Assembly: GCA_017405865.1 (NCBI GenBank)
Contig: JAFQZN010000008.1
Span: 81,539-145,538 of the forward strand
Length of the DNA stretch: 64,000 nucleotides
Direction: 5' to 3'
Source: Oscillospiraceae bacterium
Lineage (GTDB): Bacteria; Bacillota; Clostridia; Oscillospirales; Oscillospiraceae
Shown here: positions 1 through 64,000 of the stretch, piece by piece
Numbering within the stretch: position 1 is the first letter of the stretch
Layout: each line of letters begins with the position of its first letter
Notes under the pieces: model-generated
What the model saw: only the letters and a program-made list of their open reading frames with translations
What the model was told of the DNA's origin: nothing
The model's database searches: none
Translations under genes and position numbers: made by a program

Positions 1-1100
1 GAGACGATCCAAAGATCGTCCATATGCTCGATCGTCAAAGCGTCAGCCACTCCAGCTTCAGCAAGTGGCTTGATGTATTCCGGCTCGTAGACGGTGACGG
101 GCGGCAGCTCCTTGAGCTTCTCCGCGATCTTTTGAACGAGCTGTCTCGTCCCCTGCGTCGTTGCGGCGGAGATCTCATAGAACGGATAACCGCGCCGTTC
201 GACGTATTCGCGCAGGCGTTCCAGATTGTCGCTTCCCTCGGGGATCAGGTCGCACTTGTTAGCGGCGACGATCATCGGGCGGGACGCAAGCTCGGAAGAG
301 TAATTCGCAAGCTCCTCGTTGATCTTTTCAAAGTCCTCGATGGGATCGCGGTCCTCGCTGCCGGATACGTCGACGATGTGCACCAGCAGCCGGCAGCGGT
401 CGATATGCCGCAGGAAGTCGTGCCCGAGACCCGCACCCTCTGCAGCGCCCTCGATGATGCCGGGAATATCCGCCATGACGAAGGAAACGCCGTCGTCGAC
501 GTAGATCACGCCGAGATTGGGATACAGGGTCGTAAAATGATAATTGGCGATCTTCGGATGGGCGTTGGAGGTCACGGAAAGCAAGGTCGATTTGCCGACG
601 TTCGGGAAGCCGACCAGTCCGACGTCTGCCAGCAGCTTCAATTCCAGAACGACCTCATGCTCCTCGCCGGGGAGACCTGCCTTTGCGAAGCGCGGCACCT
701 GCCGGGTCGGCGTGGCGAAATGCTTGTTACCCCAGCCGCCTCTGCCGCCCTTGCAGAGGATGAAGTCCTCGCTGTCGGACATGTCCTTGATGATCTCGTT
801 CGTTTCCGCGTCACGGACGACCGTACCGCGCGGGATCTGGATGACGAGATCCTCGCCGCGCTTGCCGCTGCAGCGGGCGCCCTGCCCGTCCTGTCCGTTC
901 GGCGCGACGTATTTGCGCTTGAAACGGAAGTCCATCAGCGTGGAGAGATTATCGTTGACGCGCAGGACGATATTGCCGCCCTTTCCACCGTCGCCGCCGT
1001 CAGGCCCTCCTGCCGCGACGTATTTTTCCCGATGAAACGCGACCGCGCCGTTACCGCCGTTTCCCGCCTTGACGAAGATTTTCACTTTATCTACAAACAT
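1..1100 (-). CDS. obgE: GTPase ObgE/CgtA, 3' end runs off the window (absent from the ORF track)
   Basis: Reverse strand from ATG at 1100 reads MFVDKVKIFVKAGNGGNGAVAFHREKYVAAGGPDGGDGGKGG, later LADVGLVGFPNVGKST; RBS GGAAGGAG upstream; standard position after rpmA. Confidence 0.97.
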   Translation of the reverse strand, partial: MFVDKVKIFVKAGNGGNGAVAFHREKYVAAGGPDGGDGGKGGNIVLRVNDNLSTLMDFRFKRKYVAPNGQDGQGARCSGKRGEDLVIQIPRGTVVRDAETNEIIKDMSDSEDFILCKGGRGGWGNKHFATPTRQVPRFAKAGLPGEEHEVVLELKLLADVGLVGFPNVGKSTLLSVTSNAHPKIANYHFTTLYPNLGVIYVDDGVSFVMADIPGIIEGAAEGAGLGHDFLRHIDRCRLLVHIVDVSGSEDRDPIEDFEKINEELANYSSELASRPMIVAANKCDLIPEGSDNLERLREYVERRGYPFYEISAATTQGTRQLVQKIAEKLKELPPVTVYEPEYIKPLAEAGVADALTIEHMDDLWIV

Positions 1101-1119
1101 TCACAATCTCTCCTTCCTC

Positions 1120-1154
1120 AAAAAAATCCCGAACATAATGATATGTTCGGGATT
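1120..1154 (-). terminator. Intrinsic terminator between rpmA and obgE
   Basis: 13-bp perfect stem AATCCCGAACATA/TATGTTCGGGATT followed by a U-tract on the minus strand. Confidence 0.75.
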
Positions 1155-1165
1155 CCTTATGCATC

Positions 1166-1450
1166 TTACTGCTCTACCGGGTAGACAGAGCACATTTTGC
1201 GATCCTTGCCCATGCGCTCGAACTTGACGTGACCGTCGATCTTTGCAAACAGGGTGTCGTCGCTGCCGATACCGACATTGGTACCCGGATGGATGTGCGT
1301 GCCTCTCTGGCGAACCAGAATGTTGCCCGCGAGAACGAACTGGCCGTCCGCGCGCTTCACGCCCAATCTCTTGGACTCGGAATCACGGCCGTTCTTCGTG
1401 GAACCGCCGCCCTTCTTATGAGCGAAGAACTGAAAACCGATTTTCAGCAT
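1166..1450 (-). CDS. rpmA: 50S ribosomal protein L27 with Prp-cleavable N-terminal extension
   Basis: [32 protein letters not shown]; the extension ending QFF/A is the Firmicute Prp cleavage site. Confidence 0.99.
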
Positions 1451-1453
1451 GTG

Positions 1454-1777
1454 TTACACCTCCATAACTTCGATATAATCAGGATAATCATCCCGCAGGG
1501 AGCACATCGTCAGCATAAAGCCGGTCAGCACTGCCTGAACTGCGTCCTCATCGTCGCAAACTGCGGGAAGCGTGAGGGTGATGCGGGGCTCATCTTCAAT
1601 GACCTTCGTGTTGGCATGGTTGCCGAGCACGTCATTGATCGTACACTCTGCGAATTTCACCGCGGAAGAAACGGCCGCGCAAACGATGTCGCTGCCATCT
1701 TCGGCGTATCCGCTGTGCCCCGATACGGCAAAACCGTTGATTCTGCCGTCACGATTGAAAATTTCTACTTTCGTCAT
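1454..1777 (-). CDS. prp: Ribosomal-processing cysteine protease Prp
   Basis: SGHSGYA...DIVCAAVSS catalytic His/Cys motifs; lies between rplU and rpmA. Confidence 0.95.
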   Translation of the reverse strand: MTKVEIFNRDGRINGFAVSGHSGYAEDGSDIVCAAVSSAVKFAECTINDVLGNHANTKVIEDEPRITLTLPAVCDDEDAVQAVLTGFMLTMCSLRDDYPDYIEVMEV

Positions 1778-1785
1778 AATGCAAA

Positions 1786-2097
1786 TTAACCGACGATCTT
1801 CTCAATCTGCACCTTTGTGTACGGCTGTCTGTGACCGCGGATGGACTTGGAGTCCTTCTTCGGACGGTACTTGAAGACAACGATCTTCTTGGACTTGCCT
1901 TCCTTCAGCACCTTTGCTTCGACAGAAGCGCCTGCGACCACGGGAGCGCCGAACTTGGAGTTCTCGCCGTCCACGATAGCCAGGACCTGATCGAAGGTTA
2001 CGGTAGTGTCTGCCTCAACGCCGAGCTTTTCGACGAAAATGACGTCGCCTTCCTTGACGTTATACTGCTTACCACCGGTAACGATAACTGCCTGCAT
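1786..2097 (-). CDS. rplU: 50S ribosomal protein L21
   Basis: [17 protein letters not shown]...[14 protein letters not shown]; ATG at 2097 chosen from RBS AAAGGTAGGTG. Confidence 0.99.
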
Positions 2098-2106
2098 GCT
2101 TTGCAC

Positions 2107-2178
2107 CTACCTTTTCTGTAGTCTCGCTCTGGAGGTGTGAGGGCTGCCCTCAACTTCGACCTCTTCAATGCGGCTTGT
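2107..2178 (-). ncRNA. L21 leader-like cis-regulatory RNA (ribosomal protein autoregulation)
   Basis: 5' UTR of rplU reads AGCCGCA...GAGGGCAGCCCTC...AGCGAG, resembling the CCGCA...GCGAG pattern of Firmicute L21 leaders; recognised from memory, no covariance model run. Confidence 0.6.
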
Positions 2179-2180
2179 CT

Positions 2181-2209
2181 ATTCTAACACCCGGATTTGC
2201 AAATGTCAA
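2181..2209 (-). promoter_or_regulatory. sigmaA promoter of rplU-prp-rpmA
   Basis: TTGACA-17-TAGAAT with extended -10 TG. Confidence 0.85.
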
Positions 2210-2216
2210 ATAGTAT

Positions 2217-2245
2217 TTGACACTTTTTTTAATATTTGCTATACT
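2217..2245 (+). promoter_or_regulatory. sigmaA promoter of apbE
   Basis: TTGACA-17-TATACT. Confidence 0.8.
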
Positions 2246-2278
2246 TTTTTTGTAATTTTTACGGAAATCGGTGATACG

Positions 2279-3265
2279 ATGAAAAAAACGCTTGCCCTTT
2301 CTCTGCTGATCTCGGTGCTTCTGTGCGGGTGTGCGGTAAATGCGCCGGTCGAGCGGGAAATCTTTGCGATGGATACCGTGATGATGCTCCGCGTCTGGGG
2401 GAATGAATCTGACGCTGCCGCAGCGGTCGCGGAGATCAACCGTCTGGATGCCCTGCTCTCCGTAACGAACGAAAACAGCGAGATTTTCGCGCTGAACCGT
2501 GACGGAGAAGCGGAATTAAGTATGGAAACTTACGACCTCCTTGTAAAAGCGGTCGCAGTCAGCAGACGCACGGAGGGGGCCTTCGATCCGACCGTCTATC
2601 CGCTCGTGGAGGCGTGGGGCTTTACGCACGATGCACAGGCAGTTCCCGCGCAGGACGAAATCAACGAGGCGCTTGCGCTGGTCGGCTATGAACAGCTCGA
2701 AAATCATTTGGACGTTACCTGTCTTTCCATAGACGGCATGCTTGACTTCGGCGGTATCGCAAAGGGCTATACTGCCCGGAAGGTCGTTGACCTGTTGCAA
2801 GAGCGCGGCGTCGATACTGCCTTTCTCAACCTCGGCGGCAACGTGCAGACCCTGGGCAGCAAGCCGGACGGCGAAGCGTGGACCGTCGGGATCGCAGATC
2901 CTGAAAATCCCTCGCAGGCGATCGGCTGCCTTCGTTTTACAGGCTCTCTTGCGCTCGTGACCTCCGGCGGCTATCAGAGATACTTTGAAGAAAACGGTGT
3001 ACGCTACCACCACATTCTTGACCCGAAAACGGGCTATCCTGCGCAGAGCGGGCTTGCCTCCGTGACCGTGCTTGCGAAGGACGGTGCGCTGGCGGACGGA
3101 CTATCCACTGCACTTTTCGTAATGGGAATGGAAGAAGCGTCCGCACTCTGGCGCGCAAGCGACGATTTTGAAGTAGTATTCATTACGCAGGACGGCATTA
3201 TCTTCGCGACCGAGGGTGCAGCTTCCCTGCTGACGGACTGCGAGTTTACGGTGATCAAACGATGA
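2279..3265 (+). CDS. apbE: FAD:protein FMN transferase lipoprotein (ApbE family)
   Basis: Lipobox LLCGC; AMDT, FDPTV, LDFGGIAKGY, LNLGGN, TSGGYQRYF, HHILDPKTGYP, ADGLSTALF motifs. Confidence 0.95.
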   Translation: MKKTLALSLLISVLLCGCAVNAPVEREIFAMDTVMMLRVWGNESDAAAAVAEINRLDALLSVTNENSEIFALNRDGEAELSMETYDLLVKAVAVSRRTEGAFDPTVYPLVEAWGFTHDAQAVPAQDEINEALALVGYEQLENHLDVTCLSIDGMLDFGGIAKGYTARKVVDLLQERGVDTAFLNLGGNVQTLGSKPDGEAWTVGIADPENPSQAIGCLRFTGSLALVTSGGYQRYFEENGVRYHHILDPKTGYPAQSGLASVTVLAKDGALADGLSTALFVMGMEEASALWRASDDFEVVFITQDGIIFATEGAASLLTDCEFTVIKR

Positions 3266-3618
3266 AGACACGGACTTGGATTTTGCTCTTTTCTGCACTT
3301 GCGGCAGTGTGCCTGCTCTGCACCTTTCTTATCCTTAACGATGCTTCGACCGGCGGGACGGCAACGGTGCGATCAGACGGCGTAACGGTTATGACCCTCG
3401 ACCTCTCCAAGGACGGCGAATACCGGATCGCGTCGGACTACGGCATGAATACGCTCCGTGTCGAGAACGGCAAGGTATCGGTCATTTCCGCCGACTGCCC
3501 CTCGCAGGACTGCGTGCATCACGCGCCCGCCTCTTCCGGCGCGCCGATCGTCTGCCTGCCAAACCGGCTGGTCATTACATTTTCAACAGCGCAGGAATAC
3601 GACGCGATTATAGGATAA
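3262..3618 (+). CDS. NusG domain II-like membrane-anchored protein (Lin0431 type)
   Basis: N-terminal TM helix; ADCPSQDCV and PIVCLPNRLVI motifs; 4-nt overlap with apbE. Confidence 0.8.
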   Translation: MKTRTWILLFSALAAVCLLCTFLILNDASTGGTATVRSDGVTVMTLDLSKDGEYRIASDYGMNTLRVENGKVSVISADCPSQDCVHHAPASSGAPIVCLPNRLVITFSTAQEYDAIIG

Positions 3619-3619
3619 A

Positions 3620-3646
3620 GTCAGGAGGCAAACAATGCCTCCTGAC
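3620..3646. terminator. Hairpin terminator between convergent genes
   Basis: 11-bp perfect stem GTCAGGAGGCA/TGCCTCCTGAC. Confidence 0.7.
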
Positions 3647-3648
3647 CT

Positions 3649-4077
3649 TTAATAGGTACGGATATTACTCGTAATCTCATTGAACGCCTGCGCAGCCTGA
3701 CGGCTGCTTTCCGGCTGCTTGGAAAGATCGGACAGCGATACCATGCCGACGACGCGACTGTTGTCCTGCACCGGCAGCCTGCGGATCTTCTCCCTCGCCA
3801 TCAGCGCGGACGCCTCGTCGACACTCTGCTGCGAGCCGACGGAAAAGACCCTGCGGGTCATAATGTCCGACACCTTCACGGTGAGCGGATCCTCCTCCGC
3901 AGCAACGCACCGCAGCACGATATCCCGATCTGTTACCATCCCGCGCAGCTTTCCCTCCTTCGTACACACCGGCAGCGCTCCGATGTTATAATGCGAGAGC
4001 AGTCTTGCCGCGACTGCGGCGTTTTCGTCCGGCGAAACGCTGATAATCCGCCTGCTCATAACTTCTTGAACCTTCAT
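3649..4077 (-). CDS. Tandem CBS-domain protein (YlbB/YhcV-like, probably forespore-expressed)
   Basis: Two CBS repeats (VMSRRIISVSP..IGALPV..GMVTDRDIV; IMTRRVFSV..IRRLPV..VVGMVSLSD); RBS AGGAGG; GTG start. Confidence 0.85.
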   Translation of the reverse strand: MKVQEVMSRRIISVSPDENAAVAARLLSHYNIGALPVCTKEGKLRGMVTDRDIVLRCVAAEEDPLTVKVSDIMTRRVFSVGSQQSVDEASALMAREKIRRLPVQDNSRVVGMVSLSDLSKQPESSRQAAQAFNEITSNIRTY

Positions 4078-4138
4078 AACTACCTCCTAAAATTTTCGCC
4101 TCTGCCGAACAAAGCCGGCAGAGGCGTTTGTCATTTGG

Positions 4139-4168
4139 AAGTATGGGAAAGTATTGGGTTTTCTATAC
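4139..4168 (-). promoter_or_regulatory. sigmaG-type promoter of the CBS gene
   Basis: GTATA-18-CATACTT versus consensus GHATA-18-CATACTA. Confidence 0.65.
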
Positions 4169-4170
4169 CG

Positions 4171-5553
4171 TTACTTGTGAAAACTTGCGTCGATTGCAGC
4201 CGCAGCCTTTCTTCCCGCGCCCATGGCAAGGATGACGGTCGCAGCGCCGGTCACGGCGTCTCCACCGGCATAGACACCCTCGCGTGTCGTCAAATTGTCC
4301 TCGTTGACGATCAGGCAGCCTTTCTTATTTGTTTCCAGACCGGGCGTCGTCGAACGGATCAGCGGATTGGGAGAGGTGCCGAGCGCCATAATGACGGTGT
4401 CGACCGACAGCTCAAACTCGCTGCCCGGGATTGCAATGGGACTGCGTCTGCCGGAGGCGTCAGGCTCGCCCAGCTCCATGCGGACGCACTGCATTGAGCC
4501 GACGCGGCCTGCGCCGTCTTCCAGAATCCTGACTGGATTGGTGAGCGTGAGGAATTCGATCCCCTCCTCCTTCGCGTGGAGCTGTTCTTCCAGCCGGGCG
4601 GGCATTTCCTTCTCGCTGCGGCGGTAGACGATATAGACGTGCTCCGCGCCGAGACGCTTCGCGCAGCGGGCGGCGTCCATTGCCACGTTGCCGCCGCCGA
4701 CCACGGCGACTGCGTTGGAGACAATGATGGGCGTATCGCTGCCGCGATTGTACGCCTTCATCAGATTGATCCTTGTCAGATATTCGTTCGCGGACAGAAC
4801 GCCCTTGAACGCCTCGCCCTCAATGTGCATGAACATAGGCAGGCCTGCACCCGAGCCGACGAAAACTGCACGGAAGCCCAGCTCAAACAGCTCGTCAATC
4901 GACAGCACCTTACCGATGACCATGTTTGTCATGACTTGTACGCCCATGGCCTTCAGCTTTTCGATCTCGTTTGCAACGAGCGTCTTCGGCAGACGGAATT
5001 CGGGAATGCCGTAGACCAGCACACCGCCTGCGGTATGTAAAGCCTCAAAGATACTGACCTCATAGCCCTTTTTTGCAAGCTCGCTTGCGCAGGTCAGACC
5101 GGACGGCCCGGAGCCGACCACGGCGACCTTAATGCCGTTCGATTCCGGCTTTTCTGGCATTTTGTTGACGTTCTCGCGGTACCAGTCCGCAACGAAGCGC
5201 TCCAAACGGCCGATCGCGACCGGTTCGCCCTTTGCGCCGCGAACGCACTTGCTTTCGCACTGCCGCTCCTGCGGGCAGACTCTGCCGGACAGCGCGGGCA
5301 GCGCGTTGGTCGAGGTGATGATCTCATAAGCCGCAAGGAAATCTCCTTCCGCGACCTTGGCGATAAATTCGGGAATACGGATGCTCACAGGGCAGGCGGT
5401 TACGCACTGCGGGTTTTTGCAATGCAGGCAGCGCTGCGCTTCGTTGACCGCCATTTCCGCTGTGTACCCTAACGTAACCTCCTTGAAATTACGGTTGCGG
5501 ACGTTCGGCGCCTGCTCCGGCATGGGAGTTTTGTTCATCTGCATATTCGGCAT
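4171..5553 (-). CDS. nfnB: NfnB/SudA-type large subunit (often annotated homotetrameric glutamate synthase)
   Basis: RCLHCKNPQCVTACPV and GRVCPQERQCESKC Fe-S motifs, two Rossmann motifs (GSGPSG, GGGNVA), YRR; paired with nfnA, no gltB nearby. Confidence 0.85.
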   Translation of the reverse strand: MPNMQMNKTPMPEQAPNVRNRNFKEVTLGYTAEMAVNEAQRCLHCKNPQCVTACPVSIRIPEFIAKVAEGDFLAAYEIITSTNALPALSGRVCPQERQCESKCVRGAKGEPVAIGRLERFVADWYRENVNKMPEKPESNGIKVAVVGSGPSGLTCASELAKKGYEVSIFEALHTAGGVLVYGIPEFRLPKTLVANEIEKLKAMGVQVMTNMVIGKVLSIDELFELGFRAVFVGSGAGLPMFMHIEGEAFKGVLSANEYLTRINLMKAYNRGSDTPIIVSNAVAVVGGGNVAMDAARCAKRLGAEHVYIVYRRSEKEMPARLEEQLHAKEEGIEFLTLTNPVRILEDGAGRVGSMQCVRMELGEPDASGRRSPIAIPGSEFELSVDTVIMALGTSPNPLIRSTTPGLETNKKGCLIVNEDNLTTREGVYAGGDAVTGAATVILAMGAGRKAAAAIDASFHK

Positions 5554-5567
5554 GGTGGTTCCTCCCT

Positions 5568-6422
5568 TCATCGGATCAGTGCTTTGCCGAGCGATTCGAT
5601 TCGGCACATATGTTCTCTTTCATCCTGGGCTTCCTGATCGCGGTAGGCGCTGTTACGGTTCATCAGCTCCGCAAAATCGACCTTGTGCCCGTCGAAATCC
5701 GGCCCCTCGACGCAGGCAAAGTGTACCGCGCCGTCGACCGTGACGCGGCAGCCGCCGCACATGCCCGTCCCGTCAATCATGATCGGATTGAGCGAGACGA
5801 CCGTCTTTATTCCGAAGGGCTTTGTCGTTTTGGCGACGAATCGCATCATTGGGATCGGGCCGATGGCAAGCACCTCGTCATAGTGGTTTCCCGCGTCCAG
5901 AAGCTGCTGCAGCTTGGCCGTGACAAAGCCTTGCTCGCCGTAGGTGCCGTCGTCCGTCATCACGTACAGGTGATCGCTGCAGGCGAGGAACTCGTCCTCT
6001 AGAATCACGATGTCCCTACTGCGGAAGCCGACGATAACGTCGACCTCGCAGCCCGCATCTTTGAAAGCCTGCGCAGAGGGCAGCGCGATGGCGCAGCCGA
6101 CGCCGCCGCCGATGACGCAAACCCGCTTGAGCCCCGCCGTTTCCGTCGGTCTTCCGAGCGGACCGACAAAATCGAGGATCGAATCACCCTCGTTCAGCTC
6201 GCCGAGCAGCTTGGTCGTCAGACCGACCTTTTGGAAAATCACGGTGACTGTCCCCTTCTCGCGGTCGTAGCCCGCAATCGTCAGCGGAACGCGTTCGCCG
6301 TATTCATCCACCCGGAAGATGATAAACTGGCCTGCTTTTGCCTTCTTTGCAACAAAAGGCGCTTCGATCTCCATTAACGTGATAGCGGAGTTGAGCTCTT
6401 TCTTTCTAACGATCTTGAACAT
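5568..6422 (-). CDS. nfnA: NfnA/SudB-type small subunit (FAD, [2Fe-2S])
   Basis: GQFIIFR, ERVPLTI, GPLG, GGGVG, DGTGMCGGCRV...FACVEGP. Confidence 0.85.
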   Translation of the reverse strand: MFKIVRKKELNSAITLMEIEAPFVAKKAKAGQFIIFRVDEYGERVPLTIAGYDREKGTVTVIFQKVGLTTKLLGELNEGDSILDFVGPLGRPTETAGLKRVCVIGGGVGCAIALPSAQAFKDAGCEVDVIVGFRSRDIVILEDEFLACSDHLYVMTDDGTYGEQGFVTAKLQQLLDAGNHYDEVLAIGPIPMMRFVAKTTKPFGIKTVVSLNPIMIDGTGMCGGCRVTVDGAVHFACVEGPDFDGHKVDFAELMNRNSAYRDQEAQDEREHMCRIESLGKALIR

Positions 6423-6497
6423 AAGCATCCACCTTTCCAAGTGATATTCTGAATGGATTATAACACAGTTTCGGGTAAACTCAATCTGTTTTCCATT

Positions 6498-7391
6498 TTA
6501 TAACAGCGTTTTTACGGTGATCGGTTCTTTTCCGATCTTATTCCATGAAAAAACTTCGATCAGTTCGGCAGCTTTGACAGGAACAGGCTTCGCAATCAGC
6601 CCTGCGAGGCAGGCAAGATAGCCGATCAGCGTCTCCGGCTGGAAGCGTCCGCGCAGATGCGACATATCCAGACTTTTTTCACGCTTGCTCAAGCGTTTGC
6701 CGTCCGGCGCAACCAGAAGAGGCACGTGATAAAACTGCGGCACGGGCAAGCCAAGCGTCTCATACAGCCAGATTTGGCGCGGCGTGGAGTCCATAAGATC
6801 ACAGCCGCGCACAACCTCCGTCAAGCCGCCGTCGGCGTCGTCGCAGACCACGGCAAGCTGGTAGGCGTATACGCCGTCTGAGCGGCGAACGATGAAGTCT
6901 CCGCATTCTTCCGCGAGGTTTTCACGCTGTAATCCGAAGACGCCGTCCGTGAACGTGATGGTACGATCCGGTACGCGGACACGCCACGCGGGATTTCTCG
7001 TTTTTGTCTTGCGCTCCTCCTCGCTGAGATCACGGCAGGTGCCTGCGTAGATCAGCTTTCCGTCCGACATATGAGGCGCCGAAGCGACGTGCAGCTCGCT
7101 GCGGCTGCAGTAGCACGGATAGGTCGGAAGGCGATCGAACGCCTCTGCGTAGCGTTCGCTGCGCGTACTCTGCAGCGGCATTTCTTCATCCCACCACAGG
7201 CCGAGCCACGAAAGATCGTCGCGCAGCGCGTCGATATATTCCTGCTTGCTGCGGTCGGGGTCGAGATCCTCAATCCGCAGCAGCATTTTTCCACCCTTTG
7301 CGCGGACGGAAAGCCACGCAAGAAGCGCGGTAAAAAGATTGCCCAAATGCATTCGTCCCGACGGGCTGGGCGCAAAACGTCCGATCGTCAT
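6498..7391 (-). CDS. gluQ: Glutamyl-Q tRNA(Asp) synthetase
   Basis: RFAPSPSGRMHLGN, LRIEDLD, YPCYCS..YAGTCR Zn motif, GDFIVRRSDG, YQLAVVCDD, RLSKR; 297 aa with no anticodon-binding domain. Confidence 0.9.
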   Translation of the reverse strand: MTIGRFAPSPSGRMHLGNLFTALLAWLSVRAKGGKMLLRIEDLDPDRSKQEYIDALRDDLSWLGLWWDEEMPLQSTRSERYAEAFDRLPTYPCYCSRSELHVASAPHMSDGKLIYAGTCRDLSEEERKTKTRNPAWRVRVPDRTITFTDGVFGLQRENLAEECGDFIVRRSDGVYAYQLAVVCDDADGGLTEVVRGCDLMDSTPRQIWLYETLGLPVPQFYHVPLLVAPDGKRLSKREKSLDMSHLRGRFQPETLIGYLACLAGLIAKPVPVKAAELIEVFSWNKIGKEPITVKTLL

Positions 7392-8320
7392 GGCAGTCTC
7401 ACCGCATTTCGCAGGGGCTTACCAGCCAGATAGTTTTGTAAATTCTCACGGCAGATTGCCCAGATGCTCTCTTCTGTCTCCGGCAGGTGACCGAAGCTCA
7501 CGCCGGCAATGTGCGGCGTCAGAATCACGTTCGGCATTGTCCAAAGCGGATGCTCCGGCGGCAGTGGCTCCGGCTCGGTCACGTCCAGACCGACGCCGAA
7601 AAATTTCCCCTCATTTAAGAGATTCGTTAGACAGTTCAGGTCAATCAGGCTGCCTCTGCCGACGTTGATCAGAACAGAATCGTTTTTGCACAGAGTGAGA
7701 CGAGTCTCGTCAAAAAACTGCTCTGTTTCCGCATTGGAAGGAAGCGCGCAGAGAATGAAGTCCGCCTCGGGTAGAAAGGCGTCGGCGCAGAATAAGGTTG
7801 TGAGCGCCTCGAAGTACGTTCTCGGCTGCCGCGCCGCACGGCATACGCCGACTGTATGGACGCCGAGCGCCTTCAGTCGCTTGGCGATCTCCGTGCCGAT
7901 ATTTCCGCAGCCGAAGATCAGAGCGGTACTGCCCGCGATCCGTTTTTCGCGGCCGAGATCCTGCCACGTTCCTGCTTTTTGATATGCAGACAGTCTGCGG
8001 CAGAGAGAAAACAGCATGGCAAGGGCGTGCTCGGCGATCGTCTCCCCAAAGGCGCCGGTCGCGGTGGTCAGCAGAACGCCCTTCGGAAAGCCGCCGCGCA
8101 GATAGCGGTCGGCACCCGCCCAGGTCATCTGCACCCATTTCAGCTTTTTTGCGGCAGACAGCTCGAAAAGGCTCGGTTCGCCGATCACGACCTCCGCATC
8201 CGCGATCTCGCGCATCCGCAGTGCCGCGTCAGCGTCCTGCGGCAGGGCGAGGACTTCAAATTCGTCCGTCAGGTGCGGCACGTTCGTTCCGCAATCAGAC
8301 AGAATCAGCAGTTTTCGCAT
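7388..8320 (-). CDS. D-2-hydroxyacid dehydrogenase family protein
   Basis: GCGNIG Rossmann motif, NVGRG, LDV..EP, TPHIAG. Confidence 0.9.
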   Translation of the reverse strand: MRKLLILSDCGTNVPHLTDEFEVLALPQDADAALRMREIADAEVVIGEPSLFELSAAKKLKWVQMTWAGADRYLRGGFPKGVLLTTATGAFGETIAEHALAMLFSLCRRLSAYQKAGTWQDLGREKRIAGSTALIFGCGNIGTEIAKRLKALGVHTVGVCRAARQPRTYFEALTTLFCADAFLPEADFILCALPSNAETEQFFDETRLTLCKNDSVLINVGRGSLIDLNCLTNLLNEGKFFGVGLDVTEPEPLPPEHPLWTMPNVILTPHIAGVSFGHLPETEESIWAICRENLQNYLAGKPLRNAVRLP

Positions 8321-8336
8321 AGGGAACCTCCGGAAG

Positions 8337-9455
8337 TCAGCGGGCGACAGAAAAGTCGTCCCACGATACAGCCTCGTTGTACGGATTGAAATGCGCGTTG
8401 ATCAGATCAATATAGTCTTGATCCAGATCGACACAGACGTAAATATCATTGAAATAGAAGGGCATGACGGTGGAATACATCGACTCCGTCCCGCAGACGG
8501 CGGCGGATTCCGCCAGCCAGTAAAGCTCAGTCAGGGACAGGTCGGTCGTGCAGTTTTTTGCGATCTTGTAAAGCGCCGCCGGGAGCTTTATGAGGTTGCG
8601 CGGCCGCGCCCACTGGTCGATCGCCGCTTTGATAAACTCACGCTGGACGGCAACTCTGCCGATGTCGGCATTTTCGTAGCCGGAACGGAACCGGACGAGT
8701 CCCATCGCCTGTTCTCCGTCCAGCTCCTGCAGACCTGCGTCGAGCGCGATATGAAGCGCCTGCGCCGGATCGTCGTAGTACATGTCGAGCGGGACGTCAA
8801 ATTCCACGCCGCCGAACAGATCGACAAGTTCAACAAAAACGTTCAGATCGACGAGAATATAGCCGTCCGGCCGGAAGCCGATGCAATCGGCAGTATAATC
8901 CATCAGCGATTGCATCCCCTTTTCTCCGCAGCCGTTGGCAGCGTAAGCGGCGTTGATTTTATGCGGCGTATAGGAGGAATTAACCTTCGTATCGCGAGGA
9001 ATACTCATAACGTTCAGAGAACGGTTTGCGCGGTCGACCTGCAGCAATAAGATCGTATCCGTGCTGTTGCTTTCGGCGTCCTCACCGACCAGAAGCACCG
9101 TGCAGCAGTCTTCCTTTCTTCCCGCAGAACGGTAGGCCGGCGCATGAGAGAAAAAGTGAAACGCTGCGCCGGCAAGAATCAGCGCAAGCAGGAAAAACAG
9201 CAGTGTTTTCAGAAGGAATCTCAAAAGGCCGTGCTTCTTTTTGCGCGGCTTGACGGGAGGCTCATTGTATTGTGCCGCTGCTCGCTCCGGGAATACGAAT
9301 TGTTCCTGCTCGGAAATATCGTCGACGTCTTCATAGGGATCAGCTTCCGAAGGAAACATTTCCTCATACGCTTCTCCGTTATAATCCGCCGACTGCGAAT
9401 CGTCCCTCGGCGGAATCGGGCGCGGGATCCATTCTTGATTCGGTTTATAGCGCAT
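8337..9455 (-). CDS. LCP (LytR-CpsA-Psr) family cell-wall polymer ligase
   Basis: Acidic N-tail and TM helix, then TDTILL, SIPRDT, KINAAY, VRFR, DIGRVAVQ; ATG at 9455 with RBS GAGGTG. Confidence 0.92.
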   Translation of the reverse strand: MRYKPNQEWIPRPIPPRDDSQSADYNGEAYEEMFPSEADPYEDVDDISEQEQFVFPERAAAQYNEPPVKPRKKKHGLLRFLLKTLLFFLLALILAGAAFHFFSHAPAYRSAGRKEDCCTVLLVGEDAESNSTDTILLLQVDRANRSLNVMSIPRDTKVNSSYTPHKINAAYAANGCGEKGMQSLMDYTADCIGFRPDGYILVDLNVFVELVDLFGGVEFDVPLDMYYDDPAQALHIALDAGLQELDGEQAMGLVRFRSGYENADIGRVAVQREFIKAAIDQWARPRNLIKLPAALYKIAKNCTTDLSLTELYWLAESAAVCGTESMYSTVMPFYFNDIYVCVDLDQDYIDLINAHFNPYNEAVSWDDFSVAR

Positions 9456-9564
9456 ACGCTCACCTCTTAACCGTATTTTACAACAGATTGTTCGTCTTGT
9501 AAATAATGAAAACTGACGTCGCAGATTGCAAAAGAAATTTGTGCATTTTTTCGGAAGATTGCTG

Positions 9565-9593
9565 TTGACAATTCCATTCTGTGGCGGTATACT
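9565..9593 (+). promoter_or_regulatory. sigmaA promoter of nrdG-nrdD-trxB
   Basis: TTGACA-17-TATACT. Confidence 0.85.
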
Positions 9594-9602
9594 TGTCAAA
9601 GG

Positions 9603-9618
9603 ACACAAGATGTTGTGG
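9603..9618 (+). promoter_or_regulatory. NrdR box
   Basis: ACACAAGATGTTGTGG matches acaCwAtATaTwGtg at 13 of 15 positions, just after the -10; a weak half-site CCACAAAAT lies about 32 nt downstream. Confidence 0.75.
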
Positions 9619-9679
9619 TTGCCGTTCGACCTTTCCACAAAATAATCCAATCCTATTTTCTCGATTTTCGGAGGCATAT

Positions 9680-10360
9680 ATGCGTATCGGAGGCCTTCAA
9701 AAGCTGACATTACTCGACTTTCCGGGACATGTTGCCTGCACGGTCTTCCTGCAGGGCTGCAACTTCCGTTGCCCCTTCTGCCACAATTCCTCGCTGGTTC
9801 TTGGGACGGAGGCAATCTCCGAAGACGAGGTTTTCCGCTTTCTGAACACGCGGCAGGGTCTTCTGGACGGCGTCGCGATCACCGGCGGCGAGCCGCTTCT
9901 TTCGGCAGATCTGCCGGACTTCCTTCGGAAGGTCAAGGCTCTCGGCTATCAGACTAAAGTTGATACCAACGGCAGCTTTCCTGAGAAGCTGCGCAGCCTG
10001 ATTGACGAAGGGCTGGTCGATTACGTCGCGATGGACGTCAAAAACAGCCCGGAAAAGTACGCCGAGACGGCCGGCGCCGAGAGCGTACTGGATGCAGTCC
10101 GGCAGAGCGTTGATATTTTAATGAAAGGCGCAGTCCCCTGCGAGTTCCGCACCACGGTGGTCGACGAGCTGCACGAGCCGTCCGATTTTGAAGCGATCGG
10201 CAGATGGCTTTCCGGCGCGCAGCGCTATTTTCTGCAGGGCTTCGTTGATTCCGGCGATATTCTGCGCCCCGGCCTGCACGCGGCAAGCAAGGAAAAAATG
10301 AAGCAATGTCTGGAAGCAGTCATTCCCTATCTTCCCACGTCACAAATCAGAGGTTTATAA
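9680..10360 (+). CDS. nrdG: Anaerobic RNR activating radical-SAM protein (NrdG2 type)
   Basis: MRIGGLQKLTLLDFPG, CNFRCPFCHN CxxxCxxC, ITGGEP, VDTNG, MDVK, EFRTT. Confidence 0.95.
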   Translation: MRIGGLQKLTLLDFPGHVACTVFLQGCNFRCPFCHNSSLVLGTEAISEDEVFRFLNTRQGLLDGVAITGGEPLLSADLPDFLRKVKALGYQTKVDTNGSFPEKLRSLIDEGLVDYVAMDVKNSPEKYAETAGAESVLDAVRQSVDILMKGAVPCEFRTTVVDELHEPSDFEAIGRWLSGAQRYFLQGFVDSGDILRPGLHAASKEKMKQCLEAVIPYLPTSQIRGL

Positions 10361-10385
10361 TATTCAAGAATAGAGGAGAGTTATT

Positions 10386-12773
10386 ATGTATCAAGTAGTA
10401 AAGCGCAATGACAAGGTCGTGGATTTCGACCTGTCGAAGATCTGTGTAGCCATTCAGAAGGCGTTTGACGCCCTCGGCAAGGACTACAACAAGGACACCA
10501 TCGACTTCCTCGCGCTCAAGGTAACGGCTGACTTTGAGCCGAAGATCAGAGATGGCAAGATCGCCGTGGAGGACGTGCAGGACAGCGTCGAGACCGTTTT
10601 GAGCCGCGCAGGCTACGACGACGTTGCAAAGGCGTATATCCTCTACCGCCGTCAGAGAGAAAAGATCCGCAACATGAAGTCCACCATTCTCGACTACAAG
10701 GAGCTTGTGGACAGCTACGTCAAGGCGCAGGACTGGCGCGTGAAGGAGAACTCCACCGTCACCTACTCCGTCGGCGGCCTGATCCTCTCGAACTCCGGCG
10801 CGATCACCGCAAACTACTGGCTCAGCGAAATCTACGACGATGAGATCGCAAACGCGCACAAGAACTGTGACCTGCACATCCACGATATGTCCATGCTGAC
10901 CGGCTACTGCGCAGGCTGGTCCCTGCGTCAGCTCATCCAGGAAGGCCTCGGCGGCGTTCCCGGCAAGATCACCTCCGCTCCGGCGAAGCATCTTTCCTCT
11001 CTGTGCAACCAGATGGTCAATTTCCTCGGCATCATGCAGAACGAATGGGCAGGCGCGCAGGCGTTCTCGTCCTTCGACACCTATCTTGCTCCGTTCGTCA
11101 AGGTCGACAACCTGAACTACGACCAAGTGAAAAAGTGCGTCGAGTCCTTCATCTACGGCGTCAACACTCCGTCCAGATGGGGTACGCAGGCGCCCTTCTC
11201 CAACGTTACGCTCGACTGGACCGTTCCGGATGACATGGCGGAGCTGCCCGCGATCGTCGGCGGCAAGGAGATGCCCTTCAAGTACAAGGACTGCAAGGCG
11301 GAGATGGACATGGTCAACCGCGCCTTCATTGAGATCATGATCGAAGGCGACGCAAACGGCCGCGGCTTCCAGTATCCGATCCCCACCTATTCCATCACGA
11401 AGGAATTTGACTGGTCCGAGACGGAGAACAACAAGCTCCTGTTCGAGATGACAGCAAAGTACGGCACTCCTTATTTCTCCAACTACGTCAACAGCGATAT
11501 GCAGCCGAGCGACGTGCGCTCCATGTGCTGCCGTCTGCGTCTTGACCTGCGCGAGCTGCGCAAGAAATCCGGCGGCTTCTTTGGCAGCGGCGAATCCACC
11601 GGCTCGGTCGGCGTCGTCACGATCAACATGCCGAAGATCGCGTACCTTTCCAAGACGCCGGAGGAATTCTATAAGCGTCTGGATCACCTGATGGACATTG
11701 CCGCCCGTTCCCTGAAGATCAAGCGCACCGTCATTACCCGCCTGATGGAAGAGGGTCTGTACCCCTACACCAAGCGCTATCTCGGCACCTTTGAAAACCA
11801 CTTCTCCACCCTCGGCCTGATCGGCATGAATGAGGTCGGCCTGAATGCAAAGTGGCTGCGCAAGGACATGACGCACAAGGAAACGCAGGAGTTTACGAAG
11901 GAAGTTCTGAACCACATGCGCGAGCGCCTGTCCGACTATCAGGAGCAGTACGGCGACCTGTACAACCTCGAGGCGACCCCTGCCGAGTCCACGACCTACC
12001 GTCTTGCAAAGCATGACAAGAAGGACTTCCCCGACATCATCACCGCCAACGAGAACGGCACCCCGTACTACACCAACTCCTCTCACCTGCCCGTCGGCTA
12101 CACGGAGGACATCTTCTCCGCACTGGACGTGCAGGACGAGCTGCAGACGCTTTACACCTCCGGCACCGTCTTCCACGCCTTCCTCGGCGAGAAGCTGCCC
12201 GACTGGCGCTCTGCCGCAGCGCTGGTGCGAAAGATCGCGGAGAATTACCGCCTGCCGTACTACACCCTTTCCCCGACCTACTCCGTCTGCCGCGAGCACG
12301 GCTATATCACCGGCGAGCAGTACACCTGCCCGATCTGCGGCAAGCCGACCGAGGTCTACAGCCGTATCACCGGCTACTACCGCCCCGTGCAGAACTTCAA
12401 CGACGGCAAGGCGCAGGAATTCAAGGATCGTCTGGAATATAACGTTGCAAGCTCCATGAAAAACCGTTTCGGTACGCCGGAAGCTCCCGCGCAGAGCGAA
12501 ACGGAAGCACCTGCCGCTGCAGAAAGCTGCGGCGATGGCAGATTGGTTCTCTTCACCACGAGCACCTGCCCGAAGTGCGTCATGGCAAAGAAGTTCCTCG
12601 CCGACGCAGGCATTGCTTACGAGACGGTCGTCGTTGACGAAACGCCCGAGGCAGCGAGAAAGTACGGTGTGCGTCAGGCGCCCACCCTGCTGATCCTTGA
12701 CGGCGACAAGGAAATCGAGCGCGTGGAGAATCCCTCCAACATCCGCGCCTTTGCGGACGCACACAAGGCGTAA
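10386..12773 (+). CDS. nrdD: Class III ribonucleotide reductase with N-terminal ATP cone and fused C-terminal glutaredoxin/NrdH-like domain
   Basis: ATP cone, YCAG, SMCCRL loop, CREHG..CPICG Zn site, YSRITGY glycyl-radical loop; then an Ala/Pro/Glu linker and LFTTSTCPKC...QAPTL. Confidence 0.95.
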   Translation: MYQVVKRNDKVVDFDLSKICVAIQKAFDALGKDYNKDTIDFLALKVTADFEPKIRDGKIAVEDVQDSVETVLSRAGYDDVAKAYILYRRQREKIRNMKSTILDYKELVDSYVKAQDWRVKENSTVTYSVGGLILSNSGAITANYWLSEIYDDEIANAHKNCDLHIHDMSMLTGYCAGWSLRQLIQEGLGGVPGKITSAPAKHLSSLCNQMVNFLGIMQNEWAGAQAFSSFDTYLAPFVKVDNLNYDQVKKCVESFIYGVNTPSRWGTQAPFSNVTLDWTVPDDMAELPAIVGGKEMPFKYKDCKAEMDMVNRAFIEIMIEGDANGRGFQYPIPTYSITKEFDWSETENNKLLFEMTAKYGTPYFSNYVNSDMQPSDVRSMCCRLRLDLRELRKKSGGFFGSGESTGSVGVVTINMPKIAYLSKTPEEFYKRLDHLMDIAARSLKIKRTVITRLMEEGLYPYTKRYLGTFENHFSTLGLIGMNEVGLNAKWLRKDMTHKETQEFTKEVLNHMRERLSDYQEQYGDLYNLEATPAESTTYRLAKHDKKDFPDIITANENGTPYYTNSSHLPVGYTEDIFSALDVQDELQTLYTSGTVFHAFLGEKLPDWRSAAALVRKIAENYRLPYYTLSPTYSVCREHGYITGEQYTCPICGKPTEVYSRITGYYRPVQNFNDGKAQEFKDRLEYNVASSMKNRFGTPEAPAQSETEAPAAAESCGDGRLVLFTTSTCPKCVMAKKFLADAGIAYETVVVDETPEAARKYGVRQAPTLLILDGDKEIERVENPSNIRAFADAHKA

Positions 12774-12784
12774 GAGGGCTTTGT

Positions 12785-13687
12785 ATGTATGATATTATCA
12801 TCGTCGGCGCAGGTCCTGCGGGTCTGACCGCAGCGATCTACGCGCGGCGCGCCGGAAAGAGCGTCCTCGTACTGGAAAAGGACACCTTCGGCGGGCAGGT
12901 CACCTTCTCCCCGAAGCTGGAAAACTATCCGGGATTTCAGGAGATCAGCGGCAACGAGCTGGCGCAGAAAATGCTTGAGCAGGCGCTCGCGCTCGGCGCG
13001 GACGTCGATATGGATAACGTGACAGACGTTATTGGCGGCAATGTGAAAACCGTTATCGGCGAAAATGCGACGTACGAGGCGAAGGCCGTCATCATTGCAG
13101 CGGGCGCACGGCACCGCAGACTGGGTCTTCCCCGTGAAGAGGAACTAATCGGAAACGGCATCTCCTTCTGCGCGGTCTGCGACGGCGCGTTCTACAAGGG
13201 GCAGCACGTCGCCGTGATCGGCGGCGGCAATACCGCCCTGCAGGAGATCCTGCTCCTGTCCGAGGTCTGCAGCAAGGTCACGGTCGTGCAGAATCTCGCC
13301 TTCCTGACCGGCGAGCAGAAGATGATCGACGCGGTGCAGTCCAGAGAAAACGTTGACGTGATCTATTCCACCGTCGTCACCGCCTACGAGGGCGAAAGCA
13401 GCCTGACCGCGCTCCGTCTGATCAACACCGAGACGAACGAGGAAAGCCGCCTGGAAGTGGACGGCGCCTTCCTCGCCATCGGCACGGTGCCGGAAAACGG
13501 CGCGTATCAGAAGGTCGCAAAGATCAACGAGCAAGGCTATATCGAAGCGGACGAGCGCTGCATGACGAATACGCCCGGCGTCTTCGTCGCAGGCGACTGC
13601 CGGACGAAGACCTACCGTCAGGTCGCCACGGCGATTGCAGACGGCGCAGCCGCCGCGCTCAACGCCTGCCGCTATCTCGATGCATGA
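12785..13687 (+). CDS. trxB: Thioredoxin reductase-like flavoprotein with atypical nucleotide-binding motif
   Basis: GAGPAG, ENYPGF, FCAVCDG, GGGNTA, GVFVAGD, QVATAIADG; the HRR position reads QNL. Confidence 0.88.
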   Translation: MYDIIIVGAGPAGLTAAIYARRAGKSVLVLEKDTFGGQVTFSPKLENYPGFQEISGNELAQKMLEQALALGADVDMDNVTDVIGGNVKTVIGENATYEAKAVIIAAGARHRRLGLPREEELIGNGISFCAVCDGAFYKGQHVAVIGGGNTALQEILLLSEVCSKVTVVQNLAFLTGEQKMIDAVQSRENVDVIYSTVVTAYEGESSLTALRLINTETNEESRLEVDGAFLAIGTVPENGAYQKVAKINEQGYIEADERCMTNTPGVFVAGDCRTKTYRQVATAIADGAAAALNACRYLDA

Positions 13688-13689
13688 TT

Positions 13690-13726
13690 AAAAACGGACT
13701 TCTCATAATAAGAGAAGTCCGTTTTT
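13690..13726. terminator. Bidirectional intrinsic terminator ending the nrd operon
   Basis: 15-bp perfect stem AAAAACGGACTTCTC/GAGAAGTCCGTTTTT. Confidence 0.9.
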
Positions 13727-13738
13727 GTCGGTGTCGTA

Positions 13739-14293
13739 TTACTCTGCGGAAGATTCCTCGGTTTTCTCTTCTCGCAGCTCTGCACCGTAGCGGCAGATGA
13801 CCGAGGTGACGATCATCATCACGCCCAAGCCGAGAGAAGTAAAACGGTCAAGCGTAAGCTCGTTCATCTCCGGATGTGCCGCAGTTACAGCAGCAATACC
13901 GATGGAGCAGACGATCGCCGTGCAGATCGGAATCACGATGGCAAGGATGCCCAAACGCTTCAGCTCCTTCGCGCCGCGCGTCGTAAAGGGCGTTCCGTCA
14001 GCCAGCTCGTTACGAAAATAAATCTCTGCGAATTTGGAGAGAACGGCCTCCGAAGCGCACAGCACCATACCGACGCCTATCTCGGTATAGAGCGCAGCTG
14101 TACTCAAGCCGGCTTTATTCTCGATGATGCTGCGGATGGTAACGCCGCCGACCTTGAAGCTCTCAAATCCGGCAATCAGACTGATCAGACCGACAATGCA
14201 GATGCAGAAGCAGACGATGCAGAGAATAAAAATAATCTTGCTGAAGATTCTTCCGATCTTTGCCAGCACCTGAATGGTCTTTAACGATTTCAT
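13739..14293 (-). CDS. Membrane protein, DUF2975-like
   Basis: Four hydrophobic segments and GTPFT..AKELKRLG; own RBS AGGAGGAG and TTGACA-17-TATAAT promoter (14330-14358). Confidence 0.65.
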   Translation of the reverse strand: MKSLKTIQVLAKIGRIFSKIIFILCIVCFCICIVGLISLIAGFESFKVGGVTIRSIIENKAGLSTAALYTEIGVGMVLCASEAVLSKFAEIYFRNELADGTPFTTRGAKELKRLGILAIVIPICTAIVCSIGIAAVTAAHPEMNELTLDRFTSLGLGVMMIVTSVICRYGAELREEKTEESSAE

Positions 14294-14511
14294 ATGCAGC
14301 TCCTCCTGTAAAGTAACTTTGCACTTTGCATTATAATGAATCCGTCGTTTCTTGTCAAGTCAAATCACCTTTCGTGTGATTCCGCTCACCAAATAAGCGA
14401 CCTCTGCCAAATTCAACAATAATTGTCATTGATAATCGTTCAAATAACGGTGAAACTACGGATGAGGTCATCAAACCGTATTGATGACTGAAACTGTAAA
14501 AGGAGATGACA

Positions 14512-14709
14512 ATGATGAAGAGTAACAGCCAGATCAACGTTCCGGAAGCACGCGATGCGATGGACAAGTTCAAGATGGAAGCTGCCAACGAGGTTGGCGT
14601 CAACCTGAAGAACGGCTATAACGGCGACCTGACCTCCCGCGAGGCCGGTTCCGTCGGCGGCCAGATGGTCAAGAAGATGATCGAGTCCTACGAGCGCAAC
14701 ATGAAGTAA
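14512..14709 (+). CDS. Alpha/beta-type small acid-soluble spore protein
   Basis: VPEA..AMDKFKMEAANEVGV..NGDLTSREAGSVGGQMVKKMI; start chosen 7 nt after AAAGGAG. Confidence 0.97.
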   Translation: MMKSNSQINVPEARDAMDKFKMEAANEVGVNLKNGYNGDLTSREAGSVGGQMVKKMIESYERNMK

Positions 14710-14715
14710 TCAGCA

Positions 14716-14750
14716 ATAAGCCGGTGACTTTCGATGAGTCACCGGCTTAT
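14716..14750. terminator. Hairpin terminator shared by the SASP gene and the aryl-acid operon
   Basis: 14-bp perfect stem ATAAGCCGGTGACT/AGTCACCGGCTTAT. Confidence 0.8.
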
Positions 14751-14758
14751 CCTATCCG

Positions 14759-15187
14759 TCAGTGCAGCCCGATTTCCTCCGGGTCGATGATGCGGATGCC
14801 GTTATTTTCCAGCAGGGCGATCAGCCGCGCTTCATCGGAGACACGGAAGACCATATAAGCGTCTTCCCTGCCGCGGTTAAAGAGCGAGTACATATACTCA
14901 ATGTCGATCTGCGCGCCTGCCATCAGCTCCAGAACGTTCGAAAGCGCGCCGGGAACGTCAGGAACGGCAACAATCACGACGTCGTTAATCTTGATAATGC
15001 AATGCTGGTCGGTCAGCGCTTCTTTTGCCGTGCTGATGTCGTCAACGAGCATGCGGAGTATGCCGAAATCCGTCGTATCGGCAATGGAGAGCGCGCGGAT
15101 ATCCACGCCCGCCTCGTGCAGAGCGCGGGTGATCGCGGCGATTTTGCCGGCCTTATTCTGCAGAAAAACGGAAAGCTGCGGTACCAT
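14759..15187 (-). CDS. Tandem ACT-domain protein (COG4747-like)
   Basis: QLSVFLQNKAGKIAAITRAL..DIRALSIADTTDFGILRM; second ACT repeat VPDVPGALSNVL. Confidence 0.9.
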   Translation of the reverse strand: MVPQLSVFLQNKAGKIAAITRALHEAGVDIRALSIADTTDFGILRMLVDDISTAKEALTDQHCIIKINDVVIVAVPDVPGALSNVLELMAGAQIDIEYMYSLFNRGREDAYMVFRVSDEARLIALLENNGIRIIDPEEIGLH

Positions 15188-15200
15188 ATTGCTTACCTCC

Positions 15201-16508
15201 TTAATCCAAGAGCTTGCGCTTATCTATGACGCGAACGGCCTTTCCTTCGGAGCGCGGGATGGTATTCGGCTCCACCAGAGAAACCTTTGCGCCGATGCCG
15301 AGCAGGGTGCGAAGCGCAGCCTCCAGCTCCTTCGCGCGCTGGGCCAGACCGCGAACAGTGTCGGAGAAGATCTCGTTACTGATCTCAACCTGCACCTCAA
15401 TGCTGTCCGTATGATTCGCGCGGTCGACGACGATCTGATAGTTTGCGGTGTAGCCCTGATCAAGCAGGACCGTTTCGATCTGTGACGGGAAGACATTGAC
15501 GCCGCGAATGATGAGCATATCGTCCGTTCTGCCGCGCGGCTTTGTCATTTTGACCAGCGTACGGCCGCAGGAGCATTTTGCTCTCGTGATCACGCCGATG
15601 TCGCGGGTGCGGTAGCGCAGGATCGGGAACGCCTCCTTCGTGATGCAGGTGAATACCAGCTCGCCTTGTGTCCCCTCCGGCAGCACCTCGCCGGTATCAG
15701 GGTCAATGACCTCGACGATGAAGTGATCCTCGTTGATATGCATTCCGGTCTGCTCGCAGCATTCAAACGCGACGCCGGGGCCCATCACCTCGGTCAGTCC
15801 GTAGATGTCATAGGCCTTCAAGCCGAGCTTCTCTTCGATCTGACGGCGCATTTCATTCGTCCACGGCTCTGCGCCGAAGATGCCTGCCTTGAGCGAAATG
15901 TCGTCCTTTGTCATGCCGCTTGCCTCCAGTACCTCCGCAAGATGCAGCGCGTAGGAAGGCGTACTGCACAGGACGGTGCTGCCGAAGTCGTGCATGATGG
16001 TGATCTGCCTTTGGGTATTGCCCGTAGAGGCCGGGATCGCTGTCGCGCCGAGGCGCATCGCGCCGCCGTCCGCGCCGAGACCGCCGGTGAACAGGCCGTA
16101 GCCGTAGGAGACCTGCACGATATCCTCATCCGTGCAGCCTGCGGCAGTCAGCGCTCTGGCGCAGCAATCCGCCCAGATGTCAAGATCCTTTTTTGTGTAA
16201 CCGACGACGATCTGCTTGCCTGTCGTGCCGGACGACGCGTGGATACGGACAACGTCCTTCATCGGCACGGCGAACAGCCCGTACGGGTAAGTGTCGCGCA
16301 GGTCCTTTTTGTAGCTGAAGGGCAGCTTGTGCAGGTCGTCGATCGAATGAATATCGTCCGGCGTAACGCCTGACTCGATCATTTTATCGCGATAGAATGG
16401 GACGTTTTCATAAACGCGCCTTACCGTCGCGACCAGACGCTCGTTCTGCAGAGAAACGATCGTTTCCCTCGAAGCAGTTTCAATTTCTTTCTGATAATAT
16501 CTTTCCAT
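15201..16508 (-). CDS. paaK: Phenylacetate-CoA ligase family (aryl-acetate CoA ligase)
   Basis: [61 protein letters not shown]. Confidence 0.93.
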
Positions 16509-16510
16509 AT

Positions 16511-17083
16511 CTACGATTTCGCTCCCAAAGCAAATGCTTTACGGTTCATTTCCAGGAATTTCGGTGGGACGCTCTGTTCGATCGCCTGCTGCCATTCCTC
16601 TTCTGAAAAGTCAAAATACCGTGACAATCTGCCCATCAGGACGAGGTTGACGGCCTTGGACGAGCCTGCCTCTTTCGCAAGAGAAAGCGCGTCGAAGGCG
16701 TCGACCCTGCAGCCTGCGGTCTCCATTTTTGCAACAAGCTCCGAAGGATATTCCGCAGCGCCCGTGATGACCGGCATCGGATTGATTCTCTGGGTGTTCG
16801 TGACGATCGTGCCGTCGGGACGCAGGTACTGCGTCCAGCGAGCAGCCTCCAAAAGCTCAAACGAAACGATAATGTCGGCCTCGCCGGTATCAATGATCGG
16901 AGAATATACTTTCTCGCCGTAGCGGACATAGGTGACGACACTGCCGCCTCGCTGGCTCATGCCGTGAACCTCGGAAACCTTCACGTCATAGCCGCGCTGC
17001 AGCAGGAGCTTGCCGAGCAGCTTGCTCGCCAGCAGACTTCCCTGCCCGCCGACGCCGACGATCATAATGTTTTTCGTTTTCAT
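16511..17083 (-). CDS. iorB: Indolepyruvate/aryl-pyruvate:ferredoxin oxidoreductase beta subunit
   Basis: [35 protein letters not shown]; true start ATG 17083 (the ORF-track extension overlaps iorA). Confidence 0.95.
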
Positions 17084-17085
17084 GA

Positions 17086-18819
17086 TCAGCCCTCCCGTAA
17101 CGCGTCGAATTTGCAAAGCTGACGGCATACGCCGCAGCCGGTGCATTGGGTGCTGTCGACCTTTGCCTTGCTGTCTACGATGCTGATGGCGGGGCAGCCG
17201 ATCCTCATACACGCCTTGCAGCTCACGCACTTTTCTGCGTCCACGTGCAGCGGCGCCTTGTGCTTCACGTACTTTAAGAGCGCGCAGGGCCTTCTGGAAA
17301 TGATCACCGAGGCCTCCGGCGCAGCAAGCTCTTCCTTGATCACGCGCTCGCACTGGCCAAGATCGTACGGGTCAACGACGCTGACGCGCCGAATGCCCAG
17401 CGCGTGACACAGCGCCTCCAGATCGACCTTCGCCGCAGGATCACCCTTGAGGTTATAGCCGGTGGTCGGATTCTGCTGATGTCCGGTCATGCCGGTGATG
17501 GAGTTGTCAAGAATGATCACGGTGCTGTGCGAATCGTTATAGGCAATGTTGACAAGCCCCGTCATGCCGGAGTGCATAAAGGTCGAGTCGCCGATGACCG
17601 CAACGGTATTCGCGTCCGTTTTGCCTTCGTTTGCCTTATTAAAGCCGTGGATGCCGGAGACGGACGCACCCATGCAGATCACGCTGTCAACGGCGTTCAG
17701 CGGCGCGACGGCGCCGAGAGTATAGCAGCCGATATCGCCGATCACGTTGAGCTTCAGCTTTTTGAGCGTGTAGTACAGGCCCCGGTGCGGGCAGCCGGCG
17801 CACATGACCGGCGGTCGAGCCGGGATCGCTTCCTCCAGCGCACGACCCTCCGGCACGGGAAGACCGAGTCCTGCGGCGATCTTGTTCTGCGACAGCTCAT
17901 CAATATTGGAGAAGAGATTCTTTCCCTCGACCTGCAGACCGAGCGTCTTACAGTAGTCCTCCACGAAGCCGTCCAGCTCCTCTACGACCACAGCGCGGTC
18001 GACGGAGGACACGAAGTCCTTCAGCAGCTGATCCGGCAGCGGCCAGATCATGCCGAGCTTCAGCACGCTGACCTCCCTGCCGCAGATTTCACGCACGTAC
18101 TGATAGCAGGTGCTGGAGGTAATAATGCCGAGCTTTCGCTCCGTTCCTCTCTCATAACGATTGCAGGAAGCCGTTGCGGCGTATTCCGCCAGCGCGTTCA
18201 GCCGCGCCTCTACAATGGGATGGCGCTTCTTGGCGTAACCGGGCATCATGATGTACTTCATCGGATTCTTCTCGTAGGGCTTCTGCGGAAGCTCTACCCG
18301 CTCGGATGGCTCGACGACGCTTTGCGAATGCGCTACGCGTGTACACATCTTCAAAAGAACCGGTGTGTCAAACTGCTCGGAGATCTCGTAGGCGAGCTTG
18401 GTGAACGCAATGCCCTCGGCGGCGTCGGACGGCTCAAGCATCGGAACCTTTGCGGCCTTGGCATAGTTTCTGGAATCCTGTTCGTTCTGCGAGCTGTGCA
18501 TCCCGGCGTCGTCCGCGACGGCGATGATCATACCGGCGTTGACGCCCGTGTAGGCGATCGTAAACAGCGGATCGGCGGCCACGTTCAGACCGACGTGCTT
18601 CATGCCGCAGAAGCTGCGCTTGCCCGCCATTGACGCGCCGAACGCCGCCTCGACGGCGACCTTTTCATTCGGCGCCCACTCTGCGTAGATTTCGGGATAT
18701 TTTGCCGCGCATTCCGTGATCTCCGTACTCGGCGTACCGGGATAGCTGGACACGAAGGCGCATCCCGCTTCATATAGGCCTCTGGCAACGGCTTCGTTGC
18801 CGAGCATCAGTTGTTTCAT
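17086..18819 (-). CDS. iorA: Indolepyruvate/aryl-pyruvate:ferredoxin oxidoreductase alpha subunit
   Basis: LGNEAVARG, YPGTPSTEI, NEKVA, MKHVGLNVAAD, SSQNEQDSR, TPP motif IGDSTFMHSG..LDN, two C-terminal [4Fe-4S] motifs. Confidence 0.96.
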   Translation of the reverse strand: MKQLMLGNEAVARGLYEAGCAFVSSYPGTPSTEITECAAKYPEIYAEWAPNEKVAVEAAFGASMAGKRSFCGMKHVGLNVAADPLFTIAYTGVNAGMIIAVADDAGMHSSQNEQDSRNYAKAAKVPMLEPSDAAEGIAFTKLAYEISEQFDTPVLLKMCTRVAHSQSVVEPSERVELPQKPYEKNPMKYIMMPGYAKKRHPIVEARLNALAEYAATASCNRYERGTERKLGIITSSTCYQYVREICGREVSVLKLGMIWPLPDQLLKDFVSSVDRAVVVEELDGFVEDYCKTLGLQVEGKNLFSNIDELSQNKIAAGLGLPVPEGRALEEAIPARPPVMCAGCPHRGLYYTLKKLKLNVIGDIGCYTLGAVAPLNAVDSVICMGASVSGIHGFNKANEGKTDANTVAVIGDSTFMHSGMTGLVNIAYNDSHSTVIILDNSITGMTGHQQNPTTGYNLKGDPAAKVDLEALCHALGIRRVSVVDPYDLGQCERVIKEELAAPEASVIISRRPCALLKYVKHKAPLHVDAEKCVSCKACMRIGCPAISIVDSKAKVDSTQCTGCGVCRQLCKFDALREG

Positions 18820-18836
18820 GCTGACGCCTCCTGATT

Positions 18837-20474
18837 TCAGTTTGTGATCTGTGCCTCGACCAGACGGCCGTGGCAGTATTTCTCGCGCAGGACGGGCTTT
18901 TCGATCTTGCCGGTCGGATTGCGCGGGACCTTTTCAAAAATGATTTTACGCGGGCGCTTATAGCGCGGCATACCGAGGCAGAATTCGTTGATCTCTTCCT
19001 CTGTGCAGGTCGCGCCGTCCTTAATCTCGATGATTGCGGCGGCAATCTCTCCGAGCCGAGGATCGGGCAGGCCGATCACGGCGACGTCCTTGATCTTCTC
19101 GTGTGCGCGCATGAAATCTTCAATCTGCACGGGATAGAGGTTTTCGCCGCCGGTGATGATAACGTCCTTCTTGCGGTCGACCAGATAGATAAAACCGTCC
19201 TCGTCGTATTTCGCCATATCGCCGGTATAGAGCCAGCCGTTTTTGAGAACCTCGTTCGTCGCTTCTTCGTTCTTATAATAGCAGAGCATGACGCCGGGAC
19301 CATGGACGATCAGCTCGCCGACCTCGTCGCCGGAGACGGGAGTTCCCTGCTCGTTGACGATCTTCGCTTCCCAGCCAAAGCCGGGCTTACCGATCGCGCC
19401 GACCTTGTCGATGTTTTCCACACCGAGGTGAACGCAGCCAGGGCCGATGGATTCAGACAGCCCGTAGTTGGTATCATACTGATGATGCGGGAAGATCGCC
19501 TTCCAGCGCTTGATCAGACTGGGCGGAACGGGCTGCGCGCCGATGTGCATCAGGCGCCACTGATCCAGCGCATAGTGGGAAATATCCAGCCTGCCGGAGT
19601 CGATCGCGTCCAGAATATCCTGCGCCCACGGGACGAGCAGCCAGACGATGGTGCATTTTTCCTCCGAGACGGCGCGCAGGATCCACTCGGGCTTCACGCC
19701 GCGCAGCAGAACGGCGCGGCTGCCGGAGAGCAGGCTGCCGAACCAGTGCATTTTTGCGCCGGTATGATAAAGGGGCGGAATGCAGAGGAAAACATCGTCG
19801 CGCTTCTGTCCGTGGTGATTCTGCTCCGTGCGACAGGAGCTGACGAGCGCACGGTGGTTATGCAGGATCGCCTTGGGGAAGCCGGTCGTGCCGGAGGAAA
19901 AATAGATCGCCGCATAGTCCTCCTCGGTCAGTTCGACCGGAGGGGCAGAATGAGAGCAGTAATTGACAAGCTCAAGGTAGGACTCTGCAAAGGGCGGCAC
20001 GTCCCTGCCGACGAAGAACATGAATTTCACGCGCGCCATGCGCTTGACGATCGGCTTGATACGGTCGGTAAACTCCGGACCGAAGACAAGCACCTCGACG
20101 TCGGCAAGATCGACGCAGTATTCGATCTCGTCGCTCGAATAGCGAAAGTTCATCGGCACAGCGAGCGCGCCGGACTTCAGAATGCCGAAATAGATCGGCA
20201 GCCACTCGAGACAGTTCATCAGCAGGATGCCGACCTTTTGACCCTTTTTGATGCCGCGGCTCAAAAGCAGGTTGGCAAAGCGGTTCGCCCTTTGGTCGAA
20301 CTCTTCCCACGTCATCTCTCTGCGGTAGGGCTGATCTGTGCTCGTATTCTCGATCAGTCGGAACTCACGCCACGTTTTCGCACGGTCGCGCTCCTCCGAG
20401 GGGTTGATCTCGACCAAAGCGACCTCTGCGCCGTAAAAACGCGCATTTCTTTCCAAAAAATCGGTTATTACCAT
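18837..20474 (-). CDS. AMP-forming acyl/aryl-CoA ligase (ANL superfamily), substrate unknown
   Basis: YFSSGTTGFPK, YGLSE, LYTGD, DRKKDVIITGGENLYP, PRNPTGKI; RBS AAAGGAG. Confidence 0.92.
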   Translation of the reverse strand: MVITDFLERNARFYGAEVALVEINPSEERDRAKTWREFRLIENTSTDQPYRREMTWEEFDQRANRFANLLLSRGIKKGQKVGILLMNCLEWLPIYFGILKSGALAVPMNFRYSSDEIEYCVDLADVEVLVFGPEFTDRIKPIVKRMARVKFMFFVGRDVPPFAESYLELVNYCSHSAPPVELTEEDYAAIYFSSGTTGFPKAILHNHRALVSSCRTEQNHHGQKRDDVFLCIPPLYHTGAKMHWFGSLLSGSRAVLLRGVKPEWILRAVSEEKCTIVWLLVPWAQDILDAIDSGRLDISHYALDQWRLMHIGAQPVPPSLIKRWKAIFPHHQYDTNYGLSESIGPGCVHLGVENIDKVGAIGKPGFGWEAKIVNEQGTPVSGDEVGELIVHGPGVMLCYYKNEEATNEVLKNGWLYTGDMAKYDEDGFIYLVDRKKDVIITGGENLYPVQIEDFMRAHEKIKDVAVIGLPDPRLGEIAAAIIEIKDGATCTEEEINEFCLGMPRYKRPRKIIFEKVPRNPTGKIEKPVLREKYCHGRLVEAQITN

Positions 20475-20490
20475 AATCTGTCTCCTTTGC

Positions 20491-20730
20491 AATAAAAAAT
20501 CGTCCGCTGCTTTCGCAGAGGACGAGAATTTCCCGTGGTACCACCTCTATTGGGTCTCAACGGATCAAACGATCCAGCGCTGTAACGGGCGCAGCCGTTC
20601 CTGCCTACTGAAGCGTTCGGCAGAACCGCTCGGAAAGGTATTCTGTCCGCGCGCTGCCGCTGCCTTTCACCGACTGGCAGCTCTCTGTGGGTGCGTTCGC
20701 GGACGTACTTGTTTTCGTCGTCGCGTTTTC
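20491..20730 (-). ncRNA. T-box riboswitch, Tyr specifier (UAC), transcription-attenuation type
   Basis: Minus strand shows Stem I with ACAAGUA, AGAGAGCUG, CGGUGAAA and GAA-UAC; Stem II CAGUAG..GAACGG..CCCGUUA; T-box AAUAGAGGUGGUACCACGGG; antiterminator GAGG[UGGUACC]ACGGG/CUCGU-CCUC; terminator CGUCC-CUGC-GAAA-GCAG-GGACG plus U6. The layout matches the B. subtilis tyrS leader as I recall it. Confidence 0.95.
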
Positions 20731-20740
20731 TATCTCAAAT

Positions 20741-20769
20741 ACTTTAGCACTTTTAATCGTTAAAGTCAA
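20741..20769 (-). promoter_or_regulatory. sigmaA promoter of the T-box leader
   Basis: TTGACT-17-TAAAGT with extended -10 TG. Confidence 0.75.
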
Positions 20770-21194
20770 GTATTATTTTTCACGGGAAACGGGCTTTGCA
20801 GCACATAGCCGTTCATGCTTGCCTTTGCAACGAGTGTGCCAAGATCGTCGCGAATGATCACGTCGTATAAGGCGACTGTCCGTCCCTGTTTGACGACGTT
20901 GGCAGCGGCGATCAGCTGCGTACCCTTTGCGGCAGTCAGGTAGGTAATGTCTCCGTGCAGCGTGATCGTGTTGGTCTGCTCCGCTTGACCGTTGGCGGCG
21001 ACGGCGGAGGCAAAATCAGCGAGTGTAAAGATCGCACCGCCCATCACGGTGCCTCTTGCGTTCAAATGCTTCGGAAGAATGGGCATGGTGCAGACCGCGT
21101 GGCCGCGTTCTGCCGTTTCGATCGTGATCTCTGCCGCTTCTGTCGCAAAACGGTCGGCAGTAAAGGCGCGACGGATCTCTTCCAGTGTTCTCAT
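20766..21194 (-). CDS. PaaI-family hotdog-fold thioesterase
   Basis: HLNARGTVMGGAIFTLADFASAVAAN, ITYL, KQGRT; start MRTLEE at 21194. Confidence 0.85.
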   Translation of the reverse strand: MRTLEEIRRAFTADRFATEAAEITIETAERGHAVCTMPILPKHLNARGTVMGGAIFTLADFASAVAANGQAEQTNTITLHGDITYLTAAKGTQLIAAANVVKQGRTVALYDVIIRDDLGTLVAKASMNGYVLQSPFPVKNNT

Positions 21195-21266
21195 GGGTTT
21201 TCTCCTTCCGGAATATGAAAAGTGATATAAGTATATCATTTTTCAAATAAATTGCAAGGATAATTC

Positions 21267-21295
21267 TTGCAAAAACAGCGCTGTGGTGGTAAAAT
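21267..21295 (+). promoter_or_regulatory. sigmaA promoter of the COG0523 pair
   Basis: TTGCAA-17-TAAAAT with extended -10 TG. Confidence 0.7.
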
Positions 21296-21345
21296 ATATG
21301 GGAATTTTGGAACGTCTGCAACCAGACGTGAAAGGAAGCGTTTCT

Positions 21346-22521
21346 ATGACAACCATCGACATTTATTCCGGCTTTCTCGGCGCAGGCAAAACGACCCTCA
21401 TCAAAAAGATGATCAAGGAAGCCTATTCCGGGGAAAAGATCGTCCTGATCGAAAACGAATTCGGCGAGATCGGCATCGACGGCGGCTTTATGCAGGACGC
21501 CGGCATTCAGGTCAACGAAATGAACTCCGGCTGCATCTGCTGCTCTCTCGTCGGCGATTTCAGCAAGGCGCTGCAGCAGGTCATCAGCGAGTACCAGCCC
21601 GACCGCATTCTGATTGAGCCGTCCGGCGTCGGCAAATTGAGCGACGTGATCGCCGCCGTGCAGCGCTCCGTCGGCGGCGACGTGCAGCTCGGCTGCTTCG
21701 TCACCGTCGCTGACGCGACGAAGTGCAAGGTATATCTCAAGAACTTCGGCGAATTCTACAGCAATCAGATCGAGACGGCGTCCGCGATCATTCTCAGCCG
21801 CACGTCGACGATCGCCGATGATAAGCTGGACGCTGCCGTTTCCCTGCTCCGCGAACACAACAAGGAAGCCGTGATTATCACGACGCCCTGGGAGCAGTTG
21901 ACCGGCGCGCAGATTCTGGAAGCCATGCGTCACCAGAACTCTCTGACCGAGGAGCTGGCGGAGCTGATCGAGCACGAGCATCACCATCATGACGGCGAGG
22001 AATGCGACGATCCTGACTGCGCCTGCCATCATCACCACCACCACGACCATGAGGACGGCGAGGAGGAACATCACCACCATCATCACGACCATGATGATGA
22101 CGAGGAAGAGCATCACCACCATCATCACGACCATGATGATGACGAGGAAGAGCATCACCACCATCATCACGACCATGATGATGACGAGGAGGAACATCAT
22201 CACCATCATCACCCTCCTCACCATCATCATCACGGACACGACGCAGACGAAGTCTTCCAGAGCTGGGGCGTGGAGACGCATAAGAAATACAGCAAGGACG
22301 ACCTCAATGCCATTCTTTCCGCGTTGGACAGCGATGAGACCTACGGTGTCGTCCTGCGCGCAAAGGGCATTGTTCAGGCGCCGGACGGATCGTGGATCCA
22401 TTTTGACCACGTTCCCGGAGAGATTGATGTTCGCAGCGGCAGCGCTGCCGTCACCGGCCGTCTGTGCGTGATCGGCTCGAAGCTCAAAGAGGCGGAAATC
22501 GTCAAGTTGTTTGGAGTGTAA
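21346..22521 (+). CDS. COG0523/CobW-family G3E GTPase metallochaperone with long His/Asp/Glu insert
   Basis: GFLGAGKTT, ENEFGEIGIDG, GCICC, IEPSG; C-terminal LRAKG CobW_C domain. Confidence 0.93.
   Translation: MTTIDIYSGFLGAGKTTLIKKMIKEAYSGEKIVLIENEFGEIGIDGGFMQDAGIQVNEMNSGCICCSLVGDFSKALQQVISEYQPDRILIEPSGVGKLSDVIAAVQRSVGGDVQLGCFVTVADATKCKVYLKNFGEFYSNQIETASAIILSRTSTIADDKLDAAVSLLREHNKEAVIITTPWEQLTGAQILEAMRHQNSLTEELAELIEHEHHHHDGEECDDPDCACHHHHHHDHEDGEEEHHHHHHDHDDDEEEHHHHHHDHDDDEEEHHHHHHDHDDDEEEHHHHHHPPHHHHHGHDADEVFQSWGVETHKKYSKDDLNAILSALDSDETYGVVLRAKGIVQAPDGSWIHFDHVPGEIDVRSGSAAVTGRLCVIGSKLKEAEIVKLFGV
22027..22212 (+). repeat. 42-bp coding tandem repeat, about 4.4 copies (HHHHHHDHDDDEEE)
   Basis: Units start at 22027, 22069, 22111, 22153 and 22195; units 2 and 3 are identical (CATCACCACCATCATCACGACCATGATGATGACGAGGAAGAG). 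Confidence 0.95.
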
Positions 22522-22524
22522 GTC

Positions 22525-23460
22525 ATGCCAGTTCCCGTTTATGCATTTACCGGATTTCTGGATTCCGGCAAGACGAAATTCATTCAGGATACGCTGTGCG
22601 ACCCGCGATTTAACGCCGGTGAGCGTACGCTCCTTCTGATCTGTGAGGAAGGCGAAGAGGAATACGATATTTCAGCCTATCCCTATCACCACGTCTATCC
22701 CGAGGTCGTCGATCAGGACAAGATCACGACGCAGGAGCTGGAGGCGCTGTTCAAAAAGCATCGCTGCGAGCGCGTGGTTGCAGAGTTGAACGGCATGCTG
22801 CAGGTCGGCGCGTTTTATCAAAAAATGCCGGAGGACTGGCAGATCGCGCAGGAGGTCATGTTCGCCGACGCATCGACGATCATGAGCTATAACGCGAATA
22901 TGCGCTCGCTCGTCGTGGACAAGCTGACCGGTTGTGAGATGGTCGTATTTAATCGCGTTCCGGTCGGAGCGGACGTCATGCCGATGCACAAGCTGGCACG
23001 CGCCCTCAACCGCCGCGTCGGCATCCTCTACGAGTACACGGACGGCAAAATGGATTACGACGAAATTGAGGATCCCCTGCCCTTTGATATCAACGCACCG
23101 ATCATCGAGATCAAGGATGAGGATTTTGCGCTCTGGTATCGCGACATGAGCGAGGAGCCGAAAAAGTACAAGGACAAGACCGTGCGCTTCAAGGCGCAGG
23201 TTGCCCGTCTGCGCAAGGAAAAGGACGGCTTCTTCGCACCCGGCCGCTTCGTGATGACCTGCTGCGTCGAGGATATTCAATTCATGGGCGTTCCCTGCAA
23301 ATATGAAAGGAGCGACGAGCTGCGCGCCCGCGACTGGGTTATGGTGACAGCAAAGATCAACGTTCGCTTTCATTCGATTTACCGCGGCATTGGACCGGTT
23401 CTGGAGGCGTTGGAAGTCTCCCCTGCCGAACCGCCGCAAAATGAGGTCGCGACCTTCTGA
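22525..23460 (+). CDS. COG0523 partner: CobW-like P-loop N-domain plus C-terminal MTCCxxD domain (TIGR03943-like)
   Basis: VYAFTGFLDSGKT, ELNGM, GRFVMTCCVEDI; starts 3 nt after the GTPase gene. Confidence 0.7.
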   Translation: MPVPVYAFTGFLDSGKTKFIQDTLCDPRFNAGERTLLLICEEGEEEYDISAYPYHHVYPEVVDQDKITTQELEALFKKHRCERVVAELNGMLQVGAFYQKMPEDWQIAQEVMFADASTIMSYNANMRSLVVDKLTGCEMVVFNRVPVGADVMPMHKLARALNRRVGILYEYTDGKMDYDEIEDPLPFDINAPIIEIKDEDFALWYRDMSEEPKKYKDKTVRFKAQVARLRKEKDGFFAPGRFVMTCCVEDIQFMGVPCKYERSDELRARDWVMVTAKINVRFHSIYRGIGPVLEALEVSPAEPPQNEVATF

Positions 23461-23470
23461 TACTGAAACG

Positions 23471-23503
23471 AAACCACCTTCACAGCTTTAGTGAAGGTGG
23501 TTT
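23471..23503. terminator. Bidirectional terminator
   Basis: 13-bp perfect stem AAACCACCTTCAC/GTGAAGGTGGTTT. Confidence 0.8.
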
Positions 23504-23505
23504 TT

Positions 23506-24060
23506 CTATTCTTCCGCAAAGGGTTTGTCTTTTAAAACGACCTCGCGAATAAAACGGAAGGTCTCTTTTTCGCCACGGTCGCGCAGCATCGTCAAAATAT
23601 AAACCAGCTCGCGCTTCGTCTGCGGGTGCATCATGGAGGCTTCCCGGGCCTCCTGCGACTGTTCGAGATATTCCAGCGCGTCGCCCTCTTTGTAATTCTT
23701 TCCGTGATAGGTCTTGCAGGCGGCGATGCGATCCATCACCATCTCCGCAAGATACCTGCGCGGCATCGGCACCGGTTCGTAGCGGCGCGTATGGACGTTC
23801 AGATCGGTCCAGTATTCAAAGTGGTGCTTGTTCCTGCCCTTGTGATGCATCCAAGCCTTGGAGTAGCCGAACAGCTCACGCTCTTTTGAGTTCGGGCTGC
23901 GCGTACCCTGATAGTATTTCAGCCCCGAGCGAAACTCCGTCGGTGAGTATTTTGACAGGTCGTGCGTCAGACCCTGACGGTATAGACCGACGGCAAAACA
24001 GCCCTTTCGTACCAGCCGGCGGTGCTTCATTACAGTGCGAAGATGTTTCCAAAAGTACAT
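23506..24060 (-). CDS. DUF5662-like HD-type protein
   Basis: KHRRLV, THDLSKYSPTEF, AWMHHKGRNKHHFEYW, EMVMDRIAA. Confidence 0.75.
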   Translation of the reverse strand: MYFWKHLRTVMKHRRLVRKGCFAVGLYRQGLTHDLSKYSPTEFRSGLKYYQGTRSPNSKERELFGYSKAWMHHKGRNKHHFEYWTDLNVHTRRYEPVPMPRRYLAEMVMDRIAACKTYHGKNYKEGDALEYLEQSQEAREASMMHPQTKRELVYILTMLRDRGEKETFRFIREVVLKDKPFAEE

Positions 24061-24069
24061 TGTTTTCCT

Positions 24070-24756
24070 CTATTCTTCTAACGCCTTTTCCAGTTTTTGC
24101 AGCGCTTTTTTCTCGATTCTGCTGACGTAGCTGCGGCTGATGCCGCATTTCTGCGCAATCTCCCGCTGTGTCTGCGGCTTGCGGTTGCCGATGCCGTAGC
24201 GCATCAGAATGATCTGCTTTTCGCGCGGCTCCAAACAGGTGTCGATTTTCTGATACAGCTTTGCGTAAATCTCCTTGTCGGATAGCTGCTCAAACAGATC
24301 GTCCTCCGAGCAGATCACGTCCATCAGGGAAAGCGCGGTGCCGTCCTTCCCCGTCTCGATATATTCAGACAGAGAGACGTCGGAAGCACTTTTTCGCTGT
24401 CCGCGAAAGTACATCAGGATCTCATTTTCCACACATCGCGCAGCGTAGGTCGCGAGTCTCGCTCCCTTCGACGCGTCAAAGGTCGAGATTCCCTTGATCA
24501 GGCCGATCGTTCCGATGGAGATCAAATCCTCCTGATCCGAAGTCTGCGTGTAGTATTTCTTCATGATGTGCGCAACAAGGCGCAAATTTCGCTCGATCAG
24601 GATATTTCTCGCATGCAGATCTCCCTGCGCGGAAAGCTCCAGATAATGTGCTTCCTCCTTCGCAGTCAAAGGCTTCGGAAAGGAACCCGAGCCGTTGGAC
24701 AGCCGCAGGGAGTAAAGAATGCTGCTGATCATCAGCCAGACAGCTGCGCCCAGCAT
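24070..24756 (-). CDS. sigK: Pro-sigmaK, mother-cell sporulation sigma factor (uninterrupted)
   Basis: SFPKPL, LIERNLRLVAHIMKKY, DLISIGTIGLIK, LATYAARCVENEILM, TQREIA..GISRSYVSRIEKKAL. Confidence 0.95.
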   Translation of the reverse strand: MLGAAVWLMISSILYSLRLSNGSGSFPKPLTAKEEAHYLELSAQGDLHARNILIERNLRLVAHIMKKYYTQTSDQEDLISIGTIGLIKGISTFDASKGARLATYAARCVENEILMYFRGQRKSASDVSLSEYIETGKDGTALSLMDVICSEDDLFEQLSDKEIYAKLYQKIDTCLEPREKQIILMRYGIGNRKPQTQREIAQKCGISRSYVSRIEKKALQKLEKALEE

Positions 24757-24773
24757 CCAACCACCTCCGAAAC

Positions 24774-24803
24774 AGCGTATTCAGAGGCGGCAAGTCCCTA
24801 TGA
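24774..24803 (-). promoter_or_regulatory. sigmaE-type promoter of sigK
   Basis: TCATAGG-15-AATACGCT versus consensus TCATATT-15-CATACGAT. Confidence 0.5.
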
Positions 24804-24808
24804 CAGGA

Positions 24809-25657
24809 TTAGTTCTCTCTGTGGATCAGCCGGTTGGCAAGAGAAATCAAAAAGTCGGGCTTGTCAAAGGAGGAAAGCGCATCAATTGCCGTTTTCGTCT
24901 CCTTCTCTACCATGCGCTCACAGGTATCCACGCCGTAAAGGCGGACGAAGGTGTTTTTCTTCTCATCCACGCCGGTCGCCTTGCCGAGTTTGTCCGCATC
25001 CCCGATGACGTCAAGGAGGTCGTCACGGATCTGGAAGGCAAGTCCCAGATGCTCGGCGTATTGCTCGGCGGCTTGCTGCTGCTCCTTCGTGCCGCCTGCG
25101 GCGATCACGCCGAGCTGACAGGCTGCGGAAATCAACGCGCCGGTCTTGCGCGACTGAATATCGTAGACCTCCTGCGCCGTGCAGAGGCGGTGCTCCGCAT
25201 CCATATCGAGGATCTGTCCGCCGACCATGCCGAGGGGGCCTGCGCAGTTGCTCAAAACGCGAACCGCCTCCACGATGCGCTCCTGCGGCAATTGCGCTGC
25301 AGCAATCTGACCGAAAGCTGCCGTCAAAAGGGCATCGCCTGCGAGGCAGGCGGTCGCTTCGCCGTAGACCTTGTGATTGGTCAGCTTGCCTCTGCGATAA
25401 TCGTCGTTATCCATACAGGGAAGATCGTCGTGAATCAGGCTGTACGTGTGTACCATTTCCATGGCTGCGGCAAACGGCAGCGCTTTCTCGCTGTCTCCGC
25501 CGCACAGGTCGCAGAACGCAAGCACGAAAACGGGACGCAGACGCTTGCCTCCGGCGAGCAGACTGTAGCGCATGGACTCGAAGAGTATCTTCTGCGGCTG
25601 CTCCTCCGTGAAGCAGCCTTGCAGATAGGCCTCGATCCGATCAAGATATTTCTGCAT
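24809..25657 (-). CDS. ispA: Farnesyl/geranyl diphosphate synthase
   Basis: GGKRLRP, HTYSLIHDDLPCMDNDDYRRG, GGQILD, AFQIRDDLLD; start could be TTG at 25663. Confidence 0.93.
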   Translation of the reverse strand: MQKYLDRIEAYLQGCFTEEQPQKILFESMRYSLLAGGKRLRPVFVLAFCDLCGGDSEKALPFAAAMEMVHTYSLIHDDLPCMDNDDYRRGKLTNHKVYGEATACLAGDALLTAAFGQIAAAQLPQERIVEAVRVLSNCAGPLGMVGGQILDMDAEHRLCTAQEVYDIQSRKTGALISAACQLGVIAAGGTKEQQQAAEQYAEHLGLAFQIRDDLLDVIGDADKLGKATGVDEKKNTFVRLYGVDTCERMVEKETKTAIDALSSFDKPDFLISLANRLIHREN

Positions 25658-25883
25658 CTTCAATAAACTCCGTTTCCTCCGGTGTGCCGTCCGCGCCCTT
25701 CGTCAGACGGGTGACCTTAAGCTCAGCCTCGTCGAGCAGCTTGGTGCAGGAAGCGACCAGCTGCGTTCCCTCTTCAAACAGCTTCAGTGCGTCCTCGAGC
25801 GGTACGTCTCCGTGTTCCATTTTCTGCACGATCTCGTTCAGCCGAGCAACGGACGCCTCAAAGCTCTGTGATTTTGCATTCAT
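25641..25883 (-). CDS. xseB: Exodeoxyribonuclease VII small subunit
   Basis: SFEASVARLNEIVQKMEHGDVPLEDALKLFEEG. Confidence 0.95.
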   Translation of the reverse strand: MNAKSQSFEASVARLNEIVQKMEHGDVPLEDALKLFEEGTQLVASCTKLLDEAELKVTRLTKGADGTPEETEFIEDAEIS

Positions 25884-27142
25884 TTCTGTACCTCCTGTAC
25901 CTCCGTGATTGCCGCGCCGTCCGCGAAATGCACGGTGATTCGTTCGCCGACGGAAACTGCGTCGACGGATTTGATGAGTTTTCCCTGACCGTCCGTCGCC
26001 ATACCGTAGCCGCGCGACAGGACTTTGAGCGGACTCATGGCGTCGAGCTTTGCCGTCAGACGGACAAACTGCTCGCGTTTCCGGTTTAACAGCTGTGCAG
26101 ACAGGGCGTACAGCTGCTGATACGTTTGAAAGCGCTCACGCTTTTGCTTCACCAGCAGCACGGACGCATTGCACAGCCTTGCTTGCGTATGATCCAGCAG
26201 CAATCTGCGGTCGTTGATATAATTGTGCGGACTGCGCAGCGACCTCGCAGCGGCCAGTGCGTCCACGCGCTGCCGCTCCTGCTTCAGCCGTTTCTGCATC
26301 AGCGTCAGCAGCAACATGCTGCTTGCCTGCAGAGCCTTCCGCAGCTCTGCCTGATCGGGAACGGCAAGCTCGGCCGCGTTGGACGGCGTCGCAGCGCGCA
26401 GGTCTGCAACAAAATCCGAGATCGTCACGTCCGGCTCGTGTCCGACGGCGGAGATCACGGGAATGTCAGAGTCGGCGATCGCATAGGCGACACGTTCGTC
26501 GTTGAACGCCCAAAGATCCTCGATTGAGCCGCCGCCGCGCCCCGTGATGATCAGATCCGCGACCCGAAACCGGTTTGCGTATCGGATCGCGGCAGCAATC
26601 TCGGCAGGAGCTTCCTCGCCCTGCACCCGCACGGCAAGCAGCTTCACCTCGGTCAGCGGATAACGCTTGCGCAGGATGCGCAGCATGTCGCGCAGGGCTG
26701 CGCCGGCCGATGAGGTGACGATCGCAATCCGGTGCGGATATTGGGGAAGCGGCTTCTTTCTGTCGAGTGAAAACAGCCCCTGCGCCTGTAATTTTTCCTT
26801 CAACTGCTCAAACGCAGCATGCAGGTCACCGACCCCGTCCGGCGTCATCGTCTCGCAGTAGAGCTGATATACGCCGTCTCGCGGATATACCGCGACCCGA
26901 CCGAAAGCAATCACCTTCATGCCGTCCTTCGGCTTGAAGCGCAGGCGGAAAGCACTGCCCTTGAACATCACGCAGCGCATGGCGCCGTTCGCGTCCTTCA
27001 GGGAAAAGTAATGGTGTCCCGACGGGTAGAGCTTGTAGTTGCTGATCTCGCCGCGAATGAAAATAGCGGACAAGAATTCGTCGTCCTCAAAGCGCAGCTT
27101 GAGATATTCGTTCACCTGCGATACTTCATAGACCTGCTGCAT
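25880..27142 (-). CDS. xseA: Exodeoxyribonuclease VII large subunit
   Basis: GEISNY..SGHHYFSLKD, RGGGSIEDLWAFNDE, SAVGHEPD, TPSNAAE. Confidence 0.97.
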   Translation of the reverse strand: MQQVYEVSQVNEYLKLRFEDDEFLSAIFIRGEISNYKLYPSGHHYFSLKDANGAMRCVMFKGSAFRLRFKPKDGMKVIAFGRVAVYPRDGVYQLYCETMTPDGVGDLHAAFEQLKEKLQAQGLFSLDRKKPLPQYPHRIAIVTSSAGAALRDMLRILRKRYPLTEVKLLAVRVQGEEAPAEIAAAIRYANRFRVADLIITGRGGGSIEDLWAFNDERVAYAIADSDIPVISAVGHEPDVTISDFVADLRAATPSNAAELAVPDQAELRKALQASSMLLLTLMQKRLKQERQRVDALAAARSLRSPHNYINDRRLLLDHTQARLCNASVLLVKQKRERFQTYQQLYALSAQLLNRKREQFVRLTAKLDAMSPLKVLSRGYGMATDGQGKLIKSVDAVSVGERITVHFADGAAITEVQEVQK

Positions 27143-28052
27143 GATGCATCCTCCATGTCAGAACCGCCGTACCCAGCGCGTTATCCGTCGCATACTGCGG
27201 CGGGCAGAAGATGGCAGGAAGCTCCGCGCAGCCCTCCCGCAGCATCGTGTTGGAAGCGACGCCTCCGGCGAAGACTACGGGACAGTTCGGGTAAGCCTTC
27301 AGCGCGTTTCGGGTCGCTGTGACGATAGCCGCGATCAGGCAGCGCATGGCATAGCCGGCCGTTTCCGCAGCGTTGCCGCTATGGTAAGCCTGCACCTTGT
27401 TCTCTACGCCGGAGAGCGAAAAGCTCGTCCCATCCACCTTTACACGGAAAAAGGAAGGATCGGCCGCGTCCCTGCTCAACGCGTCGATCTGCTTGCCGGC
27501 CGGAAACGAAAGGCCGAGGAGCTTTCCCGTGCGATCGATCAGCTGACCGGCGGAAATGTCCGTCGTGCCGCCGATTTTCTCTGCATGAACGCTCACGCCT
27601 TCCGGCGTCACGAACAAAAGCTCTGTCGTACCGCCGGACAGGTGCCAAGCAAGATGCGGCTTGTCCATCAGCTCCATGTGATCCGACGACCACAAAGAGG
27701 CGGCGATATGCCCCTGCTGATGGGAAAATTCATAGACGGGTACAGAGAGTGCCGAGCCAAGGACCTTCGCTTGTGAATGACCCGCCAAAAAGCACGGCAT
27801 ATAGGAGCCTTCTACCGCTCTGGGTCGGGTGCTGACGCCGATCGCGTCGATTTTTACCGCTCCAATATCCGAAAACAGCCTGTCGGTCAATTCCGGCAGG
27901 CGTTTTACGTGCGCAAAGAGCGCGTCGCTCTGGCGCAGACCGAGAACCCCCGGCGCCACGTCCAGCAGACGCGAAATATTGTGCGCCTCCGCGCCGTCAA
28001 AGGCGGCGACGGAGGTCGTATAGTTGCTGGTGTCAAAGGCAAGAACGGTCAA
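27126..28052 (-). CDS. Kae1/TsaD-like ASKHA protein (paralogue, function unknown)
   Basis: LAFDTSNYTTS, HVKRLP, HQQGH, LSGGTT, DISAGQLIDR, GGVASN, TDNA. Confidence 0.8.
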   Translation of the reverse strand: MTVLAFDTSNYTTSVAAFDGAEAHNISRLLDVAPGVLGLRQSDALFAHVKRLPELTDRLFSDIGAVKIDAIGVSTRPRAVEGSYMPCFLAGHSQAKVLGSALSVPVYEFSHQQGHIAASLWSSDHMELMDKPHLAWHLSGGTTELLFVTPEGVSVHAEKIGGTTDISAGQLIDRTGKLLGLSFPAGKQIDALSRDAADPSFFRVKVDGTSFSLSGVENKVQAYHSGNAAETAGYAMRCLIAAIVTATRNALKAYPNCPVVFAGGVASNTMLREGCAELPAIFCPPQYATDNALGTAVLTWRMHHAAGL

Positions 28053-28504
28053 TCTTCCTTCTCCTTCCTGCCGCGCGCGAAGGAGCCGAGAATGCCGTTG
28101 ACGAATGAAACGGTCTCCTCATCCTCATACTTACGCGTCAGTTCTACGCATTCGTTGATGGCAACGCCGGTCGGCACGTCGTCCACGTAAAGGATCTCAA
28201 AGATCGCCAGCCGCAGCGCTGCTTTAGTAAAATGCGAAATACGGTGCAGATTCCAGCCGATCGCATACTGCGAGATCAGGCCGTCCAGCTCTTCCGTCCG
28301 TTCCGCCACACCGAGGACGCAGGCGCGGATATAGTCCATCTGCTTTTTGTTGGGACGCTCCGCGTAGACCTCGTTCTCCTGCGCAAGATCGTCGTAATAG
28401 CCGCGCTCCATGCGCGCCTCAATCGCCTGTGCGGGGGTCAGGTCGGTATAGTCAAGCTCGTAGATCAGATGAGCGGCAAGCTCTCTGGCATTGGATCGTG
28501 TCAT
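28049..28504 (-). CDS. nusB: Transcription antitermination factor NusB
   Basis: TRSNARELA, ALRLAIFEI, VAINECVELTRKY, FVNGILG. Confidence 0.95.
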   Translation of the reverse strand: MTRSNARELAAHLIYELDYTDLTPAQAIEARMERGYYDDLAQENEVYAERPNKKQMDYIRACVLGVAERTEELDGLISQYAIGWNLHRISHFTKAALRLAIFEILYVDDVPTGVAINECVELTRKYEDEETVSFVNGILGSFARGRKEKED

Positions 28505-28554
28505 CGGGAATCTCCTTTATGTACGGTTCTTTCGTGCCGGAGCAGGAAGCTCGC

Positions 28555-28935
28555 TTATTTAACGGGCGTTTTCGGCAAGGCGACGCCGCAGACGTTTACG
28601 TTGACGCGGGCGGGACGGATGCCGGTCATGGAGGCAACCTCGTTGGAAATGGCTTCCTGCACGTTCTGGGCGACGGTCATGACTGCAGAACCCATCTTGA
28701 CGATCAGGTTGCAGGCAATGGAGATGTCCTCGCCGTTGAGCGCGACACGGATGCCCTTGCGCAGATTCTTCTTGCCGAGGACGGTGGAAATATCAAAATT
28801 GGACGTGCTGCTCAAGCCGTAGACGCCTTCGACCTCGCGAACCGCCAGTGCGGCGATGGAGGCAATGACCTCCTCGGAGATCAGAATGCTGCCGTTTTCC
28901 TGTGTCTGTACGATGTATTCTTTATTATCAGCCAT
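28555..28935 (-). CDS. Asp23/Gls24 family protein
   Basis: ISEEVIASIAALAVREVEGV, KGIRV, VAQNVQEAI, VNVNV; standard position before nusB. Confidence 0.92.
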   Translation of the reverse strand: MADNKEYIVQTQENGSILISEEVIASIAALAVREVEGVYGLSSTSNFDISTVLGKKNLRKGIRVALNGEDISIACNLIVKMGSAVMTVAQNVQEAISNEVASMTGIRPARVNVNVCGVALPKTPVK

Positions 28936-29019
28936 GGTTATCGTTCCTTTCTGTGTGCGCGGTCAAAGTAGCGCTTATATTCTTATATATTCTACCACAT
29001 TTTGTGAAAAAAACAATAC

Positions 29020-29571
29020 CTAATCTACGCCGATCACACGAATATCGGAAAGAGAAAGATCCGTCTGTCCCATGACGATGTCGGCAAGCAGGGAGACGTC
29101 CGACTGCGTCAGGCCTTCGGAAGGCGCGGCGACGGCAAGTGAGATCCCATCGTCCGAGATATAGGCCACGCAGTCCTGATACCCCTTCGCAATCACGAGG
29201 CTTTCGATCTCAGATTCCGCCAAAGCGTCGGCGATGATTCCCTCGAGCTTGCGGCTCGTTTCGGAGGTGTCCTCCCCTTCTGCATAGGAGATCGTCTCCT
29301 GCAGGAGCATGATCGCGTCGTCACGGGCGGTTTGCCGGGAAAGGCGCATCTGCGCGAAGTATTCATCCGTGCTGTCCTGACGGCTGACCGGCGTTGCCTG
29401 CGGCATCGGCGCGTTGTTCATGACCAGCGTTGCTTCGCCCAGGATCTTGTCGGCGTCCAGGCTTTTCGTCAGCTCCGGCGCCGCACTCCCGTAAAGCCAG
29501 TTCAGGTAGATCCCGGCGCAGATAAGCACCAGAACACCGGCGATCACTGCATTTCGTTTCCAAGTTTTCAT
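29020..29571 (-). CDS. spoIIIAH: Stage III sporulation protein AH
   Basis: KRNAVI..IYLNW, YFAQMRLSR, IESLVIAKGY.D; last gene of the spoIIIA operon. Confidence 0.9.
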   Translation of the reverse strand: MKTWKRNAVIAGVLVLICAGIYLNWLYGSAAPELTKSLDADKILGEATLVMNNAPMPQATPVSRQDSTDEYFAQMRLSRQTARDDAIMLLQETISYAEGEDTSETSRKLEGIIADALAESEIESLVIAKGYQDCVAYISDDGISLAVAAPSEGLTQSDVSLLADIVMGQTDLSLSDIRVIGVD

Positions 29572-29584
29572 CGTGTTTCCTCCA

Positions 29585-30118
29585 TCATTTTAATTTGACA
29601 ACCGTGATTTGGCTGCTGTTCAAACCGGTCAGCGCCGCAACCGCACGGATCAGGTCGAGACGTACCGACGGCTGATCTGCCCCCTCGCTGACGATCAGCG
29701 CCCCCTGAAACTGCGGATACCGCACTGCGGATACTGCTGCTTTATCATATGCGCTCCCCTCGGACAAAATCACCGTTTTCCGCTCCTCACTGCTGCGCTT
29801 CTCATTGTCGTTTACGTCTTCGGACGTCTGCGTATCCGTCTGATACTCCGTTCGACTGCCGACTTGAAGCGTCAGCATGACCTGCACTGCGCCGGCTCCC
29901 TTGACCTGTGACAGGAGCGCAGTGAGCCTTTCCTCCAGAGCTGCGACATAGTCATCGTCGGAGCGTACTTCGGCAGACTGCGCCTGTTCTGCCTTTTTCT
30001 CGGTTTTCCCGATCGGCAGGAGCAGGATCGCAATCCCGATCACAAAGACCAAGGCGGCATATTTATATTTTTTCAGCAGCGCGATCGCCTTTTGCGGAAG
30101 CTCGTTCAGTTTAGCCAT
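29585..30118 (-). CDS. spoIIIAG: Stage III sporulation protein AG
   Basis: LEERL..LLSQVKGAG.VQVMLT, QGALIVSEGA. Confidence 0.88.
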   Translation of the reverse strand: MAKLNELPQKAIALLKKYKYAALVFVIGIAILLLPIGKTEKKAEQAQSAEVRSDDDYVAALEERLTALLSQVKGAGAVQVMLTLQVGSRTEYQTDTQTSEDVNDNEKRSSEERKTVILSEGSAYDKAAVSAVRYPQFQGALIVSEGADQPSVRLDLIRAVAALTGLNSSQITVVKLK

Positions 30119-30590
30119 ATAACCTCCATTCCTGCCGGTCTGCAGGGATATTCAGCGCAGCTTCGATATATGCGCTGACCGTTTGAAGCTGTTCTGGCGT
30201 CAACGTACCGATGAGCTTCACGCTGACCGGTACGGGATATTCCCCGTCTGAAAGCGTGATTTCAGCCTGCAGCAGTCCCCCAAGCGCCTTTGCTTCGTTT
30301 TCGATGTACTTCTCGGCAGTCTCCTTGACCTGCTGCCGCAGCAGCTCGTCCTGCGTCGTTCTGATGCTTCCCGTATCGAGGGCGTACCCGGCGTCGATTT
30401 CCTCTAGATAGGAGCTGATTTTGCCCATATCAAGCGAAAGCAGCGGCCGTATTGCCACTAGAAGCACGAGAACGCCGCCGATCAGGCGGACGATCCGTTT
30501 GAGCGAGGTTTTTTGGATCATTCCATTTGCGACGACGGTGATCATGCACACGGCAACGACAGAGAGCAGATAGCTTCGCACGGCTTCCAT
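30111..30590 (-). CDS. spoIIIAF: Stage III sporulation protein AF
   Basis: Two TM helices, KRIVRLIGG..LLVAIRPL; operon position. Confidence 0.75.
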   Translation of the reverse strand: MEAVRSYLLSVVAVCMITVVANGMIQKTSLKRIVRLIGGVLVLLVAIRPLLSLDMGKISSYLEEIDAGYALDTGSIRTTQDELLRQQVKETAEKYIENEAKALGGLLQAEITLSDGEYPVPVSVKLIGTLTPEQLQTVSAYIEAALNIPADRQEWRLYG

Positions 30591-31666
30591 TATACGACCA
30601 CCTTGAGAAAGCATACGCCGGAAATGAGCAGGAGCAGACTGCAGGTTCCGCACATGGCAAGCAGATACCCCATTGCGGCAGAGAAATTCTTCAGCAGCGT
30701 AACGTGCGGCTTCAGACCGACCGTGCCGCTGATTGCGGCGGTCACCTTCAGCAGAAGGTACTGGACACCGATTTTGAGAAACGGCAAAATGCAGATCGCA
30801 AGAACGGCGATCATGCCGAACACGCCGATCGAGTTTTTAATAATCGATGCGCTTGCAAGAATCGTTTCCGAGGCGTCAGAAATCATGCCGCCGACCACAG
30901 GTACCATGCCGGACATGGCAGCCTTGGTTGTTTTGACTGCGATGGCGTCCGCTGCGCCGCCGATCACGCCGGTGAGAGACAAAAAGGCAAGAAAGACGTA
31001 GAGCATAATCCGCAGGCTTTTGGAGATCAGCCATCCAATGAACTCCCGCAGCTCTTTCAGTGCGTCCGAGGACAGCGCCGCCTCCGCCGTCGCGACAGCA
31101 AGAAAAAAGAAGACGCCGGGAATCAGGAGCTTGGAGATCAGCTGCAGCAGCAGCTCCGAGAAAAGAAGCGTCCCTGTATGCAGCGCCGCCGCTGCGGTCA
31201 TTCCTCCGCTCATTGCAGCTGCTGTGGCAAGAACGGGCAGCAGGCAGGCGCTGTAGTCAGAGAGCGTTTGGATCGTATTCTGCGACATCGTCACCATGGC
31301 GTTGAATTCGCCGACAAAAGCGGCGCAAATCCCCAGAGCGCCGGCAGCGCTGACAGCACCGCCGAATTTATTCACCGACGACATATCCGCAACGGCGCAG
31401 AGCGTCAAAAGCCCGATCAGGATCGCGCAAAGGCGCAGGCCGCTCTGCAGGCTGCCGTTCGTTTTTGCAAGCGCGCGCAGCAGCAAGTTCTTCGTACCGC
31501 TCCAGAAATCCGGCATATCGTCCAACGTGATCTCCGGCATGAGTTCATAGGCCTCTTCAGGAAGCGCCTGCTCAAGTATATCCGTGTCGACGCCGATCTC
31601 CTCGGCTGCGCACACCGGAAGCGCAAGAAACAGCAGCATGCACAGAAGCAGTAATACCCGTTTCAC
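30590..31666 (-). CDS. spoIIIAE: Stage III sporulation protein AE
   Basis: Polytopic; VPVVGGMISDASETI..IIKNSIGVFG; GTG start. Confidence 0.9.
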   Translation of the reverse strand: MKRVLLLLCMLLFLALPVCAAEEIGVDTDILEQALPEEAYELMPEITLDDMPDFWSGTKNLLLRALAKTNGSLQSGLRLCAILIGLLTLCAVADMSSVNKFGGAVSAAGALGICAAFVGEFNAMVTMSQNTIQTLSDYSACLLPVLATAAAMSGGMTAAAALHTGTLLFSELLLQLISKLLIPGVFFFLAVATAEAALSSDALKELREFIGWLISKSLRIMLYVFLAFLSLTGVIGGAADAIAVKTTKAAMSGMVPVVGGMISDASETILASASIIKNSIGVFGMIAVLAICILPFLKIGVQYLLLKVTAAISGTVGLKPHVTLLKNFSAAMGYLLAMCGTCSLLLLISGVCFLKVVV

Positions 31667-31667
31667 G

Positions 31668-32060
31668 TTATCCTCCCGACATCGTATCGATCAGTGAAAG
31701 CACCGCCTCCAGCAGAGGAAGCGAAACGTAGAGCGCAAGGACGCCGCCGCAGACCTCGATCAGCTTTGCGATCGCATTCTCCCCTGCGTCGGCGCAAACC
31801 GTTGCGCCGATTTGCGTAATGAAACCGATGCCGATGGTTTTGAGGATCGGCTCGGTCAGGGTCTTATCCAATCCCGCGATATTGCGCAGCTTTGCCAGAA
31901 ATTCAACGACAGGCGCCGCAAGCTGAACGAGCAGCAAGCCGATCAGCACACAGGCGGCAAGGGTCAGCAGAATTCCCAGCTCCTGACTGTTTTTTCGCAG
32001 CATCGCAGTCAGCAAAACCGTGACGACACCGATCACGCTTGCCTGCAACAGCCCCTGCAT
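31668..32060 (-). CDS. spoIIIAD: Stage III sporulation protein AD
   Basis: ILKTIGIGFITQIGATVCADAGENAIA; ATG overlaps the spoIIIAC stop. Confidence 0.9.
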   Translation of the reverse strand: MQGLLQASVIGVVTVLLTAMLRKNSQELGILLTLAACVLIGLLLVQLAAPVVEFLAKLRNIAGLDKTLTEPILKTIGIGFITQIGATVCADAGENAIAKLIEVCGGVLALYVSLPLLEAVLSLIDTMSGG

Positions 32061-32254
32061 CAGAAATGAAACAGCCCCTTCACCAGCTCGAAGAGGTCTG
32101 CGACCTTTTGCACGACGATGATCAGCACGACGACCAGCCCCGCAAGCGTCGTCATGGTTGCCTGCTCCTCTCTGCCGGAACGGACGAGCACTTGATTCAG
32201 GATCGAAACGATAATGCCGACTGCGGCGATTTTGAAGATCAGATCGATGTCCAT
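32060..32254 (-). CDS. spoIIIAC: Stage III sporulation protein AC
   Basis: MDIDLIFKIAAVGIIVSILNQVLVRSGREEQA. Confidence 0.97.
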   Translation of the reverse strand: MDIDLIFKIAAVGIIVSILNQVLVRSGREEQATMTTLAGLVVVLIIVVQKVADLFELVKGLFHF

Positions 32255-32257
32255 GCA

Positions 32258-32764
32258 TTACACCAGCAGTATCGCGATTCCCGCACCGGTGCAGACGCCA
32301 AGCAAGGCATAGCCCTTCGCTATCGGGCGCTTTTCTGCCTCTCCTCGCTCCAAAGCCGCCTTGAGCCGCTGCTGCGTCAGCGTCAATAAGCGATCCTCTC
32401 CGGCAATATCATATCGTCCGAGGGTCCCGAACAGCTCAAGAACAGCCATGCTTGCATCCGGCGGCAGTGTGCAATTAATCCTCTCGAGGGCGTTTCGCGC
32501 CGCAGCGCTCCTGCTTGCGCCTCTGTCCAGAAGGTCGGCATATTGTCTTAAGAAATCAGATGGAATCCGATCGGAGCGTTCTGCGGTAATACGGCAGAGC
32601 TTCGGCAGCGGGAAAAGCGTGTACGTCAGCTCACATTTCAGGATTTCCAGCATTTGCAGAAACGAACGCAGCTGACGCTGCTGTCGGTAAAACCGGGCCG
32701 TCATCCCGATCCCGAAGCTGCCCGCGCCTGCGACGATCATGATCGCGCCGATCCAACGAATCAT
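32258..32764 (-). CDS. spoIIIAB: Stage III sporulation protein AB
   Basis: MIRWIGAIMIVAG, LKCELTY..PL, LGRYD, LGVCTGAGIAILLV. Confidence 0.85.
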   Translation of the reverse strand: MIRWIGAIMIVAGAGSFGIGMTARFYRQQRQLRSFLQMLEILKCELTYTLFPLPKLCRITAERSDRIPSDFLRQYADLLDRGASRSAAARNALERINCTLPPDASMAVLELFGTLGRYDIAGEDRLLTLTQQRLKAALERGEAEKRPIAKGYALLGVCTGAGIAILLV

Positions 32765-33627
32765 ATTGACATCCTTTCCGTGATGATAGTCCGATCCCTG
32801 CGGATCGTCACGAGGTTTTGAAACAGTCCGCAGGCTATCAGAGTCCTGTAAAGCTCGCGCTGACCAAGCTCTGCGCGGCTGCCGGCGTGTGCCGTTGCGA
32901 TGAAATTCACGCCGCAGTAGGATGCGCGCACCATGGCTTCGACGTCTGCGGCCGCCGTGATCTCGTCCACGGCGATCCATTCGGGATTCATCGTGCGCAG
33001 CAGGAATTCAACTGCGGTCTCCTTTTTGACGCCCGAGAGCACGTCCGTATGCGTTCCGAGATCAAACTGCGGTCTGCCGTTAAAGCAGGCGCCGATCTCC
33101 ATTCGCTCGTCGGCAACGCCGATCCGGAACGAGAAGCGGTCGGACAGCTGGCGGATCAGATCGCGCAGCAGTGTCGTCTTTCCGACGCCCGGCGCGCCGA
33201 TGATCAGCGTCGAATCCGGATGCAGCCAAAGCGCGTCCGCAGGCTTCGATGCGATGCCTCTGATCTGCCGCGCAACGCGGAGATTTATAGAAGAAAGCTC
33301 TTGAAATCCGGTTATCTGATCGCCCGGACAGACAGCGATCCCACAGACGCCGAGCCGGTGTCCGCCGCTTACGGTGACAAAGCCGTTTTTGAGCATGTTT
33401 TGTGCAGAGAAAAAAGCATGTCCGGTCGCTTTTGCGATCGTTTCATCCAGCCATTTTGCAGTAACGTACAGGTCATTCAGCTCGCGCTCTTTTCCATTTA
33501 CGCTAACCGCTGCTGCCTGTCCGCAGCGCAGGCGGATCTCTTCAATCTTTGCAGCATACGGCAGGTGCAGGACGGCCTCCTGTACCTCCGGCGGACAGAT
33601 TCGCACCGCTTGCCTGATTTCATCCAT
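32761..33627 (-). CDS. spoIIIAA: Stage III sporulation protein AA (ATPase)
   Basis: EEIRLR, GGHRLGVCG, SINLRVAR, GAPGVGKTTLLRD, DERMEI, RTMNPEWIAVDEI, ATAH. Confidence 0.93.
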   Translation of the reverse strand: MDEIRQAVRICPPEVQEAVLHLPYAAKIEEIRLRCGQAAAVSVNGKERELNDLYVTAKWLDETIAKATGHAFFSAQNMLKNGFVTVSGGHRLGVCGIAVCPGDQITGFQELSSINLRVARQIRGIASKPADALWLHPDSTLIIGAPGVGKTTLLRDLIRQLSDRFSFRIGVADERMEIGACFNGRPQFDLGTHTDVLSGVKKETAVEFLLRTMNPEWIAVDEITAAADVEAMVRASYCGVNFIATAHAGSRAELGQRELYRTLIACGLFQNLVTIRRDRTIITERMSI

Positions 33628-33680
33628 TGCGCTCTCACTCCTGCATTACTCTATGCGGACAAGGTCTGTAGAAGAACAAA

Positions 33681-34021
33681 AAAAGAGCGCTGCCGAAGCA
33701 GCACTCTTTCCAGACTGTCAAAAAAGCCCGGAACCGTCGAAATAGAGTATCGTATTTCACCGCGCCCGTCATTGCGAGGTTTGCGGAGCAAACCGTGGTT
33801 GCGGCGTACCCCCCTTGCTGGTGCAAGCTGTCCCTATAGGCTTTGAAAAAGGTAGAGGATATAGATTATTTCGACTTACTGCGCAACTCACGACCTATCG
33901 TACCTATGTACGCCTACGGTCGTGAGTTGCTTGTCTTCCGAGCTTTTTGACAGCCTGCCAGCGTGTCGAAAAAAGGTATTTCGACACGCTGAAAAGAGTG
34001 CTGCCGAAGCAGCACTCTTTC
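33681..34021. repeat. 30-bp direct repeat of a terminator hairpin (33681-33710 and 33992-34021) flanking an insertion
   Basis: AAAAGAG(C/T)GCTGCCGAAGCAGCACTCTTTC occurs twice with 1 mismatch. Confidence 0.9.
33711..33991. mobile_element. Non-autonomous MITE-like composite element, no transposase
   Basis: Imperfect terminal IR CAGACTGTCAAAAAAGCCCGGAA / TTCCGAGCTTTTTGACAGCCTG (33711-33957); internal 13-bp hairpin 33883-33930; REP-like GTCATTGCGAGG..CGTGG at 33768-33798; separate 13-bp IR CAGCGTGTCGAAA/TTTCGACACGCTG at 33959-33991. Confidence 0.65.
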
Positions 34022-34031
34022 GCTGAAAGGA

Positions 34032-34616
34032 TTATTCTTGCTTTCTGCCTTGCCGAATCAGGCGAAGAATGATCGGAGACAATAGAAGATTGATTCCAAG
34101 CTCAATCAGGAAGTTGATGCCGGCGAGGCCGAGCACCATAAAGACGAAGGTGTTTTCAAAGCCTGCCTGTACGCCCCATTCCCGAATCGTCTCCCAGAAG
34201 AAAAGCCGGCAGCCGGCGAAGAACAGGCCGGTATTTACGACGGGACAGATAAAGCTGGCCGCAAGCACAGCCACATACGGATTGTACTTTTCCAGCAACC
34301 GGTAGATCAGACCGGCAGCCAGACCGGCGCAGCAGCCCTTTACCAGCACAGTAACGACCGTTCCGAGCGGATGGATCGTCAAAAATGCCGTCGCGCCGCC
34401 CGAGACAAGTACGACCACGCCAAAGGCAAAGCCAAGCCATGCGCCCGCCCATTCGCCGAGCAGCGCGGCTCCGATGACCACCGGGACGAGAACGAACGTG
34501 ATGGAAACGCCGGGAATGGGCTGCACGAAGTTAGCGATCACCTGCAGTACTACAACGATTGCAGTCAGCACGGCTGCGAGCGCAATCTGCCGCGCTCCGA
34601 TTTTTTGATGTTTCAT
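34032..34616 (-). CDS. ECF transporter S component (PanT-like), substrate uncertain
   Basis: Six hydrophobic helices; AAVLTAIVVVLQ, VPVVIGAALLG, CPVVNTGLF. Confidence 0.8.
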   Translation of the reverse strand: MKHQKIGARQIALAAVLTAIVVVLQVIANFVQPIPGVSITFVLVPVVIGAALLGEWAGAWLGFAFGVVVLVSGGATAFLTIHPLGTVVTVLVKGCCAGLAAGLIYRLLEKYNPYVAVLAASFICPVVNTGLFFAGCRLFFWETIREWGVQAGFENTFVFMVLGLAGINFLIELGINLLLSPIILRLIRQGRKQE

Positions 34617-34696
34617 TTTTCCTCCTGCTGTCGCTCCTGAAAGGATGCAACGCATATAATATTTAGTTCAATGCGTCAATGTCTTGACACACGGGA

Positions 34697-37174
34697 CTAC
34701 GGAATTTCATCCTCCACGGGAGGATTCGGGTCGTAGGTGCCGTTCTGCATCTGCTCCCACTGTTCTTTTGTAATCAGGATCTGACGCGGCTTCGCGCCTT
34801 CAAAGCCGCCGACGATGCCGCGCTCCGCCATTTCGTCCATGATGCGCGCGGCTCTGGCATAGCCGAGCTTCAGGCGGCGCTGGAGCATGGAGGTCGAAGC
34901 CTGCCCGGTTTCCAGAACGACCTCGACGGCTGCAGGCAGCATTTCGTCAAAATCGTTATCGTCCGAATTGCGTGAGGCGTCGGCAGAGGAGCCGCTCTTT
35001 CCGGTCTGCTCGGCGCGTTTTTCGATCTGCTCGATGATATCCGCCGAGTAATTGCTCTGCGACTCTGCTTTGATCGAAGAAACGACGGCCTGCACTTCCT
35101 CGTCGGTAATAAAGCAGCCCTGAATACGCTTCGGCTTGCCCTGACCGAGCGGCGCGAAGAGCATATCGCCCTTGCCGACGAGCTTTTCGGCGCCCTGCGT
35201 ATCGAGAATGATGCGGGACTCCATCGCGGACGAAACGGCGAAAGCGATTCTTGAAGGAATGTTCGCCTTCATGAGGCCGGTAATCACATCCGCCGACGGA
35301 CGCTGGGTGGCAATGACGAGGTGAATGCCGGACGCACGGCCCATCTGTGCAATGCGGCAGATAGACTCTTCAACCTCTTTCGCCGCCACAAGCATCAGGT
35401 CGGCAAGCTCATCGATCACGACGACGATCTGCGGCATCGACTGCTGATCGGGATCGCTCACGATCGTCTTATTATAGGATTCGATATCACGTACGCCAGC
35501 TTCGGACATCATGCGATAGCGGCGCATCATTTCGGTGACCGTCCACTGCAACGCACCGGCCGCCTTTTTCGGATCGGTCACGACGGGGATCAGAAGATGC
35601 GGGATGCCGTTATACACGCCGAGCTCGACCATTTTGGGGTCGACCATGATGAGCTTGACCTCGTCCGGCTTTGCTTTATACAGCAGAGACAGGATGAGGG
35701 TGTTCATGCAGACGGATTTGCCGGAGCCGGTCGTGCCGGCGATCAGCATGTGCGGCAGCTTGGAAATATCTCCGACGATGCAGTTGCCGCTGATGTCCTT
35801 GCCGACTGCAAAGGAGATCTTGGATTTACTGTTCTTGAAGGCCGGAGAGTCGATCACTTCGCGGGCATAAACGACGTTGACGGATTTATTCGGCACCTCG
35901 ATGCCGACGACGGAGATCTTGTCGGGAATCGCGGAAATACGAACGCCGGTCGCGCCGAGCGCAAGTGCAATATCGTCGGCAAGGTTCGTGACCTTGGACA
36001 GCTTTACGCCCCGGTCAAGCTCCAGCTCGTAGCGCGTAACGGACGGGCCGCGAATGACGTCGACGATGTTCGGCACGATGCCGAAGCTCTCCAAAGCGTC
36101 TGCAAGACGCTTGGTATTCTCGCGCATTTCGCCGGTCGCGTCGACCGTGTTCTGACGGCGAAGATCCAGCAGAGAGATCGGCGGGAACCGGTACTCCGGC
36201 TGCGTTTCTTCCGCCTTCATCTCGATCTCGTGCGAGATCTCGGCCGCTTCGGCCGCTGCCTCGCCCTTTTTGACCTTTTCCGGCTCCGGCGTAATCGGCG
36301 TCGTCGGCTTCGTGACTTCGGGCAGCAGTTCGATTTCGTCAATCGTCACTTGCTTTCTCTCCGCATCGATCACCGGCATCGGCTTCTCTTCAACCGGTTG
36401 TTCTCCGTCCGGCTTGCGGTTTTTTTTAGACTTTTTCCCCTTCTCTTCCGGCGGCTCGTCGATCGGCAGATCGTATTCCGCCGCATTCACCGGATGCTTG
36501 CGTTCATAGCGTTCAATGCGCTTGGTCTGCACGTGATTGACCAGCCGCTCGGCGGGATCCGCCTTCGGCACGGGAGCGGGCGATTCCTCCTTCGGCATCG
36601 GTGGACGGTTTTTGATCGCCGTGATCAGGCTGTTGATCGTGATACCGAAGATCGACATGCCCTGCAGGATCAGGAGAATCAGGAAAACGATCAGACCGCC
36701 GAATTTCGTGATCGCCGCCTCAAAGACTTCCGCAAAGAAGCCCGGGACAAGGCCGCCGCTCGTCCAGTCCAAGCCGCCGTTCCAGAGCGCCTTGAGAGAA
36801 AGCTCCGTGTTATTGCCGGTAAAGATCTCATAGCAGAGGTGCGCAATGCCGGAGAGCGTGATGATCAGCGTGAGCATGCTGAAGACGCGCAGCTTGACCG
36901 GCTTGTCCTTGCCTCGGAAGAGCGTGATTGCAATGGCGATCAGAATGACCGGCAGTATGTACCTTCCGAGCTGACCGAACAGACCGCCGATCAGCGCAGC
37001 GGCCGGCGCGAGCAGGAACGCATCCGTGGGAAGACAGCACAAAAATGCGAAAATTGCAACCAGAATGAGCAAAATCCCTGTAAACTCACGGCGATTCTGC
37101 TGTTCCCGCTTTGTCGCGCTCACGTGCTTACTCGACTGGGACTCCTTTTTCTTGTTTTTTGGTTTATTAGACAT
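34697..37174 (-). CDS. ftsK: DNA translocase FtsK/SpoIIIE
   Basis: N-terminal TM domain, GPSVTRYE, PHMLIAGTTGSGKS, IDELADLM, ATQRPS, gamma domain STSMLQRRLKLGYARAARIMD. Confidence 0.97.
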   Translation of the reverse strand: MSNKPKNKKKESQSSKHVSATKREQQNRREFTGILLILVAIFAFLCCLPTDAFLLAPAAALIGGLFGQLGRYILPVILIAIAITLFRGKDKPVKLRVFSMLTLIITLSGIAHLCYEIFTGNNTELSLKALWNGGLDWTSGGLVPGFFAEVFEAAITKFGGLIVFLILLILQGMSIFGITINSLITAIKNRPPMPKEESPAPVPKADPAERLVNHVQTKRIERYERKHPVNAAEYDLPIDEPPEEKGKKSKKNRKPDGEQPVEEKPMPVIDAERKQVTIDEIELLPEVTKPTTPITPEPEKVKKGEAAAEAAEISHEIEMKAEETQPEYRFPPISLLDLRRQNTVDATGEMRENTKRLADALESFGIVPNIVDVIRGPSVTRYELELDRGVKLSKVTNLADDIALALGATGVRISAIPDKISVVGIEVPNKSVNVVYAREVIDSPAFKNSKSKISFAVGKDISGNCIVGDISKLPHMLIAGTTGSGKSVCMNTLILSLLYKAKPDEVKLIMVDPKMVELGVYNGIPHLLIPVVTDPKKAAGALQWTVTEMMRRYRMMSEAGVRDIESYNKTIVSDPDQQSMPQIVVVIDELADLMLVAAKEVEESICRIAQMGRASGIHLVIATQRPSADVITGLMKANIPSRIAFAVSSAMESRIILDTQGAEKLVGKGDMLFAPLGQGKPKRIQGCFITDEEVQAVVSSIKAESQSNYSADIIEQIEKRAEQTGKSGSSADASRNSDDNDFDEMLPAAVEVVLETGQASTSMLQRRLKLGYARAARIMDEMAERGIVGGFEGAKPRQILITKEQWEQMQNGTYDPNPPVEDEIP

Positions 37175-37186
37175 TCAGCTTCCTCC

Positions 37187-38026
37187 TTACGCGTTGATCA
37201 GCGCCAGAATCAGCACGACAACGGCGGCTTCCCAACTGTAATAAGCAAAGAAATTGATCTTGTTCTGCTGCATCAAGTAGCGGTAATACTGGATCGCAAA
37301 ATACCCTGCCACGGCAGCAAACAGTACGGTAAACAGCATCGGCAGCAGGATGGCGAAGGCAAACGATCCGTAAAGCAGGGCGCGGATCAGATGATAGAAA
37401 AATGCAACACACTCAAAGGCAAGCGTCAGCATATAGGTAAGGCGCGTGTTGTAAGCGTTATTCAGCCCGCGCATCCTGCCGACGGAAAGCGAGATTCCGG
37501 TTGAGGAAAGGCCGGGCAATACCCAGAACGCTCTTCCAAGCCCGATCCAAAACATGTCGGACAGCAGCACGCTGCGCTCGCTTTTGCCGCCCTCGTTGGT
37601 GCGGAAGCAAAAAAAGAGGATGATACCGTTCAGAATAAAGAGCAGCGCCACGTAGATCAGGCCGGAGAAATGGTCGGCCAGAGACGCAAAAATCAGCGAC
37701 AGCAGCATCGGCAGCAGCGCAAACAGCCCGATAACGATGCTGCGGACGCGCATACGGTCATAGCGGTCCCTGCGACGGCGTTTTTTGATGCCGACGAGGA
37801 TCATCACTTCCCTGCCCAACGTCCGTGCCTCCGAACGGAAGGCAATGTTGATCGCGAGGATGACGCCGATGCAGAGCGCCAGACGGACGTAATACCCGCC
37901 GCCGTCATTCAGCGGCGTTAGATTAAACGCACTGCGCAAGAGCGCATAATGACCCGAATAGGAAATCGGCAGCAGCTCGGAGACGCCGCCGAACAGACCG
38001 TAAAGGATCGCTTCCCAAATCTTCAA
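37187..38026 (-). CDS. UppP/BacA-family membrane protein with degenerate catalytic motifs
   Basis: GGVSELLPISYSGH and PGLSSTG versus canonical EGxTEFLPVSSTGH and PGxSRSG; TTG start with GAGGAG RBS. Confidence 0.8.
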   Translation of the reverse strand: MKIWEAILYGLFGGVSELLPISYSGHYALLRSAFNLTPLNDGGGYYVRLALCIGVILAINIAFRSEARTLGREVMILVGIKKRRRRDRYDRMRVRSIVIGLFALLPMLLSLIFASLADHFSGLIYVALLFILNGIILFFCFRTNEGGKSERSVLLSDMFWIGLGRAFWVLPGLSSTGISLSVGRMRGLNNAYNTRLTYMLTLAFECVAFFYHLIRALLYGSFAFAILLPMLFTVLFAAVAGYFAIQYYRYLMQQNKINFFAYYSWEAAVVVLILALINA

Positions 38027-38110
38027 GTTCCAGTCTCCTCTGTTTGTTTTGGAACGTCAATACGAATTCTGATAGATTATAACACATCTTTCAGAGAATT
38101 TCCATCTTTT

Positions 38111-38797
38111 TTATGATTTTCTGTTACCGTTCTTCTTTTTTGCCGCAATCATGCGGTGCAGCGTATCCAGCGCGTCGTGCAGACTGCCGAGGCGGTCGAT
38201 CAGGCCGCTTTCCACCGCTTCCCTGCCGTAGACGATCGTACCGACGTCCGTGGCGATCTGCCCGGTCGCCATCATATATTCCGAAAACTTTTCCTTGCTG
38301 ATTTTGGAGTTTGCGGTCACGAAATCCGTGATCTGCTCCTGAATCCGCTGAAAATAATGATACGTCGCCGGGGCGCCGACAACAAGGCCGCTCATTCTGA
38401 CCGGATGGATCATCATACTTGCGGAGGGGGCGATCATGCTCTTTTTGGCGGAAACGGCAAGCGGAATGCCGATCGAATGTCCGCCGCCGAGGACCAGCGA
38501 AACGGTCGGCTTTTTCATGCCGGAGATCAGCTCGGATATCGCAAGCCCTGCCTCGATGTCACCGCCGACGGTATTGAGAAGCAGTAACAGCCCGTCAATA
38601 TCGTCGCTTTCTTCGATCGTCGCCAGCAGCGGCAGCACGTGCTCGTATTTCGTCGTTTTCACCGTTTCCGGCGCGACCTGATGTCCCTCGATCTGTCCGA
38701 TGATCGTCAGCGTGTAGATGCAGCCGCGATCCGTTCTTGTCAAGCCTGCGCCGAGGTCCTCCAGCCGTTCCTGTGTCAGCGTTCTTTCCTCGTCCAT
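38111..38797 (-). CDS. tepA: ClpP-family spore germination protease TepA
   Basis: IIGQIEGH..KTTKYEHVLP, LNTVGGDIEAG, GGGHSIG, MIHPVR. Confidence 0.88.
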   Translation of the reverse strand: MDEERTLTQERLEDLGAGLTRTDRGCIYTLTIIGQIEGHQVAPETVKTTKYEHVLPLLATIEESDDIDGLLLLLNTVGGDIEAGLAISELISGMKKPTVSLVLGGGHSIGIPLAVSAKKSMIAPSASMMIHPVRMSGLVVGAPATYHYFQRIQEQITDFVTANSKISKEKFSEYMMATGQIATDVGTIVYGREAVESGLIDRLGSLHDALDTLHRMIAAKKKNGNRKS

Positions 38798-38908
38798 GTT
38801 TTGCCTCCGTTCGTTTTCGGTTAGTATTCCACCGATCGGAAGCTGTAATCATAAGGCTTGAAAAAAACGAAATTTCCTGCTATAATGCTGCAAAAGGAGG
38901 CTGATTGC

Positions 38909-39157
38909 ATGCATTATGAGTATAAAACGCGCGGTACCTGCGCATCGAAAATCGTATTTGACCTGGAAGACGGGATCGTCAGCAACATCCGCTTCATCGG
39001 CGGGTGCTCCGGCAATACGCAGGGCGTTGCGGCGCTGGCGAACGGAAAGCCGATCGAGGAATTGATCGAAACGCTTCAGGGCATTCGATGCGGACTCCGC
39101 CCCACTTCCTGCCCGGATCAGCTCGCGCAGGCATTGCTTTCCGCAAAAGAGCAATAA
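38909..39157 (+). CDS. Stand-alone TSCPD-domain protein (TIGR03905-like)
   Basis: GTC, GGCSGN, GIRCG..TSCPDQLA; RBS AAGGAGG; TTGAAA-17-TATAAT promoter (38858-38886). Confidence 0.88.
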   Translation: MHYEYKTRGTCASKIVFDLEDGIVSNIRFIGGCSGNTQGVAALANGKPIEELIETLQGIRCGLRPTSCPDQLAQALLSAKEQ

Positions 39158-39162
39158 TAAAA

Positions 39163-39192
39163 AGGAAGCTGCCGGTATTTCGGCAGCTTCCT
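39163..39192. terminator. Hairpin terminator between convergent genes
   Basis: 12-bp perfect stem AGGAAGCTGCCG/CGGCAGCTTCCT. Confidence 0.75.
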
Positions 39193-39203
39193 GATATTTT
39201 CTG

Positions 39204-41096
39204 TCAAACCATCAGACTGCAGACAAGATCGCTGAACGCCGTCGGATCTTCCAGCGGCAGATTCGCCATCAGCAGACCCTGCTGATAGAGCAGGTCTGTG
39301 TATTTTTTTGCCTTTTCAGAATCGGAAGCGACGCAGCTGTGCAGGGCAGTCAGTGCCGGATGATCGGGGTTGATCTGCAGCACCTTGCCTGCCTTTAGCT
39401 CCGCCGTCGGATCCATGGCACGGAAATACTTTTCCATTTCAAAGCTCATGCCGCCGTCCGGCACCATGGAAACCGCGTGCGATCCCAGCTCGTTGGAAAC
39501 CCGGACGTCTGCGACCTTGTCGCCGAGCGTTTCCTTGATAAACGTGATGCAGTCCTTGAACTGCTCCGCTTTTTCCTCTGCGGCCTTCTTTTCATCCTCC
39601 GTTGCAAGGTCAAGGTCGTCCGTCAGAATATTACGGAATTCGTGCTCTTCATACTTGTTGAGCGTCTGCGGAATGAATTCGTCGACCTGCTCCGTCAGAA
39701 GAAGCACGTCGAAGCCGCGCTCACGCAGCAGCGCCGTCTGCGGCAGCTTGGAAAGCTGCTGCGCGCTGTTGCCGGTCACGTAGTAGATATGCTTCTGCGA
39801 CTGCGGCATCTTTTCGCAATATTCCTTGAGCGTGACGAGCTTGCCTTCCTTATCGGAATGGAATTCGACCAGATCCTGCAGCATTTCCTTGTGCATGCCG
39901 TAATCGGAGACAAGACCGTATTTGAGGTTGCGTCCGAATGCTGCGTAGAATTTCTCGTAGGCTTCTCTGTTCTGCTCCAGCAGGCGCAGCAGCTCCGCCT
40001 TGATCTTCTTTTCCAGATTGGCGGCGATCGTTTTCAGTTCTCTCGTGTGCTGCAGTAGCTCGCGGCTGATGTTCAGGCTCAAATCCTGCGTGTCGACCAC
40101 GCCGCGAACGAAGCGGAAATGCTCCGGCAGCAGATCCTCACAGTGATCCATGATCATCACGCCGGAGGAATACAGCTGCAGCCCGGACTTAAAGTCTTTC
40201 GTGTAGAAATCGTACGGCGCTTTTGCGGGAATATAGAGCAGCGCCTTATAGGTAACGGTTCCTTCCACGGAGATCGGGAGAATGCCGACGGGTTCTTCAT
40301 AATCGAAAAACTTCTCGCGGTAAAACGCTTTGTATTCCTCGTCCGTGACGTCCTGCTTGTTCTTCTGCCAGAGCGGCACCATGGAGTTCAGCGTCTGATC
40401 CTCTATGACCGTCTCGAATTTCGGCTCCTTATCGTCTTTCGTTTCCTCGGTCGGCTTGCGCTCTTCGACCTGCATCTTGATCGGATAACGGATATAATCG
40501 GAATACTTCTTAACCAGCCCACGCAGGCGGTATTCGCCCAGATAGTCGCTGTAACGCTCCTCCTCGGTGTCCGGCTTGAGCTTCAGAATGATCTCGGTAC
40601 CTGCCGCACCCTTTTCGCATTCGGTGACCGTATAGCCGTCGGCGCCGGCAGAATGCCATTTCCACGCCTGCTCCTGCCCGTATTTTCTGGAGATCACGGT
40701 AACCTCGTCAGCGACCATGAACGCAGAATAGAAGCCGACGCCGAACTGTCCGATGATGTCGATATCCTCCTGCTTTTCCATCGCGGTTTTGAAATTCAAA
40801 GAGCCGCTGTGCGCGATCGTGCCGAGGTTTTCCTCCATTTCCTCCTTGCTCATGCCGATGCCATTATCGGAAACGGTAAGCGTTCCCGCCTCCTTATCGG
40901 CAGCGAGGCGGATATAGAAATCGCTGCGGCTCAAGCCGACGGACTGATCCGTCAGTGCAAGATACGCCAGCTTATCGATCGCATCGGAGGCGTTTGAGAT
41001 CAGTTCCCGAAGAAAAATCTCCTTATGCGTATAAATTGAATTGATCATCAGATCCAGCAGGCGTTTCGATTCCGCCTTGAACTGCTTCTTTGCCAT
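39204..41096 (-). CDS. htpG: Hsp90 chaperone HtpG
   Basis: FKAESKRLLDLMINSIY, FLRELISNASDA, DNGIGM, IGQFGVGFYSAF, FVRGVVD, SLNISRE. Confidence 0.98.
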   Translation of the reverse strand: MAKKQFKAESKRLLDLMINSIYTHKEIFLRELISNASDAIDKLAYLALTDQSVGLSRSDFYIRLAADKEAGTLTVSDNGIGMSKEEMEENLGTIAHSGSLNFKTAMEKQEDIDIIGQFGVGFYSAFMVADEVTVISRKYGQEQAWKWHSAGADGYTVTECEKGAAGTEIILKLKPDTEEERYSDYLGEYRLRGLVKKYSDYIRYPIKMQVEERKPTEETKDDKEPKFETVIEDQTLNSMVPLWQKNKQDVTDEEYKAFYREKFFDYEEPVGILPISVEGTVTYKALLYIPAKAPYDFYTKDFKSGLQLYSSGVMIMDHCEDLLPEHFRFVRGVVDTQDLSLNISRELLQHTRELKTIAANLEKKIKAELLRLLEQNREAYEKFYAAFGRNLKYGLVSDYGMHKEMLQDLVEFHSDKEGKLVTLKEYCEKMPQSQKHIYYVTGNSAQQLSKLPQTALLRERGFDVLLLTEQVDEFIPQTLNKYEEHEFRNILTDDLDLATEDEKKAAEEKAEQFKDCITFIKETLGDKVADVRVSNELGSHAVSMVPDGGMSFEMEKYFRAMDPTAELKAGKVLQINPDHPALTALHSCVASDSEKAKKYTDLLYQQGLLMANLPLEDPTAFSDLVCSLMV

Positions 41097-41118
41097 AAAA
41101 CCATCTTCCTTCGTCAAT

Positions 41119-41145
41119 TTGGCACTCATCGCTTATGAGTGCTAA
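41119..41145 (-). promoter_or_regulatory. CIRCE element (HrcA operator) between the htpG promoter and RBS
   Basis: TTAGCACTC-N9-GAGTGCCAA, one mismatch to consensus; TTGCAT-16-TATAAT immediately upstream. Confidence 0.93.
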
Positions 41146-41248
41146 TGCTATTATAACGCGTTATTTGTAAAATGCAAGCCCCGTTACAAAGAATTCATAC
41201 TTTATTTCTCGTTCGCCTTATGATACACTGAAAGTGAGGTGAAGTTCT

Positions 41249-42850
41249 ATGATTACAGTCAGCGATCTTGCGCTGCAATTCGGCGGCACGTACCTGTTTC
41301 AGCACGTCGACCTGCAATTCACGGCAGGCAACTGCTACGGCGTCATCGGCGCAAACGGCGCCGGAAAATCGACCTTTTTGAAGCTCCTTTCCGGCGAGCT
41401 GGAGTCAACCAAGGGAGAAATATCCATTAAGCCCGGCCTGCGCATGTCCGTTTTGAAGCAGAATCAGTTTGCCTATGACGCCTACTCCGTGATCGACACG
41501 GTCATTATGGGCAACAAGCGTCTGTATGACGTGATGAAGCAGAAGGACGCGCTCTACGCAAAGCCAGATTTCTCGGACGAGGACGGCATGCTCGCCTCCG
41601 AGCTGGAGATTGAATTTGCCGAGATGAACGGCTGGGAGGCGGAATCCGATGCAAGCCGCATTCTGCAGGGGCTGGGAATCCCCGTCGAGCTGCATTACGA
41701 CATGATGGCGGATACCGATCCGCGCTTGAAGGTCAAGGTCCTGCTCGCACAGGCGCTGTTCGGAAACCCCGATATTATTCTTCTGGACGAGCCGACCAAC
41801 AACCTCGATATCGAGTCCATCAACTGGCTGGAAAACTTCCTTCTGGACTATGAGGACAACGGCACGGTCATCGTCGTCAGCCACGACCGCCATTTTCTGA
41901 ACACAGTCTGCACCCATATTGTCGATATCGACTACGGCAAGATCAAGATGTACGTCGGCAACTACGATTTCTGGTACGAATCCAGCCAGCTCGTCCAGAC
42001 GCTTCTGCGCAATAAAAACAAGCGGAATGAAGAAAAAATCGCGGAGCTGCAGGAGTTTATCTCCCGCTTCTCGGCGAACAAGGCAAAGAGCAAGCAGGCA
42101 ACGGCGCGCCGCCGCCTGCTCGAAAAATTGAGCATAGAAGAGATCCCGATGTCCTCCCGCCGCTACCCTTTCGTCGGCTTTACCAGAGAGCGAGAGGTCG
42201 GCAAGGATATTCTCTTCGTCACGGAGGTTTCCAAGACCGTCGACGGCGTAAAGCTGCTGGACAAGGTCTCCTTCACCGTGAACAAAAACGATAAGATCGC
42301 CTTCGTCGGCGAAAACGAGCTGGCGCAGACGACCATGTTCAAGATTCTGATGGGAGAACTGGAGCCGGACGAGGGCAGCGTCCGCTGGGGCGTGACGACC
42401 TCGCAGAGCTACTTCCCGAAAGACAATTCCTCCTTCTTTGAGGGCTGCAGCGACAGCCTCGTGGACTGGCTGCGGCAGTTTTCCGCCAAGAAGGACGACG
42501 TCTACCTGCGTAGCTTCCTCGGCAGGATGCTCTTTTCCGGAGACGACGTGTTCAAGCCCGTCAATGTGCTCTCCGGCGGAGAAAAGGTGCGCTGCATGCT
42601 CTCAAAAATGATGCTGTCCGGCGCGAACGTCCTTTTACTCGATCAGCCGACCAACCATCTGGATATGGAGTCCATACAGGCGGTCAATAACGGCATGGTG
42701 GCTTTCCCGGGAAATATCCTCTTTGCAAGCCACGACCATGAGCTCCTGCAGTCGGTTGCAAACCGCATTATCGAGTTCCGCCCCGACGGAACGATATTGG
42801 ACCGCGTCGGGACCTATGACGAGTATCTGGACTTCAGAAAAGAAGCGTAA
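41249..42850 (+). CDS. ABC-F ribosome-associated ATPase (YbiT/YkpA-like)
   Basis: Two NBDs, no TM domain; GANGAGKST, LLDEPTNNLD, linker with SANKAK; second NBD degenerate. Confidence 0.92.
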   Translation: MITVSDLALQFGGTYLFQHVDLQFTAGNCYGVIGANGAGKSTFLKLLSGELESTKGEISIKPGLRMSVLKQNQFAYDAYSVIDTVIMGNKRLYDVMKQKDALYAKPDFSDEDGMLASELEIEFAEMNGWEAESDASRILQGLGIPVELHYDMMADTDPRLKVKVLLAQALFGNPDIILLDEPTNNLDIESINWLENFLLDYEDNGTVIVVSHDRHFLNTVCTHIVDIDYGKIKMYVGNYDFWYESSQLVQTLLRNKNKRNEEKIAELQEFISRFSANKAKSKQATARRRLLEKLSIEEIPMSSRRYPFVGFTREREVGKDILFVTEVSKTVDGVKLLDKVSFTVNKNDKIAFVGENELAQTTMFKILMGELEPDEGSVRWGVTTSQSYFPKDNSSFFEGCSDSLVDWLRQFSAKKDDVYLRSFLGRMLFSGDDVFKPVNVLSGGEKVRCMLSKMMLSGANVLLLDQPTNHLDMESIQAVNNGMVAFPGNILFASHDHELLQSVANRIIEFRPDGTILDRVGTYDEYLDFRKEA

Positions 42851-42852
42851 AA

Positions 42853-42889
42853 AACCGGGTGTACTGTAATGCGAACAGTACACCCGGTT
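42853..42889. terminator. Hairpin terminator between convergent genes
   Basis: 15-bp perfect stem AACCGGGTGTACTGT/ACAGTACACCCGGTT. Confidence 0.8.
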
Positions 42890-42899
42890 ATTGTTATTA

Positions 42900-44948
42900 T
42901 TATTCAGCAGTCTCTTCTGCAGGAGCTTCCTCAACAGGAGCGGCCTCTTCGACAGGCGCTTCCTCGGCAGGAGCGGCTTCCTCAATGGGAGCCTCTTCCT
43001 CTTCCGGCTCCGCTTCCGCAGGAGCGGACGGCTCCAGCAGCTTGCGGATGGACAGGGAGATACGCTTGCGCTCGTTATCGACGTCGGTGATCTTAACGTC
43101 GACCTCCTGACCCTCGCTCAGAACGTCGGCAACCTTCTCAACGCGATGATCGGCGACCTGGGAAATATGGATCAGGCCGTCCACACCGGGCAGGATCTCT
43201 GCAAACGCGCCGAAATCAACGATCTTCACGATCTTGACCGTGGCGACGTCGCCGACGGAGTACTTCTCGCAGAACTGGTTCCACGGGTTCATCTCCGGCG
43301 TCTTGTAGCCGAGAGAGATCTTCTTCTTTTCGGGATCCGCCTTCAGGACGAAGACTTCGATGGTATCGCCGACCTTGACGACCTCATCGGGCGTCTTGAT
43401 GCGGCCCCAGGACAGCTCGGAGATATGGACCATGCCGTCCACGCCGCCGATGTCGACGAATGCGCCGTAGCTGGTGAGGGACTTGACGGTGCCGGTGTAC
43501 TTCTTGCCGACCTCGATCTCGCTCCAAATCTTCTCGATGGCAGCCTTCCGTGCTTCACCGCTCAACGCGCGGATGGAACCGACGACTCTGCGGCGGGCGC
43601 GGTTGAATTCGGTGATCTTCATCTTCAGGGTCTGGCCCTTGAGCTCGCTCAGATCGCCGCCCTTTGCAACGCCGGTCTGGGAAGCCGGGATGAAAACACG
43701 GACGCCCTTGACGTTGGCAACGAGGCCGCCCTTATTCTCTTCGGTGATGACGCCTTCTACAGGGGTCTTTTCCTCAAACGCCTTTTCGACGTCGTCCCAT
43801 ACCTTCATGCCCTCGAGCTTCTTGCGGCTGAGCTGAACGGTGCCCTCCTGATCGTTGACGCGAACGACAAAAACTTCGATCTCGTCGCCGGGCTTGAGGA
43901 TGTCTTCGGGCTTTACGTTGGGATCTGCGCTGACTTCGTCATACGGGATGTATCCGGCGTGCTTCGTGCCAAGGTCGACCTGGACTTCGGTAGAACCGAT
44001 CGAGGTAACGGTGCCAAAAACCTTATCTCCTGTATTTAAAGTCTTGATGGAGTTTTCGAGTAAGGCTTCAAAGCTCTCCTCTGCTACTGCATCAACGTTA
44101 GTAATTTCGCTCATGGTTTCATTAACCTCCTTTATTATCCACGCAGGCGTCGATGCGCCCGCAGTGATGCCGACGGTAGTGCAGTTCTGATAAACGGCAG
44201 GCTCCAGCTCGTCTGCGCAGTCGATCAGATCGACCCTGACGCAATGCTCCGAGCAGATATGCGCCAGCCTTCCGGTGTTGGAGCTGTTTCGGTCTCCGAC
44301 CACGATCATGGCGTCGCAATTTGCGGCCAATTCCGCCGCTTCCTTCTGCCTGTTTTCAGTTGCTCTGCATATTGTATCAAAGATTTCTCGATTTGTACAC
44401 ACTTTTTTTACGATTTTCTTGCAGGAATCCCATAAAAATTGCGTACTTGTCGTTTGAGACACCATCGTAATCGGCAAATTCTTGTTTTCAGGCGACGAAT
44501 TCAGCCAATTTTCGAGCTCCTCCGCGTTGGCAAAGACCAACGGATGCCTGCACCAGCCGGCAATCGCGACGATCTCCGGGTGCGTCGGCGTGCCGATGAT
44601 AACGGGCTGTCTCCCCTGTTCCTCGGCCTTTGCAACGAGAGAATGGATCCGTTTGACGGAGGGACAGGTCGCGTCGATGATCTCAACGTTTTTTTGTTCC
44701 AGTGCCTCGTAGGTCGCGCGCGGGATGCCGTGCGAACGGATCACGACCGTCGCCCCCTCCGGAATTTCGTCCAGACGGGAGATTTCCTTGACGCCCAGCT
44801 CCTCAAAGTGATGCACAAGATGGCGGTTATGGGCGATCGGTCCGAAGGTCACGGTGGACTTTCCGTCTGCGATCGCCTGCTCGACCAGACCGACGGCGCG
44901 GTTGACGCCGTAACAGAAGCCGGCGGTTTTCGCTACTTCAATCTTCAC
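42900..44948 (-). CDS. ispH: Bifunctional IspH (LytB) - ribosomal protein S1 fusion
   Basis: GFCYGV, RSHG, DATCP, HPE, QTT, DTIC, SSNT, TAGASTP, followed by four S1 repeats and an acidic EEAP tail. Confidence 0.95.
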
Positions 44949-45550
44949 AGCGCTTCACCCAGACGGTAAATATTCTTCAGAAGCTCGTCCGACAGAGTGA
45001 TCAGCTCCTGCTCGGTCGCGCGCCTGTCTTCCGTTTTTGGAAAGTACGGCTTGCCGAAGACGAGGTCGATCCTTCCGAACAGACGCTTCTTCGTCGTCAG
45101 ATAGATCGGCATGACGGGCGTCTGGGAGCGCGTCGCGATCAGGATCGCACCGCTGTGCGGTTCGGACTTCTTCCCTTTCCGAATCCGTGTTCCCTCCGGG
45201 AAAATGATCAGCTTATTGCCATCGCGCAGCGTTTTCATTGCCGTTTTGATTGCAGCAATATCAGAGCCGTCGCGGTTTACCGGAAATGCGCCGAGCTTGC
45301 GCAGGAGCTTTCCGAATACCGGAATATCCAGCAGCTCCTTCTTTGCCATCGTGCGCGGCAAAACCGGCAGATCTGCTTGTATGGCGACCCAGAGGGGATC
45401 AGAAAACGAGCTGTGATTGCAGCACAGGAGCACAGCGCCGTCGGGAATGTTTTCGCGTCCCTTCACGTGGACGACCGGATGCGCAAGGCGCAGGAAAAAG
45501 AGAACGATCGCCCGAAGAAAACGGTATGTCCTTGTGGAAATCAGCTTCAT
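44945..45550 (-). CDS. plsC: 1-acyl-sn-glycerol-3-phosphate acyltransferase
   Basis: NHSSFSD (HX4D), AKKEL, FPEGTR. Confidence 0.92.
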
Positions 45551-46224
45551 AAGTCAATCCTCTCCCGGATGATGTGAAGTAACGCCGCGACGCTATCTTC
45601 CAACGAGAGGTCGGAGGTATCGAGCAAAACGGCGTCGTCCGCCTGCTTTAAGGGCGCGACCTGACGGTGCATGTCGCGGTAGTCACGCTCGATCATGTCC
45701 TTTAGCACGTCCTCGTAAGAGTCGCTTCTGCCCTGCTCCTGCAGCTCCAGAAAGCGGCGCTTTGCGCGAACCTCCGCAGAGGCGGAGAGATAGATTTTTA
45801 CGTCTGCATCGGGCAGAACAACGGTTCCGATGTCGCGGCCGTCCATAATGACGCTGTTCGTTTTGGCGACGTTTCTCTGCGTGTCAAGCAGGAAGGCGCG
45901 AACGGAGGGCAGCGCGGAAACCTTCGATGCCATGGAGGAGACCTCCGGCAAACGGATCTTCTTCGATACGTCGGCGCCGTTCAAATACATGTGCTGTACG
46001 CCGTCTTTCCAGGAGAGCTTTACCTTCAGCTGCGGCAGCAGGGCGTCGATTTTATCTGTTTCTTCGGGCAAAATGCCGTTATTCAGGACGGCGTAAGCGA
46101 TCGTGCGGTAGATCGCGCCGGTATCTACATAAACAAAATTCAGTTCCGCCGCAGCGCGGCGCGCCATAGTGCTTTTCCCCGCGCCTGCAGGGCCGTCGAT
46201 CGCTACGCTGTAAACCTTGTTCAT
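45547..46224 (-). CDS. cmk: Cytidylate kinase
   Basis: AIDGPAGAGKST, DTGAIYR, MDGRDIGTVV, RDYRD; start set from RBS GAGGTG. Confidence 0.97.
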   Translation of the reverse strand: MNKVYSVAIDGPAGAGKSTMARRAAAELNFVYVDTGAIYRTIAYAVLNNGILPEETDKIDALLPQLKVKLSWKDGVQHMYLNGADVSKKIRLPEVSSMASKVSALPSVRAFLLDTQRNVAKTNSVIMDGRDIGTVVLPDADVKIYLSASAEVRAKRRFLELQEQGRSDSYEDVLKDMIERDYRDMHRQVAPLKQADDAVLLDTSDLSLEDSVAALLHIIRERIDL

Positions 46225-46252
46225 GCGGCTCACCTCATCAAAAACTCATAAT

Positions 46253-46281
46253 ATTATACAGTCAAAGTACGGATTTGTCAA
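46253..46281 (-). promoter_or_regulatory. Consensus sigmaA promoter of cmk-plsC-ispH/rpsA, overlapping the 3' end of the upstream gene
   Basis: TTGACA-17-TATAAT. Confidence 0.88.
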
Positions 46282-47515
46282 ATTTAGTTTCTGCGATCGC
46301 GTTGATTGCAGCGTATGCAGTCGCCCACGCGATCTGCAGGTTGAAGCCGCCGGTGTAGGCGTCGCAGTCGATGATCTCTCCGGCAAAATACAGACCTCCC
46401 ACCAGCTTGGACTGCATCGTTTTCGGGTCGATCTGCTTTACGTCTACGCCGCCGCGCGTGATGATCGCTTCTTCGACCGGTCGTGTTCCGCTGATCGGAA
46501 GCAGGAAGCGCTTCGTCTGTTCCAGCAGCGCTCTGCGCAGCTGCTTGGTCAGGGCGTTTGCCTGCATGGCAGGGTCAATACCGCAGCGCTTCAGCAGCAC
46601 CGGGATCATCGAATGTGGGTACAGATCCGCAAGCGCGTTCTCCATGCTGCGATTTGCGTATTTCTCAAAATCACGCAGGAATCTCGCGTCGAGCTTTGCT
46701 TCGTCCAGCGCAGGCTTGAGGTCGAGCGATACGGTGTACTTTTCGCCCTCCCTCATATGCGCGGAGGCTGACAATGCCATAGGACCGGAAAGACCGAAGT
46801 GCGTGAACAGAAGCTCGCCGAATTCCTTAAACGCGATCCTCCCCTTTGCGTCCAGCAGCTTCAGCTCCGTGTTGCGCAGAGACAGTCCCTGCATGTCCGC
46901 ACAGTCGCTCTCACTGACGAGCGGCACGAGAGAGCCGGTCGGCTCGATGACGGTATGACCGACTGCTTTTGCCAGCAGATAGCCGTCGCCTGTCGAGCCG
47001 GTCAGCGGATAGGATGCGCCGCCGGTGCAGAGCAAAACGCTCTTGCATGACACGATCCCCTTTTGTGTCTTTACGCCGGCAATCCGTCCCTCCTGCGTGA
47101 TGAGTCCCGTCACGGTATCCAGCCTGCGCTCCAGCAGCGGAGACTTCATGGCGCGCTCCAGCGCGGCAATCACGTCCGCAGAACGGTCGGACACCGGAAA
47201 AACGCGGTTGCCGCGTTCGGTTTTCAAGGGGCAGCCGTTCTCCTCAAAAAACGCCATCGTCCGCTCCGGCGGAAACCCGTAGATCGCGCTGTAGAGGAAG
47301 CGCGGATTACGCGGGATATTCTTCAGTACTTCCTCTGCAGTGCAGTTGTTCGTCACGTTGCAGCGGCCCTTCCCGGTGATAGCGAGCTTTTTTCCGAGGC
47401 GTTCATTCTTTTCCAAAAGCAGGACGCGCATGCCCTGCCTGACCGCCTGTGCGGCGGCAAACATACCGGCTGCTCCGCCGCCGACGATCACGAGATCAAT
47501 CATCGAGCTTTTCAT
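46262..47515 (-). CDS. HI0933/YhiN (BaiN-like) flavoprotein
   Basis: GGGAAG, GKKLAITGKGRCNVTN, STGDGY, LFTHFGLSGP, TRGGV, GGFNLQ. Confidence 0.93.
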   Translation of the reverse strand: MKSSMIDLVIVGGGAAGMFAAAQAVRQGMRVLLLEKNERLGKKLAITGKGRCNVTNNCTAEEVLKNIPRNPRFLYSAIYGFPPERTMAFFEENGCPLKTERGNRVFPVSDRSADVIAALERAMKSPLLERRLDTVTGLITQEGRIAGVKTQKGIVSCKSVLLCTGGASYPLTGSTGDGYLLAKAVGHTVIEPTGSLVPLVSESDCADMQGLSLRNTELKLLDAKGRIAFKEFGELLFTHFGLSGPMALSASAHMREGEKYTVSLDLKPALDEAKLDARFLRDFEKYANRSMENALADLYPHSMIPVLLKRCGIDPAMQANALTKQLRRALLEQTKRFLLPISGTRPVEEAIITRGGVDVKQIDPKTMQSKLVGGLYFAGEIIDCDAYTGGFNLQIAWATAYAAINAIAETKFDKSVL

Positions 47516-48359
47516 AGACGTGATAGATGTCCCAGATCTCCTCTAGCTTATTGAAGATCCGTGTGGTTTCCAGCTTCTTTTTGGAAGCCGCCGCGACGAT
47601 CAGCGCGTTGATGACGCTCATCGGCGCAACGAGGGAGTCGACAAGCGACACCATATCGCTCTTTGCCGTCAGGACGAATTCGGAAAACTCCGCCAGCGGC
47701 GACGAGGCGCAGTCGGTCAGCGCAATTACCTTTGCGCCGGAGGCATGGGCGTACTCGGCCGCCTGAATTGCAGCGGAGGAATACCGCGGAAAACTGATGG
47801 CGATCAGCGCGTCCTGCGGCGAAATCCGCACGATCTGCTCAAACACCTCGCTGTCGGAGGCGGACGTAATCAGGCGAACGTCACGGAACATGTACTTGAA
47901 ATAATAGCTCAAAAAGGAGGCCAGTGCGGACGACGAGCGCACACCGATCACGTAGATCGTCTGCGCGTTCATCAGCGCGTCGACCGCGCCGTGAAACGCT
48001 TTCTGATCAATCTGCTCGCTCGTCGCATGAATCAGATCCTTGTCTGCCTGCAGTACCGAGGACAGCACGTCGTCGTCTGACATGCGCTTCTCGCTGACCT
48101 CGATGCGCTGCACGGAAGTCAGTCGGTTCAGCACCATTTCCTGCATCGCCTTTTGCATCTCAGGGTAGCCGTCGTAACCAAGCTCCGCAGCAAAACGGAC
48201 GACGGTTGACTCGGACACCTGCACGGTTTTGCCGAGCGCGCCTGCGGTCAGAAAAGCCGCCTTATCGTAGCTCTCCAGAATATAGGAAGCAATCTTCCGC
48301 TGCCCCTTGGAGAATGAATTCATTTTGTTATGTATGCAGGTCAAAACGTCGGCCGTCAT
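47496..48359 (-). CDS. MurR/RpiR family transcriptional regulator
   Basis: SKGQRKIA, VSESTVVRFA..LGYDGYPE HTH; SIS domain ISFPRYS, LTD..SPL. Confidence 0.93.
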   Translation of the reverse strand: MTADVLTCIHNKMNSFSKGQRKIASYILESYDKAAFLTAGALGKTVQVSESTVVRFAAELGYDGYPEMQKAMQEMVLNRLTSVQRIEVSEKRMSDDDVLSSVLQADKDLIHATSEQIDQKAFHGAVDALMNAQTIYVIGVRSSSALASFLSYYFKYMFRDVRLITSASDSEVFEQIVRISPQDALIAISFPRYSSAAIQAAEYAHASGAKVIALTDCASSPLAEFSEFVLTAKSDMVSLVDSLVAPMSVINALIVAAASKKKLETTRIFNKLEEIWDIYHVYEKLDD

Positions 48360-49069
48360 TTCGTCCCCTCCCGTTCGAGGTTTTCATATTCATCCTTGGT
48401 CAAAAAGCGCCATTTCCCGACCGGCAGGTCGCCAAGTGCGAGACTTCCCTCCCGCACGCGGCAAAGCCGCAGGACGGTAAGCCCTGCCGCTTCGCACATG
48501 CGCCGGATCTGACGGTTCCTTCCTTCGTGGATCGTAATTTCGTAAGTTGCTTTTTTCTCACTTTGCCGCAGCAGCACAACCTGCGGCGGACGGATGATCC
48601 TGCCGTCCAGCTCAATCGTACGGGCAAGCAGCTTTTCCGCCGTATCCAGAGCGCCGGATACTGTGACCTCATACGCTTTTTCCACGCTGTGCTTCGGATG
48701 CATGAGGCGGTTGGCAAGCTCGCCGTCATTCGTAAATAGCAGAAGTCCCTCCGACGCGTAATCCAGCCTGCCGACAGGATAGACGCGGCAGCCGCAGTCC
48801 ACGAGGGAGGCCGCCGTCTTCCTGCCGCGTTCATCCGAAAGCGTTGTGACGTAACCGCGCGGCTTATTGAGCATCAAACAGACCGGTGCGCTTTTCTTGG
48901 GAAGGGGTTTTCCGTCCACGCGAATGTCGTCAATGTCAGGATCTGCGCTCTGCCCGAGCGTCGCGACCTGACCGTTCACGCTGATCCTGCCCTCCTGCAA
49001 AAGGAGTTCAGCCGCTCTGCGGGAGGAGACTCCATGCGCAGAAAGGATCTTCTGTAACCGTTCTGTCAT
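48356..49069 (-). CDS. rluB: rRNA pseudouridine synthase (RluB/RsuA family)
   Basis: S4 domain ERLQKIL..SRR, NKPRG, YPVGRLD, EGRNRQIRRM. Confidence 0.88.
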   Translation of the reverse strand: MTERLQKILSAHGVSSRRAAELLLQEGRISVNGQVATLGQSADPDIDDIRVDGKPLPKKSAPVCLMLNKPRGYVTTLSDERGRKTAASLVDCGCRVYPVGRLDYASEGLLLFTNDGELANRLMHPKHSVEKAYEVTVSGALDTAEKLLARTIELDGRIIRPPQVVLLRQSEKKATYEITIHEGRNRQIRRMCEAAGLTVLRLCRVREGSLALGDLPVGKWRFLTKDEYENLEREGTK

Positions 49070-50102
49070 CTGTCTCCCTCCCTTTCCATAATAACGTTAC
49101 CGTTCCGACTTCTCTGTCGCCGATCGTTACGGTTCCGTAACCTGCCGGTGATCCGGCAGCACCGGGCGCAAAGCAGATTTTCGGGTAGCGCACGGTAACG
49201 CGGACGTTTTCGTTTTCATATGCAGGATAGGAAACGTCCTCCCCTGCGGTCAGATAGGCGCGGCTGCCGTCGACGCAGTCGACCCAGCCAACGTCTTCGC
49301 CGGCGGAGATCAACACGCGCTCCGGGTACTGCGAAAAGCCGTAGTCATACAGGGCTTTGTGATCCTGCCAGTCGTTTCCGTCGCAGATCGTGACGGCGAT
49401 CAGCCGCCTGCCGTTTCGTTCGGCGGCACTGACGAGGATCCTGCCGGCCGCTTTCGTGTAGCCGGTCTTCACGCCGATTGCACCGTCGCACGACCACAGG
49501 AGTTTGTTGTGGTTGGTCAGACTGCGCGTTCCTATCTGAATGCTTTTTGTGGCAACGATTTCCGCAAAAGCCTCGTTCTGCAGCGCATAGCGTGTCATTC
49601 TTGCCAGATCGGCAGCTGTGGAGTAATGCGCGTCGCCGTCCAACCCGTTCGGATTTTCAAAATGCGTCTGATGCAGGCCGAGCTGCTGCGCCTTCAGATT
49701 CATCAGATCGACAAACTCCGGCACGCTGTCGCTGCAGGCAAGTGCGAGCGCAACGGCAGCGTCGTTACCTGAATGCAGCATCATGCCGTAAAGCAGGTCG
49801 CGGATCGTCAGGCGCTCCCCTGCTTGGAGATAGATCGACGAGCCTTCGATCCCCGTCGCCTCCGGTGGAATTTCGTATTCCTCGTTCAGATCGCAGTGCT
49901 CCAGCACGACGATCGCCGTCATGATCTTCGTCGTGCTGGCGATCATGCTTTTTTTATCACTGTTTTTTGCGTATAAAATCCTGCCGGTATCGGCGTCCAT
50001 CAAAATGGAGCATTTCGCGCTGTCAGACGGTGCGGCATAGCATACAGACAGGAAAAGGACGGAAGCAACAAAGGCGGCTGCCGTCCTGTAAAGCCATTTC
50101 AT
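49008..50102 (-). CDS. dacB: D-alanyl-D-alanine carboxypeptidase (DacB-like)
   Basis: ASTTK (SxxK), SGN (SxN), KTG; synteny scpAB..dacB..rluB. Confidence 0.8.
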   Translation of the reverse strand: MKWLYRTAAAFVASVLFLSVCYAAPSDSAKCSILMDADTGRILYAKNSDKKSMIASTTKIMTAIVVLEHCDLNEEYEIPPEATGIEGSSIYLQAGERLTIRDLLYGMMLHSGNDAAVALALACSDSVPEFVDLMNLKAQQLGLHQTHFENPNGLDGDAHYSTAADLARMTRYALQNEAFAEIVATKSIQIGTRSLTNHNKLLWSCDGAIGVKTGYTKAAGRILVSAAERNGRRLIAVTICDGNDWQDHKALYDYGFSQYPERVLISAGEDVGWVDCVDGSRAYLTAGEDVSYPAYENENVRVTVRYPKICFAPGAAGSPAGYGTVTIGDREVGTVTLLWKGRETDDRTVTEDPFCAWSLLPQSG

Positions 50103-50150
50103 TTCTCATCACCCCTGCTATTTTCTGCCGGTGCAATGAGAATACGCCTG

Positions 50151-50543
50151 TTAAATATCGGTAATATCCGTCTTTTTCTTTCCGACCATGTCCGACAGCT
50201 TGTCTACGATGCCGGGCAGCTGCTCGATCACGCGCTCTGCGGCGGAGCTGGCAGGCTCGTCAACCGGCAGGACGCGCACACGGTCGTTCTGAATCACGAT
50301 GATCGCAACGGGCGTGATCTTTACGCCGCAGCCTGCGCCGCCGCTGAAGGTGCCGTTCGTGTCGGCAATCTTTGCGGCAAGATCTGCGCCGCCGGACGCC
50401 AGACCAAAGGAGATCTTGGAAATCGGGATCAGCGTCACGCCCTGTGCCGCTTCAATCGGCGAACCTACGACGGTGTTGGAGTCCACCATCTCGCGGACCT
50501 TCGACATGGATGCGCCGAGAATATCGGAAACATTTTTACTCAT
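50151..50543 (-). CDS. ytfJ: GerW/YtfJ family sporulation protein
   Basis: VDSNTVVGSPI, IPISKISFGLASGG, FSGGAGCGV..PVA. Confidence 0.88.
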   Translation of the reverse strand: MSKNVSDILGASMSKVREMVDSNTVVGSPIEAAQGVTLIPISKISFGLASGGADLAAKIADTNGTFSGGAGCGVKITPVAIIVIQNDRVRVLPVDEPASSAAERVIEQLPGIVDKLSDMVGKKKTDITDI

Positions 50544-51117
50544 GATCAGTTACCTCCTCAACGGGTTGGGTGAATTCTTCCGTCGGCAACTCTTTCTTGC
50601 CGAACTGCATTTTTTCGATCTCCGGCAGCTCCTCCAACGAGGACAGACCGAAGGTACGCAGGAAATCCGGCGTCGTGCGGTAAAGGATCGGTCTGCCGGG
50701 TACGTTCAGCCTGCCGCATTCCTCAATCAGGCGCTTATTGATCAGCGCACCGACGGAATAGGAGCTGTCAACCCCACGGATCTGCTCAATATAGGCCTTG
50801 GTCGCAGGCTGATAGTATGCCACAATTGTCAGAGTCTCCAGCTGGGAGGAAGAGAGTTTCGGCGGCTTTCTTGTTTCCAGCGCTTTTGTGATATAGGGAG
50901 ACATCTCCACGGAAGAGCACATTTGATAGGCCTTTTCCAGCTTGACGATGCGAAGTCCGCGCCGCTCGAAGGAGAGCCGATCCATCAGTGACTTCGCTGC
51001 CGCATCGACCTCGTCGGCGTCACATTCCGCTGCCAGCGCGATCCGTTCCGTTTCAACCGGCTCTCCTGCGGCAAACAGGATCGCCTCAATCACGCGCTCT
51101 AAATCAGTTCGTTCCAT
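50536..51117 (-). CDS. scpB: SMC-ScpAB subunit ScpB
   Basis: IEAILFAAGEP, ETLTIVAYYQP.T, GRPILYRTT..FL. Confidence 0.96.
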   Translation of the reverse strand: MERTDLERVIEAILFAAGEPVETERIALAAECDADEVDAAAKSLMDRLSFERRGLRIVKLEKAYQMCSSVEMSPYITKALETRKPPKLSSSQLETLTIVAYYQPATKAYIEQIRGVDSSYSVGALINKRLIEECGRLNVPGRPILYRTTPDFLRTFGLSSLEELPEIEKMQFGKKELPTEEFTQPVEEVTDHE

Positions 51118-51904
51118 CCAATGACTCCATTTCTCCGTCCGGCATCTTGCAGAAACGGACGTTTACATCCTCGCCGTCATCCTCCAATTCAATCGACCGG
51201 ATGCGGCAAAGCTCCAGCACGGCAAGAAAGGTCGCAACGATTTCGCTGCGGGAGCGGCTTCCGCGAAAAAGGCTGCGGAATTTCGTTACACCGCGCATCA
51301 AAAGCCGTTTTAAGACCTGCGCGGCCTTCTTCGTGACGGGATAGGGCTCTGCGCCTACAATGCCCCGGAAAATCGACACGGGCGGCGGGAGCGTTCGTTC
51401 GCTGCGATCGGCGATCGTGGAAAACGCACGCAGCAGGTCGTCAGGCTCATGCTGATAGCGGTAGGTCGTGTCGACCTGATACGGTTCAGGCTGCTTGATA
51501 AAGGAATTGCAGCCGATCTCGTTTCTCGGCTCCAGATAGCTGACGGCAATCCGGATCTGCTCGAGCGCGTCGGCGCGCTGCCGCTCCTCCAGTGATCGGA
51601 TCAGAAGCTCCATTTCCGAGAGCGCCTCTTCACGCTCTGCGGCGGAGAGCAGCATTTTCGTTTTGATCAGCATCAGATGGGACGCCATGGCGATAAATTC
51701 GCTCGCGATCTCCATGTCCAGCCGCTTCATTTCGTCCAGATACGCCAGATACTGCTCCAGGATCGACGTAATGCTGACATCCTGAATCTCTATTTTGTTT
51801 TTACTGAGCAGCAGCAGGATCACGTCCAGCGGTCCGTCAAAGTCCTCCGGCAGCGCATCCTGCTTCCGCATCACACCGGCCAGGTGGTATCTTGGCTCGT
51901 CCAT
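51104..51904 (-). CDS. scpA: Kleisin ScpA
   Basis: FDGPLDVIL, EFIAMASHL..IKTKMLL, IVATFLAVLEL. Confidence 0.94.
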   Translation of the reverse strand: MDEPRYHLAGVMRKQDALPEDFDGPLDVILLLLSKNKIEIQDVSITSILEQYLAYLDEMKRLDMEIASEFIAMASHLMLIKTKMLLSAAEREEALSEMELLIRSLEERQRADALEQIRIAVSYLEPRNEIGCNSFIKQPEPYQVDTTYRYQHEPDDLLRAFSTIADRSERTLPPPVSIFRGIVGAEPYPVTKKAAQVLKRLLMRGVTKFRSLFRGSRSRSEIVATFLAVLELCRIRSIELEDDGEDVNVRFCKMPDGEMESLDGTN

Positions 51905-52014
51905 GCGTACCCTCTTATATTAAAATCCAAGTTATTATAGCATTTGCGCGCCATTCTTGCAAGAATAAAATGAGCGTGTTTGCAAGGAAAATTGCAAAAA
52001 CACGCTCATTATTT

Positions 52015-52602
52015 CTATTTTTCCACGGCGCGGAGGATCGCATTAACAAGCTCGCCTCTGCCGGCCCCCTTTTCTGCGGAAAACGGGATCAACGCGGTAT
52101 CCGGCGTGAGCTTCAGATCGGCGCGGATACATGCCATATTCGGCTCGATCTCGCTCTTTTTCAGCTTGTCGAGCTTATTGGCAACGACCACAAACGGACG
52201 GCCCGTGTTCTGAAACAGCTCCGCCATGACGACGTCCAGCTTGGTCGGTGCATGGCGGGCGTCGACGATCATCACGCCGAGCGTGATCCTTTCCGCCTGC
52301 GCGAAATAGGCTTCCATCAGCTTGCCCCAGCGTTCCTTCTCGCTTTCGGCGACCTGCGCGTAGCCGTAGCCCGGCAGATCGACGAAGTACGCTTTGCCGT
52401 CAACCCTGAAGTAGTTGATGTGAACCGTCTTCCCCGGCTTCTGTCCGACCCGTGCGAAGTTCTTCCGCTGCAGGACGCAATTGAGGACGGAGGACTTGCC
52501 TACGTTGGACTTGCCGGAAAACGCGATCTGCGGAAGGTTATCGTTTACAAACGAGTTCGGCTGCGCTGCGGATTTGATGAATTCAACCTTTTGAAGATTC
52601 AT
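52015..52602 (-). CDS. engB: Ribosome biogenesis GTPase EngB/YsxC
   Basis: GKSNVGKSS, PGKT, DLPGYGY, NKLD. Confidence 0.96.
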   Translation of the reverse strand: MNLQKVEFIKSAAQPNSFVNDNLPQIAFSGKSNVGKSSVLNCVLQRKNFARVGQKPGKTVHINYFRVDGKAYFVDLPGYGYAQVAESEKERWGKLMEAYFAQAERITLGVMIVDARHAPTKLDVVMAELFQNTGRPFVVVANKLDKLKKSEIEPNMACIRADLKLTPDTALIPFSAEKGAGRGELVNAILRAVEK

Positions 52603-55022
52603 TGACGGATCCTCGTCTTCGGCTTCTGCTTTTCCTGCGGCACGTTGACCGGAGGAACCGACTTCTGCAGCGCATGGTTTTCCCTGTTTTCCTCTGCGGG
52701 AAAAATCAGCGCAGCGTCAATCACCGCGTCAGCGTAATCGACCAGAATGAAATCCAGCGCCTTCCGAACGGTCTGGTCGATCTCATCCAGATCCTTTTCA
52801 TTCGCGCGCGGAATAATGACGGTCTTAACGCCGTGGCGCAGCGCGGCCATGGTCTTTTCCTTCAGACCGCCGATCGGAAGCACGCGGCCGCGAATGGAAA
52901 TCTCGCCCGTCATGGCAATGTCGCGGCGAACCGGCGCGCCGGTCAGCGCAGAAACCATCGCCGTGCAGACGGTAATACCTGCGGACGGTCCGTCCTTGGG
53001 AACGGCGCCCTCGGGGAAATGCACGTGGATGTCCTTCGTCTTATAGAAATCGACGGGAATATGCAGGCTTTCCGCGCGCGAGCGGATAAAGCTCATCGCG
53101 GCCTGCACGGACTCCTTCATCACCTCGCCGAGGTTGCCGGTCAAATTGAGCTTGCCGGTGCCTTCGGTGACGTTGCATTCAACCTCAAGCGTCTCGCCGC
53201 CGACGGCCGTCCACGCAAGCCCGGTGACCAGGCCGACGGTATCTGCTGGTGCAAGCTTATCGGGAAGGATCTTCCGTACGCCGAGGAACTCCTGCAGATT
53301 CGCGCCTTTGACGCGGATTCGTTTGAGCTCCGGCTCGGAGACAAAGCGCATCGCGCATTTTCTGCACAGATTGGCGATCTCACGTTCCAGATTGCGAACG
53401 CCGGACTCTCTCGTGTAGCACTGGATCATCTCACGGATCGCGTCGTCCGTGACGCCGACCTGCGACTTTTTGAGGCCGTGCTTTTTCAGCTGCTTCGGCA
53501 GCAGATGCTGCTTGGCGATCATCAGCTTTTCCTCGTCCGTGTAGGAATTCAGCTCAATGACTTCCATGCGGTCAAGCAGCGCGCGCGGGATCGTATCGGT
53601 CGTGTTGGCCGTTGTGATGAACATGCAGTCGCTCAAATCGAACGGAATTTCCAGATAATTGTCGCGGAAGGCGTTGTTCTGTTCCGCGTCCAGCACCTCA
53701 AGCAGTGCGGCGGACGGATCGCCGCGATAATCGCTGCCGAGCTTGTCGATCTCGTCAAGGAGCAGCAGCGGATTGGAGGATCCCGCCTGCTGCAGGGCGG
53801 CAAGGATTCTGCCCGGCATTGCGCCGATATAGGTCTTTCTGTGGCCGCGGATCTCTGCTTCATCGTGGATCCCGCCGAGCGAGATTCTTGCGAGCTTTCG
53901 GTTCAATGCGCGCGCAACGCTCATGGCGACAGAGGTTTTACCGACGCCCGGAGGGCCGACCAGACAGATGATCTGCCCCGGCAGATCTGGCGCAAGCTGC
54001 TTGACCGCAAGAATCTCCAGGATTCTCTCCTTGACCTTCTGCAGGCCGAAGTGATCCTCATCGAGAATCTTTCGCGCAGCGTTCACGTCCAGCCGCTCTT
54101 TCGTCTTCTTGTTCCACGGCAGATCCAGCGCCACGTCCAGATAATTTCGGATCACAGACGCCTCGGAAGAACCGTAGGGCTGCTTTGCAAGCCGCTGCAC
54201 TTCCTTTTCGAGCTTTTCAGCCGCATCCTCCGGAAGCTCCGCCTTTGCGATTTTCTCTCTGTATTCCTCGATCTCCGCCTCGTCGTCGTTTTCGCCGAGC
54301 TCCGAGCGGATGACCTTCATCTGCTCGCGCAGGAAGTAATCGCGCTGTCCCTTGTCGATGCTCTGCTGCGTCTCGTCCTGCAGGTGGTTTTCCATCTCCA
54401 GCACGTCCAGCTCTCTGGCAAGGAGCTTGATCGTCGTTTCCAGACGGTGTACGGGGTGCAGCTGTTTGAGTACGGTCATCTTTTCCGCGTAGCCGAAGGT
54501 TGCTGCCTGCGCGATCAGATCGGCGATCAGACCGGGCTGATTCGTTGCGAGGATCTTCAGCATATACTCCTGCACCGGGCGCTGCGACAGCTCCGTAAAG
54601 TCCTCAAAAAGCTGGATCGCCTGCCGCTTCAGCGCCTCGATCTTCGCCGTTCCGGCGACGTAATCGGCGTCGGGAACGGATTCTGTTCTGGCACTCATAT
54701 ACGGCGTTTTCTGCAGCGTATCCGTAATCCTCGCGCGATACTCACCGAAGACCAGCACACGCACGGAGTCTCCCGGCAGCTTCAGCACCTGCCGCACGTG
54801 GGCGACCGTACCGATCGAATACAGATCCTTAAAATCGGGATCATCCTGCAAAATATCCTTTTGCGTGATCAGCAGGATCCGCTGATCCCCTGCCATCGCC
54901 TTATCCAGCGCACGGACGGACTTCTCCCTGCCGACGTCAAAATGCATCGTTGCCTGCGGAAAGGCCGTCAGGCCGCGCAGGGGCAGCACCGGCATGCGTT
55001 CGGAAATAATTATCTCGTTCAT
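52599..55022 (-). CDS. lon: Lon protease
   Basis: LPLRG N-domain, [24 protein letters not shown] catalytic Ser, IGGLKEK. Confidence 0.98.
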
Positions 55023-55095
55023 AGGGTCTCCTTTCGCGGGAAAGCTCCCGCAGTAAACAGGAAGAGGGGGCAAAGCCTTTGCTCCCTCCTGCCCG

Positions 55096-56343
55096 TTATC
55101 CGGCGTTCGGCCGTTTCGCTTTTTCTCGCGTGACCTTCGGCGCGCCGCCGTTCAAAACACAGTCCCGTGTGATCAGGACCTTCGTGATGGAAGGATCGGA
55201 CGGGATCTCGTACATGATCTTCGTCATAACGTCCTCCAGTACGGCGCGCAGACCGCGCGCACCGATCTTACGGTCGATCGCTTTCTGCGCGACGGCGTCC
55301 AAAGCCTCCGGCTCAAAGTCGAGCTTGACGTGATCCAGCTCCAGCAATCTGCGGTACTGACGGCAAAGCGCGTTTTTCGGCTCGGTCAGAATGCGGACCA
55401 GATCCTCCTTCGTCAGGCTGCCGAGACTGGTGACGACAGGCATTCTGCCGACCAGCTCCGGGATGATTCCGAATTTCAGAAGATCGTGGGGCTGTACCTG
55501 TGCAAAGAGCTTGCCGACGTCCCGCTCCGCGCGGTTTTTCAGCTCTGCTCCGAAGCCGAGGCTGGAACGGTCGACGCGCTTTTCAATGATCTTATCCAAG
55601 CCGTCGAACGCGCCGCCGCAGATAAAGAGAATATTGGTCGTGTCGATCTGGATGAACTCCTGCTGCGGGTGCTTTCTGCCGCCCTGTGGCGGGACGTTCG
55701 CAACCGTTCCCTCCAAAATCTTCAGCAGCGCCTGCTGTACGCCCTCGCCGGAAACGTCACGGGTAATTGAGGTATTTTCGCTCTTACGGGCGATTTTGTC
55801 CATTTCGTCGATGTAGATAATGCCGCGCTCGGCAAGCTCTACGTCGAAATCAGCCGCCTGCAGCAGCCGAAGCAGAATGTTCTCCACGTCCTCGCCGACG
55901 TAGCCGGCTTCGGTCAGCGTAGTCGCATCGGCGATCGCAAACGGAACATTCAGAATTTTTGCCAGCGTCTGCGCAAAGAGCGTCTTGCCGCAGCCGGTCG
56001 GGCCGATCAGCAGGATATTGCTCTTCTGCAGCTCCACGTCGGAGAGCCTGCCGTAGTAGATGCGCTTATAGTGGTTATACACCGCGACGGAAAGGGCGAT
56101 TTTCGCCTCCTCCTGCCCGATGATGTAACCGTCCATATAATCCTTGATCTCCTTCGGCGTCGGAAGGTGTTCCGGCGCCTCCAGCTCGCCGCGCTCTGCA
56201 GTTTCGTACATATTCTCCGCCAGAAGGCTGGAGCATAGCTCCACGCATTCATTGCAGATGAATACGTTCGGACCGGAAAGAATGCGGTCGACCTGTCCCT
56301 GTGTTTTGCCGCAGAAGGAACAGCGGATCAGTTTTTCAGCCAA
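55096..56343 (-). CDS. clpX: ClpX ATPase
   Basis: CSFCGK..CNEC Zn finger, [21 protein letters not shown] loop; TTG start. Confidence 0.98.
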
Positions 56344-56359
56344 AACAATCTCCCCTTAA

Positions 56360-56941
56360 TTATCTCTGATAGATCACCTGATCGATGAGACCGTATTCCT
56401 TCGCCTCTTCGGCGGAAAGGAAATGATCGCGCTCGCAGTCGGCAGCGACCTGCTCATACGGCTTGCCGGTGTTTTCGGCCAGGATCTCGTTCAAGCGCTT
56501 CTTGATATCGAGGATCCGCTGCGCGTGGATCTGGATATCGGTGACCTGACCCTGCGCGCCGCCGGACGGCTGATGGATCATGATTTCCGCGTTCGGGAGT
56601 GCATAACGCTTACCCTTCGTTCCGGCGGAAAGCAGGAACGCGCCCATGGACGCAGCCAGACCGACACAGATCGTGGAAACGTCGCACTTGATATACTTCA
56701 TCGTGTCGTAAATTGCCATGCCTGCGGTCACGCTGCCGCCGGGGCTGTTGATGTAGAACTGGATATCCTTATCGGGATCCTGTGCCTCCAGATACAGAAG
56801 CTGAGCGACGACGAGGCTTGCGGTGGTATCGTTGACCTCCTCGGACAGGAAGATGATGCGGTCATTGAGCAAGCGGGAAAAAATATCGTACGAACGCTCG
56901 CCGCGGCTGGTCTGTTCAACAACGTAAGGTACTAAACTCAT
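56360..56941 (-). CDS. clpP: ClpP protease
   Basis: [31 protein letters not shown]. Confidence 0.98.
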
Positions 56942-56986
56942 AGCTGTACTCCTTTCTCGAGACATTCTAACCGTTCCGAAAGAGGA

Positions 56987-58294
56987 TTATTCCTCTTCCT
57001 TCTTTTCCTCGGCCTTGGGCGCAACGGCGACGGCGTTTTCCGTGATCAGCTTCGCAGCCTTGCGAACCTGCAGATCTCCCTCCATGCCCTTGCGGTCAAG
57101 AATCTCCTTGATCTTTTCGACGTCCATCTTGTAGGACTCCGCGAGCTTTGCATACTCCTCCTCGCATTCTTCGTCGGTGACTTCGATCTTCTCTGCGTCA
57201 ACGACGGCGTCCAGCAGGACGTTGGTTTTTACGGAAGATAGCGCGCCCGGACGGAGGCTGTTCTTGATGTTCTCCATCGTGCCGCCCATCATATTGGCAT
57301 AGACCTCCAGAGAAGCACCCTGCGAGCGAAGCTCATAATCCATGCGCTCCATCTGACGCTCCAGCTCCTCTTCCACCATGCTGTCGGGGATCTCGACGGT
57401 CATGTTGGCGACTGCCTTTTCGAGCGCGGCGTTTTCAAAGGCACGGTCGATGCCGGCCTGCTTCTCGGTGCGGATGCGATTTTCGACGTCGGCGCGAAGC
57501 TCCGCCATGGTGTCGAACTCGGAGACATCCTTGACGAACTCATCGTCCTTCTCGGGAACGACGGTTTCCTTGACCTCGTGCAGCTTCACCTTAAAGACGA
57601 CAGACGCGCCCTTCAGTTCCTCCGCATGATAGTCTTCCGGGAAGGTCACGTTGATGTCCTTCTCCTCACCGGCGCTCATGCCGACGACCTGCTCCTCAAA
57701 GCCGGGAATAAAGGAGCCGGAGCCGAGCTTCAGCTCGTAATTCTCGCCCTTGCCGCCCTCGAAGGCGACGCCGTCCTTGAAGCCCTCAAAATCGATCACG
57801 GCCGTATCACCGTCCTGTGCCGGGCGGTCAACCGTCGAAATACGGGCGACGTTCTGCGCCATGCGGTCGATTTCCGCGTCGATCTCGGATTCTGCAACCT
57901 CTGCGTCGACCTTTTCGACTTCGAGGCCCTTGTACTGACCGAGCGTAACCTCGGGATACAGATCCGTGTCGATTGTCAGCGTAACGGAATCGTCGTCGTT
58001 GATCACGAGAGCGGAAACACTCGGACGGCCGACGGGCTTGATCTCCTGCGAGAGAACACATTCCTTATAAATCTCCGGGAACAGCTCTTCGATGGCGTCT
58101 TCAAAGAAAACGTGCTTGCCGTAAGCGGCCTCGATGACCATGCGCGGAGCCTTGCCCTTGCGGAAGCCGGGAATCGTGATATCCTTGCGAACCTTCAGAT
58201 AAACCTTGTTGAGCGCAGGCTCCAGCTCCTCGCGGCTGACGAGCGCAGTCACCTTTGCTTTGACGGCTTCTTTTTCGATGTTTTTAACGATCAT
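56987..58294 (-). CDS. tig: Trigger factor
   Basis: PGFRKGKAP, FKBP domain IDFEG..FIPGFEEQ; start MIVKN from RBS AGGAGG. Confidence 0.97.
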   Translation of the reverse strand: MIVKNIEKEAVKAKVTALVSREELEPALNKVYLKVRKDITIPGFRKGKAPRMVIEAAYGKHVFFEDAIEELFPEIYKECVLSQEIKPVGRPSVSALVINDDDSVTLTIDTDLYPEVTLGQYKGLEVEKVDAEVAESEIDAEIDRMAQNVARISTVDRPAQDGDTAVIDFEGFKDGVAFEGGKGENYELKLGSGSFIPGFEEQVVGMSAGEEKDINVTFPEDYHAEELKGASVVFKVKLHEVKETVVPEKDDEFVKDVSEFDTMAELRADVENRIRTEKQAGIDRAFENAALEKAVANMTVEIPDSMVEEELERQMERMDYELRSQGASLEVYANMMGGTMENIKNSLRPGALSSVKTNVLLDAVVDAEKIEVTDEECEEEYAKLAESYKMDVEKIKEILDRKGMEGDLQVRKAAKLITENAVAVAPKAEEKKEEE

Positions 58295-58351
58295 GCTTGG
58301 TTTCCTCCTATGTGTTGCGCACATGGCGCACTATTTACAGATAGCCGATAT

Positions 58352-58380
58352 ATTTTATCAGATAATTCTGTATTTTTCAA
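58352..58380 (-). promoter_or_regulatory. sigmaA promoter of tig-clpP-clpX-lon-engB
   Basis: TTGAAA-17-TAAAAT with extended -10 TG. Confidence 0.7.
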
Positions 58381-58390
58381 CTGTTTTTTG

Positions 58391-59080
58391 TTATTTCAAG
58401 CGAACAGGTCTGAATTTCAAAAAATCTGCGGCGCAGAGACGGAAGTTTATCCCGTCGTAATTCCCTTCGATCGCCAGCTTGTGACTGTCGCCGTGCAGAT
58501 GTCCGTAGCAGCATTCCTTCACGCCGTATTGCTTCAATAAGGCCAGAATCTCCGGGCATTCATAGCCCCGGTAGCGCGGCGGGTAATGCAGAAAGCAGTA
58601 GATTTCTTCCCGTTCCGCCGCCTGCAGCGATGCCTCCAGCCGGATCAGCTCCCGTTTGAAAACCTTATCGTTGTGGCTTCCCTCTTCTGCGTCTTCCTCA
58701 AAGAACCAGCCACGCGTCCCGCAGATCGCAGTATCTTCGTAAACGTAGGCATTATTATTCAGGATGAACATGTCGGAAAAGTCGTTTTCCTCGCAGAAGC
58801 GATAAAACTTCGCGGCAGTCGTCCACCAGAAGTCGTGATTCCCCTTGAGAATGATCTTTCTGCCGGGAATGGCATTGATATAGGCGAAGTCCTCTCTCGC
58901 GCCCTCCAGATCGAGCGCCCACGAGAGGTCTCCGAGCAGCACCGTCGTATCCTCCGGCGTGATGACGGACAGGCCTTCGTGCAGCTTTTCCATATAATTT
59001 TGCCAAGCGCCGCCGAAAACGTCCATCGGCTTATCCGTGCCGAGGGACAGGTGCAGATCGCCGATCGCATAAAGCGCCAT
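58391..59080 (-). CDS. Calcineurin-like metallophosphoesterase
   Basis: GDLH, GDLSW, GNHD, LHYPP, GHLH. Confidence 0.9.
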   Translation of the reverse strand: MALYAIGDLHLSLGTDKPMDVFGGAWQNYMEKLHEGLSVITPEDTTVLLGDLSWALDLEGAREDFAYINAIPGRKIILKGNHDFWWTTAAKFYRFCEENDFSDMFILNNNAYVYEDTAICGTRGWFFEEDAEEGSHNDKVFKRELIRLEASLQAAEREEIYCFLHYPPRYRGYECPEILALLKQYGVKECCYGHLHGDSHKLAIEGNYDGINFRLCAADFLKFRPVRLK

Positions 59081-59094
59081 CCGTCTTCCTCCCT

Positions 59095-60021
59095 TCAGAA
59101 CAAGCGGTACAGGTTATCGTAAAATATCAGATTCAATAGATCGTCGGAATAGCCCTTGCTTTTCAAGAACTCATAAAAGCCGACGTAACCGGTTAAGTCG
59201 TGAAAACCTTTCGCCAGAACGTCGCAGCCGTCCAGATCGCCGCCCAAAGCAACGTGCGTCACCCCGCAGATGATCAGCATTCGCTCCAGATGCAATTGCA
59301 GCGTGTCAAAATCCGCGTTCTCACCCAAGAACGGCGGATAGAGATTCAAACCCACCGTACCGCCGGTTTCTGCAATTGCGCGCAGCTGATCGTCCGTCAG
59401 ATTCCGGGAATGATCGCACCACGCGCGGCAGTTGGAGTGGCTCGCAAGGATTGGGTTCGTTGTAATATCCACGATGTCCCAAAAGGAGGACTTCGACAGA
59501 TGCGAAACGTCAATTAGAATATTATTTTCCTCCGCTGCCTTGACGAATGCTCTTCCCCGGTCGGTCAGACCCCGATCGCTGCTGTGGTATCCTGCCAGCG
59601 CGTTATCCGCGTTCCAGGTCAGCGTCGTCATGCAGAAGCCCTGCTCTCGCAGCTGCGCAAGTCGCTCCGGGTCGCAGCCGATCACCTCCGGCCCCTCAAC
59701 GGAAAGAAGGGCTGCTGCCTTTCCTTGATCGTTCAGTTCTTTGATTCTCTCCGCGTTTGCGGCAAAGCCGATTGCATCCCCGTTTCGTTCCACTTCCTCG
59801 CGCAGCAGCGAGAGCGGAATCGTCAGATATTCCTCCTGTGTGCAGGGCATCAAGTCCGTCATACCGGCATAGCTGCAAAAAGCAAACACCTGCGCATAGG
59901 CGTGAAATGCACGCGCTTTCACGAGATCGACGTGGCAGGTGTTTTGCAGCAGCGTCTGATTCTGTTGCCAGAGCATAAAGGCGGTATCACAATGACCGTC
60001 AAATAAGCGGATCTTACTCAA
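59095..60021 (-). CDS. Membrane dipeptidase family (peptidase M19)
   Basis: DGHCD, SVEG, DVSH, ASHSN, GGDLDG; TTG start at 60021 with GGAGG RBS inside the yraN 3' end. Confidence 0.85.
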   Translation of the reverse strand: MSKIRLFDGHCDTAFMLWQQNQTLLQNTCHVDLVKARAFHAYAQVFAFCSYAGMTDLMPCTQEEYLTIPLSLLREEVERNGDAIGFAANAERIKELNDQGKAAALLSVEGPEVIGCDPERLAQLREQGFCMTTLTWNADNALAGYHSSDRGLTDRGRAFVKAAEENNILIDVSHLSKSSFWDIVDITTNPILASHSNCRAWCDHSRNLTDDQLRAIAETGGTVGLNLYPPFLGENADFDTLQLHLERMLIICGVTHVALGGDLDGCDVLAKGFHDLTGYVGFYEFLKSKGYSDDLLNLIFYDNLYRLF

Positions 60022-60379
60022 AGGCGTCCTCCCAATGCTTGATTTCAGGGTGCTTTGTCTCCATTCCGTCGGGTGCATAGATTTCAATTACGTCGAAGCG
60101 CGGCTGCTTCGTATTGTCCGGGTTCTGCGACAGATAGATCGCTGCAGTCTGCTTCAGGCGTTCCTGCTTTCTGTGGTCGACAAATTCCTTTGCCTGCGCA
60201 AAGCTCGCGTTTTTGCGGAGCTTTACCTCCACAAAGGCCAGATACTTTCTGTTTTCCGCAATCAGATCAATCTCCCCAAAGCGGGAACGGTAGTTTGCTG
60301 CCGTGATCGTATAGCGTTTCTTTTGCAGATAGCCCGCGGCGAGGCCTTCGCCCCAGCGCCCCAACAGATCACGCGCCAT
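60014..60379 (-). CDS. yraN: YraN/UPF0102 family protein
   Basis: GRWGE..A, NYRSRFGEIDLI, FVEVK, RFDVI. Confidence 0.92.
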   Translation of the reverse strand: MARDLLGRWGEGLAAGYLQKKRYTITAANYRSRFGEIDLIAENRKYLAFVEVKLRKNASFAQAKEFVDHRKQERLKQTAAIYLSQNPDNTKQPRFDVIEIYAPDGMETKHPEIKHWEDAFE

Positions 60380-60977
60380 AGAGCTTTTTGAGGAAGGTCA
60401 TGCGGTGGATCGGACAGGGTCCGAATTCGCGCAGCGCGGCATAATGCGCCTGTGTGCCGTAACCCTTATGTACCGCAAAGCCGTACTGCGGATAGACCGC
60501 ATCCTGCTCCTCCATGAAGCAATCCCGGGTGACCTTGGCGATGATGGACGCTGCAGCGATATTTGCGCTCAAGCTGTCGCCCTTGATGATCGTCTGCACG
60601 GGAATCGCGCCGAAATCCGGCTCACGGTTGCCGTCCACGAGCGCAAGCGACGGCTGAACGGTAAGCTGGTCCACCGCTTGGTGCATGGCGAGGAAGGTCG
60701 CCTGCAAAATATTGATCTCGTCGATCGTCTTTTCATCGACCATGGCGACACCGTAGGCGACCGCCTGCTCCGTAATAATATCATAAAGCGCACGGCGGCG
60801 CTTGTCGGAGAGCTTTTTCGAGTCGTTCAGTCCTTCGATCTCCAGATCGCGCGGCAGGATAACGGCGGCGGCGCAGACCGGTCCTGCCAGAGGGCCTCTG
60901 CCCGCCTCGTCGACGCCGCAAATCAGCTCACAGCCCTTTTCAAAGGCGGCGTGTTCAAACTTCCAAAGATCACTCAT
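60369..60977 (-). CDS. rnhB: Ribonuclease HII
   Basis: GVDEAGRGPLAGPV, NDSKKL, KGD..S..IAAASIIAKVTRD, HKGYGT. Confidence 0.98.
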   Translation of the reverse strand: MSDLWKFEHAAFEKGCELICGVDEAGRGPLAGPVCAAAVILPRDLEIEGLNDSKKLSDKRRRALYDIITEQAVAYGVAMVDEKTIDEINILQATFLAMHQAVDQLTVQPSLALVDGNREPDFGAIPVQTIIKGDSLSANIAAASIIAKVTRDCFMEEQDAVYPQYGFAVHKGYGTQAHYAALREFGPCPIHRMTFLKKLYGA

Positions 60978-61837
60978 GTTTCCGGCTCCTCCAACGTAAA
61001 TCGTCCGATTTTGCAGCTGCGGAATTCCTCCAGCAGCACCCGCGCCATGCGCTCCGTGTCGATCTCGCCGCGCGCAAGCAGGAAGCCGCGCTTTCTTCCC
61101 GCCTCTTCCAGCAATTCATAGCCCTTCGCATCCTCCGGCAGGTCGATCCGGTAGCGCTCGCGCAGGGCTTCGGGATAGCGCTGCCAGAGCAGAGCGATCA
61201 GATTGCAGGCAAGCGTCTCGATATCGAGAATATCGTCCTTGACTGCGCCGGTATAGGCAAGACGTCTGCCGACCTCTTCATCGTCGAATTTCGGCCACAG
61301 AATACCGGGTGTGTCCAGCAGAAGCAGTCCGTTATCGACCGTGACCCACTGCTTGCCGCGGGTCACGCCGGGACGGTTTTCCGCTTTTGCGCCCTTGCGG
61401 CCGGAGATCTGATTGATAAAGGTCGACTTGCCGACGTTCGGGATACCGACGATCATCAATTTGAGCGGCTTGTTGACGAAGCCGCGCTCCTGATAGTGCT
61501 GCAGTTTTTTGGCAAGCAGCTCGCGTACGGTCGGGATAAACCGGTCGATCCCCCGGCGGCTCTTGCAGTCCGTTCTTAAAACGCAGCAGCCCTTGCTTTT
61601 GAAGTAATCGCTCCAGCGCGCCGTTGCGGCGGGATCGGCAAGGTCGATTCGGTTTAGGATCACCATGCGCGGCTTTTTCCCGCAGATCGCGTCGATATCC
61701 GGATTGCGGCTTGCCATCGGGATCCGGGCGTCGAGCAGCTCGCAGACGGCGTCGACCAGCTTAAGATCCTCCTCCATCTGACGGCGCGTTTTTGTCATAT
61801 GCCCCGGATACCATTGGATATTCATATTATCGTTCAT
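60974..61837 (-). CDS. rbgA: Ribosome biogenesis GTPase RbgA/YlqF
   Basis: IQWYPGHM, DARIP..S.NP, GIPNVGKST, PGVTR, DTPGILWP. Confidence 0.97.
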   Translation of the reverse strand: MNDNMNIQWYPGHMTKTRRQMEEDLKLVDAVCELLDARIPMASRNPDIDAICGKKPRMVILNRIDLADPAATARWSDYFKSKGCCVLRTDCKSRRGIDRFIPTVRELLAKKLQHYQERGFVNKPLKLMIVGIPNVGKSTFINQISGRKGAKAENRPGVTRGKQWVTVDNGLLLLDTPGILWPKFDDEEVGRRLAYTGAVKDDILDIETLACNLIALLWQRYPEALRERYRIDLPEDAKGYELLEEAGRKRGFLLARGEIDTERMARVLLEEFRSCKIGRFTLEEPET

Positions 61838-62547
61838 TACGACACCGATCCGATCCTTCCGAAATCGCGCGAGCCGGTCACCGGATCCTTACCCGGCAGA
61901 ACGATCATCAGCACCTTGCCGAGCACCTGATTGAGCTTGATCTGACCGATTTCAGAAAAGCGACTGTCAGCGGAATTGTTGCGGTTATCGCCCATCACGA
62001 AGACGCAGTCCTTGTCGACCGTGACCTCCATCGGCACGGCGTAGCGCGCTTCCATCATCTCCCTGATATACGGCTCGTTCAACACGACGCCGTCTACGTA
62101 AACGCGGATCTCATTTTTGTCATCGTAGTCAATGCGAACGGTCTGCCCTTCCGTGGCGATGACGCGCTTGACGATCGGCTCGCCCTCGCGGAATTCCAGC
62201 TTGCGGGCAACGATGATGTCGCCGTATTTGAGATTTCCCATAATGACGTTACTCTGCAGCGCGAGATAATCGCTGTCCTGCAGGGTCGGCAGCATGGAAC
62301 CGCCGTTGACGCCGACCAGCCGGACGAAAAAGACAAAAATCAGCGTGATTGCCGCCAGAATATACACAAGATCGTGCAGCAGGGCGTAAATGTCGTACAG
62401 GACGCCGCCTTTTTCCTCCTCCGGCTGATCTTTCTTTTCCTCCGTCGCTTCCGGAGGCGCTTGGTTTTCTTCCTGCGGCTTTTCTTCCAGCGGCTCAGCA
62501 TCCTCCTTGCCGAATTCTTTCATGATCTCTTCGTATCTATCTTCCAT
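61837..62547 (-). CDS. lepB: Signal peptidase I
   Basis: TM helix, GGSMLPTL, IVKRVI, GDNRNNSADSR. Confidence 0.95.
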   Translation of the reverse strand: MEDRYEEIMKEFGKEDAEPLEEKPQEENQAPPEATEEKKDQPEEEKGGVLYDIYALLHDLVYILAAITLIFVFFVRLVGVNGGSMLPTLQDSDYLALQSNVIMGNLKYGDIIVARKLEFREGEPIVKRVIATEGQTVRIDYDDKNEIRVYVDGVVLNEPYIREMMEARYAVPMEVTVDKDCVFVMGDNRNNSADSRFSEIGQIKLNQVLGKVLMIVLPGKDPVTGSRDFGRIGSVS

Positions 62548-62634
62548 AAACGAAAATTCCTTTCCGTGTTCATATTTTTCCTAATATTAGATTATACACC
62601 AAACCGGAACGGAAATAAAGAAGAAAATGTAAAA

Positions 62635-62663
62635 AATCGTCCGGTGTTTTCCACCGGACGATT
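62635..62663 (-). terminator. Terminator after valS
   Basis: 12-bp perfect stem AATCGTCCGGTG/CACCGGACGATT followed by a U-tract on the minus strand. Confidence 0.8.
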
Positions 62664-62668
62664 CGGGA

Positions 62669-64000
62669 TTATAACGATTTCAGCCGCGCTTCGCTTTCTT
62701 CAAGCTGCTTCAGAAGCGCTTCATACTTCTCCGCCTTTGCCCGCTCGGCGGCGACGACCGCCTCCGGCGCTTTGGCGACAAAGCCTTCGTTTGAGAGCTT
62801 GGCGCGGATGCCGGCAAGACCCTTCTCGGTCTTTTCCTTTTCCTTTGCGATACGGTCGAGCTCTTTTTCCACGTCCACGAGCTGGTTCATGGGCATATAG
62901 AGCGTCGCGTCGTGCGTCACGCAGGACACCATGCGCTCATGTCCTTCCGGTTCTGACTCGGAGATTGCGATCCCGTCGGCGTAGGCAAGGCGCGTCATAA
63001 AGCCCTTCCCTGCCTCAAAGATCTCCGGCTTACCTGTGACGATGAAGATGGTGCATTTCTTGGCGGGCGGCACGTTCATCTCCGCTCTGCGGTTACGTAC
63101 GGAGCGGATCGCGTTCATGATGCTCTCCATCGCGCTCTCCTCCGTCTTAAAGCAGAGGTCCTCGCGGTACTTCGGCCACGAGGCCACGATCAGCGCCTCT
63201 CCCTCATGCGGGATCGCCTGCCAGATTTCCTCGGTAATAAACGGCATGAAAGGATGCATCAAACGCAGGATCTGATCCAGCACGTACAAAAGCACCTTCT
63301 GCGCAACAAGTTTGCTGCCCTCGTCCTCGCCGTAAAGGCGCGCCTTCGTCAGCTCGATATACCAGTCGCAATAGCTGTCCCAGATAAAATCGTAGACCTT
63401 CTGCACGGCAATGCCCAGCTCGTACTTGTCGAGGTTTTCCGTCACCTCGGCAATCAGCGTGTTGAGCTTGGAGAGAATCCACTTATCCGCCGTTTCCAGC
63501 TCGGAAAGCGCCGGCAGCTCGTTTTTGTCGATGCCGAGATTCATCATCACGTAGCGGCTTGCGTTCCAGAGCTTGTTTGCAAAGTTGCGCATCGCCTCGC
63601 AACGCTCCACGTAGAAACGCATGTCGTTGCCGGGCGAGTTCGCGGTGATCATGTTCATGCGCAGGGCGTCCGAGCCGAAGCGCTCGATCATTTCCAGAGG
63701 ATCAATGCCGTTGCCGAGGGACTTTGACATTTTTCTGCCCTTGTCGTCGCGAATCAGGCCGTGAATCAGAACAGTGTGGAACGGCGGCATCTTCGTCTGC
63801 TTGCAGGCGGAGAAAATCATGCGCGAGACCCAGAAGAAAATGATGTCGTAGCCGGTCACCAGCACGTCGGTCGGATAGAAATATTTATAATCCTCCGCTT
63901 CCGTATCCGGCCAGCCGAGCGTCTCAAACGGCCACAGTGCGGACGAGAACCACGTGTCCAGCACGTCCTCGTCGCGGGTTATGTTCCTGCTGCCGCACTT
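62669..64000 (-). CDS. valS: Valyl-tRNA synthetase, C-terminal part (5' end beyond the window)
   Basis: DEDVLDTWFSSALWPF, GYDIIFFWV, KMSKSLGN, C-terminal coiled coil. Confidence 0.98.
   Translation of the reverse strand, partial: KCGSRNITRDEDVLDTWFSSALWPFETLGWPDTEAEDYKYFYPTDVLVTGYDIIFFWVSRMIFSACKQTKMPPFHTVLIHGLIRDDKGRKMSKSLGNGIDPLEMIERFGSDALRMNMITANSPGNDMRFYVERCEAMRNFANKLWNASRYVMMNLGIDKNELPALSELETADKWILSKLNTLIAEVTENLDKYELGIAVQKVYDFIWDSYCDWYIELTKARLYGEDEGSKLVAQKVLLYVLDQILRLMHPFMPFITEEIWQAIPHEGEALIVASWPKYREDLCFKTEESAMESIMNAIRSVRNRRAEMNVPPAKKCTIFIVTGKPEIFEAGKGFMTRLAYADGIAISESEPEGHERMVSCVTHDATLYMPMNQLVDVEKELDRIAKEKEKTEKGLAGIRAKLSNEGFVAKAPEAVVAAERAKAEKYEALLKQLEESEARLKSL

Follow-up and report, generated by a model that had tools for sequence, protein, structure and literature searches.

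Gene organization of the locus

At positions 10386-12773 of the window (the whole 64-kb stretch of DNA that was analyzed), the forward strand carries an open reading frame whose translation comprises 795 amino acids followed by a stop codon. It encodes a class III ribonucleotide reductase (RNR), NrdD, continued by an Ala/Pro/Glu linker and a thioredoxin-fold tail with CPKC and QAP motifs; this architecture had been proposed in the initial annotation, and we recovered it with every quoted coordinate exact (Table 1). The genes are arranged in the order nrdG - nrdD::redoxin - trxB-like, with intergenic gaps of 25 nt and then 11 nt. The adjoining gene at 9680-10360 supplies the NrdG partner expected of a class III RNR, and its product is of the NrdG2 type (TIGR02495, 214 bits versus a cut-off of 131); the sequence GGAGG lies 7 nt 5′ of its ATG. 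The region 5′ of nrdG contains a candidate promoter and a palindrome, ACACAAGATGTTGTGG, that resembles an NrdR box. Allowing up to 3 mismatches, ACACWATATATWGTGT, which we take to be the NrdR-box consensus, has one match in the 64-kb window, with 0.10 expected by chance. An Rfam scan of positions 9000-14500 at E values up to 0.1 detected no riboswitch or leader RNA, and a terminator scan returned nothing convincing 3′ of the reductase gene. Among metatranscriptomes, one run contained related sequence (6% of sampled words, for which DNA carry-over is a possible source), and a metatranscriptome contig of a related strain spans the GRD-redoxin-trxR junction.

Table 1 Features of the nrdG - nrdD::redoxin - trxB-like locus, with positions in the window.
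Feature	Positions	Strand	Basis
Candidate sigma-70-like promoter, TTGACA-17-TATACT, 5′ of nrdG	9565..9593	+	11/12 hexamer positions; consensus match alone
NrdR-box-like palindrome	9603..9618	+	Consensus match
nrdG, radical-SAM activase of NrdD, 226 aa, cluster motif CNFRCPFC	9680..10360	+	TIGR02495, Pfam Radical_SAM
nrdD-redoxin fusion gene, 795 aa + stop	10386..12773	+	ORF, Pfam, NCBIfam
ATP-cone, allosteric on/off domain, aa 3-92	10392..10661	+	PF03477, E 4e-21
NrdD catalytic barrel and glycyl-radical domain, aa 121-685	10746..12440	+	PF13597, E 9e-188
Cys175, strand beta-A (= T. maritima Cys125)	10908..10910	+	Alignment
Finger-loop SMCCRL, aa 379-384 (Met380, Cys381, Cys382)	11520..11537	+	Aligned to T. 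maritima S328-C329-C330
Glu529 in YNLEATPAE	11970..11972	+	Aligned to T. maritima Glu495 in FNIEQVPAE
Putative zinc-ribbon ligands C635-x2-H638 ... C648-x2-C651	12288..12338	+	Homology; all four invariant in homologue alignment
Glycyl-radical motif RITGY, aa 660-664 (Gly663 = T. maritima Gly621)	12363..12377	+	Alignment
Flexible Ala/Pro/Glu-rich linker, ~33 aa (686-718), single Cys C715	12441..12539	+	pLDDT ~50
Grx-sized thioredoxin-fold redoxin domain, 77 aa (719-795)	12540..12770	+	Pfam, AlphaFold2, homologue alignment
CPKC, aa 728-731	12567..12578	+	Motif in redoxin domain
cis-Pro Ala765-Pro766 (QAP aa 764-766)	12678..12683	+	Motif in redoxin domain
Low-Mr thioredoxin-reductase-like flavoprotein gene, 300 aa	12785..13687	+	TIGR01292, PDB matches

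Class and subtype of the NrdD part

The catalytic part matches the NrdD models PRK08270 (1134 bits, cut-off 548, residues 1-687) and TIGR02487 (510 bits, cut-off 326), and we derived residue equivalences from an alignment with the solved NrdDs 8p23, 4coi, and 4u3e. For the thiol-type subgroup NrdD2 we followed Wei et al. 2014, whose definition is cited in PMC4493059, and a preprint likewise takes a Glu at the T. maritima 495 column to define the thiol type (bioRxiv 10.1101/2022.04.23.489257). The window protein has both diagnostic features, a third Cys (C381 beside C382) and E529 at the 495 column, where the formate-type P. copri NrdD has Leu in our alignment; by the published sequence criteria it is a thiol-type NrdD2. 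The SMCCRL loop and the GESTGS motif (aa 402-407) lie where the initial annotation had placed them, but its choice of the GESTGS Glu (E403) as the thiol-type residue was mistaken: T. maritima reads GGSDLNIGS at this position of the alignment, and it is E529 that aligns to residue 495. N. bacilliformis and T. maritima, which had been cited as SMCC-type NrdDs, both carry SCCR instead (PMC9669993, PMC4493059, and our alignment). Of 80 genome loci, 76 have exactly the SMCCRL sequence and the remaining four are truncated before the motif; RITGY was found in all 80. The zinc ribbon, for which metal binding is inferred by homology, has one His among its four ligands, the other three being Cys, in place of an all-Cys site.

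The window enzyme also keeps Met380 of formate-type enzymes, which raises the question of its physiological reductant. Double-Cys NrdDs that keep this Met account for 83% of all double-Cys sequences, and either reductant is possible for them according to Burnim et al. 2022; in the window enzyme, Met380 leaves the formate route formally open (PMC9669993). Formate could accordingly act through Met380 and Cys175, leaving the redoxin and reductase as a backup, a dual-mode option, or a redox switch, and the MCCR loop does retain the very Met that forms a thiosulfuranyl radical in the formate-type E. coli NrdD (PMC9669993). We regard this alternative as unlikely, given that Glu529 is present, a residue for which a role in proton handling is proposed and without which, according to a proposal from the N. 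bacilliformis study (summarized in PMC9669993), reduction independent of formate would not proceed, and that a covalent redoxin with a tightly linked reductase gene would be costly for a mere backup.

The fused redoxin domain

The tail has a significant match to the general Glutaredoxin family (PF00462, residues 721-770, 39 bits versus a gathering threshold of 22.9, E 9e-10; 42.5 bits for the tail alone). AlphaFold2 predicts the topology b1-a1-b2-a2-b3-b4-a3 with pLDDT ~90, CPKC at the N-terminal end of helix 1, and Pro766 directly before strand 3, whereas the model of the full-length protein, built from an alignment of 31 sequences (84-96% identity), has a mean pLDDT of 50.7, too low for reading domain docking or the finger-loop conformation from it. 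When the tail model was used as a Foldseek query, the best 50 matches were all thioredoxins (E ~1e-5, TM 0.55-0.67), and a PDB profile search with the domain recovered PDO, MJ0307, Trx, and NrdH. Homologues that are only 38-68% identical share C-P-x-C, the cis-Pro loop's Ala-Pro, and N-x-S-N-I without variation or nearly so, and because these motifs are conserved across such divergent homologues the domain match lies far beyond chance. At the superfamily level, the predicted structure and the conserved motifs place the tail among thioredoxin-fold dithiol oxidoreductases.

A narrower identity is harder to defend. The initial annotation had called the domain Grx/NrdH-like and proposed an HMM search, in which the domain exceeded the threshold of the general Pfam family but stayed below the cut-offs of the more specific models. 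It is not a classical Grx, judging by TIGR02181 (26-30 bits versus 90) and PRK10638 (21-22 versus 129), and by CPKC in place of CP[YF]C. By criteria from PMC3720550 it is likewise neither an NrdH nor a Cp9/YruB redoxin: for NrdH, TIGR02194 gave 29-32 bits versus 85.75 and PRK10329 25-29 versus 131, the motif is CPKC rather than C[VMI]QC, and the context is class III; for Cp9/YruB, TIGR02196 was the best NCBIfam match yet reached only 30-34 bits versus 88.55, CP[YW]C (more broadly C[PGI][PYWQ]C) is absent, and N-x-S-N-I replaces Gly-Phe. "Small thioredoxin-fold redoxin" is therefore the safer name.

The affinity to Cp9, faint as it is, might point to a different client for the domain. The redoxin and reductase might serve peroxiredoxin-type O2 or peroxide defense, as in the clostridial Cp34/Cp9/Cp20 system, and be fused only for local protection of the oxygen-sensitive NrdD; the best-scoring NCBIfam model is of the YruB/Cp9 type, though far under its cut-off, and Cp9 partners with an NADH-dependent TrxR-like protein (PMC3720550). 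We consider this very improbable, as we found no peroxiredoxin gene in the operon or at any locus that we inspected, and two hallmarks of Cp9, CP[YW]C and a Gly-Phe that follows the cis-Pro, are missing from the domain.

The redoxin domain evolves faster than the core (43-83% versus 74-93% identity), and the linker varies among homologues in both length and sequence. The distance from RITGY to CPxC ranges from 39 to 117 aa, and linkers span ~4 to >80 residues in the fused family, with ~4-9 in some viral versions.

The neighboring reductase

An adjacent trxB had been anticipated in the initial annotation, and a gene of the thioredoxin reductase (TrxR) family does lie 11 nt downstream, although it is not a canonical one. 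Its product scores 332.6 bits with TIGR01292, just below the cut-off of 343.45, its closest PDB matches are TrxRs (E down to 6e-75), and it has the core elements of TrxB, namely the FAD motif GAGPAG (aa 8-13) and the redox motif CAVC (aa 129-132; 13169-13180). The pyrophosphate motif is retained as GGGNTA, within GGGNTALQE. Canonical NADPH-dependent low-Mr TrxRs use VxxxHRRDx[F/L]R for the NADPH 2′-phosphate and G[R/K]G for Trx docking (PMC5627308). In the window protein, however, VTVVQNLAFLTGE (13277-13315) stands where every aligned solved TrxR has VxxxHRRDxxR, and GNG replaces the G[R/K]G of solved TrxRs. We therefore rejected the identity of a canonical NADPH-dependent TrxB, for which the HRRD motif and G[R/K]G are absent and TIGR01292 is below cut-off. 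Since both motifs are replaced, NADPH appears unlikely as the electron donor, and the flavoprotein probably draws on NADH or another non-NADPH donor. Atypical low-Mr TrxRs that lack HRRD occur in anaerobes, including Clostridia (PMC5627308). In the window reductase HRRD gives way to QNLxxxTGE, as it does in 44 of the 56 loci with a downstream TrxR-family gene, and we found no description of this motif in the literature searched.

Distribution and conservation of the fusion

Far from being a rare curiosity, the fusion is widespread: at least 80 species and some phages carry it. We found NrdD and redoxin joined in frame in 80 of the 80 best genome loci, which come from independent assemblies, RefSeq isolates included, and represent Oscillospiraceae, Acutalibacteraceae, Lachnospiraceae, Christensenellaceae, Acetobacterium, and Lentisphaeria; it was also present in 16 viral contigs and in all of the best 120 protein clusters. 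Cultured carriers include Faecalicatena orotica DSM 1287, Acetobacterium malicum DSM 4132, and Pseudoflavonifractor phocaeensis.

The search with the domain alone against a 50%-identity representative library returned many related redoxin sequences of 80-160 aa. Many short "free-standing" database matches to the domain also exist, which we rejected as stand-alone paralogues because most start inside an NrdD C-terminus or lie at contig ends; only P0167 and viral locus L099 appear truly free-standing. No full-length fusions were among the 150 matches listed from the representative library, where fused NrdDs are possibly clustered under unfused representatives, so that this absence is no gauge of fusion frequency. 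The short matches are the one feature that might recall an artefact of assembly, frameshift, or gene calling joining two genes, but we found no point in favor of such an origin. The matches are mostly contig-edge fragments beginning within NrdD, and the same in-frame junction recurs throughout the genome loci, viral contigs, and protein clusters counted above, which leaves an artefact with a negligible probability.

Co-occurrence of the fusion with an adjacent TrxR-family gene, which had been suggested as a check, was borne out in both directions. Such a gene lies directly downstream on the same strand within 400 nt in 56 of 78 evaluable fused loci (72%), and when QNL-type reductase genes were sampled from metagenomes by their own motif, 38 of 51 were directly behind a fused NrdD. 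No reductase gene was nearby in 19 of the 78 loci, which had only unrelated genes there, nor in any of the viral loci (16 contigs). Every fusion found in the genome and viral loci sits on an NrdD of the Cys-Cys + Glu type. The fused NrdDs fall into a single tight clade whose core identity is at least 74%, so the 96 fused loci, which may trace to one or a few fusion events, are not independent tests.

These patterns bear on whether the redoxin feeds turnover at all, or instead keeps NrdD activatable by NrdG by reducing stray disulfides, for example among the zinc-ribbon Cys. In E. coli, whose class III RNR is of the formate type, thioredoxin contributes to activation of the enzyme (Padovani et al. 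2001, cited in PMC4390871), the redoxin is attached directly to the glycyl-radical/zinc-ribbon domain, and viral linkers of ~4-9 residues would place it beside the zinc-ribbon region. Formate-type NrdDs would gain equally from such maintenance, yet the fusions found here are only on the Cys-Cys + Glu type, an argument weakened by common descent; moreover, the zinc site has only three Cys alongside its His, and the fact that 72% of loci have a reductase gene of their own points to an electron flow that is stoichiometric and not just occasional. On balance we judge a role confined to activation improbable.

Proposed electron supply and its significance

Our favored reading, in which we place moderate confidence, is that nrdG - nrdD::redoxin - trxR-like constitutes an anaerobic dNTP module with a partly built-in thiol electron supply; its RNR with fused redoxin is real and conserved, and plausibly self-reducing. 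NrdG would generate the glycyl radical on Gly663, and the radical would pass to a finger-loop Cys (C381 or C382) to start NTP reduction. Cys175 and the other finger-loop Cys would give two reducing equivalents while Glu529 handles the proton, so that an active-site disulfide would remain. We propose these radical and disulfide steps because of the NrdD2 membership, as described for N. bacilliformis. The tethered redoxin (Cys728/Cys731) would, we infer, re-reduce the disulfide of its own subunit or of the partner subunit in the dimer, and the synteny suggests that oxidized redoxin would in turn be reduced by the flavoprotein, with FAD and the CAVC disulfide as carriers. Of all these steps, the delivery of electrons from a donor to the flavoprotein is the weakest. 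The NrdD2 residues, the intact CxxC and cis-Pro, the conserved fusion, the linked reductase, and the short intergenic gaps all suggest such a module, and there are precedents for its parts: N. bacilliformis NrdD uses Trx/TrxR (as summarized in PMC9669993 and PMC4390871), and a class I NrdB carries a fused Grx that serves as the RNR reductant (PMC6187632). The relay originally proposed, from TrxB through the fused redoxin to the active-site disulfide, thus appears well supported by comparative genomics in its core idea, while its "TrxB" has no NADPH motif.

More tentatively, a non-NADPH donor, for instance NADH or a carrier of low potential, might pass electrons to the QNLxxxTGE flavoprotein and from there to the redoxin tethered to the NrdD glycyl-radical domain, which could amount to a previously undescribed self-contained chain for making DNA precursors anaerobically, widespread among gut Clostridia and Lentisphaeria as well as their phages; we hold this full version to be possible but somewhat doubtful. 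If it is true, the majority MCCR + Glu class III RNRs would be thiol-driven, and the tether would permit trapping of the still unseen complex between a protein reductant and the class III active site.

Class III RNRs are the sole route to DNA precursors in many strict anaerobes, abundant gut Clostridia included. The fusion together with its own reductase gene offers genomic evidence for thiol-based reduction in Met-keeping double-Cys class III RNRs, and a reductase without the NADPH motif may mean that dNTP supply is coupled to central metabolism in a different way in carriers. Class I and II active sites need a C-terminal shuttle Cys pair, and class III is said to be without one (PMC4390871); the fusion bears on how a folded redoxin gets to the buried class III active site. 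It also provides an experimental handle, in that a single polypeptide, a mixed-disulfide trap, and natural variants in linker length are at hand.

Comparison with known systems

The pairing of Grx with NrdD is already on record in a survey table, and fusion of a redoxin to an RNR is of a known kind. The initial annotation was right to expect that such fusions might be listed in surveys, as the 2018 RefSeq survey includes one Grx:NrdD, from Lachnospiraceae bacterium TWA4 (WP_082039398.1, NrdDd; PMC6187632, Table S1), with the same domain pair, also class III and from Clostridia. It may belong to the family of the window protein and is known from the table row alone, without domain order, context, or function. 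Beyond this one row, we found no biochemical study of a Grx:NrdD fusion in the literature searched. A Grx fusion had also been correctly named as characterized for a class I NrdB: the Facklamia ignava Grx::ATP-cone::NrdB (PMC6187632) likewise joins a small redoxin to an RNR polypeptide, which it was shown to reduce. [quoted passage not shown]

Among class III enzymes, the NrdDs of N. bacilliformis and T. maritima (4COI/4U3E) share with the window protein the beta-A Cys, the adjacent finger-loop Cys pair, and the 495-column Glu. The N. bacilliformis enzyme is biochemically thioredoxin-dependent, using a protein thiol instead of formate. Both belong to subclass NrdDh, have SCCR without Met, and use a separate thioredoxin, in contrast to the window NrdD with its SMCCR, PRK08270 match, covalent C-terminal redoxin, and attached reductase gene. 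Methanosarcina barkeri NrdD3 (PMC9176816, Table 1) also combines a class III RNR with a Grx-like redoxin and a dedicated non-NADPH reductase. There, however, NrdD, NrdH, and the ferredoxin:disulfide reductase are separate polypeptides, and NrdD3 is without the Glu. The M. barkeri reductase is reportedly, in work of Wei et al. from 2015, an Fe-S enzyme and not a TrxR-family flavoprotein.

The redoxin and the reductase each have separate counterparts. NrdH and Cp9/YruB (PMC3720550) are of similar size (~75-80 aa), have a Grx-like fold, and receive electrons from TrxR-family enzymes, and NrdH acts for an RNR; yet NrdH has C[VMI]QC and occurs in nrdHIEF operons, Cp9 has CP[YW]C, and both have Gly-Phe after the cis-Pro, whereas T-C-P-[KN]-C and N-x-S-N-I-[RK] take the place of these motifs in the window family. 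The atypical TrxRs DvTRi, FFTR, T. acidophilum TrxR, and dcTR1/TR3 (PMC5627308) resemble the window reductase in the TrxR fold, the CxxC, and the replacement of HRRD. TRi, however, carries TQ/NGK and a degenerate pyrophosphate motif, whereas the window reductase keeps GGGxxA and has the conserved QNLxxxTGE.

Architecture and subtype of the fused enzyme

The fusion of a class III ribonucleotide reductase (NrdD) to a C-terminal redoxin domain, which the initial annotation had read from the sequence alone in 10386-12773, was confirmed, and all motifs and coordinates quoted for it proved exact. The NCBIfam model PRK08270 matches residues 1-687 of the product (1134 bits) and stops there, so the residues beyond about 687 are extra. 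Because the gene beyond the flavoprotein gene lies on the opposite strand, we take the unit to be nrdG - nrdD::redoxin - trxR-like.

Features of the nrdG - nrdD::redoxin - trxR-like unit (nt, window positions; aa, residues of the fused NrdD)
Feature	nt	aa	Strand	Remarks
NrdG2-type radical-SAM activase gene	9680-10360		+	upstream of fused nrdD, 25-nt gap
nrdD::redoxin ORF	10386-12773		+	uninterrupted, 795 residues
ATP-cone		3-92		Pfam
NrdD family region		121-685		Pfam, E 9e-188
SMCCRL		379-384
GESTGS		402-407
RITGY		660-664
Glutaredoxin-family match		721-770		Pfam, 39 bits vs gathering score 22.9
CPKC	12567-12578	728-731	+
QAP		764-766
TrxR-family flavoprotein gene	12785-13687		+	downstream of fused nrdD, 11-nt gap
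QNL-type motif differences in reductase	13277-13315 and 13151-13159			also found among L001-L080 (genome loci with the fusion) and L100-L219

Alignment with solved structures equates Cys175, Cys381-Cys382 and Gly663 with T. maritima Cys125, Cys329-Cys330 and Gly621, respectively, and Glu529 in YNLEATPAE with Glu495 in FNIEQVPAE, the proton-donor column (residue 495 of Q9WYL6, with SCCR at residues 328-331) in the methods of Burnim et al. (bioRxiv 10.1101/2022.04.23.489257). The relevant Glu is thus E529 and not that of GESTGS, as first proposed; T. maritima has GGSDLNIGS at the latter position. In the subtypes of Wei et al., as summarised in PMC4493059, NrdD2 is defined by a third Cys and the Glu, with Met too in some members, NrdD3 by the third Cys without the Glu, and NrdD1 by the absence of both; with a third Cys and a Glu at column 495, the window enzyme is NrdD2 by these residue criteria. 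Met380 is also kept, and the MCCR type is the majority group; N. bacilliformis and T. maritima, which had been named as SMCC-type, both carry SCCR (PMC9669993, PMC4493059). The presence of Met380, a point also raised by Burnim et al., favours a role for formate as the main reductant, with the redoxin as a second route or switch, which we consider unlikely.

Upstream of the unit, ACACAAGATGTTGTGG at window 9603-9618 is the sole match, at up to three mismatches, to the NrdR-box consensus in the 64-kb window (0.10 expected), and is a candidate NrdR box. It sits between a sigma-70-like promoter candidate (9565-9593, a strong consensus match) and the nrdG start codon, a placement that suggests putative NrdR repression of the nrdG-nrdD-trxR-like operon; no second box was obvious on inspection by eye. 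A sheep-gut metatranscriptome (run X1) holds a 1078-nt contig, about 88% identical, that matches window 12171-13251 and runs from the glycyl-radical domain through the linker and the redoxin domain to the first half of the reductase gene; it fits co-transcription in a related strain, or DNA carry-over.

Identity of the redoxin domain

AlphaFold2 models the last 98 residues as a beta1-alpha1-beta2-alpha2-beta3-beta4-alpha3 fold (pLDDT about 90), in which CPKC is at the N-terminus of helix 1 and Pro766 just ahead of strand 3; confidence is low for the roughly 20 linker residues that come first. The proposed Grx/NrdH profile check on this tail passed for Pfam Glutaredoxin, which was the best match for all 15 diverse members of the redoxin-domain family, but the specific NCBIfam models fell far short of their cut-offs: YruB (30-34 bits vs 88.55), NrdH (29-32 vs 85.75) and Grx3 (26-30 vs 90). 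In a PDB profile search, the Pyrococcus protein-disulfide oxidoreductase ('glutaredoxin-like protein'), the MJ0307 redoxin and ordinary thioredoxins outranked NrdH, and all of the best 50 Foldseek matches were thioredoxins. NrdH has the signature C[VMI]QC and Cp9/YruB CP[YW]C, with Gly-Phe after the cis-Pro common to both (PMC3720550); the motifs of the fused family are T-C-P-[K/N]-C, Q/E-A-P-T-L and N-x-S-N-I-[R/K]. We therefore rejected an NrdH identity, on motif and model score, and a classical glutaredoxin identity, on the Grx3 score. Given these scores and signatures, we name the domain a Grx-sized thioredoxin-fold redoxin of a separate subfamily. That it acts as an antioxidant module like Cp34/Cp9/Cp20 is very improbable, as no peroxiredoxin gene is present.

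Distribution of the fusion

The three-domain architecture was found in all of the best 120 protein clusters listed, mostly 81-100% identical, whose named sources are Oscillospiraceae, Faecousia or Ruminococcaceae MAGs. Scanning the redoxin-domain alignment against one genome per GTDB species gave at least 600 stretches and at least 588 confirmed relatives; in the best 80 loci of these, the redoxin domain always shares an open frame with the NrdD RITGY, and SMCCRL and NLEATPAE occur wherever the region is present (the Glu-motif pattern was unmatched in two loci). Hosts of these 80 loci include Oscillospiraceae, Acutalibacteraceae, Christensenellaceae, Anaerovoracaceae and Lentisphaeria/Victivallales, the Lachnospiraceae Blautia, Dorea and Faecalicatena orotica DSM 1287, and also Acetobacterium malicum DSM 4132 and Pseudoflavonifractor phocaeensis. 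Identity to the window is 74-93% in the NrdD core and 43-83% in the redoxin domain; judged by sequence, the fused NrdDs are one tight clade in which the appended redoxin evolves faster with its catalytic residues kept. The many fused loci are thus non-independent events, which bears on every distribution argument.

A further 16 IMG/VR viral contigs carry the fusion, with SMCCRL, NLEATPAE and CPNC or CPKC. The ATP-cone is missing from six of them, and in eight the linker is nearly absent (RITGY to CPxC, 39-44 aa vs 68 in the window). No reductase gene was found near the fusion in any of the 16, so these enzymes would depend on a host reductase. The chance that the fusion is an artefact is negligible, since the same architecture recurs in 120 protein clusters, 80 genome loci and 16 viral contigs.

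Several variants were observed. At another viral locus (L099) the CPKC redoxin is a separate protein of 80 aa, encoded about 500 nt upstream of a distant NrdD. The linker bears a closely spaced Cys pair or cluster (CxC, CC, CxxC, CCCC), often within an acidic stretch, in 29 of 81 fused proteins (for example, genome loci L010, L023, L027, L043, L069 and L080 and cluster proteins P0011 and P0212); the window linker has a single, non-conserved Cys (C715). Putative inteins occur in some fused homologues, namely P0212 (1041 aa) and the viral L083 and L084 (reading frames of 1174 and 1328 aa); one of these inteins sits at the active-site finger-loop cysteines. P0011 (950 aa) has an internal duplication of about 155 aa ('WGTQAPF' to 'PRIAYL') on a single metagenome contig, probably an assembly artefact.

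Linkage to a TrxR-like gene

Co-occurrence of the fusion with an adjacent trxB, suggested as a check, was borne out: a TrxR-family gene lies within 400 nt downstream in 56 genome loci. In 44 of the 80 loci this same-strand gene is QNL-type, with QNLxxxTGE in place of HRRDxxR (44/56 of adjoining reductases), and in 12 it is canonical HRR-type; in three a TrxR gene lies farther off, in 19 none is present within at least 1.2 kb downstream, and two loci run off the contig. Loci without a reductase are followed by unrelated genes. In one of these loci (L045, Lachnospiraceae), a gene about 110 nt downstream resembles thymidylate synthase by sequence and would be another dNTP-pathway neighbour. For the reverse test, metagenome contigs were searched, blind to NrdD, with a degenerate DNA pattern for V-Q-N-L-x3-T-G-E; of 51 motif-sampled genes whose contigs extend at least 600 nt upstream, 38 (about three quarters) lie directly behind a fused NrdD, a further two within about 3 kb of one, and 11 elsewhere. 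The linkage is strong in both directions, yet not obligate.

The window reductase still has its FAD motif, CAVC as the redox centre and GGGNTA as the pyrophosphate motif. It has VTVVQNLAFLTGE at the position of VxxxHRRDxxR, which is present in every solved TrxR aligned, and GNG at that of G[R/K]G (motifs as defined in PMC5627308); the basic residue of this Trx-docking motif is usually absent from QNL-type reductases. Replacement of the HRRD motif makes NADPH an unlikely donor; NADH would be our guess, given the intact motif for the dinucleotide pyrophosphate. The QNL motif was not found among the atypical groups TRi, dcTR1, TR3 and FFTR described in PMC5627308.

Proposed mechanism

Sequence and homology support NrdG, the glycyl-radical site, the finger-loop and beta-A cysteines, the NrdD2 Glu, and a redoxin and a flavoprotein whose dithiol and disulfide, respectively, are intact. 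From the literature on the family, the radical passes to a finger-loop Cys, and in thiol-type enzymes a disulfide forms between the beta-A Cys and a finger-loop Cys. The tethered redoxin would then reduce this disulfide and the neighbouring flavoprotein would recharge the redoxin, steps we propose because the fusion is conserved, the synteny holds both ways, and the F. ignava Grx::NrdB fusion is a functional reductant (PMC6187632). The redoxin might instead serve activation or maintenance, keeping zinc-ribbon or other cysteines reduced, as could be argued from the activation by thioredoxin of the E. coli enzyme, which is formate-type (Padovani 2001, as cited in PMC4390871); we think this improbable.

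The initial relay from TrxB through the redoxin to the disulfide keeps its core on comparative evidence; its reductase lacks the canonical NADPH motif. Inhibition of the P. copri enzyme by dATP leaves its entire glycyl-radical domain disordered (PMC11226230), so, as a speculative route to the buried site, a redoxin at the end of that domain could approach the barrel when the domain shifts. Viral linkers, being very short, likewise invite the speculation that the redoxin works near the point at which the C-terminus emerges.

Relation to known systems

Overall, the initial interpretation is partly supported, its core well so by comparative evidence, with several details corrected. Apart from Wei et al. 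2014, which may remark on fusions or operons, the literature searched in full text holds no study of the biochemistry or structure of an NrdD-redoxin fusion. Such fusions were expected perhaps to figure in surveys, and the sole mention found comes from Rozman Grinberg et al. 2018 (PMC6187632), where Table S1 has a single row reading 'Glutaredoxin:NrdD, Lachnospiraceae bacterium TWA4, NrdDd' and the main text reports Grx fusions for every RNR component. A 2022 survey of insertions and extensions in RNRs presents the C-terminus of class III as the glycyl-radical domain and nothing more, and a 2015 review (PMC4390871) describes class III enzymes as lacking an external cysteine pair. The three-domain architecture must be visible in domain databases, since Pfam annotates all three domains; how widespread the fusion is, how tightly it is linked to a TrxR-family gene, and the non-NADPH motif of this gene all appear undescribed. 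The fusion is a widespread, experimentally tractable system that touches directly on two open questions of class III RNR reduction, one of them the reductant of the MCCR majority group. Both thiol-dependent class III RNRs and redoxin-RNR fusions are known in kind, and their combination here is no surprise in principle.

Follow-up and report, generated by a model that had tools for sequence, protein, structure and literature searches.

The trxB-like gene at positions 12785..13687 (forward strand) of the window, by which we mean the whole 64,000-nucleotide stretch analysed here, encodes a low-Mr thioredoxin reductase of 300 aa and closes an nrdG-nrdD-trxB operon; its link to ribonucleotide reductase (RNR) is real. 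From sequence comparisons we consider it probable that the product is a functional FAD-containing enzyme whose nucleotide site has been adapted to NADH in place of NADPH, and that it would reduce a redoxin domain tethered to the class III RNR, NrdD, with thiol-dependent turnover of NrdD. In short, the enzyme is probably an NADH-driven, RNR-linked thioredoxin reductase, through which this gut bacterium would feed its DNA-precursor synthesis from NADH.

The product scores 332.6 bits against the profile TIGR01292 with full-length coverage (2-298), narrowly missing the cut-off of 343.45, and in a PDB sequence search it matches 7aaw (E 6e-75) and 7jyp (E 1.5e-70). The FAD-binding GxGxxG motif is present as GAGPAG (aa 8-13, nt 12806..12823) and the C-terminal FAD motif as GVFVAGDC (aa 265-272, nt 13577..13600). 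The redox-active CAVC (aa 129-132, nt 13169..13180) aligns with C135/C138 of E. coli TrxB, and the pyrophosphate-binding loop of the pyridine-nucleotide domain reads GGGNTA (aa 146-151, nt 13220..13237). The initial annotation had described CAVC, the FAD motifs and GGGNTA as intact, and their location in the reading frame and alignment with E. coli TrxB bear this out. The thioredoxin-binding loop of NADPH-dependent thioredoxin reductases, given as G[R/K]G in PMC5627308 (G-R130-G in E. coli), is represented here by GNG (aa 123-125, nt 13151..13159). The AF2 model has a pLDDT of 92.7 and TM-scores of 0.92-0.94 to 7AAW, 4GCM and 7JYP, the top match being 7JYP (TM 0.94, r.m.s.d. 1.6 Å). The chain ends in ACRYLDA at the last helix (aa 280-299), without a C-terminal extension.

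At the 2′-phosphate motif site, an alignment with E. coli TrxB and AhpF gives HLIHRRDGFRAEK for E. coli TrxB, VTVVQNLAFLTGEQ for the trxB product and TLLEFAPEMKADQ for AhpF. The HRRDGFR of E. coli aligns to QNLAFLT (nt 13289..13309), H175 being replaced by Q169, R176 by N170, R177 by L171 and R181 by T175, and the replacement loop contains neither Arg nor Lys. The motif had been reported as VQNLAFLTGE from 13289; it does lie on the 2′-phosphate site, but the valine is encoded at 13286 and 13289 is the glutamine codon. The reported absence of HRRxxxR is likewise correct, but the enzyme does not simply lack it, as a conserved and recurrent alternative signature takes its place. In the AF2 model Q169 ends strand β2 (aa 164-168). 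The site keeps the pyrophosphate loop GGGNTA, its four basic 2′-phosphate clamps have given way to Q169-N-L-A-F-L-T175, and from its position at the end of β2, Q169 could hydrogen-bond the adenosine ribose hydroxyls. An HRR string at aa 110-112 (ARHRRLG) belongs to the FAD domain and has no relation to the 2′-phosphate motif.

The signature Q-x-x-x-x-[LF]-T occurs in 33 of 219 diverse homologues, with Q169 and T175 invariant and L, F or M at position 174. The GGG pyrophosphate loop is present in each of these 33. Its retention is no matter of course, since a sister class with TLFDKFF at the motif site has lost GGG and carries GDA or GDG instead. The replacement loop is free of basic residues in 23 of the 33 and has Asp at position 170 in seven; its mean net charge is -1.3, compared with +1.5 in HRR enzymes, and H-R-[R/S]...R/K is kept in every one of the 119 NADPH-type sequences of the set. 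The loop without Arg or Lys and its negative charge support the earlier suggestion that the donor may be something other than NADPH. Among same-genus genomes, whose enzymes are 74-92% identical, the replacement motif is invariant, which argues against chance decay. The signature is also recurrent: well-supported branches of the tree force at least nine changes, and a single Q..T clade was rejected in an AU test with the motif columns removed (delta lnL 338, p 3e-46). The references in this tree were NTR, AhpF and Thermotogae sequences. That the same motif was reached repeatedly points to a defined ligand. By the alignment and the tree, the enzymes with Q-x-x-x-x-[LF]-T share a conserved alternative to HRRxxxR that arose several times and is not a product of decay.

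All three genes of the operon lie on the forward strand. The class III RNR activase gene nrdG (9680..10360) has a frame open from a GTG at 9581, with a likely ATG start at 9680 behind GGAGG; it matches the NrdG2 profile TIGR02495 with 213.6 bits (cut-off 131), the match beginning at aa 36 of the long ORF, as well as Pfam Radical_SAM. The gene nrdD (10386..12773), for the oxygen-sensitive anaerobic ribonucleoside-triphosphate reductase, encodes 795 aa, which score 1134 bits against NF006126 and 625.8 bits against PF13597 (NRDD) and also match the ATP-cone family PF03477. The protein is laid out as an ATP-cone (aa 3-92), a catalytic core (aa 121-685), a Pro/Ala/Glu-rich linker and a C-terminal redoxin domain. 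Its finger loop carries the double-cysteine motif MCCR (aa 380-383, nt 11523..11534; motif class according to PMC9669993), and the glycyl-radical motif RITGY (12363..12377) lies inside the NRDD family match. The C-terminal domain (12534..12770) is glutaredoxin/NrdH-like, with CPKC at 12567-12578; aa 721-770 match PF00462 (Glutaredoxin) with 39 bits, and there are weak matches to the NrdH, YruB and MJ0307 families. The fusion of NrdD with the redoxin is conserved in relatives.

The initial annotation had tied the reductase to the RNR, and the gene arrangement confirms this: the stop codon of nrdD lies at 12773, with trxB beginning 11 nt further on, after a ribosome-binding site that reads GAGGG. 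A 16-bp hairpin with flanking A and U runs (13689..13727; -26.8 kcal/mol, z -7.6, none of 200 shuffles as good) separates trxB from the convergent DUF2975 gene; it was missed by a simple terminator scan and revealed by folding. It is a bidirectional terminator. Across 40 related genomes, Q-type genes lie directly behind a redoxin-tailed nrdD in 23 of 23 cases, compared with one of 17 HRR-type genes. In eight genomes of the same genus a Q-type enzyme occurs alongside an HRR-type one, as would fit a difference in role. The thioredoxin-binding loop position is occupied by R or K in 68% of HRR-type enzymes, compared with one of nine nrdD-linked enzymes. Adjacency to a redoxin gene is not a universal property of Q..T enzymes, as the copy in Defluviitalea is isolated; the context of a further copy (P0158) is uninformative.

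We propose that electrons would pass from NADH to FAD and on to the CAVC dithiol, which would reduce the CPKC disulfide of the domain tethered to the NrdD C-terminus; this domain could in turn pass the electrons on to the cysteines in the active site of the class III RNR, which is of the MCCR type. The outcome would be dNTP synthesis that needs neither formate nor NADPH. What reduces the class III RNRs of the large MCCR group has been left open (PMC9669993). We infer NADH as the preferred donor by homology, and some use of NADPH may occur. Several observations run counter to this reading. In classical NAD-specific Rossmann sites β2 ends in Asp or Glu, but in this enzyme it ends in Gln. The Thermotoga enzyme, from which the link to NADH is drawn, is about 40% identical and belongs to a separate clade; the T. 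maritima reductase also still uses NADPH, so that the specificity here may have been relaxed and not switched. Ferredoxin is physiologically plausible, as the organism is a ferredoxin-rich anaerobe that has an NfnAB-like pair and, encoded in the window, PFOR/IOR-type enzymes. The TIGR01292 score slightly under the cut-off is a further point against.

The most serious alternative concerns the acceptor. The gene could encode a housekeeping thioredoxin reductase that lies beside nrdD by chance and has TrxA, not the NrdD tail, as its main substrate. It is the genome's sole flavin thioredoxin reductase. No other TIGR01292-like gene is present in this 92%-complete genome, and the five relatives nearest to it, of which two are 100% complete, likewise have no second one; the genome also encodes a single WCGPC-type TrxA. 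This trxA lies mid-contig with its own terminator, away from trxB; for this reason, and as the two 100%-complete relatives have the same inventory, loss of a second trxB to an assembly break was ruled out. However, trxA starts 6 nt behind a conserved 65-aa gene resembling the catalytic subunit of FTR (CPC/CMC/CHC), whose product could supply the reductase of TrxA, and because the two genes adjoin, the argument from a sole thioredoxin reductase to a housekeeping role is weakened. The synteny with redoxin-bearing nrdD in 23 of 23 cases and the GNG in place of G[R/K]G also speak against it, and we regard this housekeeping reading as unlikely, at roughly one chance in four. The two roles, toward the NrdD tail and toward TrxA, are compatible with each other.

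Somewhat less likely still is a relaxed or dual specificity, in which NADPH would still be taken efficiently, alone or together with NADH, its 2′-phosphate being held by Q169, N170, T175 and backbone amides. Polar side chains can bind phosphate, and the T. maritima enzyme is described as NADH-preferring and not as NADPH-excluding. The NfnAB-like pair, 5 kb upstream, can make NADPH, and some nrdD-linked enzymes of related genomes (L023, L027, L029 and G011) keep HRR, so that NADPH can evidently serve this operon. Against this, the loop has no basic residue and a negative net charge, with Asp170 in seven of 33 members; the strict retention of the arginines in NADPH-type enzymes (119/119) suggests that they are needed for good NADPH binding; and Q-type and HRR-type enzymes occur together in eight genomes.

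We think it improbable that the enzyme depends on ferredoxin or flavodoxin in the manner of the ferredoxin-dependent flavin thioredoxin reductases (FFTR), independently of pyridine nucleotides. Clostridial FFTR lack both GxGxxA and HRRxxxR (PMC10880999), and the latter is absent here as well; the host lives strictly anaerobically and has oxidoreductases linked to ferredoxin, and a methanogen class III RNR is known that is fed from ferredoxin via FDR and an NrdH-like redoxin. However, GxGxxA is lacking or degraded in FFTR and DvTRi, whereas GGG is invariant in the Q..T class. The matches to CaFFTR (6gna) and GvDTR (5j60), both at E 2e-38, are far weaker than the matches with enzymes that use NAD(P)H, whose E values run from 1e-75 to 1e-50, and the protein has no C-terminal tail of the type found in the cyanobacterial enzyme (DTR), in which an aromatic residue stacks on FAD (PMC8154056). 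Membership of the FFTR family was rejected on these three grounds. A separate nrdD-linked class, with TLFDKFF and GDGN, looks like the truly nucleotide-free one. A TLFDKFF-type enzyme (L026) was itself considered as FFTR-like and rejected, since NTRs score better than 6gna (E 3e-31) in the PDB search. The earlier ranking of NADH above ferredoxin, which had been based on the retained GGGxxA, thus gains support from GGG in 33 of 33 enzymes, the loop charge, the Thermotoga signature and the absence of FFTR, DTR and AhpF features. A decayed or non-functional paralogue is very improbable: the canonical motif is gone and the TIGR01292 score is slightly below the cut-off, but the frame is intact, no other catalytic motif is missing, the replacement motif does not vary within the genus, the AF2 model is confident and the genome has no second copy.

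The operon encodes every part of a candidate electron chain for an MCCR RNR, from the nucleotide-linked flavoenzyme through the tethered redoxin to the RNR itself. If the reductase is indeed NADH-driven, DNA-precursor supply in abundant gut Clostridia would be coupled to the NADH pool and not to NADPH or formate. The Q..T signature together with an intact GGG could also serve as a simple sequence rule for predicting the donor specificity of thioredoxin reductases in anaerobes, which annotation pipelines currently label as “NADPH” enzymes throughout. More tentatively, and with somewhat less than even confidence, we suggest that many gut Oscillospirales run two disulfide-reducing circuits. One would lead from NADH through the Q..T flavoenzyme and the NrdD-tethered redoxin to the class III RNR, without formate or NADPH, and the other from ferredoxin through the 65-aa FTR-catalytic-subunit-like protein to the housekeeping thioredoxin. 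Q-x-x-x-x-L-T would then be a repeatedly evolved NADH-specificity code of low-Mr thioredoxin reductases, and the same operon slot would be filled, depending on lineage, by NADPH-type (HRR), NADH-type (Q..T) or nucleotide-free (TLFDKFF) versions.

Compared with E. coli TrxB and the B. cereus enzyme 7AAW, the trxB product shares 39-41% identity, the domain order, the FAD motifs, CxxC and GGGxxA, but none of H175, R176, R177 and R181 is retained, the thioredoxin-binding Arg is an Asn, and the gene lies in an nrd operon. CaFFTR (6GNA/6GND) and DTR (5J60) resemble it as flavin thioredoxin reductase homologues of anaerobes without HRRxxxR. They are distant, however (6gna and 5j60 at E 2e-38, compared with 6e-75 for NTR-type structures); CaFFTR lacks GxGxxA, whereas here GGGNTA is present and HRRxxxR alone is absent, and DTR needs a C-terminal aromatic tail that is missing from this protein.

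The closest parallel in the motif comes from the Thermotogae. The T. maritima reductase is reported to prefer NADH (PMC5627308), and that of T. acidophilum, which is without HRRxxxR, to be NADH-dependent (PMC6262447). The Thermotogae enzymes (Yang & Ma 2010; 7JYP) have the low-Mr fold, GGG and Q-x-x-x-x-L-T in place of HRRxxxR: 7JYP, the Thermosipho africanus reductase, of which our literature search found no mention, carries VQNLPYLT, and [VI]QLLETLT (VQLLETLT in Thermotoga) with GGGDSA was found in ten of ten Thermotoga-genus species genomes examined. They too have a glutaredoxin-like partner rather than a classical thioredoxin, as their gene lies directly behind that of a Grx-like protein of about 220 aa in the two genomes examined (one Thermosipho, one Thermotoga sp.). 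This partner is a free protein encoded upstream, whereas here NrdD itself carries the domain. Where the trxB product has GNG, the Thermotogae enzymes keep G[R/K]G, and at about 40% identity they do not form one clade with it (AU p 3e-46). By the tree, the Q..T resemblance is convergent.

In C. pasteurianum, Cp34/Cp9 is described in PMC3720550 as an NADH-linked flavoenzyme of the thioredoxin reductase type that serves a single client through a small Grx-like redoxin; Cp34 was compared by this description, and the client of Cp34/Cp9 and of AhpF is a peroxiredoxin, whereas here it would be an RNR. AhpF also lacks the arginines at the motif position (EFAPEMK), but it begins with a tandem Trx-fold domain, about 200 aa long, that is missing here, the 300-aa protein aligning with AhpF residues 213-515 only. 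According to PMC5627308, D. vulgaris TR3 prefers NADH and keeps GGGxxAxE, and TRi is NAD(P)H-independent; both are paralogous anaerobe reductases with altered 2′-phosphate motifs. DvTRi (5nii, E 5e-31) combines a TQ/NGK motif with a degenerate GEGxxAxN loop, in contrast to QNLAFLT and the intact GGGNTA. DvTR3, compared by description, has CxQ at the thioredoxin-binding position and VHY before CxxC, in contrast to GNG and ISF.

On the RNR side, the NrdD2 enzymes of N. bacilliformis and T. maritima share the double-cysteine finger loop, which in them reads SCCR (PMC9669993) and not MCCR; they use a protein dithiol instead of formate as reductant, as we propose by analogy here. A fused redoxin domain has been shown to act as reductant for a class I enzyme, the Grx::NrdB of F. 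ignava, and one grx::nrdD fusion has been listed from RefSeq (PMC6187632). Unlike NrdD2 and Grx::NrdB, the system described here has its redoxin tethered C-terminally and the putative reductase of that redoxin encoded in the operon. NADH-preferring thioredoxin reductases and thioredoxin-dependent NrdDs were each already known; our finding overturns nothing, and it extends and connects the two.

The third gene of the nrdG-nrdD-trxB operon (12785-13687, plus strand) encodes a 300-aa flavoenzyme that matches TIGR01292 (thioredoxin-disulfide reductase) over its full length with 332.6 bits, narrowly missing the curated cut-off of 343.45, and that matches solved thioredoxin reductases (TRs) in a PDB sequence search (best E 6e-75). 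The motifs GAGPAG (residues 8-13), CAVC (129-132), GGGNTA (146-151) and GVFVAGDC (265-272) are intact. When the query was aligned with TrxB and the reductase half of AhpF, both from E. coli MG1655, its segment VTVVQNLAFLTGEQ fell precisely opposite VHLIHRRDGFRAEK of TrxB and VTLLEFAPEMKADQ of AhpF. All four residues of HRRxxxR are changed (H175 to Q169, R176 to N170, R177 to L171 and R181 to T175). The alignment thus confirms the initial annotation, according to which this NADPH motif is missing from an otherwise intact enzyme; of the position given there, 13289, it holds that the Q codon lies at it, while the V of VQNLAFLTGE begins at 13286. A second HRR (residues 110-112) is a piece of the FAD domain and unrelated to the 2'-phosphate motif. 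In the AlphaFold model, strand β2 of the nucleotide domain spans residues 164-168, which would place Q169 at the classical position discriminating NAD from NADP.

We compared 219 full-length sequences, drawn from the best 150 representatives of a 1.8-billion-protein library, 80 named genomic loci, Thermotogae sequences and E. coli references. Motifs of the HRR type occur in 127, 33 have Q169 and T175 (Q..T), and 59 have other residues. In the Q..T class both defining residues are invariant, position 174 is Leu, Phe or Met, position 170 is Asn in 20 and Asp in 7, and position 171 is Leu in 27. The loop is free of basic residues in 23 of the 33 and has a mean net charge of -1.3; HRR-type loops carry four to five basic residues (mean charge +1.5). 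The GGG pyrophosphate loop is kept in every Q..T sequence, and this retention is not automatic, since a third class, TLFDKFF, has GDA or GDG instead. Passages in PMC5627308 and PMC10880999 describe GxGxxA as lost or degenerate in the NAD(P)H-independent D. vulgaris TRi and in ferredoxin-dependent flavin TRs (FFTRs), respectively. Judged from these sequences, the query motif is an alternative signature rather than decay, and its combination of a kept pyrophosphate site with a 2'-phosphate site stripped of all positive charge is the pattern expected if specificity had moved from NADPH to NADH.

Two other replacement motifs were seen. The TLFDK[FL]F class has neither nucleotide motif, with GDGNSA or GDANTA for GGG and TLFDK[FL]F for HRRxxxR; it comprises the nrdD-linked enzyme of a Clostridia MAG (locus L026, 8001-8894) and library proteins P0145, P0164, P0185 and P0236. 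The L026 enzyme is nearer to NADPH-dependent TRs than to the clostridial FFTR (6gna, E 3e-31), and the class is a candidate for a reductase that occupies this operon slot and needs no nucleotide. The motif HQFD[HNQ]FQ, with GGGNSA intact, occurs in Chlorobi and Bacteroidales MAGs (loci L046, L087 and L088) and in P0220, and these sequences group in one well-supported clade.

Trees were computed without the motif columns and with NADPH-dependent TRs, AhpF and Thermotogae enzymes as references. On them the Q..T label requires 11-12 changes, of which well-supported branches force at least 9 in FastTree (219 rows) and at least 5 in IQ-TREE (94 rows), and a single Q..T clade was rejected by the AU test (delta lnL 338, p 3e-46). 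The query lies within a 12-member clade, all Q..T, with support of 97 in FastTree and no star in the quick IQ-TREE tree. Separate origins include another clade of Clostridia, several singletons with HRR-type sisters, and two Thermotogae groups that alternate with HRR-type ones from the same phylum. That the same residues were reached repeatedly points to selection driven by a defined ligand. A homologue from a Desulfobacterales MAG adjoining E. coli AhpF in FastTree (L084, 8001-8897) has VVQFLETLTAD, nearly the Thermotoga motif, so the signature occurs outside the TrxB branch too.

In the operon, the nrdG frame is open back to GTG 9581, the NrdG2 family match begins only at residue 36, and a GGAGG site lies 8 nt 5' of ATG 9680; the shorter start (9680, plus strand) is more likely. 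The second gene, nrdD (10386-12773, plus strand), is followed after 11 nt by trxB with a GAGGG site in front, and downstream of the trxB stop codon is a hairpin (-26.8 kcal/mol, z -7.6). This terminator (13689-13727) is shared with a convergent gene for a 184-aa DUF2975 membrane protein (13739-14293, minus strand). The minus strand also has a promoter-like site with perfect TTGACA-17-TATAAT at 14358-14330. NrdD combines an ATP-cone, an MCCR double-cysteine finger loop, the RITGY glycyl-radical motif, a Pro/Ala/Glu-rich linker and a C-terminal Grx/NrdH-like domain with the active site CPKC. The T. maritima class III enzyme depends on a protein factor of more than 10 kDa, and thioredoxin serves the N. 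bacilliformis enzyme, which has SCCR. The reductant of MCCR-type class III enzymes is left open in PMC9669993; a single RefSeq fusion, grx::nrdD, is listed in PMC6187632, where a fused Grx was shown to reduce a class I RNR.

A redoxin-tailed nrdD stands immediately 5' of the reductase gene in eight named loci, across which NrdD is 78-83% identical and the reductase just 44-57%. Their motifs are Q..T (L020, L021, L022 and L024), HRR (L023, L027 and L029) or TLFDKLF with GDGNSA (L026). In a set of 40 related genomes, such an nrdD precedes 23 of 23 Q..T genes versus 1 of 17 HRR-type genes (in G011), counts that are phylogenetically non-independent. In the thioredoxin-binding loop, G[R/K]G, one of nine nrdD-linked enzymes has the basic residue, compared with 68% of HRR enzymes overall, which fits a different partner surface.

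Taken together, the analysis suggests that the reductase probably prefers NADH, and the initial ranking of NADH over ferredoxin is supported, by inference, from conservation, charge, recurrence and the Thermotoga precedent. Substantial use of NADPH appears unlikely given the lost 2'-phosphate ligands, and the cofactor itself should be at hand: 5 kb from the operon lies an NfnAB-like pair on the minus strand, with an NADPH-dependent glutamate-synthase-family subunit (4171-5607; TIGR01316, 568 bits) and a sulfide/dihydroorotate-dehydrogenase-like FAD/NAD subunit (5568-6440; NF004862, 406 bits), likely an NADH-dependent ferredoxin:NADP oxidoreductase. The pair would make NADPH available, so the motif change was not forced by its shortage. 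A ferredoxin or flavodoxin donor is improbable, because the query matches CaFFTR (6gna) and GvDTR, a cyanobacterial relative (5j60), at about E 1e-38 and DvTRi (5nii) at 5e-31, more weakly than NAD(P)H-type enzymes and AhpF (1e-75 to 1e-48), and lacks the C-terminal aromatic tail required in DTR, the TQ/NGK motif of DvTRi and the N-terminal AhpF domain.

Is this NADH-preferring candidate dedicated to the RNR? The source genome (2.08 Mb, 92% complete) has no second TIGR01292-like gene, and the gene is also the sole one in the five closest relatives (G001, G004, G005, G009 and G021; two 100% complete), whose reductases are 87-92% identical. Eight other genomes of the genus have an additional HRR-type copy, which in G017 adjoins trxA. 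The single WCGPC thioredoxin gene of the source genome is in the interior of contig C49, where it has a terminator of its own and no trxB as a neighbour. A protein of 65 aa encoded 6 nt upstream has the motifs CPC, CMC and CHC (MKITLNPDAEIV...GGYCPCR...KCMC...GFCHCMLYYKSK; C49, 6376-6882, outside the window), passes Pfam FeThRed_B, the catalytic chain of ferredoxin-thioredoxin reductase (24.2 bits, cut-off 22), and matches no solved structure. It was found in 20 of 41 relatives (61-95% identity), directly precedes trxA in 8 of 12 copies examined, and occurs in 14 of 19 genus genomes with a Q-type enzyme and in none of four HRR-only genomes. The protein is possibly a minimal ferredoxin:thioredoxin reductase, and a plausible, if unproven, arrangement would have ferredoxin reduce TrxA through this protein and the flavoenzyme serve the redoxin tail of the RNR. 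G027, from the same order (98% complete), has no TR-family match at E 1e-40 or better and has a 77% identical FTRc-like protein; it may rely wholly on the iron-sulfur route.

NADH-preferring low-Mr TRs and thiol-dependent class III RNRs are already known. The combination here, a recurrent Q..T signature in an operon-encoded reductase beside an NrdD-tethered redoxin, is widespread in gut Clostridia, and we found no biochemical test of it in the searchable literature. As quoted in PMC6262447, HRRxxxR is likewise absent from the T. acidophilum TR, an NADH-dependent enzyme, and PMC3720550 quotes, for C. pasteurianum, a TR-like enzyme (Cp34/Cp9) that depends on NADH and has a Grx-like partner. The structure closest to the query model is the Thermosipho africanus TR (7JYP; TM 0.94, rmsd 1.6 Å), with the motif ITMVQNLPYLTAAK; a Thermotoga sp. 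orthologue has VQLLETLTAAK, and a Grx/Trx-like protein of about 220 aa is encoded directly upstream in both Thermotogae genomes examined (a Thermosipho and a Thermotoga sp.). In a family-level search, [VI]QLLETLT and GGGDSA were present in all ten genomes with an enzyme at least 74% identical to the Thermotoga one; these are taken to be Thermotoga, and T. maritima should therefore have the Q..T motif. According to Yang & Ma 2010, cited in PMC5627308, its reductase has a Grx-like partner and favours NADH over NADPH, a precedent for the Q..T enzyme described here.

Follow-up and report, generated by a model that had tools for sequence, protein, structure and literature searches.

A T-box leader with a tyrosine specifier heads an acyl-CoA ligase-iorAB-paaK-ACT operon in gut Clostridia: a probable arylacetate salvage system for tyrosine and phenylalanine

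Main finding

In a 64 kb stretch of DNA (hereafter, the window) from a spore-forming gut bacterium of the Clostridia, related to Oscillospiraceae, five packed genes encoding an acyl-CoA ligase, the two subunits of an indolepyruvate:ferredoxin oxidoreductase (IOR), a PaaK-like ligase and an ACT-pair protein are headed by a leader whose sequence marks it as a canonical T-box riboswitch of the transcription-attenuating type, with UAC, a tyrosine codon, as specifier. The best reading of this arrangement is a T-box-gated system that probably salvages arylacetates into tyrosine and phenylalanine through the reverse reaction of IOR. We favour this reading because of the specifiers found in related genomes, the loci in which two T-boxes divide the operon, the symporter and aminotransferase genes that relatives add to it, and the AMP-forming type of both ligases.

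The T-box leader

The only Rfam match in the window is to the T-box model RF00230, at 20730..20515 on the - strand, with a score of 120.0 bits (gathering score, 93 bits), an E-value of 5.2e-26 and coverage of model positions 1-219 of 219. The original prediction had called a complete T-box with the specifier UAC at 20640-20638, a UGGU bulge and an overlapping antiterminator and terminator, and had proposed a check against the T-box covariance model; the full-length match above the gathering score bears out the call, and every one of these elements lies where it had been placed. The leader and its promoter-like site comprise the following elements:

20741..20769, - strand: promoter-like site of the sigma-70 type, TTGACT-17-TAAAGT, TG-extended (from sequence)
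20491..20730, - strand: T-box leader up to the end of the terminator U-tract (Rfam match 20730-20515, covariation in 25 homologues)
20628..20724, - strand: Stem I, with GA/K-turn region, specifier loop, AG bulge and distal loop (Rfam, sequence, covariation)
20722-20713, - strand: GA/K-turn region GACGACGAAA (read from sequence)
20709-20706, - strand: AGUA of Stem I (read from sequence)
20687-20681, - strand: AG bulge CAGAGAG (read from sequence)
20671-20664, - strand: distal loop GGUGAAAG (read from sequence)
20643-20637, - strand: 3' side of the specifier loop, GAA-UAC-C (read from sequence)
20638..20640, - strand: specifier codon UAC, Tyr (Rfam alignment; UAC or UUC at the aligned position in all 25 homologues)
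20625-20598, - strand: Stem II, with GAA...AGUA loop (Rfam, sequence)
20597-20577, - strand: Stem IIA/B pseudoknot region (loop GCGC matched by downstream GCGC)
20562..20575, - strand: hairpin GGAUCGUUUGAUCC at the position of Stem III (sequence, alignment)
20551-20533, - strand: T-box sequence AAUAGAGGUGGUACCACGG, with UGGU at 20543-20540 (read from sequence)
20517..20548, - strand: antiterminator helix with a 7-nt bulge that contains UGGU (-9.0 kcal/mol)
20491..20524, - strand: intrinsic terminator CGUCCUCUGC-GAAA-GCAGCGGACG followed by U6 (-15.7 kcal/mol)

The -35 element of the promoter-like site and the stop codon of the PaaI-like gene upstream overlap, and the closest relative, locus L002, keeps an identical promoter sequence. 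The specifier codon is flanked by GAA (20643-20641) on its 5' side and, on its 3' side, by C20637, in place of the purine usual in T-boxes, and then by a 4-bp helix (UUUC) that corresponds to pairs 20-106 to 23-103 of alignment A1 and is supported by covariation. Other hallmarks of T-boxes, namely the full-model score, the Stem I motifs and a UGGN-bearing antiterminator opposed to a terminator, are present. The loop and downstream segments of the pseudoknot co-vary among relatives (GCAC/GUGC in L058; AAGC/GCUU in L016, L012 and L023), and the 14-nt T-box sequence AGAGGUGGUACCACGG is nearly invariant across the 25 homologues. The UGGU bulge would pair with the NCCA 3' end of the tRNA, N being A73. 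The 5' arm of the terminator overlaps the 3' arm of the antiterminator, with CGUCCUCU as the common segment; relatives keep the terminator, and 3 of its 10 pairs show compensatory changes.

The operon and its flanks

As originally predicted, the five genes downstream of the leader are separated by gaps of exactly 17, 2, 2 and 13 nt, and the enzyme families proposed for them are supported by Pfam and NCBIfam. The genes and the adjoining features are:

20766..21194, - strand: PaaI-like hotdog thioesterase, 142 aa (PF03061; best match TIGR02286, PaaI)
18837..20474, - strand: ACL, AMP-forming (ANL-family) acyl-CoA ligase, 545 aa (PF00501 and PF13193)
17086..18819, - strand: IorA, indolepyruvate/arylpyruvate:ferredoxin oxidoreductase alpha subunit (TIGR03336; POR_N, TPP_enzyme_C, Fer4)
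16511..17083, - strand: IorB, IOR beta subunit (NF005325; PF01558)
15201..16508, - strand: PaaK-like phenylacetate-CoA ligase, AMP-forming (best match TIGR02155; PF14535 and PF00501)
14759..15187, - strand: stand-alone ACT-pair protein, 142 aa (PF19571 ACT_8, PF01842)
14716..14750, - strand: 14-bp hairpin directly after the ACT stop codon (read from sequence)

The ACL gene is preceded by the ribosome-binding site AGGAGA at 20486-20481. In profile searches its product reaches no NCBIfam equivalog, and among solved structures it comes closest to FadD13, FadD5 and feruloyl-CoA synthetase; an assignment of its substrate by homology was dropped, ACL being a generic member of the ANL family. IorA scores 698 bits against TIGR03336 (cutoff 651) and has two [4Fe-4S] motifs besides a TPP domain, and IorB, a subunit of the POR gamma type, scores 280 bits against NF005325 (cutoff 230); by these family matches, IorAB is a two-subunit indolepyruvate:ferredoxin oxidoreductase, EC 1.2.7.8. 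For the fourth protein, TIGR02155 is the best match by far, and we denote it PaaK-like because its 553 bits fall under the equivalog cutoff of 646. The ACT-pair protein shows weak similarity to the ACT region of prephenate dehydrogenase and is a candidate amino-acid-binding regulatory subunit. The hairpin behind it is likely the operon terminator, common to a convergent small gene on the + strand.

The PaaI-like thioesterase scores 65 bits against TIGR02286, below the cutoff, and its gene occupies the same position in about 15 related loci; lying upstream of the T-box promoter, it is therefore outside T-box control, barring read-through. Both ligases belong to PF00501 and are AMP-forming. A Pfam scan of the five operon proteins and the immediate neighbours found neither Pta/Ack-like enzymes nor an ADP-forming ligase (PF13607), so these genes do not make up an ATP-conserving oxidative arylpyruvate module, which combines an OFOR with one or the other. 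The approximately 45 window proteins scanned with Pfam include housekeeping and sporulation proteins, and none is an aro, pheA or tyrA product, a result that applies to the 64 kb window and not to the whole genome.

Homologous T-boxes and operon variants in related genomes

Full-length homologues of the T-box, 24 in all, head the same operon in 22 genomes of Oscillospirales-like gut and rumen bacteria, and together with the window leader they form the set of 25 copies considered here; several of the related loci come from rumen or ruminant-gut MAGs. When 13 of the relatives' T-boxes were run against Rfam, 11 were confirmed, with 99-142 bits. Across the 25 homologues, compensatory changes occur in 31 of the 53 predicted pairs, and the Stem I pairs covary. 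A survey of specifiers over orthologous operons, as suggested in the original prediction, yielded UAC (Tyr) in 11 copies, window included, UUC (Phe) in 14, and nothing else; the two are aromatic codons one A/U change apart. On the ACL tree, loci with a Tyr specifier are interleaved with loci that have a Phe specifier; most likely, therefore, the module is used for both amino acids, with different lineages apparently monitoring one, the other, or both by means of two T-boxes.

Two T-boxes are found in L009 and L020, where a Tyr T-box precedes ACL(+SSS), SSS being a Na+/solute symporter, and a Phe T-box precedes iorAB-paaK-ACT-aminotransferase; in L078, a Phe T-box lies immediately ahead of iorA. 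A strict rule by which ACL would represent the Tyr branch and PaaK the Phe branch accommodates L009, L020 and L078 and was rejected because of the interleaving of specifiers on the ACL tree. The SSS symporter is encoded inside the operon in 13 of the 22 T-box loci, and a class I aminotransferase, at the operon end, in 7 of the 22. SSS symporters are a family of Na+-coupled uptake proteins; the possibility that this one takes up the amino acid, and not an aryl acid, is a point against salvage. A tblastn search with the relatives' symporter and aminotransferase (E 1e-5) gave no match within the 64 kb window. No conserved flanking genes were detected beyond the order [PaaI]-T-box-ACL-[SSS]-IorAB-PaaK-ACT-[aminotransferase], the outer flanks being unrelated and variable. 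The tRNA genes that adjoin some loci (Val, Trp, Asp or Thr) were set aside as unrelated to the switch.

The T-box is absent from 32 of the 53 assessable orthologous operons, so that the cluster is not tied to T-box control in general. An Rfam scan of 21 further loci, 20 of which belong to these 32 operons, gave no T-box upstream of the ligase gene or iorA at the gathering score; the only T-box hit in that scan, in L034, is a member of a different family.

Predicted mechanism and alternative explanations

The switch would operate by the established T-box mechanism. With charged tRNA-Tyr, the terminator at 20524-20491 would form and transcription would stop ahead of ACL; when tyrosine is scarce, uncharged tRNA-Tyr would pair at two places, through its anticodon with UAC and through its free ACCA end with the UGGU bulge, which would stabilize the antiterminator and allow transcription of the operon. 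A search of sequencing runs for this organism returned DNA assemblies of gut metagenomes only, and no RNA runs. The two ligases would then spend ATP (yielding AMP and PPi) to convert imported arylacetates, presumably 4-hydroxyphenylacetate and phenylacetate, to CoA thioesters, from which IorAB, working in reverse with reduced ferredoxin and CO2, would produce 4-hydroxyphenylpyruvate or phenylpyruvate. An aminotransferase, encoded in the operon in relatives and presumably elsewhere in the genome that harbours the window, would complete the synthesis of tyrosine or phenylalanine. The ACT-pair protein probably mediates amino-acid feedback on the enzymes, and the PaaI-like thioesterase probably releases the CoA bound in unproductive arylacetyl-CoA. 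Both presumed substrates are abundant end products of gut fermentation, and T-box regulons consist of genes for aminoacyl-tRNA synthetases, biosynthesis and uptake. This sequence of steps from arylacetate through the thioester and IOR carboxylation to the amino acid is the one put forward in the original prediction, and the comparative data (specifiers, split T-boxes, symporter and aminotransferase genes, AMP-forming ligases) lend it support; its restriction to 4-hydroxyphenylacetate and tyrosine proved too narrow in view of the interleaved specifiers.

A stronger claim, that in a substantial subset of the Oscillospirales of gut and rumen the T-box-gated reductive carboxylation of phenylacetate and 4-hydroxyphenylacetate released by other organisms is the main, possibly the only, route to phenylalanine and tyrosine, is conceivable but rather doubtful.

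It is unlikely, in our estimate, that the operon is catabolic, with IorAB oxidizing arylpyruvates to arylacetyl-CoA, the PaaI-like thioesterase releasing arylacetate, the ligases only recycling or correcting intermediates, and the T-box being incidental. The facts that speak for such a role are also those that weigh against salvage: members of the IOR/PPFOR family from gut bacteria are generally taken to be oxidative, and homologues from both these bacteria and archaea have been described as an oxidative phenylacetate route in which a thioesterase acts last (PMC10809373); the PaaI-like gene adjoins the operon in the window and in the related loci noted above, and its product together with IOR could in principle complete that route; and most orthologous operons lack the T-box. 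A further point against salvage is that neither an importer nor an aminotransferase is encoded inside the 64 kb window. However, breakdown of tyrosine turned on by uncharged tRNA-Tyr would be counterproductive; the two AMP-forming ligases cost ATP and act toward the thioester; the ATP-conserving partners of the known oxidative clusters are missing from the operon; the thioesterase gene sits on the far side of the T-box promoter; and relatives put a solute symporter and an aminotransferase under the same T-box. Moreover, no catabolic operon under T-box control is known to us.

The leader could also be a T-box by sequence that has lost most or all of its regulatory capacity, so that other factors set the expression and role of the operon, in either direction. 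Several observations count for this possibility and, except for the one on L079, against salvage. The switch may be decaying in this lineage: the window leader lacks a second hairpin that 24 of 24 relatives have downstream of the one at 20562..20575, in the stretch from the Stem IIA/B region to the T-box sequence, and L002 retains the promoter and terminator but has lost Stems I-III, with GGUAGUACC where GGUGGUACC would stand. In L079, Stem I is shortened and the score falls under the Rfam gathering threshold, and in the window the specifier is followed by C rather than a purine. The last feature, common to 22 of the 25 copies (L078, L065 and L032 have A or G), is for this reason a family trait and not a lesion. 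All elements needed for function are intact in the window copy, which matches the full model at a high score, and the family is conserved with compensatory changes over 25 copies; without antitermination, the stable terminator with its U-tract would silence the operon. We accordingly regard a relic switch as improbable, and salvage under a working T-box as the better account.

Finally, a misread specifier in a shifted register (AUA/AUU for Ile, or ACC/UCC for Thr/Ser), with a non-aromatic response, is hardly credible: AUA and AUU, both Ile codons, do occur within GAAUAC and GAAUUC, and in the window no register puts a purine behind the codon, but the Rfam alignment sets UAC in the codon columns, one nucleotide ahead of the covariation-supported helix (a spacing that we take to match that of well-studied T-boxes such as glyQS, GAA-GGC-A-helix), the +1 register would imply two different amino acids among orthologues, and Tyr and Phe fit both the aromatic enzymology and the paired T-boxes of L009 and L020.

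Implications

If the salvage reading is correct, the T-box serves as a built-in label of direction, and a very common cluster of gut anaerobes annotated as aromatic catabolism (acyl-CoA ligase, iorAB, paaK, ACT) would have to be re-annotated as aromatic amino acid salvage. The carboxylation of arylacetates to amino acids, observed in the rumen in the 1960s, would then acquire a bacterial gene-level basis, and gut taxa that consume phenylacetate and 4-hydroxyphenylacetate would be identified. These two compounds are precursors of the host-relevant phenylacetylglutamine and p-cresol. Should the stronger, main-route claim hold, iorAB-paaK-ACT clusters annotated as catabolic would be anabolic cross-feeding modules, the bacteria that carry them would be net sinks for the precursors of both compounds, and the placement of a Tyr sensor on one ligase segment and a Phe sensor on the other would tell which amino acid each ligase serves. 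The natural alternation of UAC and UUC, together with the double T-box loci, offers a ready-made test of specifier-driven regulation and of the pairing of ligases with substrates.

Full-text literature searches, and a term search within the T-box survey of Wels et al. 2008, gave no paper in which IOR, PaaK or a CoA ligase is connected with a T-box; a mention in Vitreschak et al. 2008, Porat et al. 2004 or the T-box databases is possible. The aryl-acid biochemistry is already known from rumen bacteria and Methanococcus; for T-box control of the route, these searches gave no precedent.

Comparison with known systems

Like the tyrS T-box of Bacillus subtilis, which has a UAC specifier, the window leader possesses Stem I, Stem II, the Stem IIA/B pseudoknot and Stem III, and it shares with T-box leaders of RF00230 the UGGN bulge, the mutually exclusive terminator and antiterminator, and the Tyr codon in the canonical position. 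Unlike known T-boxes, which control genes for synthetases, classical biosynthesis or transport, it precedes an acyl-CoA ligase/IOR/PaaK/ACT operon, and it differs from them in the C that follows the codon throughout most of its family and in the hairpin missing from the window copy. With the aerobic phenylacetate (paa) pathway the locus has in common a PaaK-like ligase and a PaaI-like hotdog thioesterase; unlike in that pathway, both proteins fall under the NCBIfam equivalog cutoffs, the operon genes scanned include neither the ring oxygenase PaaABCDE nor ring-opening functions, and the locus belongs to a strictly anaerobic, ferredoxin-linked context.

In Methanococcus maripaludis, IOR channels aryl acids into the synthesis of aromatic amino acids (Porat 2004, as cited in PMC4162585). 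According to that citing account, an IorAB-type enzyme (MMP0713/0714) is proposed to act anabolically on arylacetyl-CoA made from external aryl acids, as we suggest here, and the route is archaeal, lacks a T-box and was shown by genetics and labelling; the window operon is bacterial, encodes two AMP-forming ligases and an ACT protein, carries a riboswitch, and owes its proposed role to comparative analysis. Rumen anaerobes convert phenylacetate to phenylalanine by reductive carboxylation (Allison 1965, as cited in PMC7356843). The chemistry proposed here is the same, as is the type of habitat, that is, gut and rumen anaerobes. To our knowledge, the classical rumen work assigned neither genes nor regulation to this conversion, whereas the present analysis proposes a specific operon and a sensor.

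The closest oxidative counterparts, HpdDEFG-HpdJ-HpdK of Clostridium scatologenes (PMC13285125) and PPFOR/IOR of gut bacteria (PMC10809373), likewise employ a 2-oxoacid:ferredoxin oxidoreductase that acts on arylpyruvate/arylacetyl-CoA, a step that is thermodynamically reversible. Oxidative arylpyruvate pathways conserve ATP because the oxidoreductase is paired with a phosphate acyltransferase and kinase, or with ADP-forming ligases (PMC13285125). In contrast, the window operon combines two ATP-consuming, AMP-forming ligases with a switch that is predicted to be induced by starvation.

A tyrosine T-box heads the acyl-CoA ligase operon

The original prediction placed a complete tyrosine T-box directly before the genes for an AMP-forming acyl-CoA ligase (ACL), IorA, IorB, a PaaK-like ligase and an ACT protein, and this description proved right in all details that could be checked by the Rfam scan, sequence reading and the gene gaps. 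The T-box leader family RF00230 is the sole Rfam match in the 64-kb window; the match (20730-20515, - strand) covers the full model and scores 120 bits (E 5e-26), the gathering score of the family being 93 bits. In this leader, CGUCCUCU is the 3' arm of the antiterminator and also the 5' arm of the terminator. It is almost certain that a T-box with a tyrosine specifier stands at the head of the operon, the five genes of which lie on the - strand with intergenic gaps of exactly 17, 2, 2 and 13 nt.

Leader elements assigned by sequence reading (window coordinates, - strand)
20769-20741 (-): promoter-like TTGACT-17-TAAAGT with a TG extension
(-): Stem I, with the GA/K-turn region, AGUA, the AG bulge CAGAGAG and the distal loop GGUGAAAG
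20640-20638 (-): UAC codon, in the specifier-loop 3' strand GAA-UAC-C
(-): Stem II and the IIA/B pseudoknot region
(-): a single Stem III-like hairpin
20543-20540 (-): UGGU bulge within the T-box sequence

Further elements of the leader and the operon ends
20548-20517 (-): antiterminator, -9.0 kcal/mol
20524-20491 (-): terminator, -15.7 kcal/mol, followed by U6; stronger than the antiterminator
20474 (-): ATG of ACL, preceded by the ribosome-binding site AGGAGA, downstream of the leader
14750-14716: 14-bp hairpin directly 3' of the last stop codon, closing the operon unit

Homologous leaders alternate between tyrosine and phenylalanine codons

Searching the GTDB representative genomes with IorA as the query yielded 80 loci with 70-90% identity, nearly all in gut or rumen MAGs that carry the label Oscillospiraceae, Acutalibacteraceae, Faecousia, Pseudoflavonifractor/Flavonifractor or Lachnospiraceae; the gene order ACL-IorA-IorB-PaaK-ACT is kept in most of them. 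With an HMM built from the window leader, 22 loci were found to contain full-length homologues of this T-box, 24 in total; ACL immediately follows 21 of them, and iorA the other 3. Of 13 copies scanned with Rfam, 11 were confirmed (99-142 bits); the upstream copies of two loci, L009 and L020, fall under the gathering score yet align over the full length. From the alignment of all 25 leaders, RNAalifold recovered Stems I, II, IIA and III as well as the terminator; 31 of the 53 pairs show compensatory changes.

The codon column of this alignment contains UAC in 11 copies, the window included, UUC in 14, and no other triplet. This one-base alternation at the Rfam-assigned specifier position fixes the codon reading frame, and the alternation of two aromatic codons links the operon to the supply of aromatic amino acids. 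The two specifier types, Tyr and Phe, are interleaved in the ACL protein tree, and operons lacking a T-box are scattered among both, which points to frequent switching and loss. Two loci contain two homologous T-boxes per operon (L009, 1930-5946; L020, 3634-5921), a Tyr type before ACL and a Phe type before iorAB-paaK-ACT-aminotransferase; in L009, a symporter gene follows ACL under the Tyr T-box. This arrangement implies that the leader was duplicated and that a specifier subsequently switched by one base. Another locus, L078, lacks ACL; here, iorA itself is directly preceded by a Phe T-box. A further related locus (L034, 3377-5923) carries a different T-box (Rfam, 97.8 bits), the specifier of which, read manually, is apparently AUC (Ile). 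The gene that follows this T-box encodes a 755-aa fusion of HTH, cupin and AMP-binding ligase domains and lies 78 nt upstream of iorAB-paaK-ACT; the locus may be a parallel case with another amino acid signal.

Several features would fit a window T-box that is losing function, a possibility that we consider improbable. The T-box is absent from 32 of the 53 assessable orthologous operons, and the window leader lacks one hairpin that is found in all 24 relatives. T-boxes generally have a strongly conserved purine immediately after the specifier codon, whereas here this base (window 20637, alignment column 102) is C in 22 of the 25 copies, with A or G only in L078 and in two other loci, L065 and L032. 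In the closest relative, L002 (IorA 90% identical; 2500-2700), a promoter before ACL nearly identical to that of the window runs straight into a T-box sequence remnant, GGTAGTACCACGG, and the terminator; approximately 190 nt comprising Stems I-III are gone and Rfam finds no T-box in this leader; either the switch has decayed recently or the gap is an artefact of MAG assembly. The leader before ACL in locus L079 (4170-4340) has a much shortened Stem I (GACGAAAAAAGTAGGGTCCGGATACCCTTTTC) with intact T-box sequence and terminator; it scores under the Rfam gathering score and may be a reduced T-box variant.

Genes under the switch and their neighbourhood

According to Pfam and NCBIfam, ACL is a 545-aa AMP-forming acyl-CoA ligase of the ANL family; it reaches no NCBIfam equivalog model, and among solved structures the nearest to it are FadD13, FadD5 and feruloyl-CoA synthetase. 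IorA (TIGR03336, 698 bits) and IorB (NF005325) both exceed the respective cutoffs. The best match of the PaaK-like ligase, TIGR02155, remains below the cutoff (553 vs 646 bits); the protein has PF14535, the C-terminal domain of the PaaK type. The fifth product is an ACT-pair protein of 142 aa (PF19571). A gene for a PaaI-like hotdog thioesterase lies immediately upstream of the operon and ends at the -35 box.

Thirteen of the 22 T-box loci have an additional gene, located between ACL and iorA, for a Na+/solute symporter of the SSS family (PF00474). No NCBIfam model matches this symporter above its cutoff; PutP and PanF lead the weaker matches, among which are also the monocarboxylate transporters MctC and ActP. 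In 7 of the 22, the gene immediately 3' of ACT encodes a class I/II aminotransferase of 388 aa. Thus, in the fullest versions of the operon, a single T-box-controlled transcript carries the genes for uptake and activation, for the C-C bond step and for transamination. Beyond this unit, the gene flanks in the 22 loci are unrelated and vary by genome. Neither the symporter nor the aminotransferase was found within the 64-kb window, and both must be encoded elsewhere in this genome.

The other window genes are housekeeping and sporulation genes (nrdD, a thioredoxin-reductase-like gene, spoIIIA, nusB, xseA, ftsK, lon, clpX, tig and part of valS), and the window is part of the chromosome of a spore-forming member of the Clostridia; its sequence is present in gut metagenomes. 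Convergent with the operon is an ORF (14506-14709, + strand) whose 67-aa product resembles, by eye, an alpha/beta-type small acid-soluble spore protein, which, together with the spoIIIA genes at ~29-34 kb, identifies the host as a spore former; the hairpin at 14750-14716 is likely a bidirectional terminator common to this ORF and the operon. Just 3' of the operon, a promoter matching the sigma-70 consensus at 12 of 12 positions (TTGACA-17-TATAAT; 14330-14358, - strand) precedes a DUF2975 membrane protein gene (14293-13739). Divergent from the PaaI-like gene is a gene for a CobW/ZigA-like metallochaperone GTPase (21283-22521, + strand) with a long insert in which a His/Asp/Glu motif (HHHHHHDHDDDEEE) is repeated several times almost perfectly; the product has 412 aa in the window vs 391 and 377 aa on exact-match contigs, which may reflect differing repeat numbers.

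A candidate route from aryl acids to aromatic amino acids

T-box regulons consist of synthetase, biosynthesis and uptake genes. Indolepyruvate/arylpyruvate:ferredoxin oxidoreductases (IOR) are reversible, so the direction of the pathway is not decided by the enzyme family alone. The usual reading of this family in gut bacteria is oxidative (PMC10809373), and a catabolic role for the operon, with an oxidative route that uses the adjacent thioesterase, would agree with that reading; we regard it as unlikely. The reductive, supply direction is favored by the switching on of the genes by uncharged tRNA-Tyr or tRNA-Phe, by the uptake-type symporter and the aminotransferase in relatives, and by the two ligases, both AMP-forming and spending ATP on the thioester, in the absence of ATP-gaining partners: Pfam detects no phosphate acyltransferase, acyl kinase or ADP-forming ligase domains at the operon. 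A shifted specifier register (Ile, or Thr/Ser) can hardly be correct given the Rfam alignment, the covarying helix 1 nt downstream of the codon and the aromatic context.

The salvage of aryl acids into aromatic amino acids, taken as a whole, is the probable role of the operon. By the established T-box mechanism, uncharged tRNA-Tyr would pair with the UAC codon and the UGGU bulge, stabilizing the antiterminator and allowing transcription. ACL and PaaK would activate 4-hydroxyphenylacetate and phenylacetate, IorAB would perform ferredoxin-dependent reductive carboxylation of the thioesters, and an aminotransferase would catalyze the final step to Tyr or Phe. The ACT-pair protein could provide amino acid feedback, and PaaI might rescue CoA from unproductive thioesters.

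The riboswitch is an ordinary member of the T-box family, the enzymes come from known families and the proposed chemistry is decades old. What appears to be new is that an acyl-CoA ligase, IOR, PaaK and an ACT protein form a T-box regulon in which the specifier alternates between Tyr and Phe and some operons have two sensors; among the papers searched in full text, none links a T-box to these operon genes. Through the T-box link, a cluster that is routinely annotated as catabolic would gain an anabolic role, together with candidate genes.

The characterized oxidative clusters combine the oxidoreductase with a phosphate acyltransferase and acyl kinase, or with ADP-forming ligases, and gain ATP (PMC13285125), whereas the two AMP-forming ligases of the window operon spend it. 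The proposed reductive chemistry has precedents, as far as the citing articles relate them, in Methanococcus maripaludis, where aryl acids feed aromatic amino acid synthesis via IOR (Porat 2004, cited in PMC4162585), and in rumen anaerobes that convert phenylacetate to Phe (Allison 1965, cited in PMC7356843).
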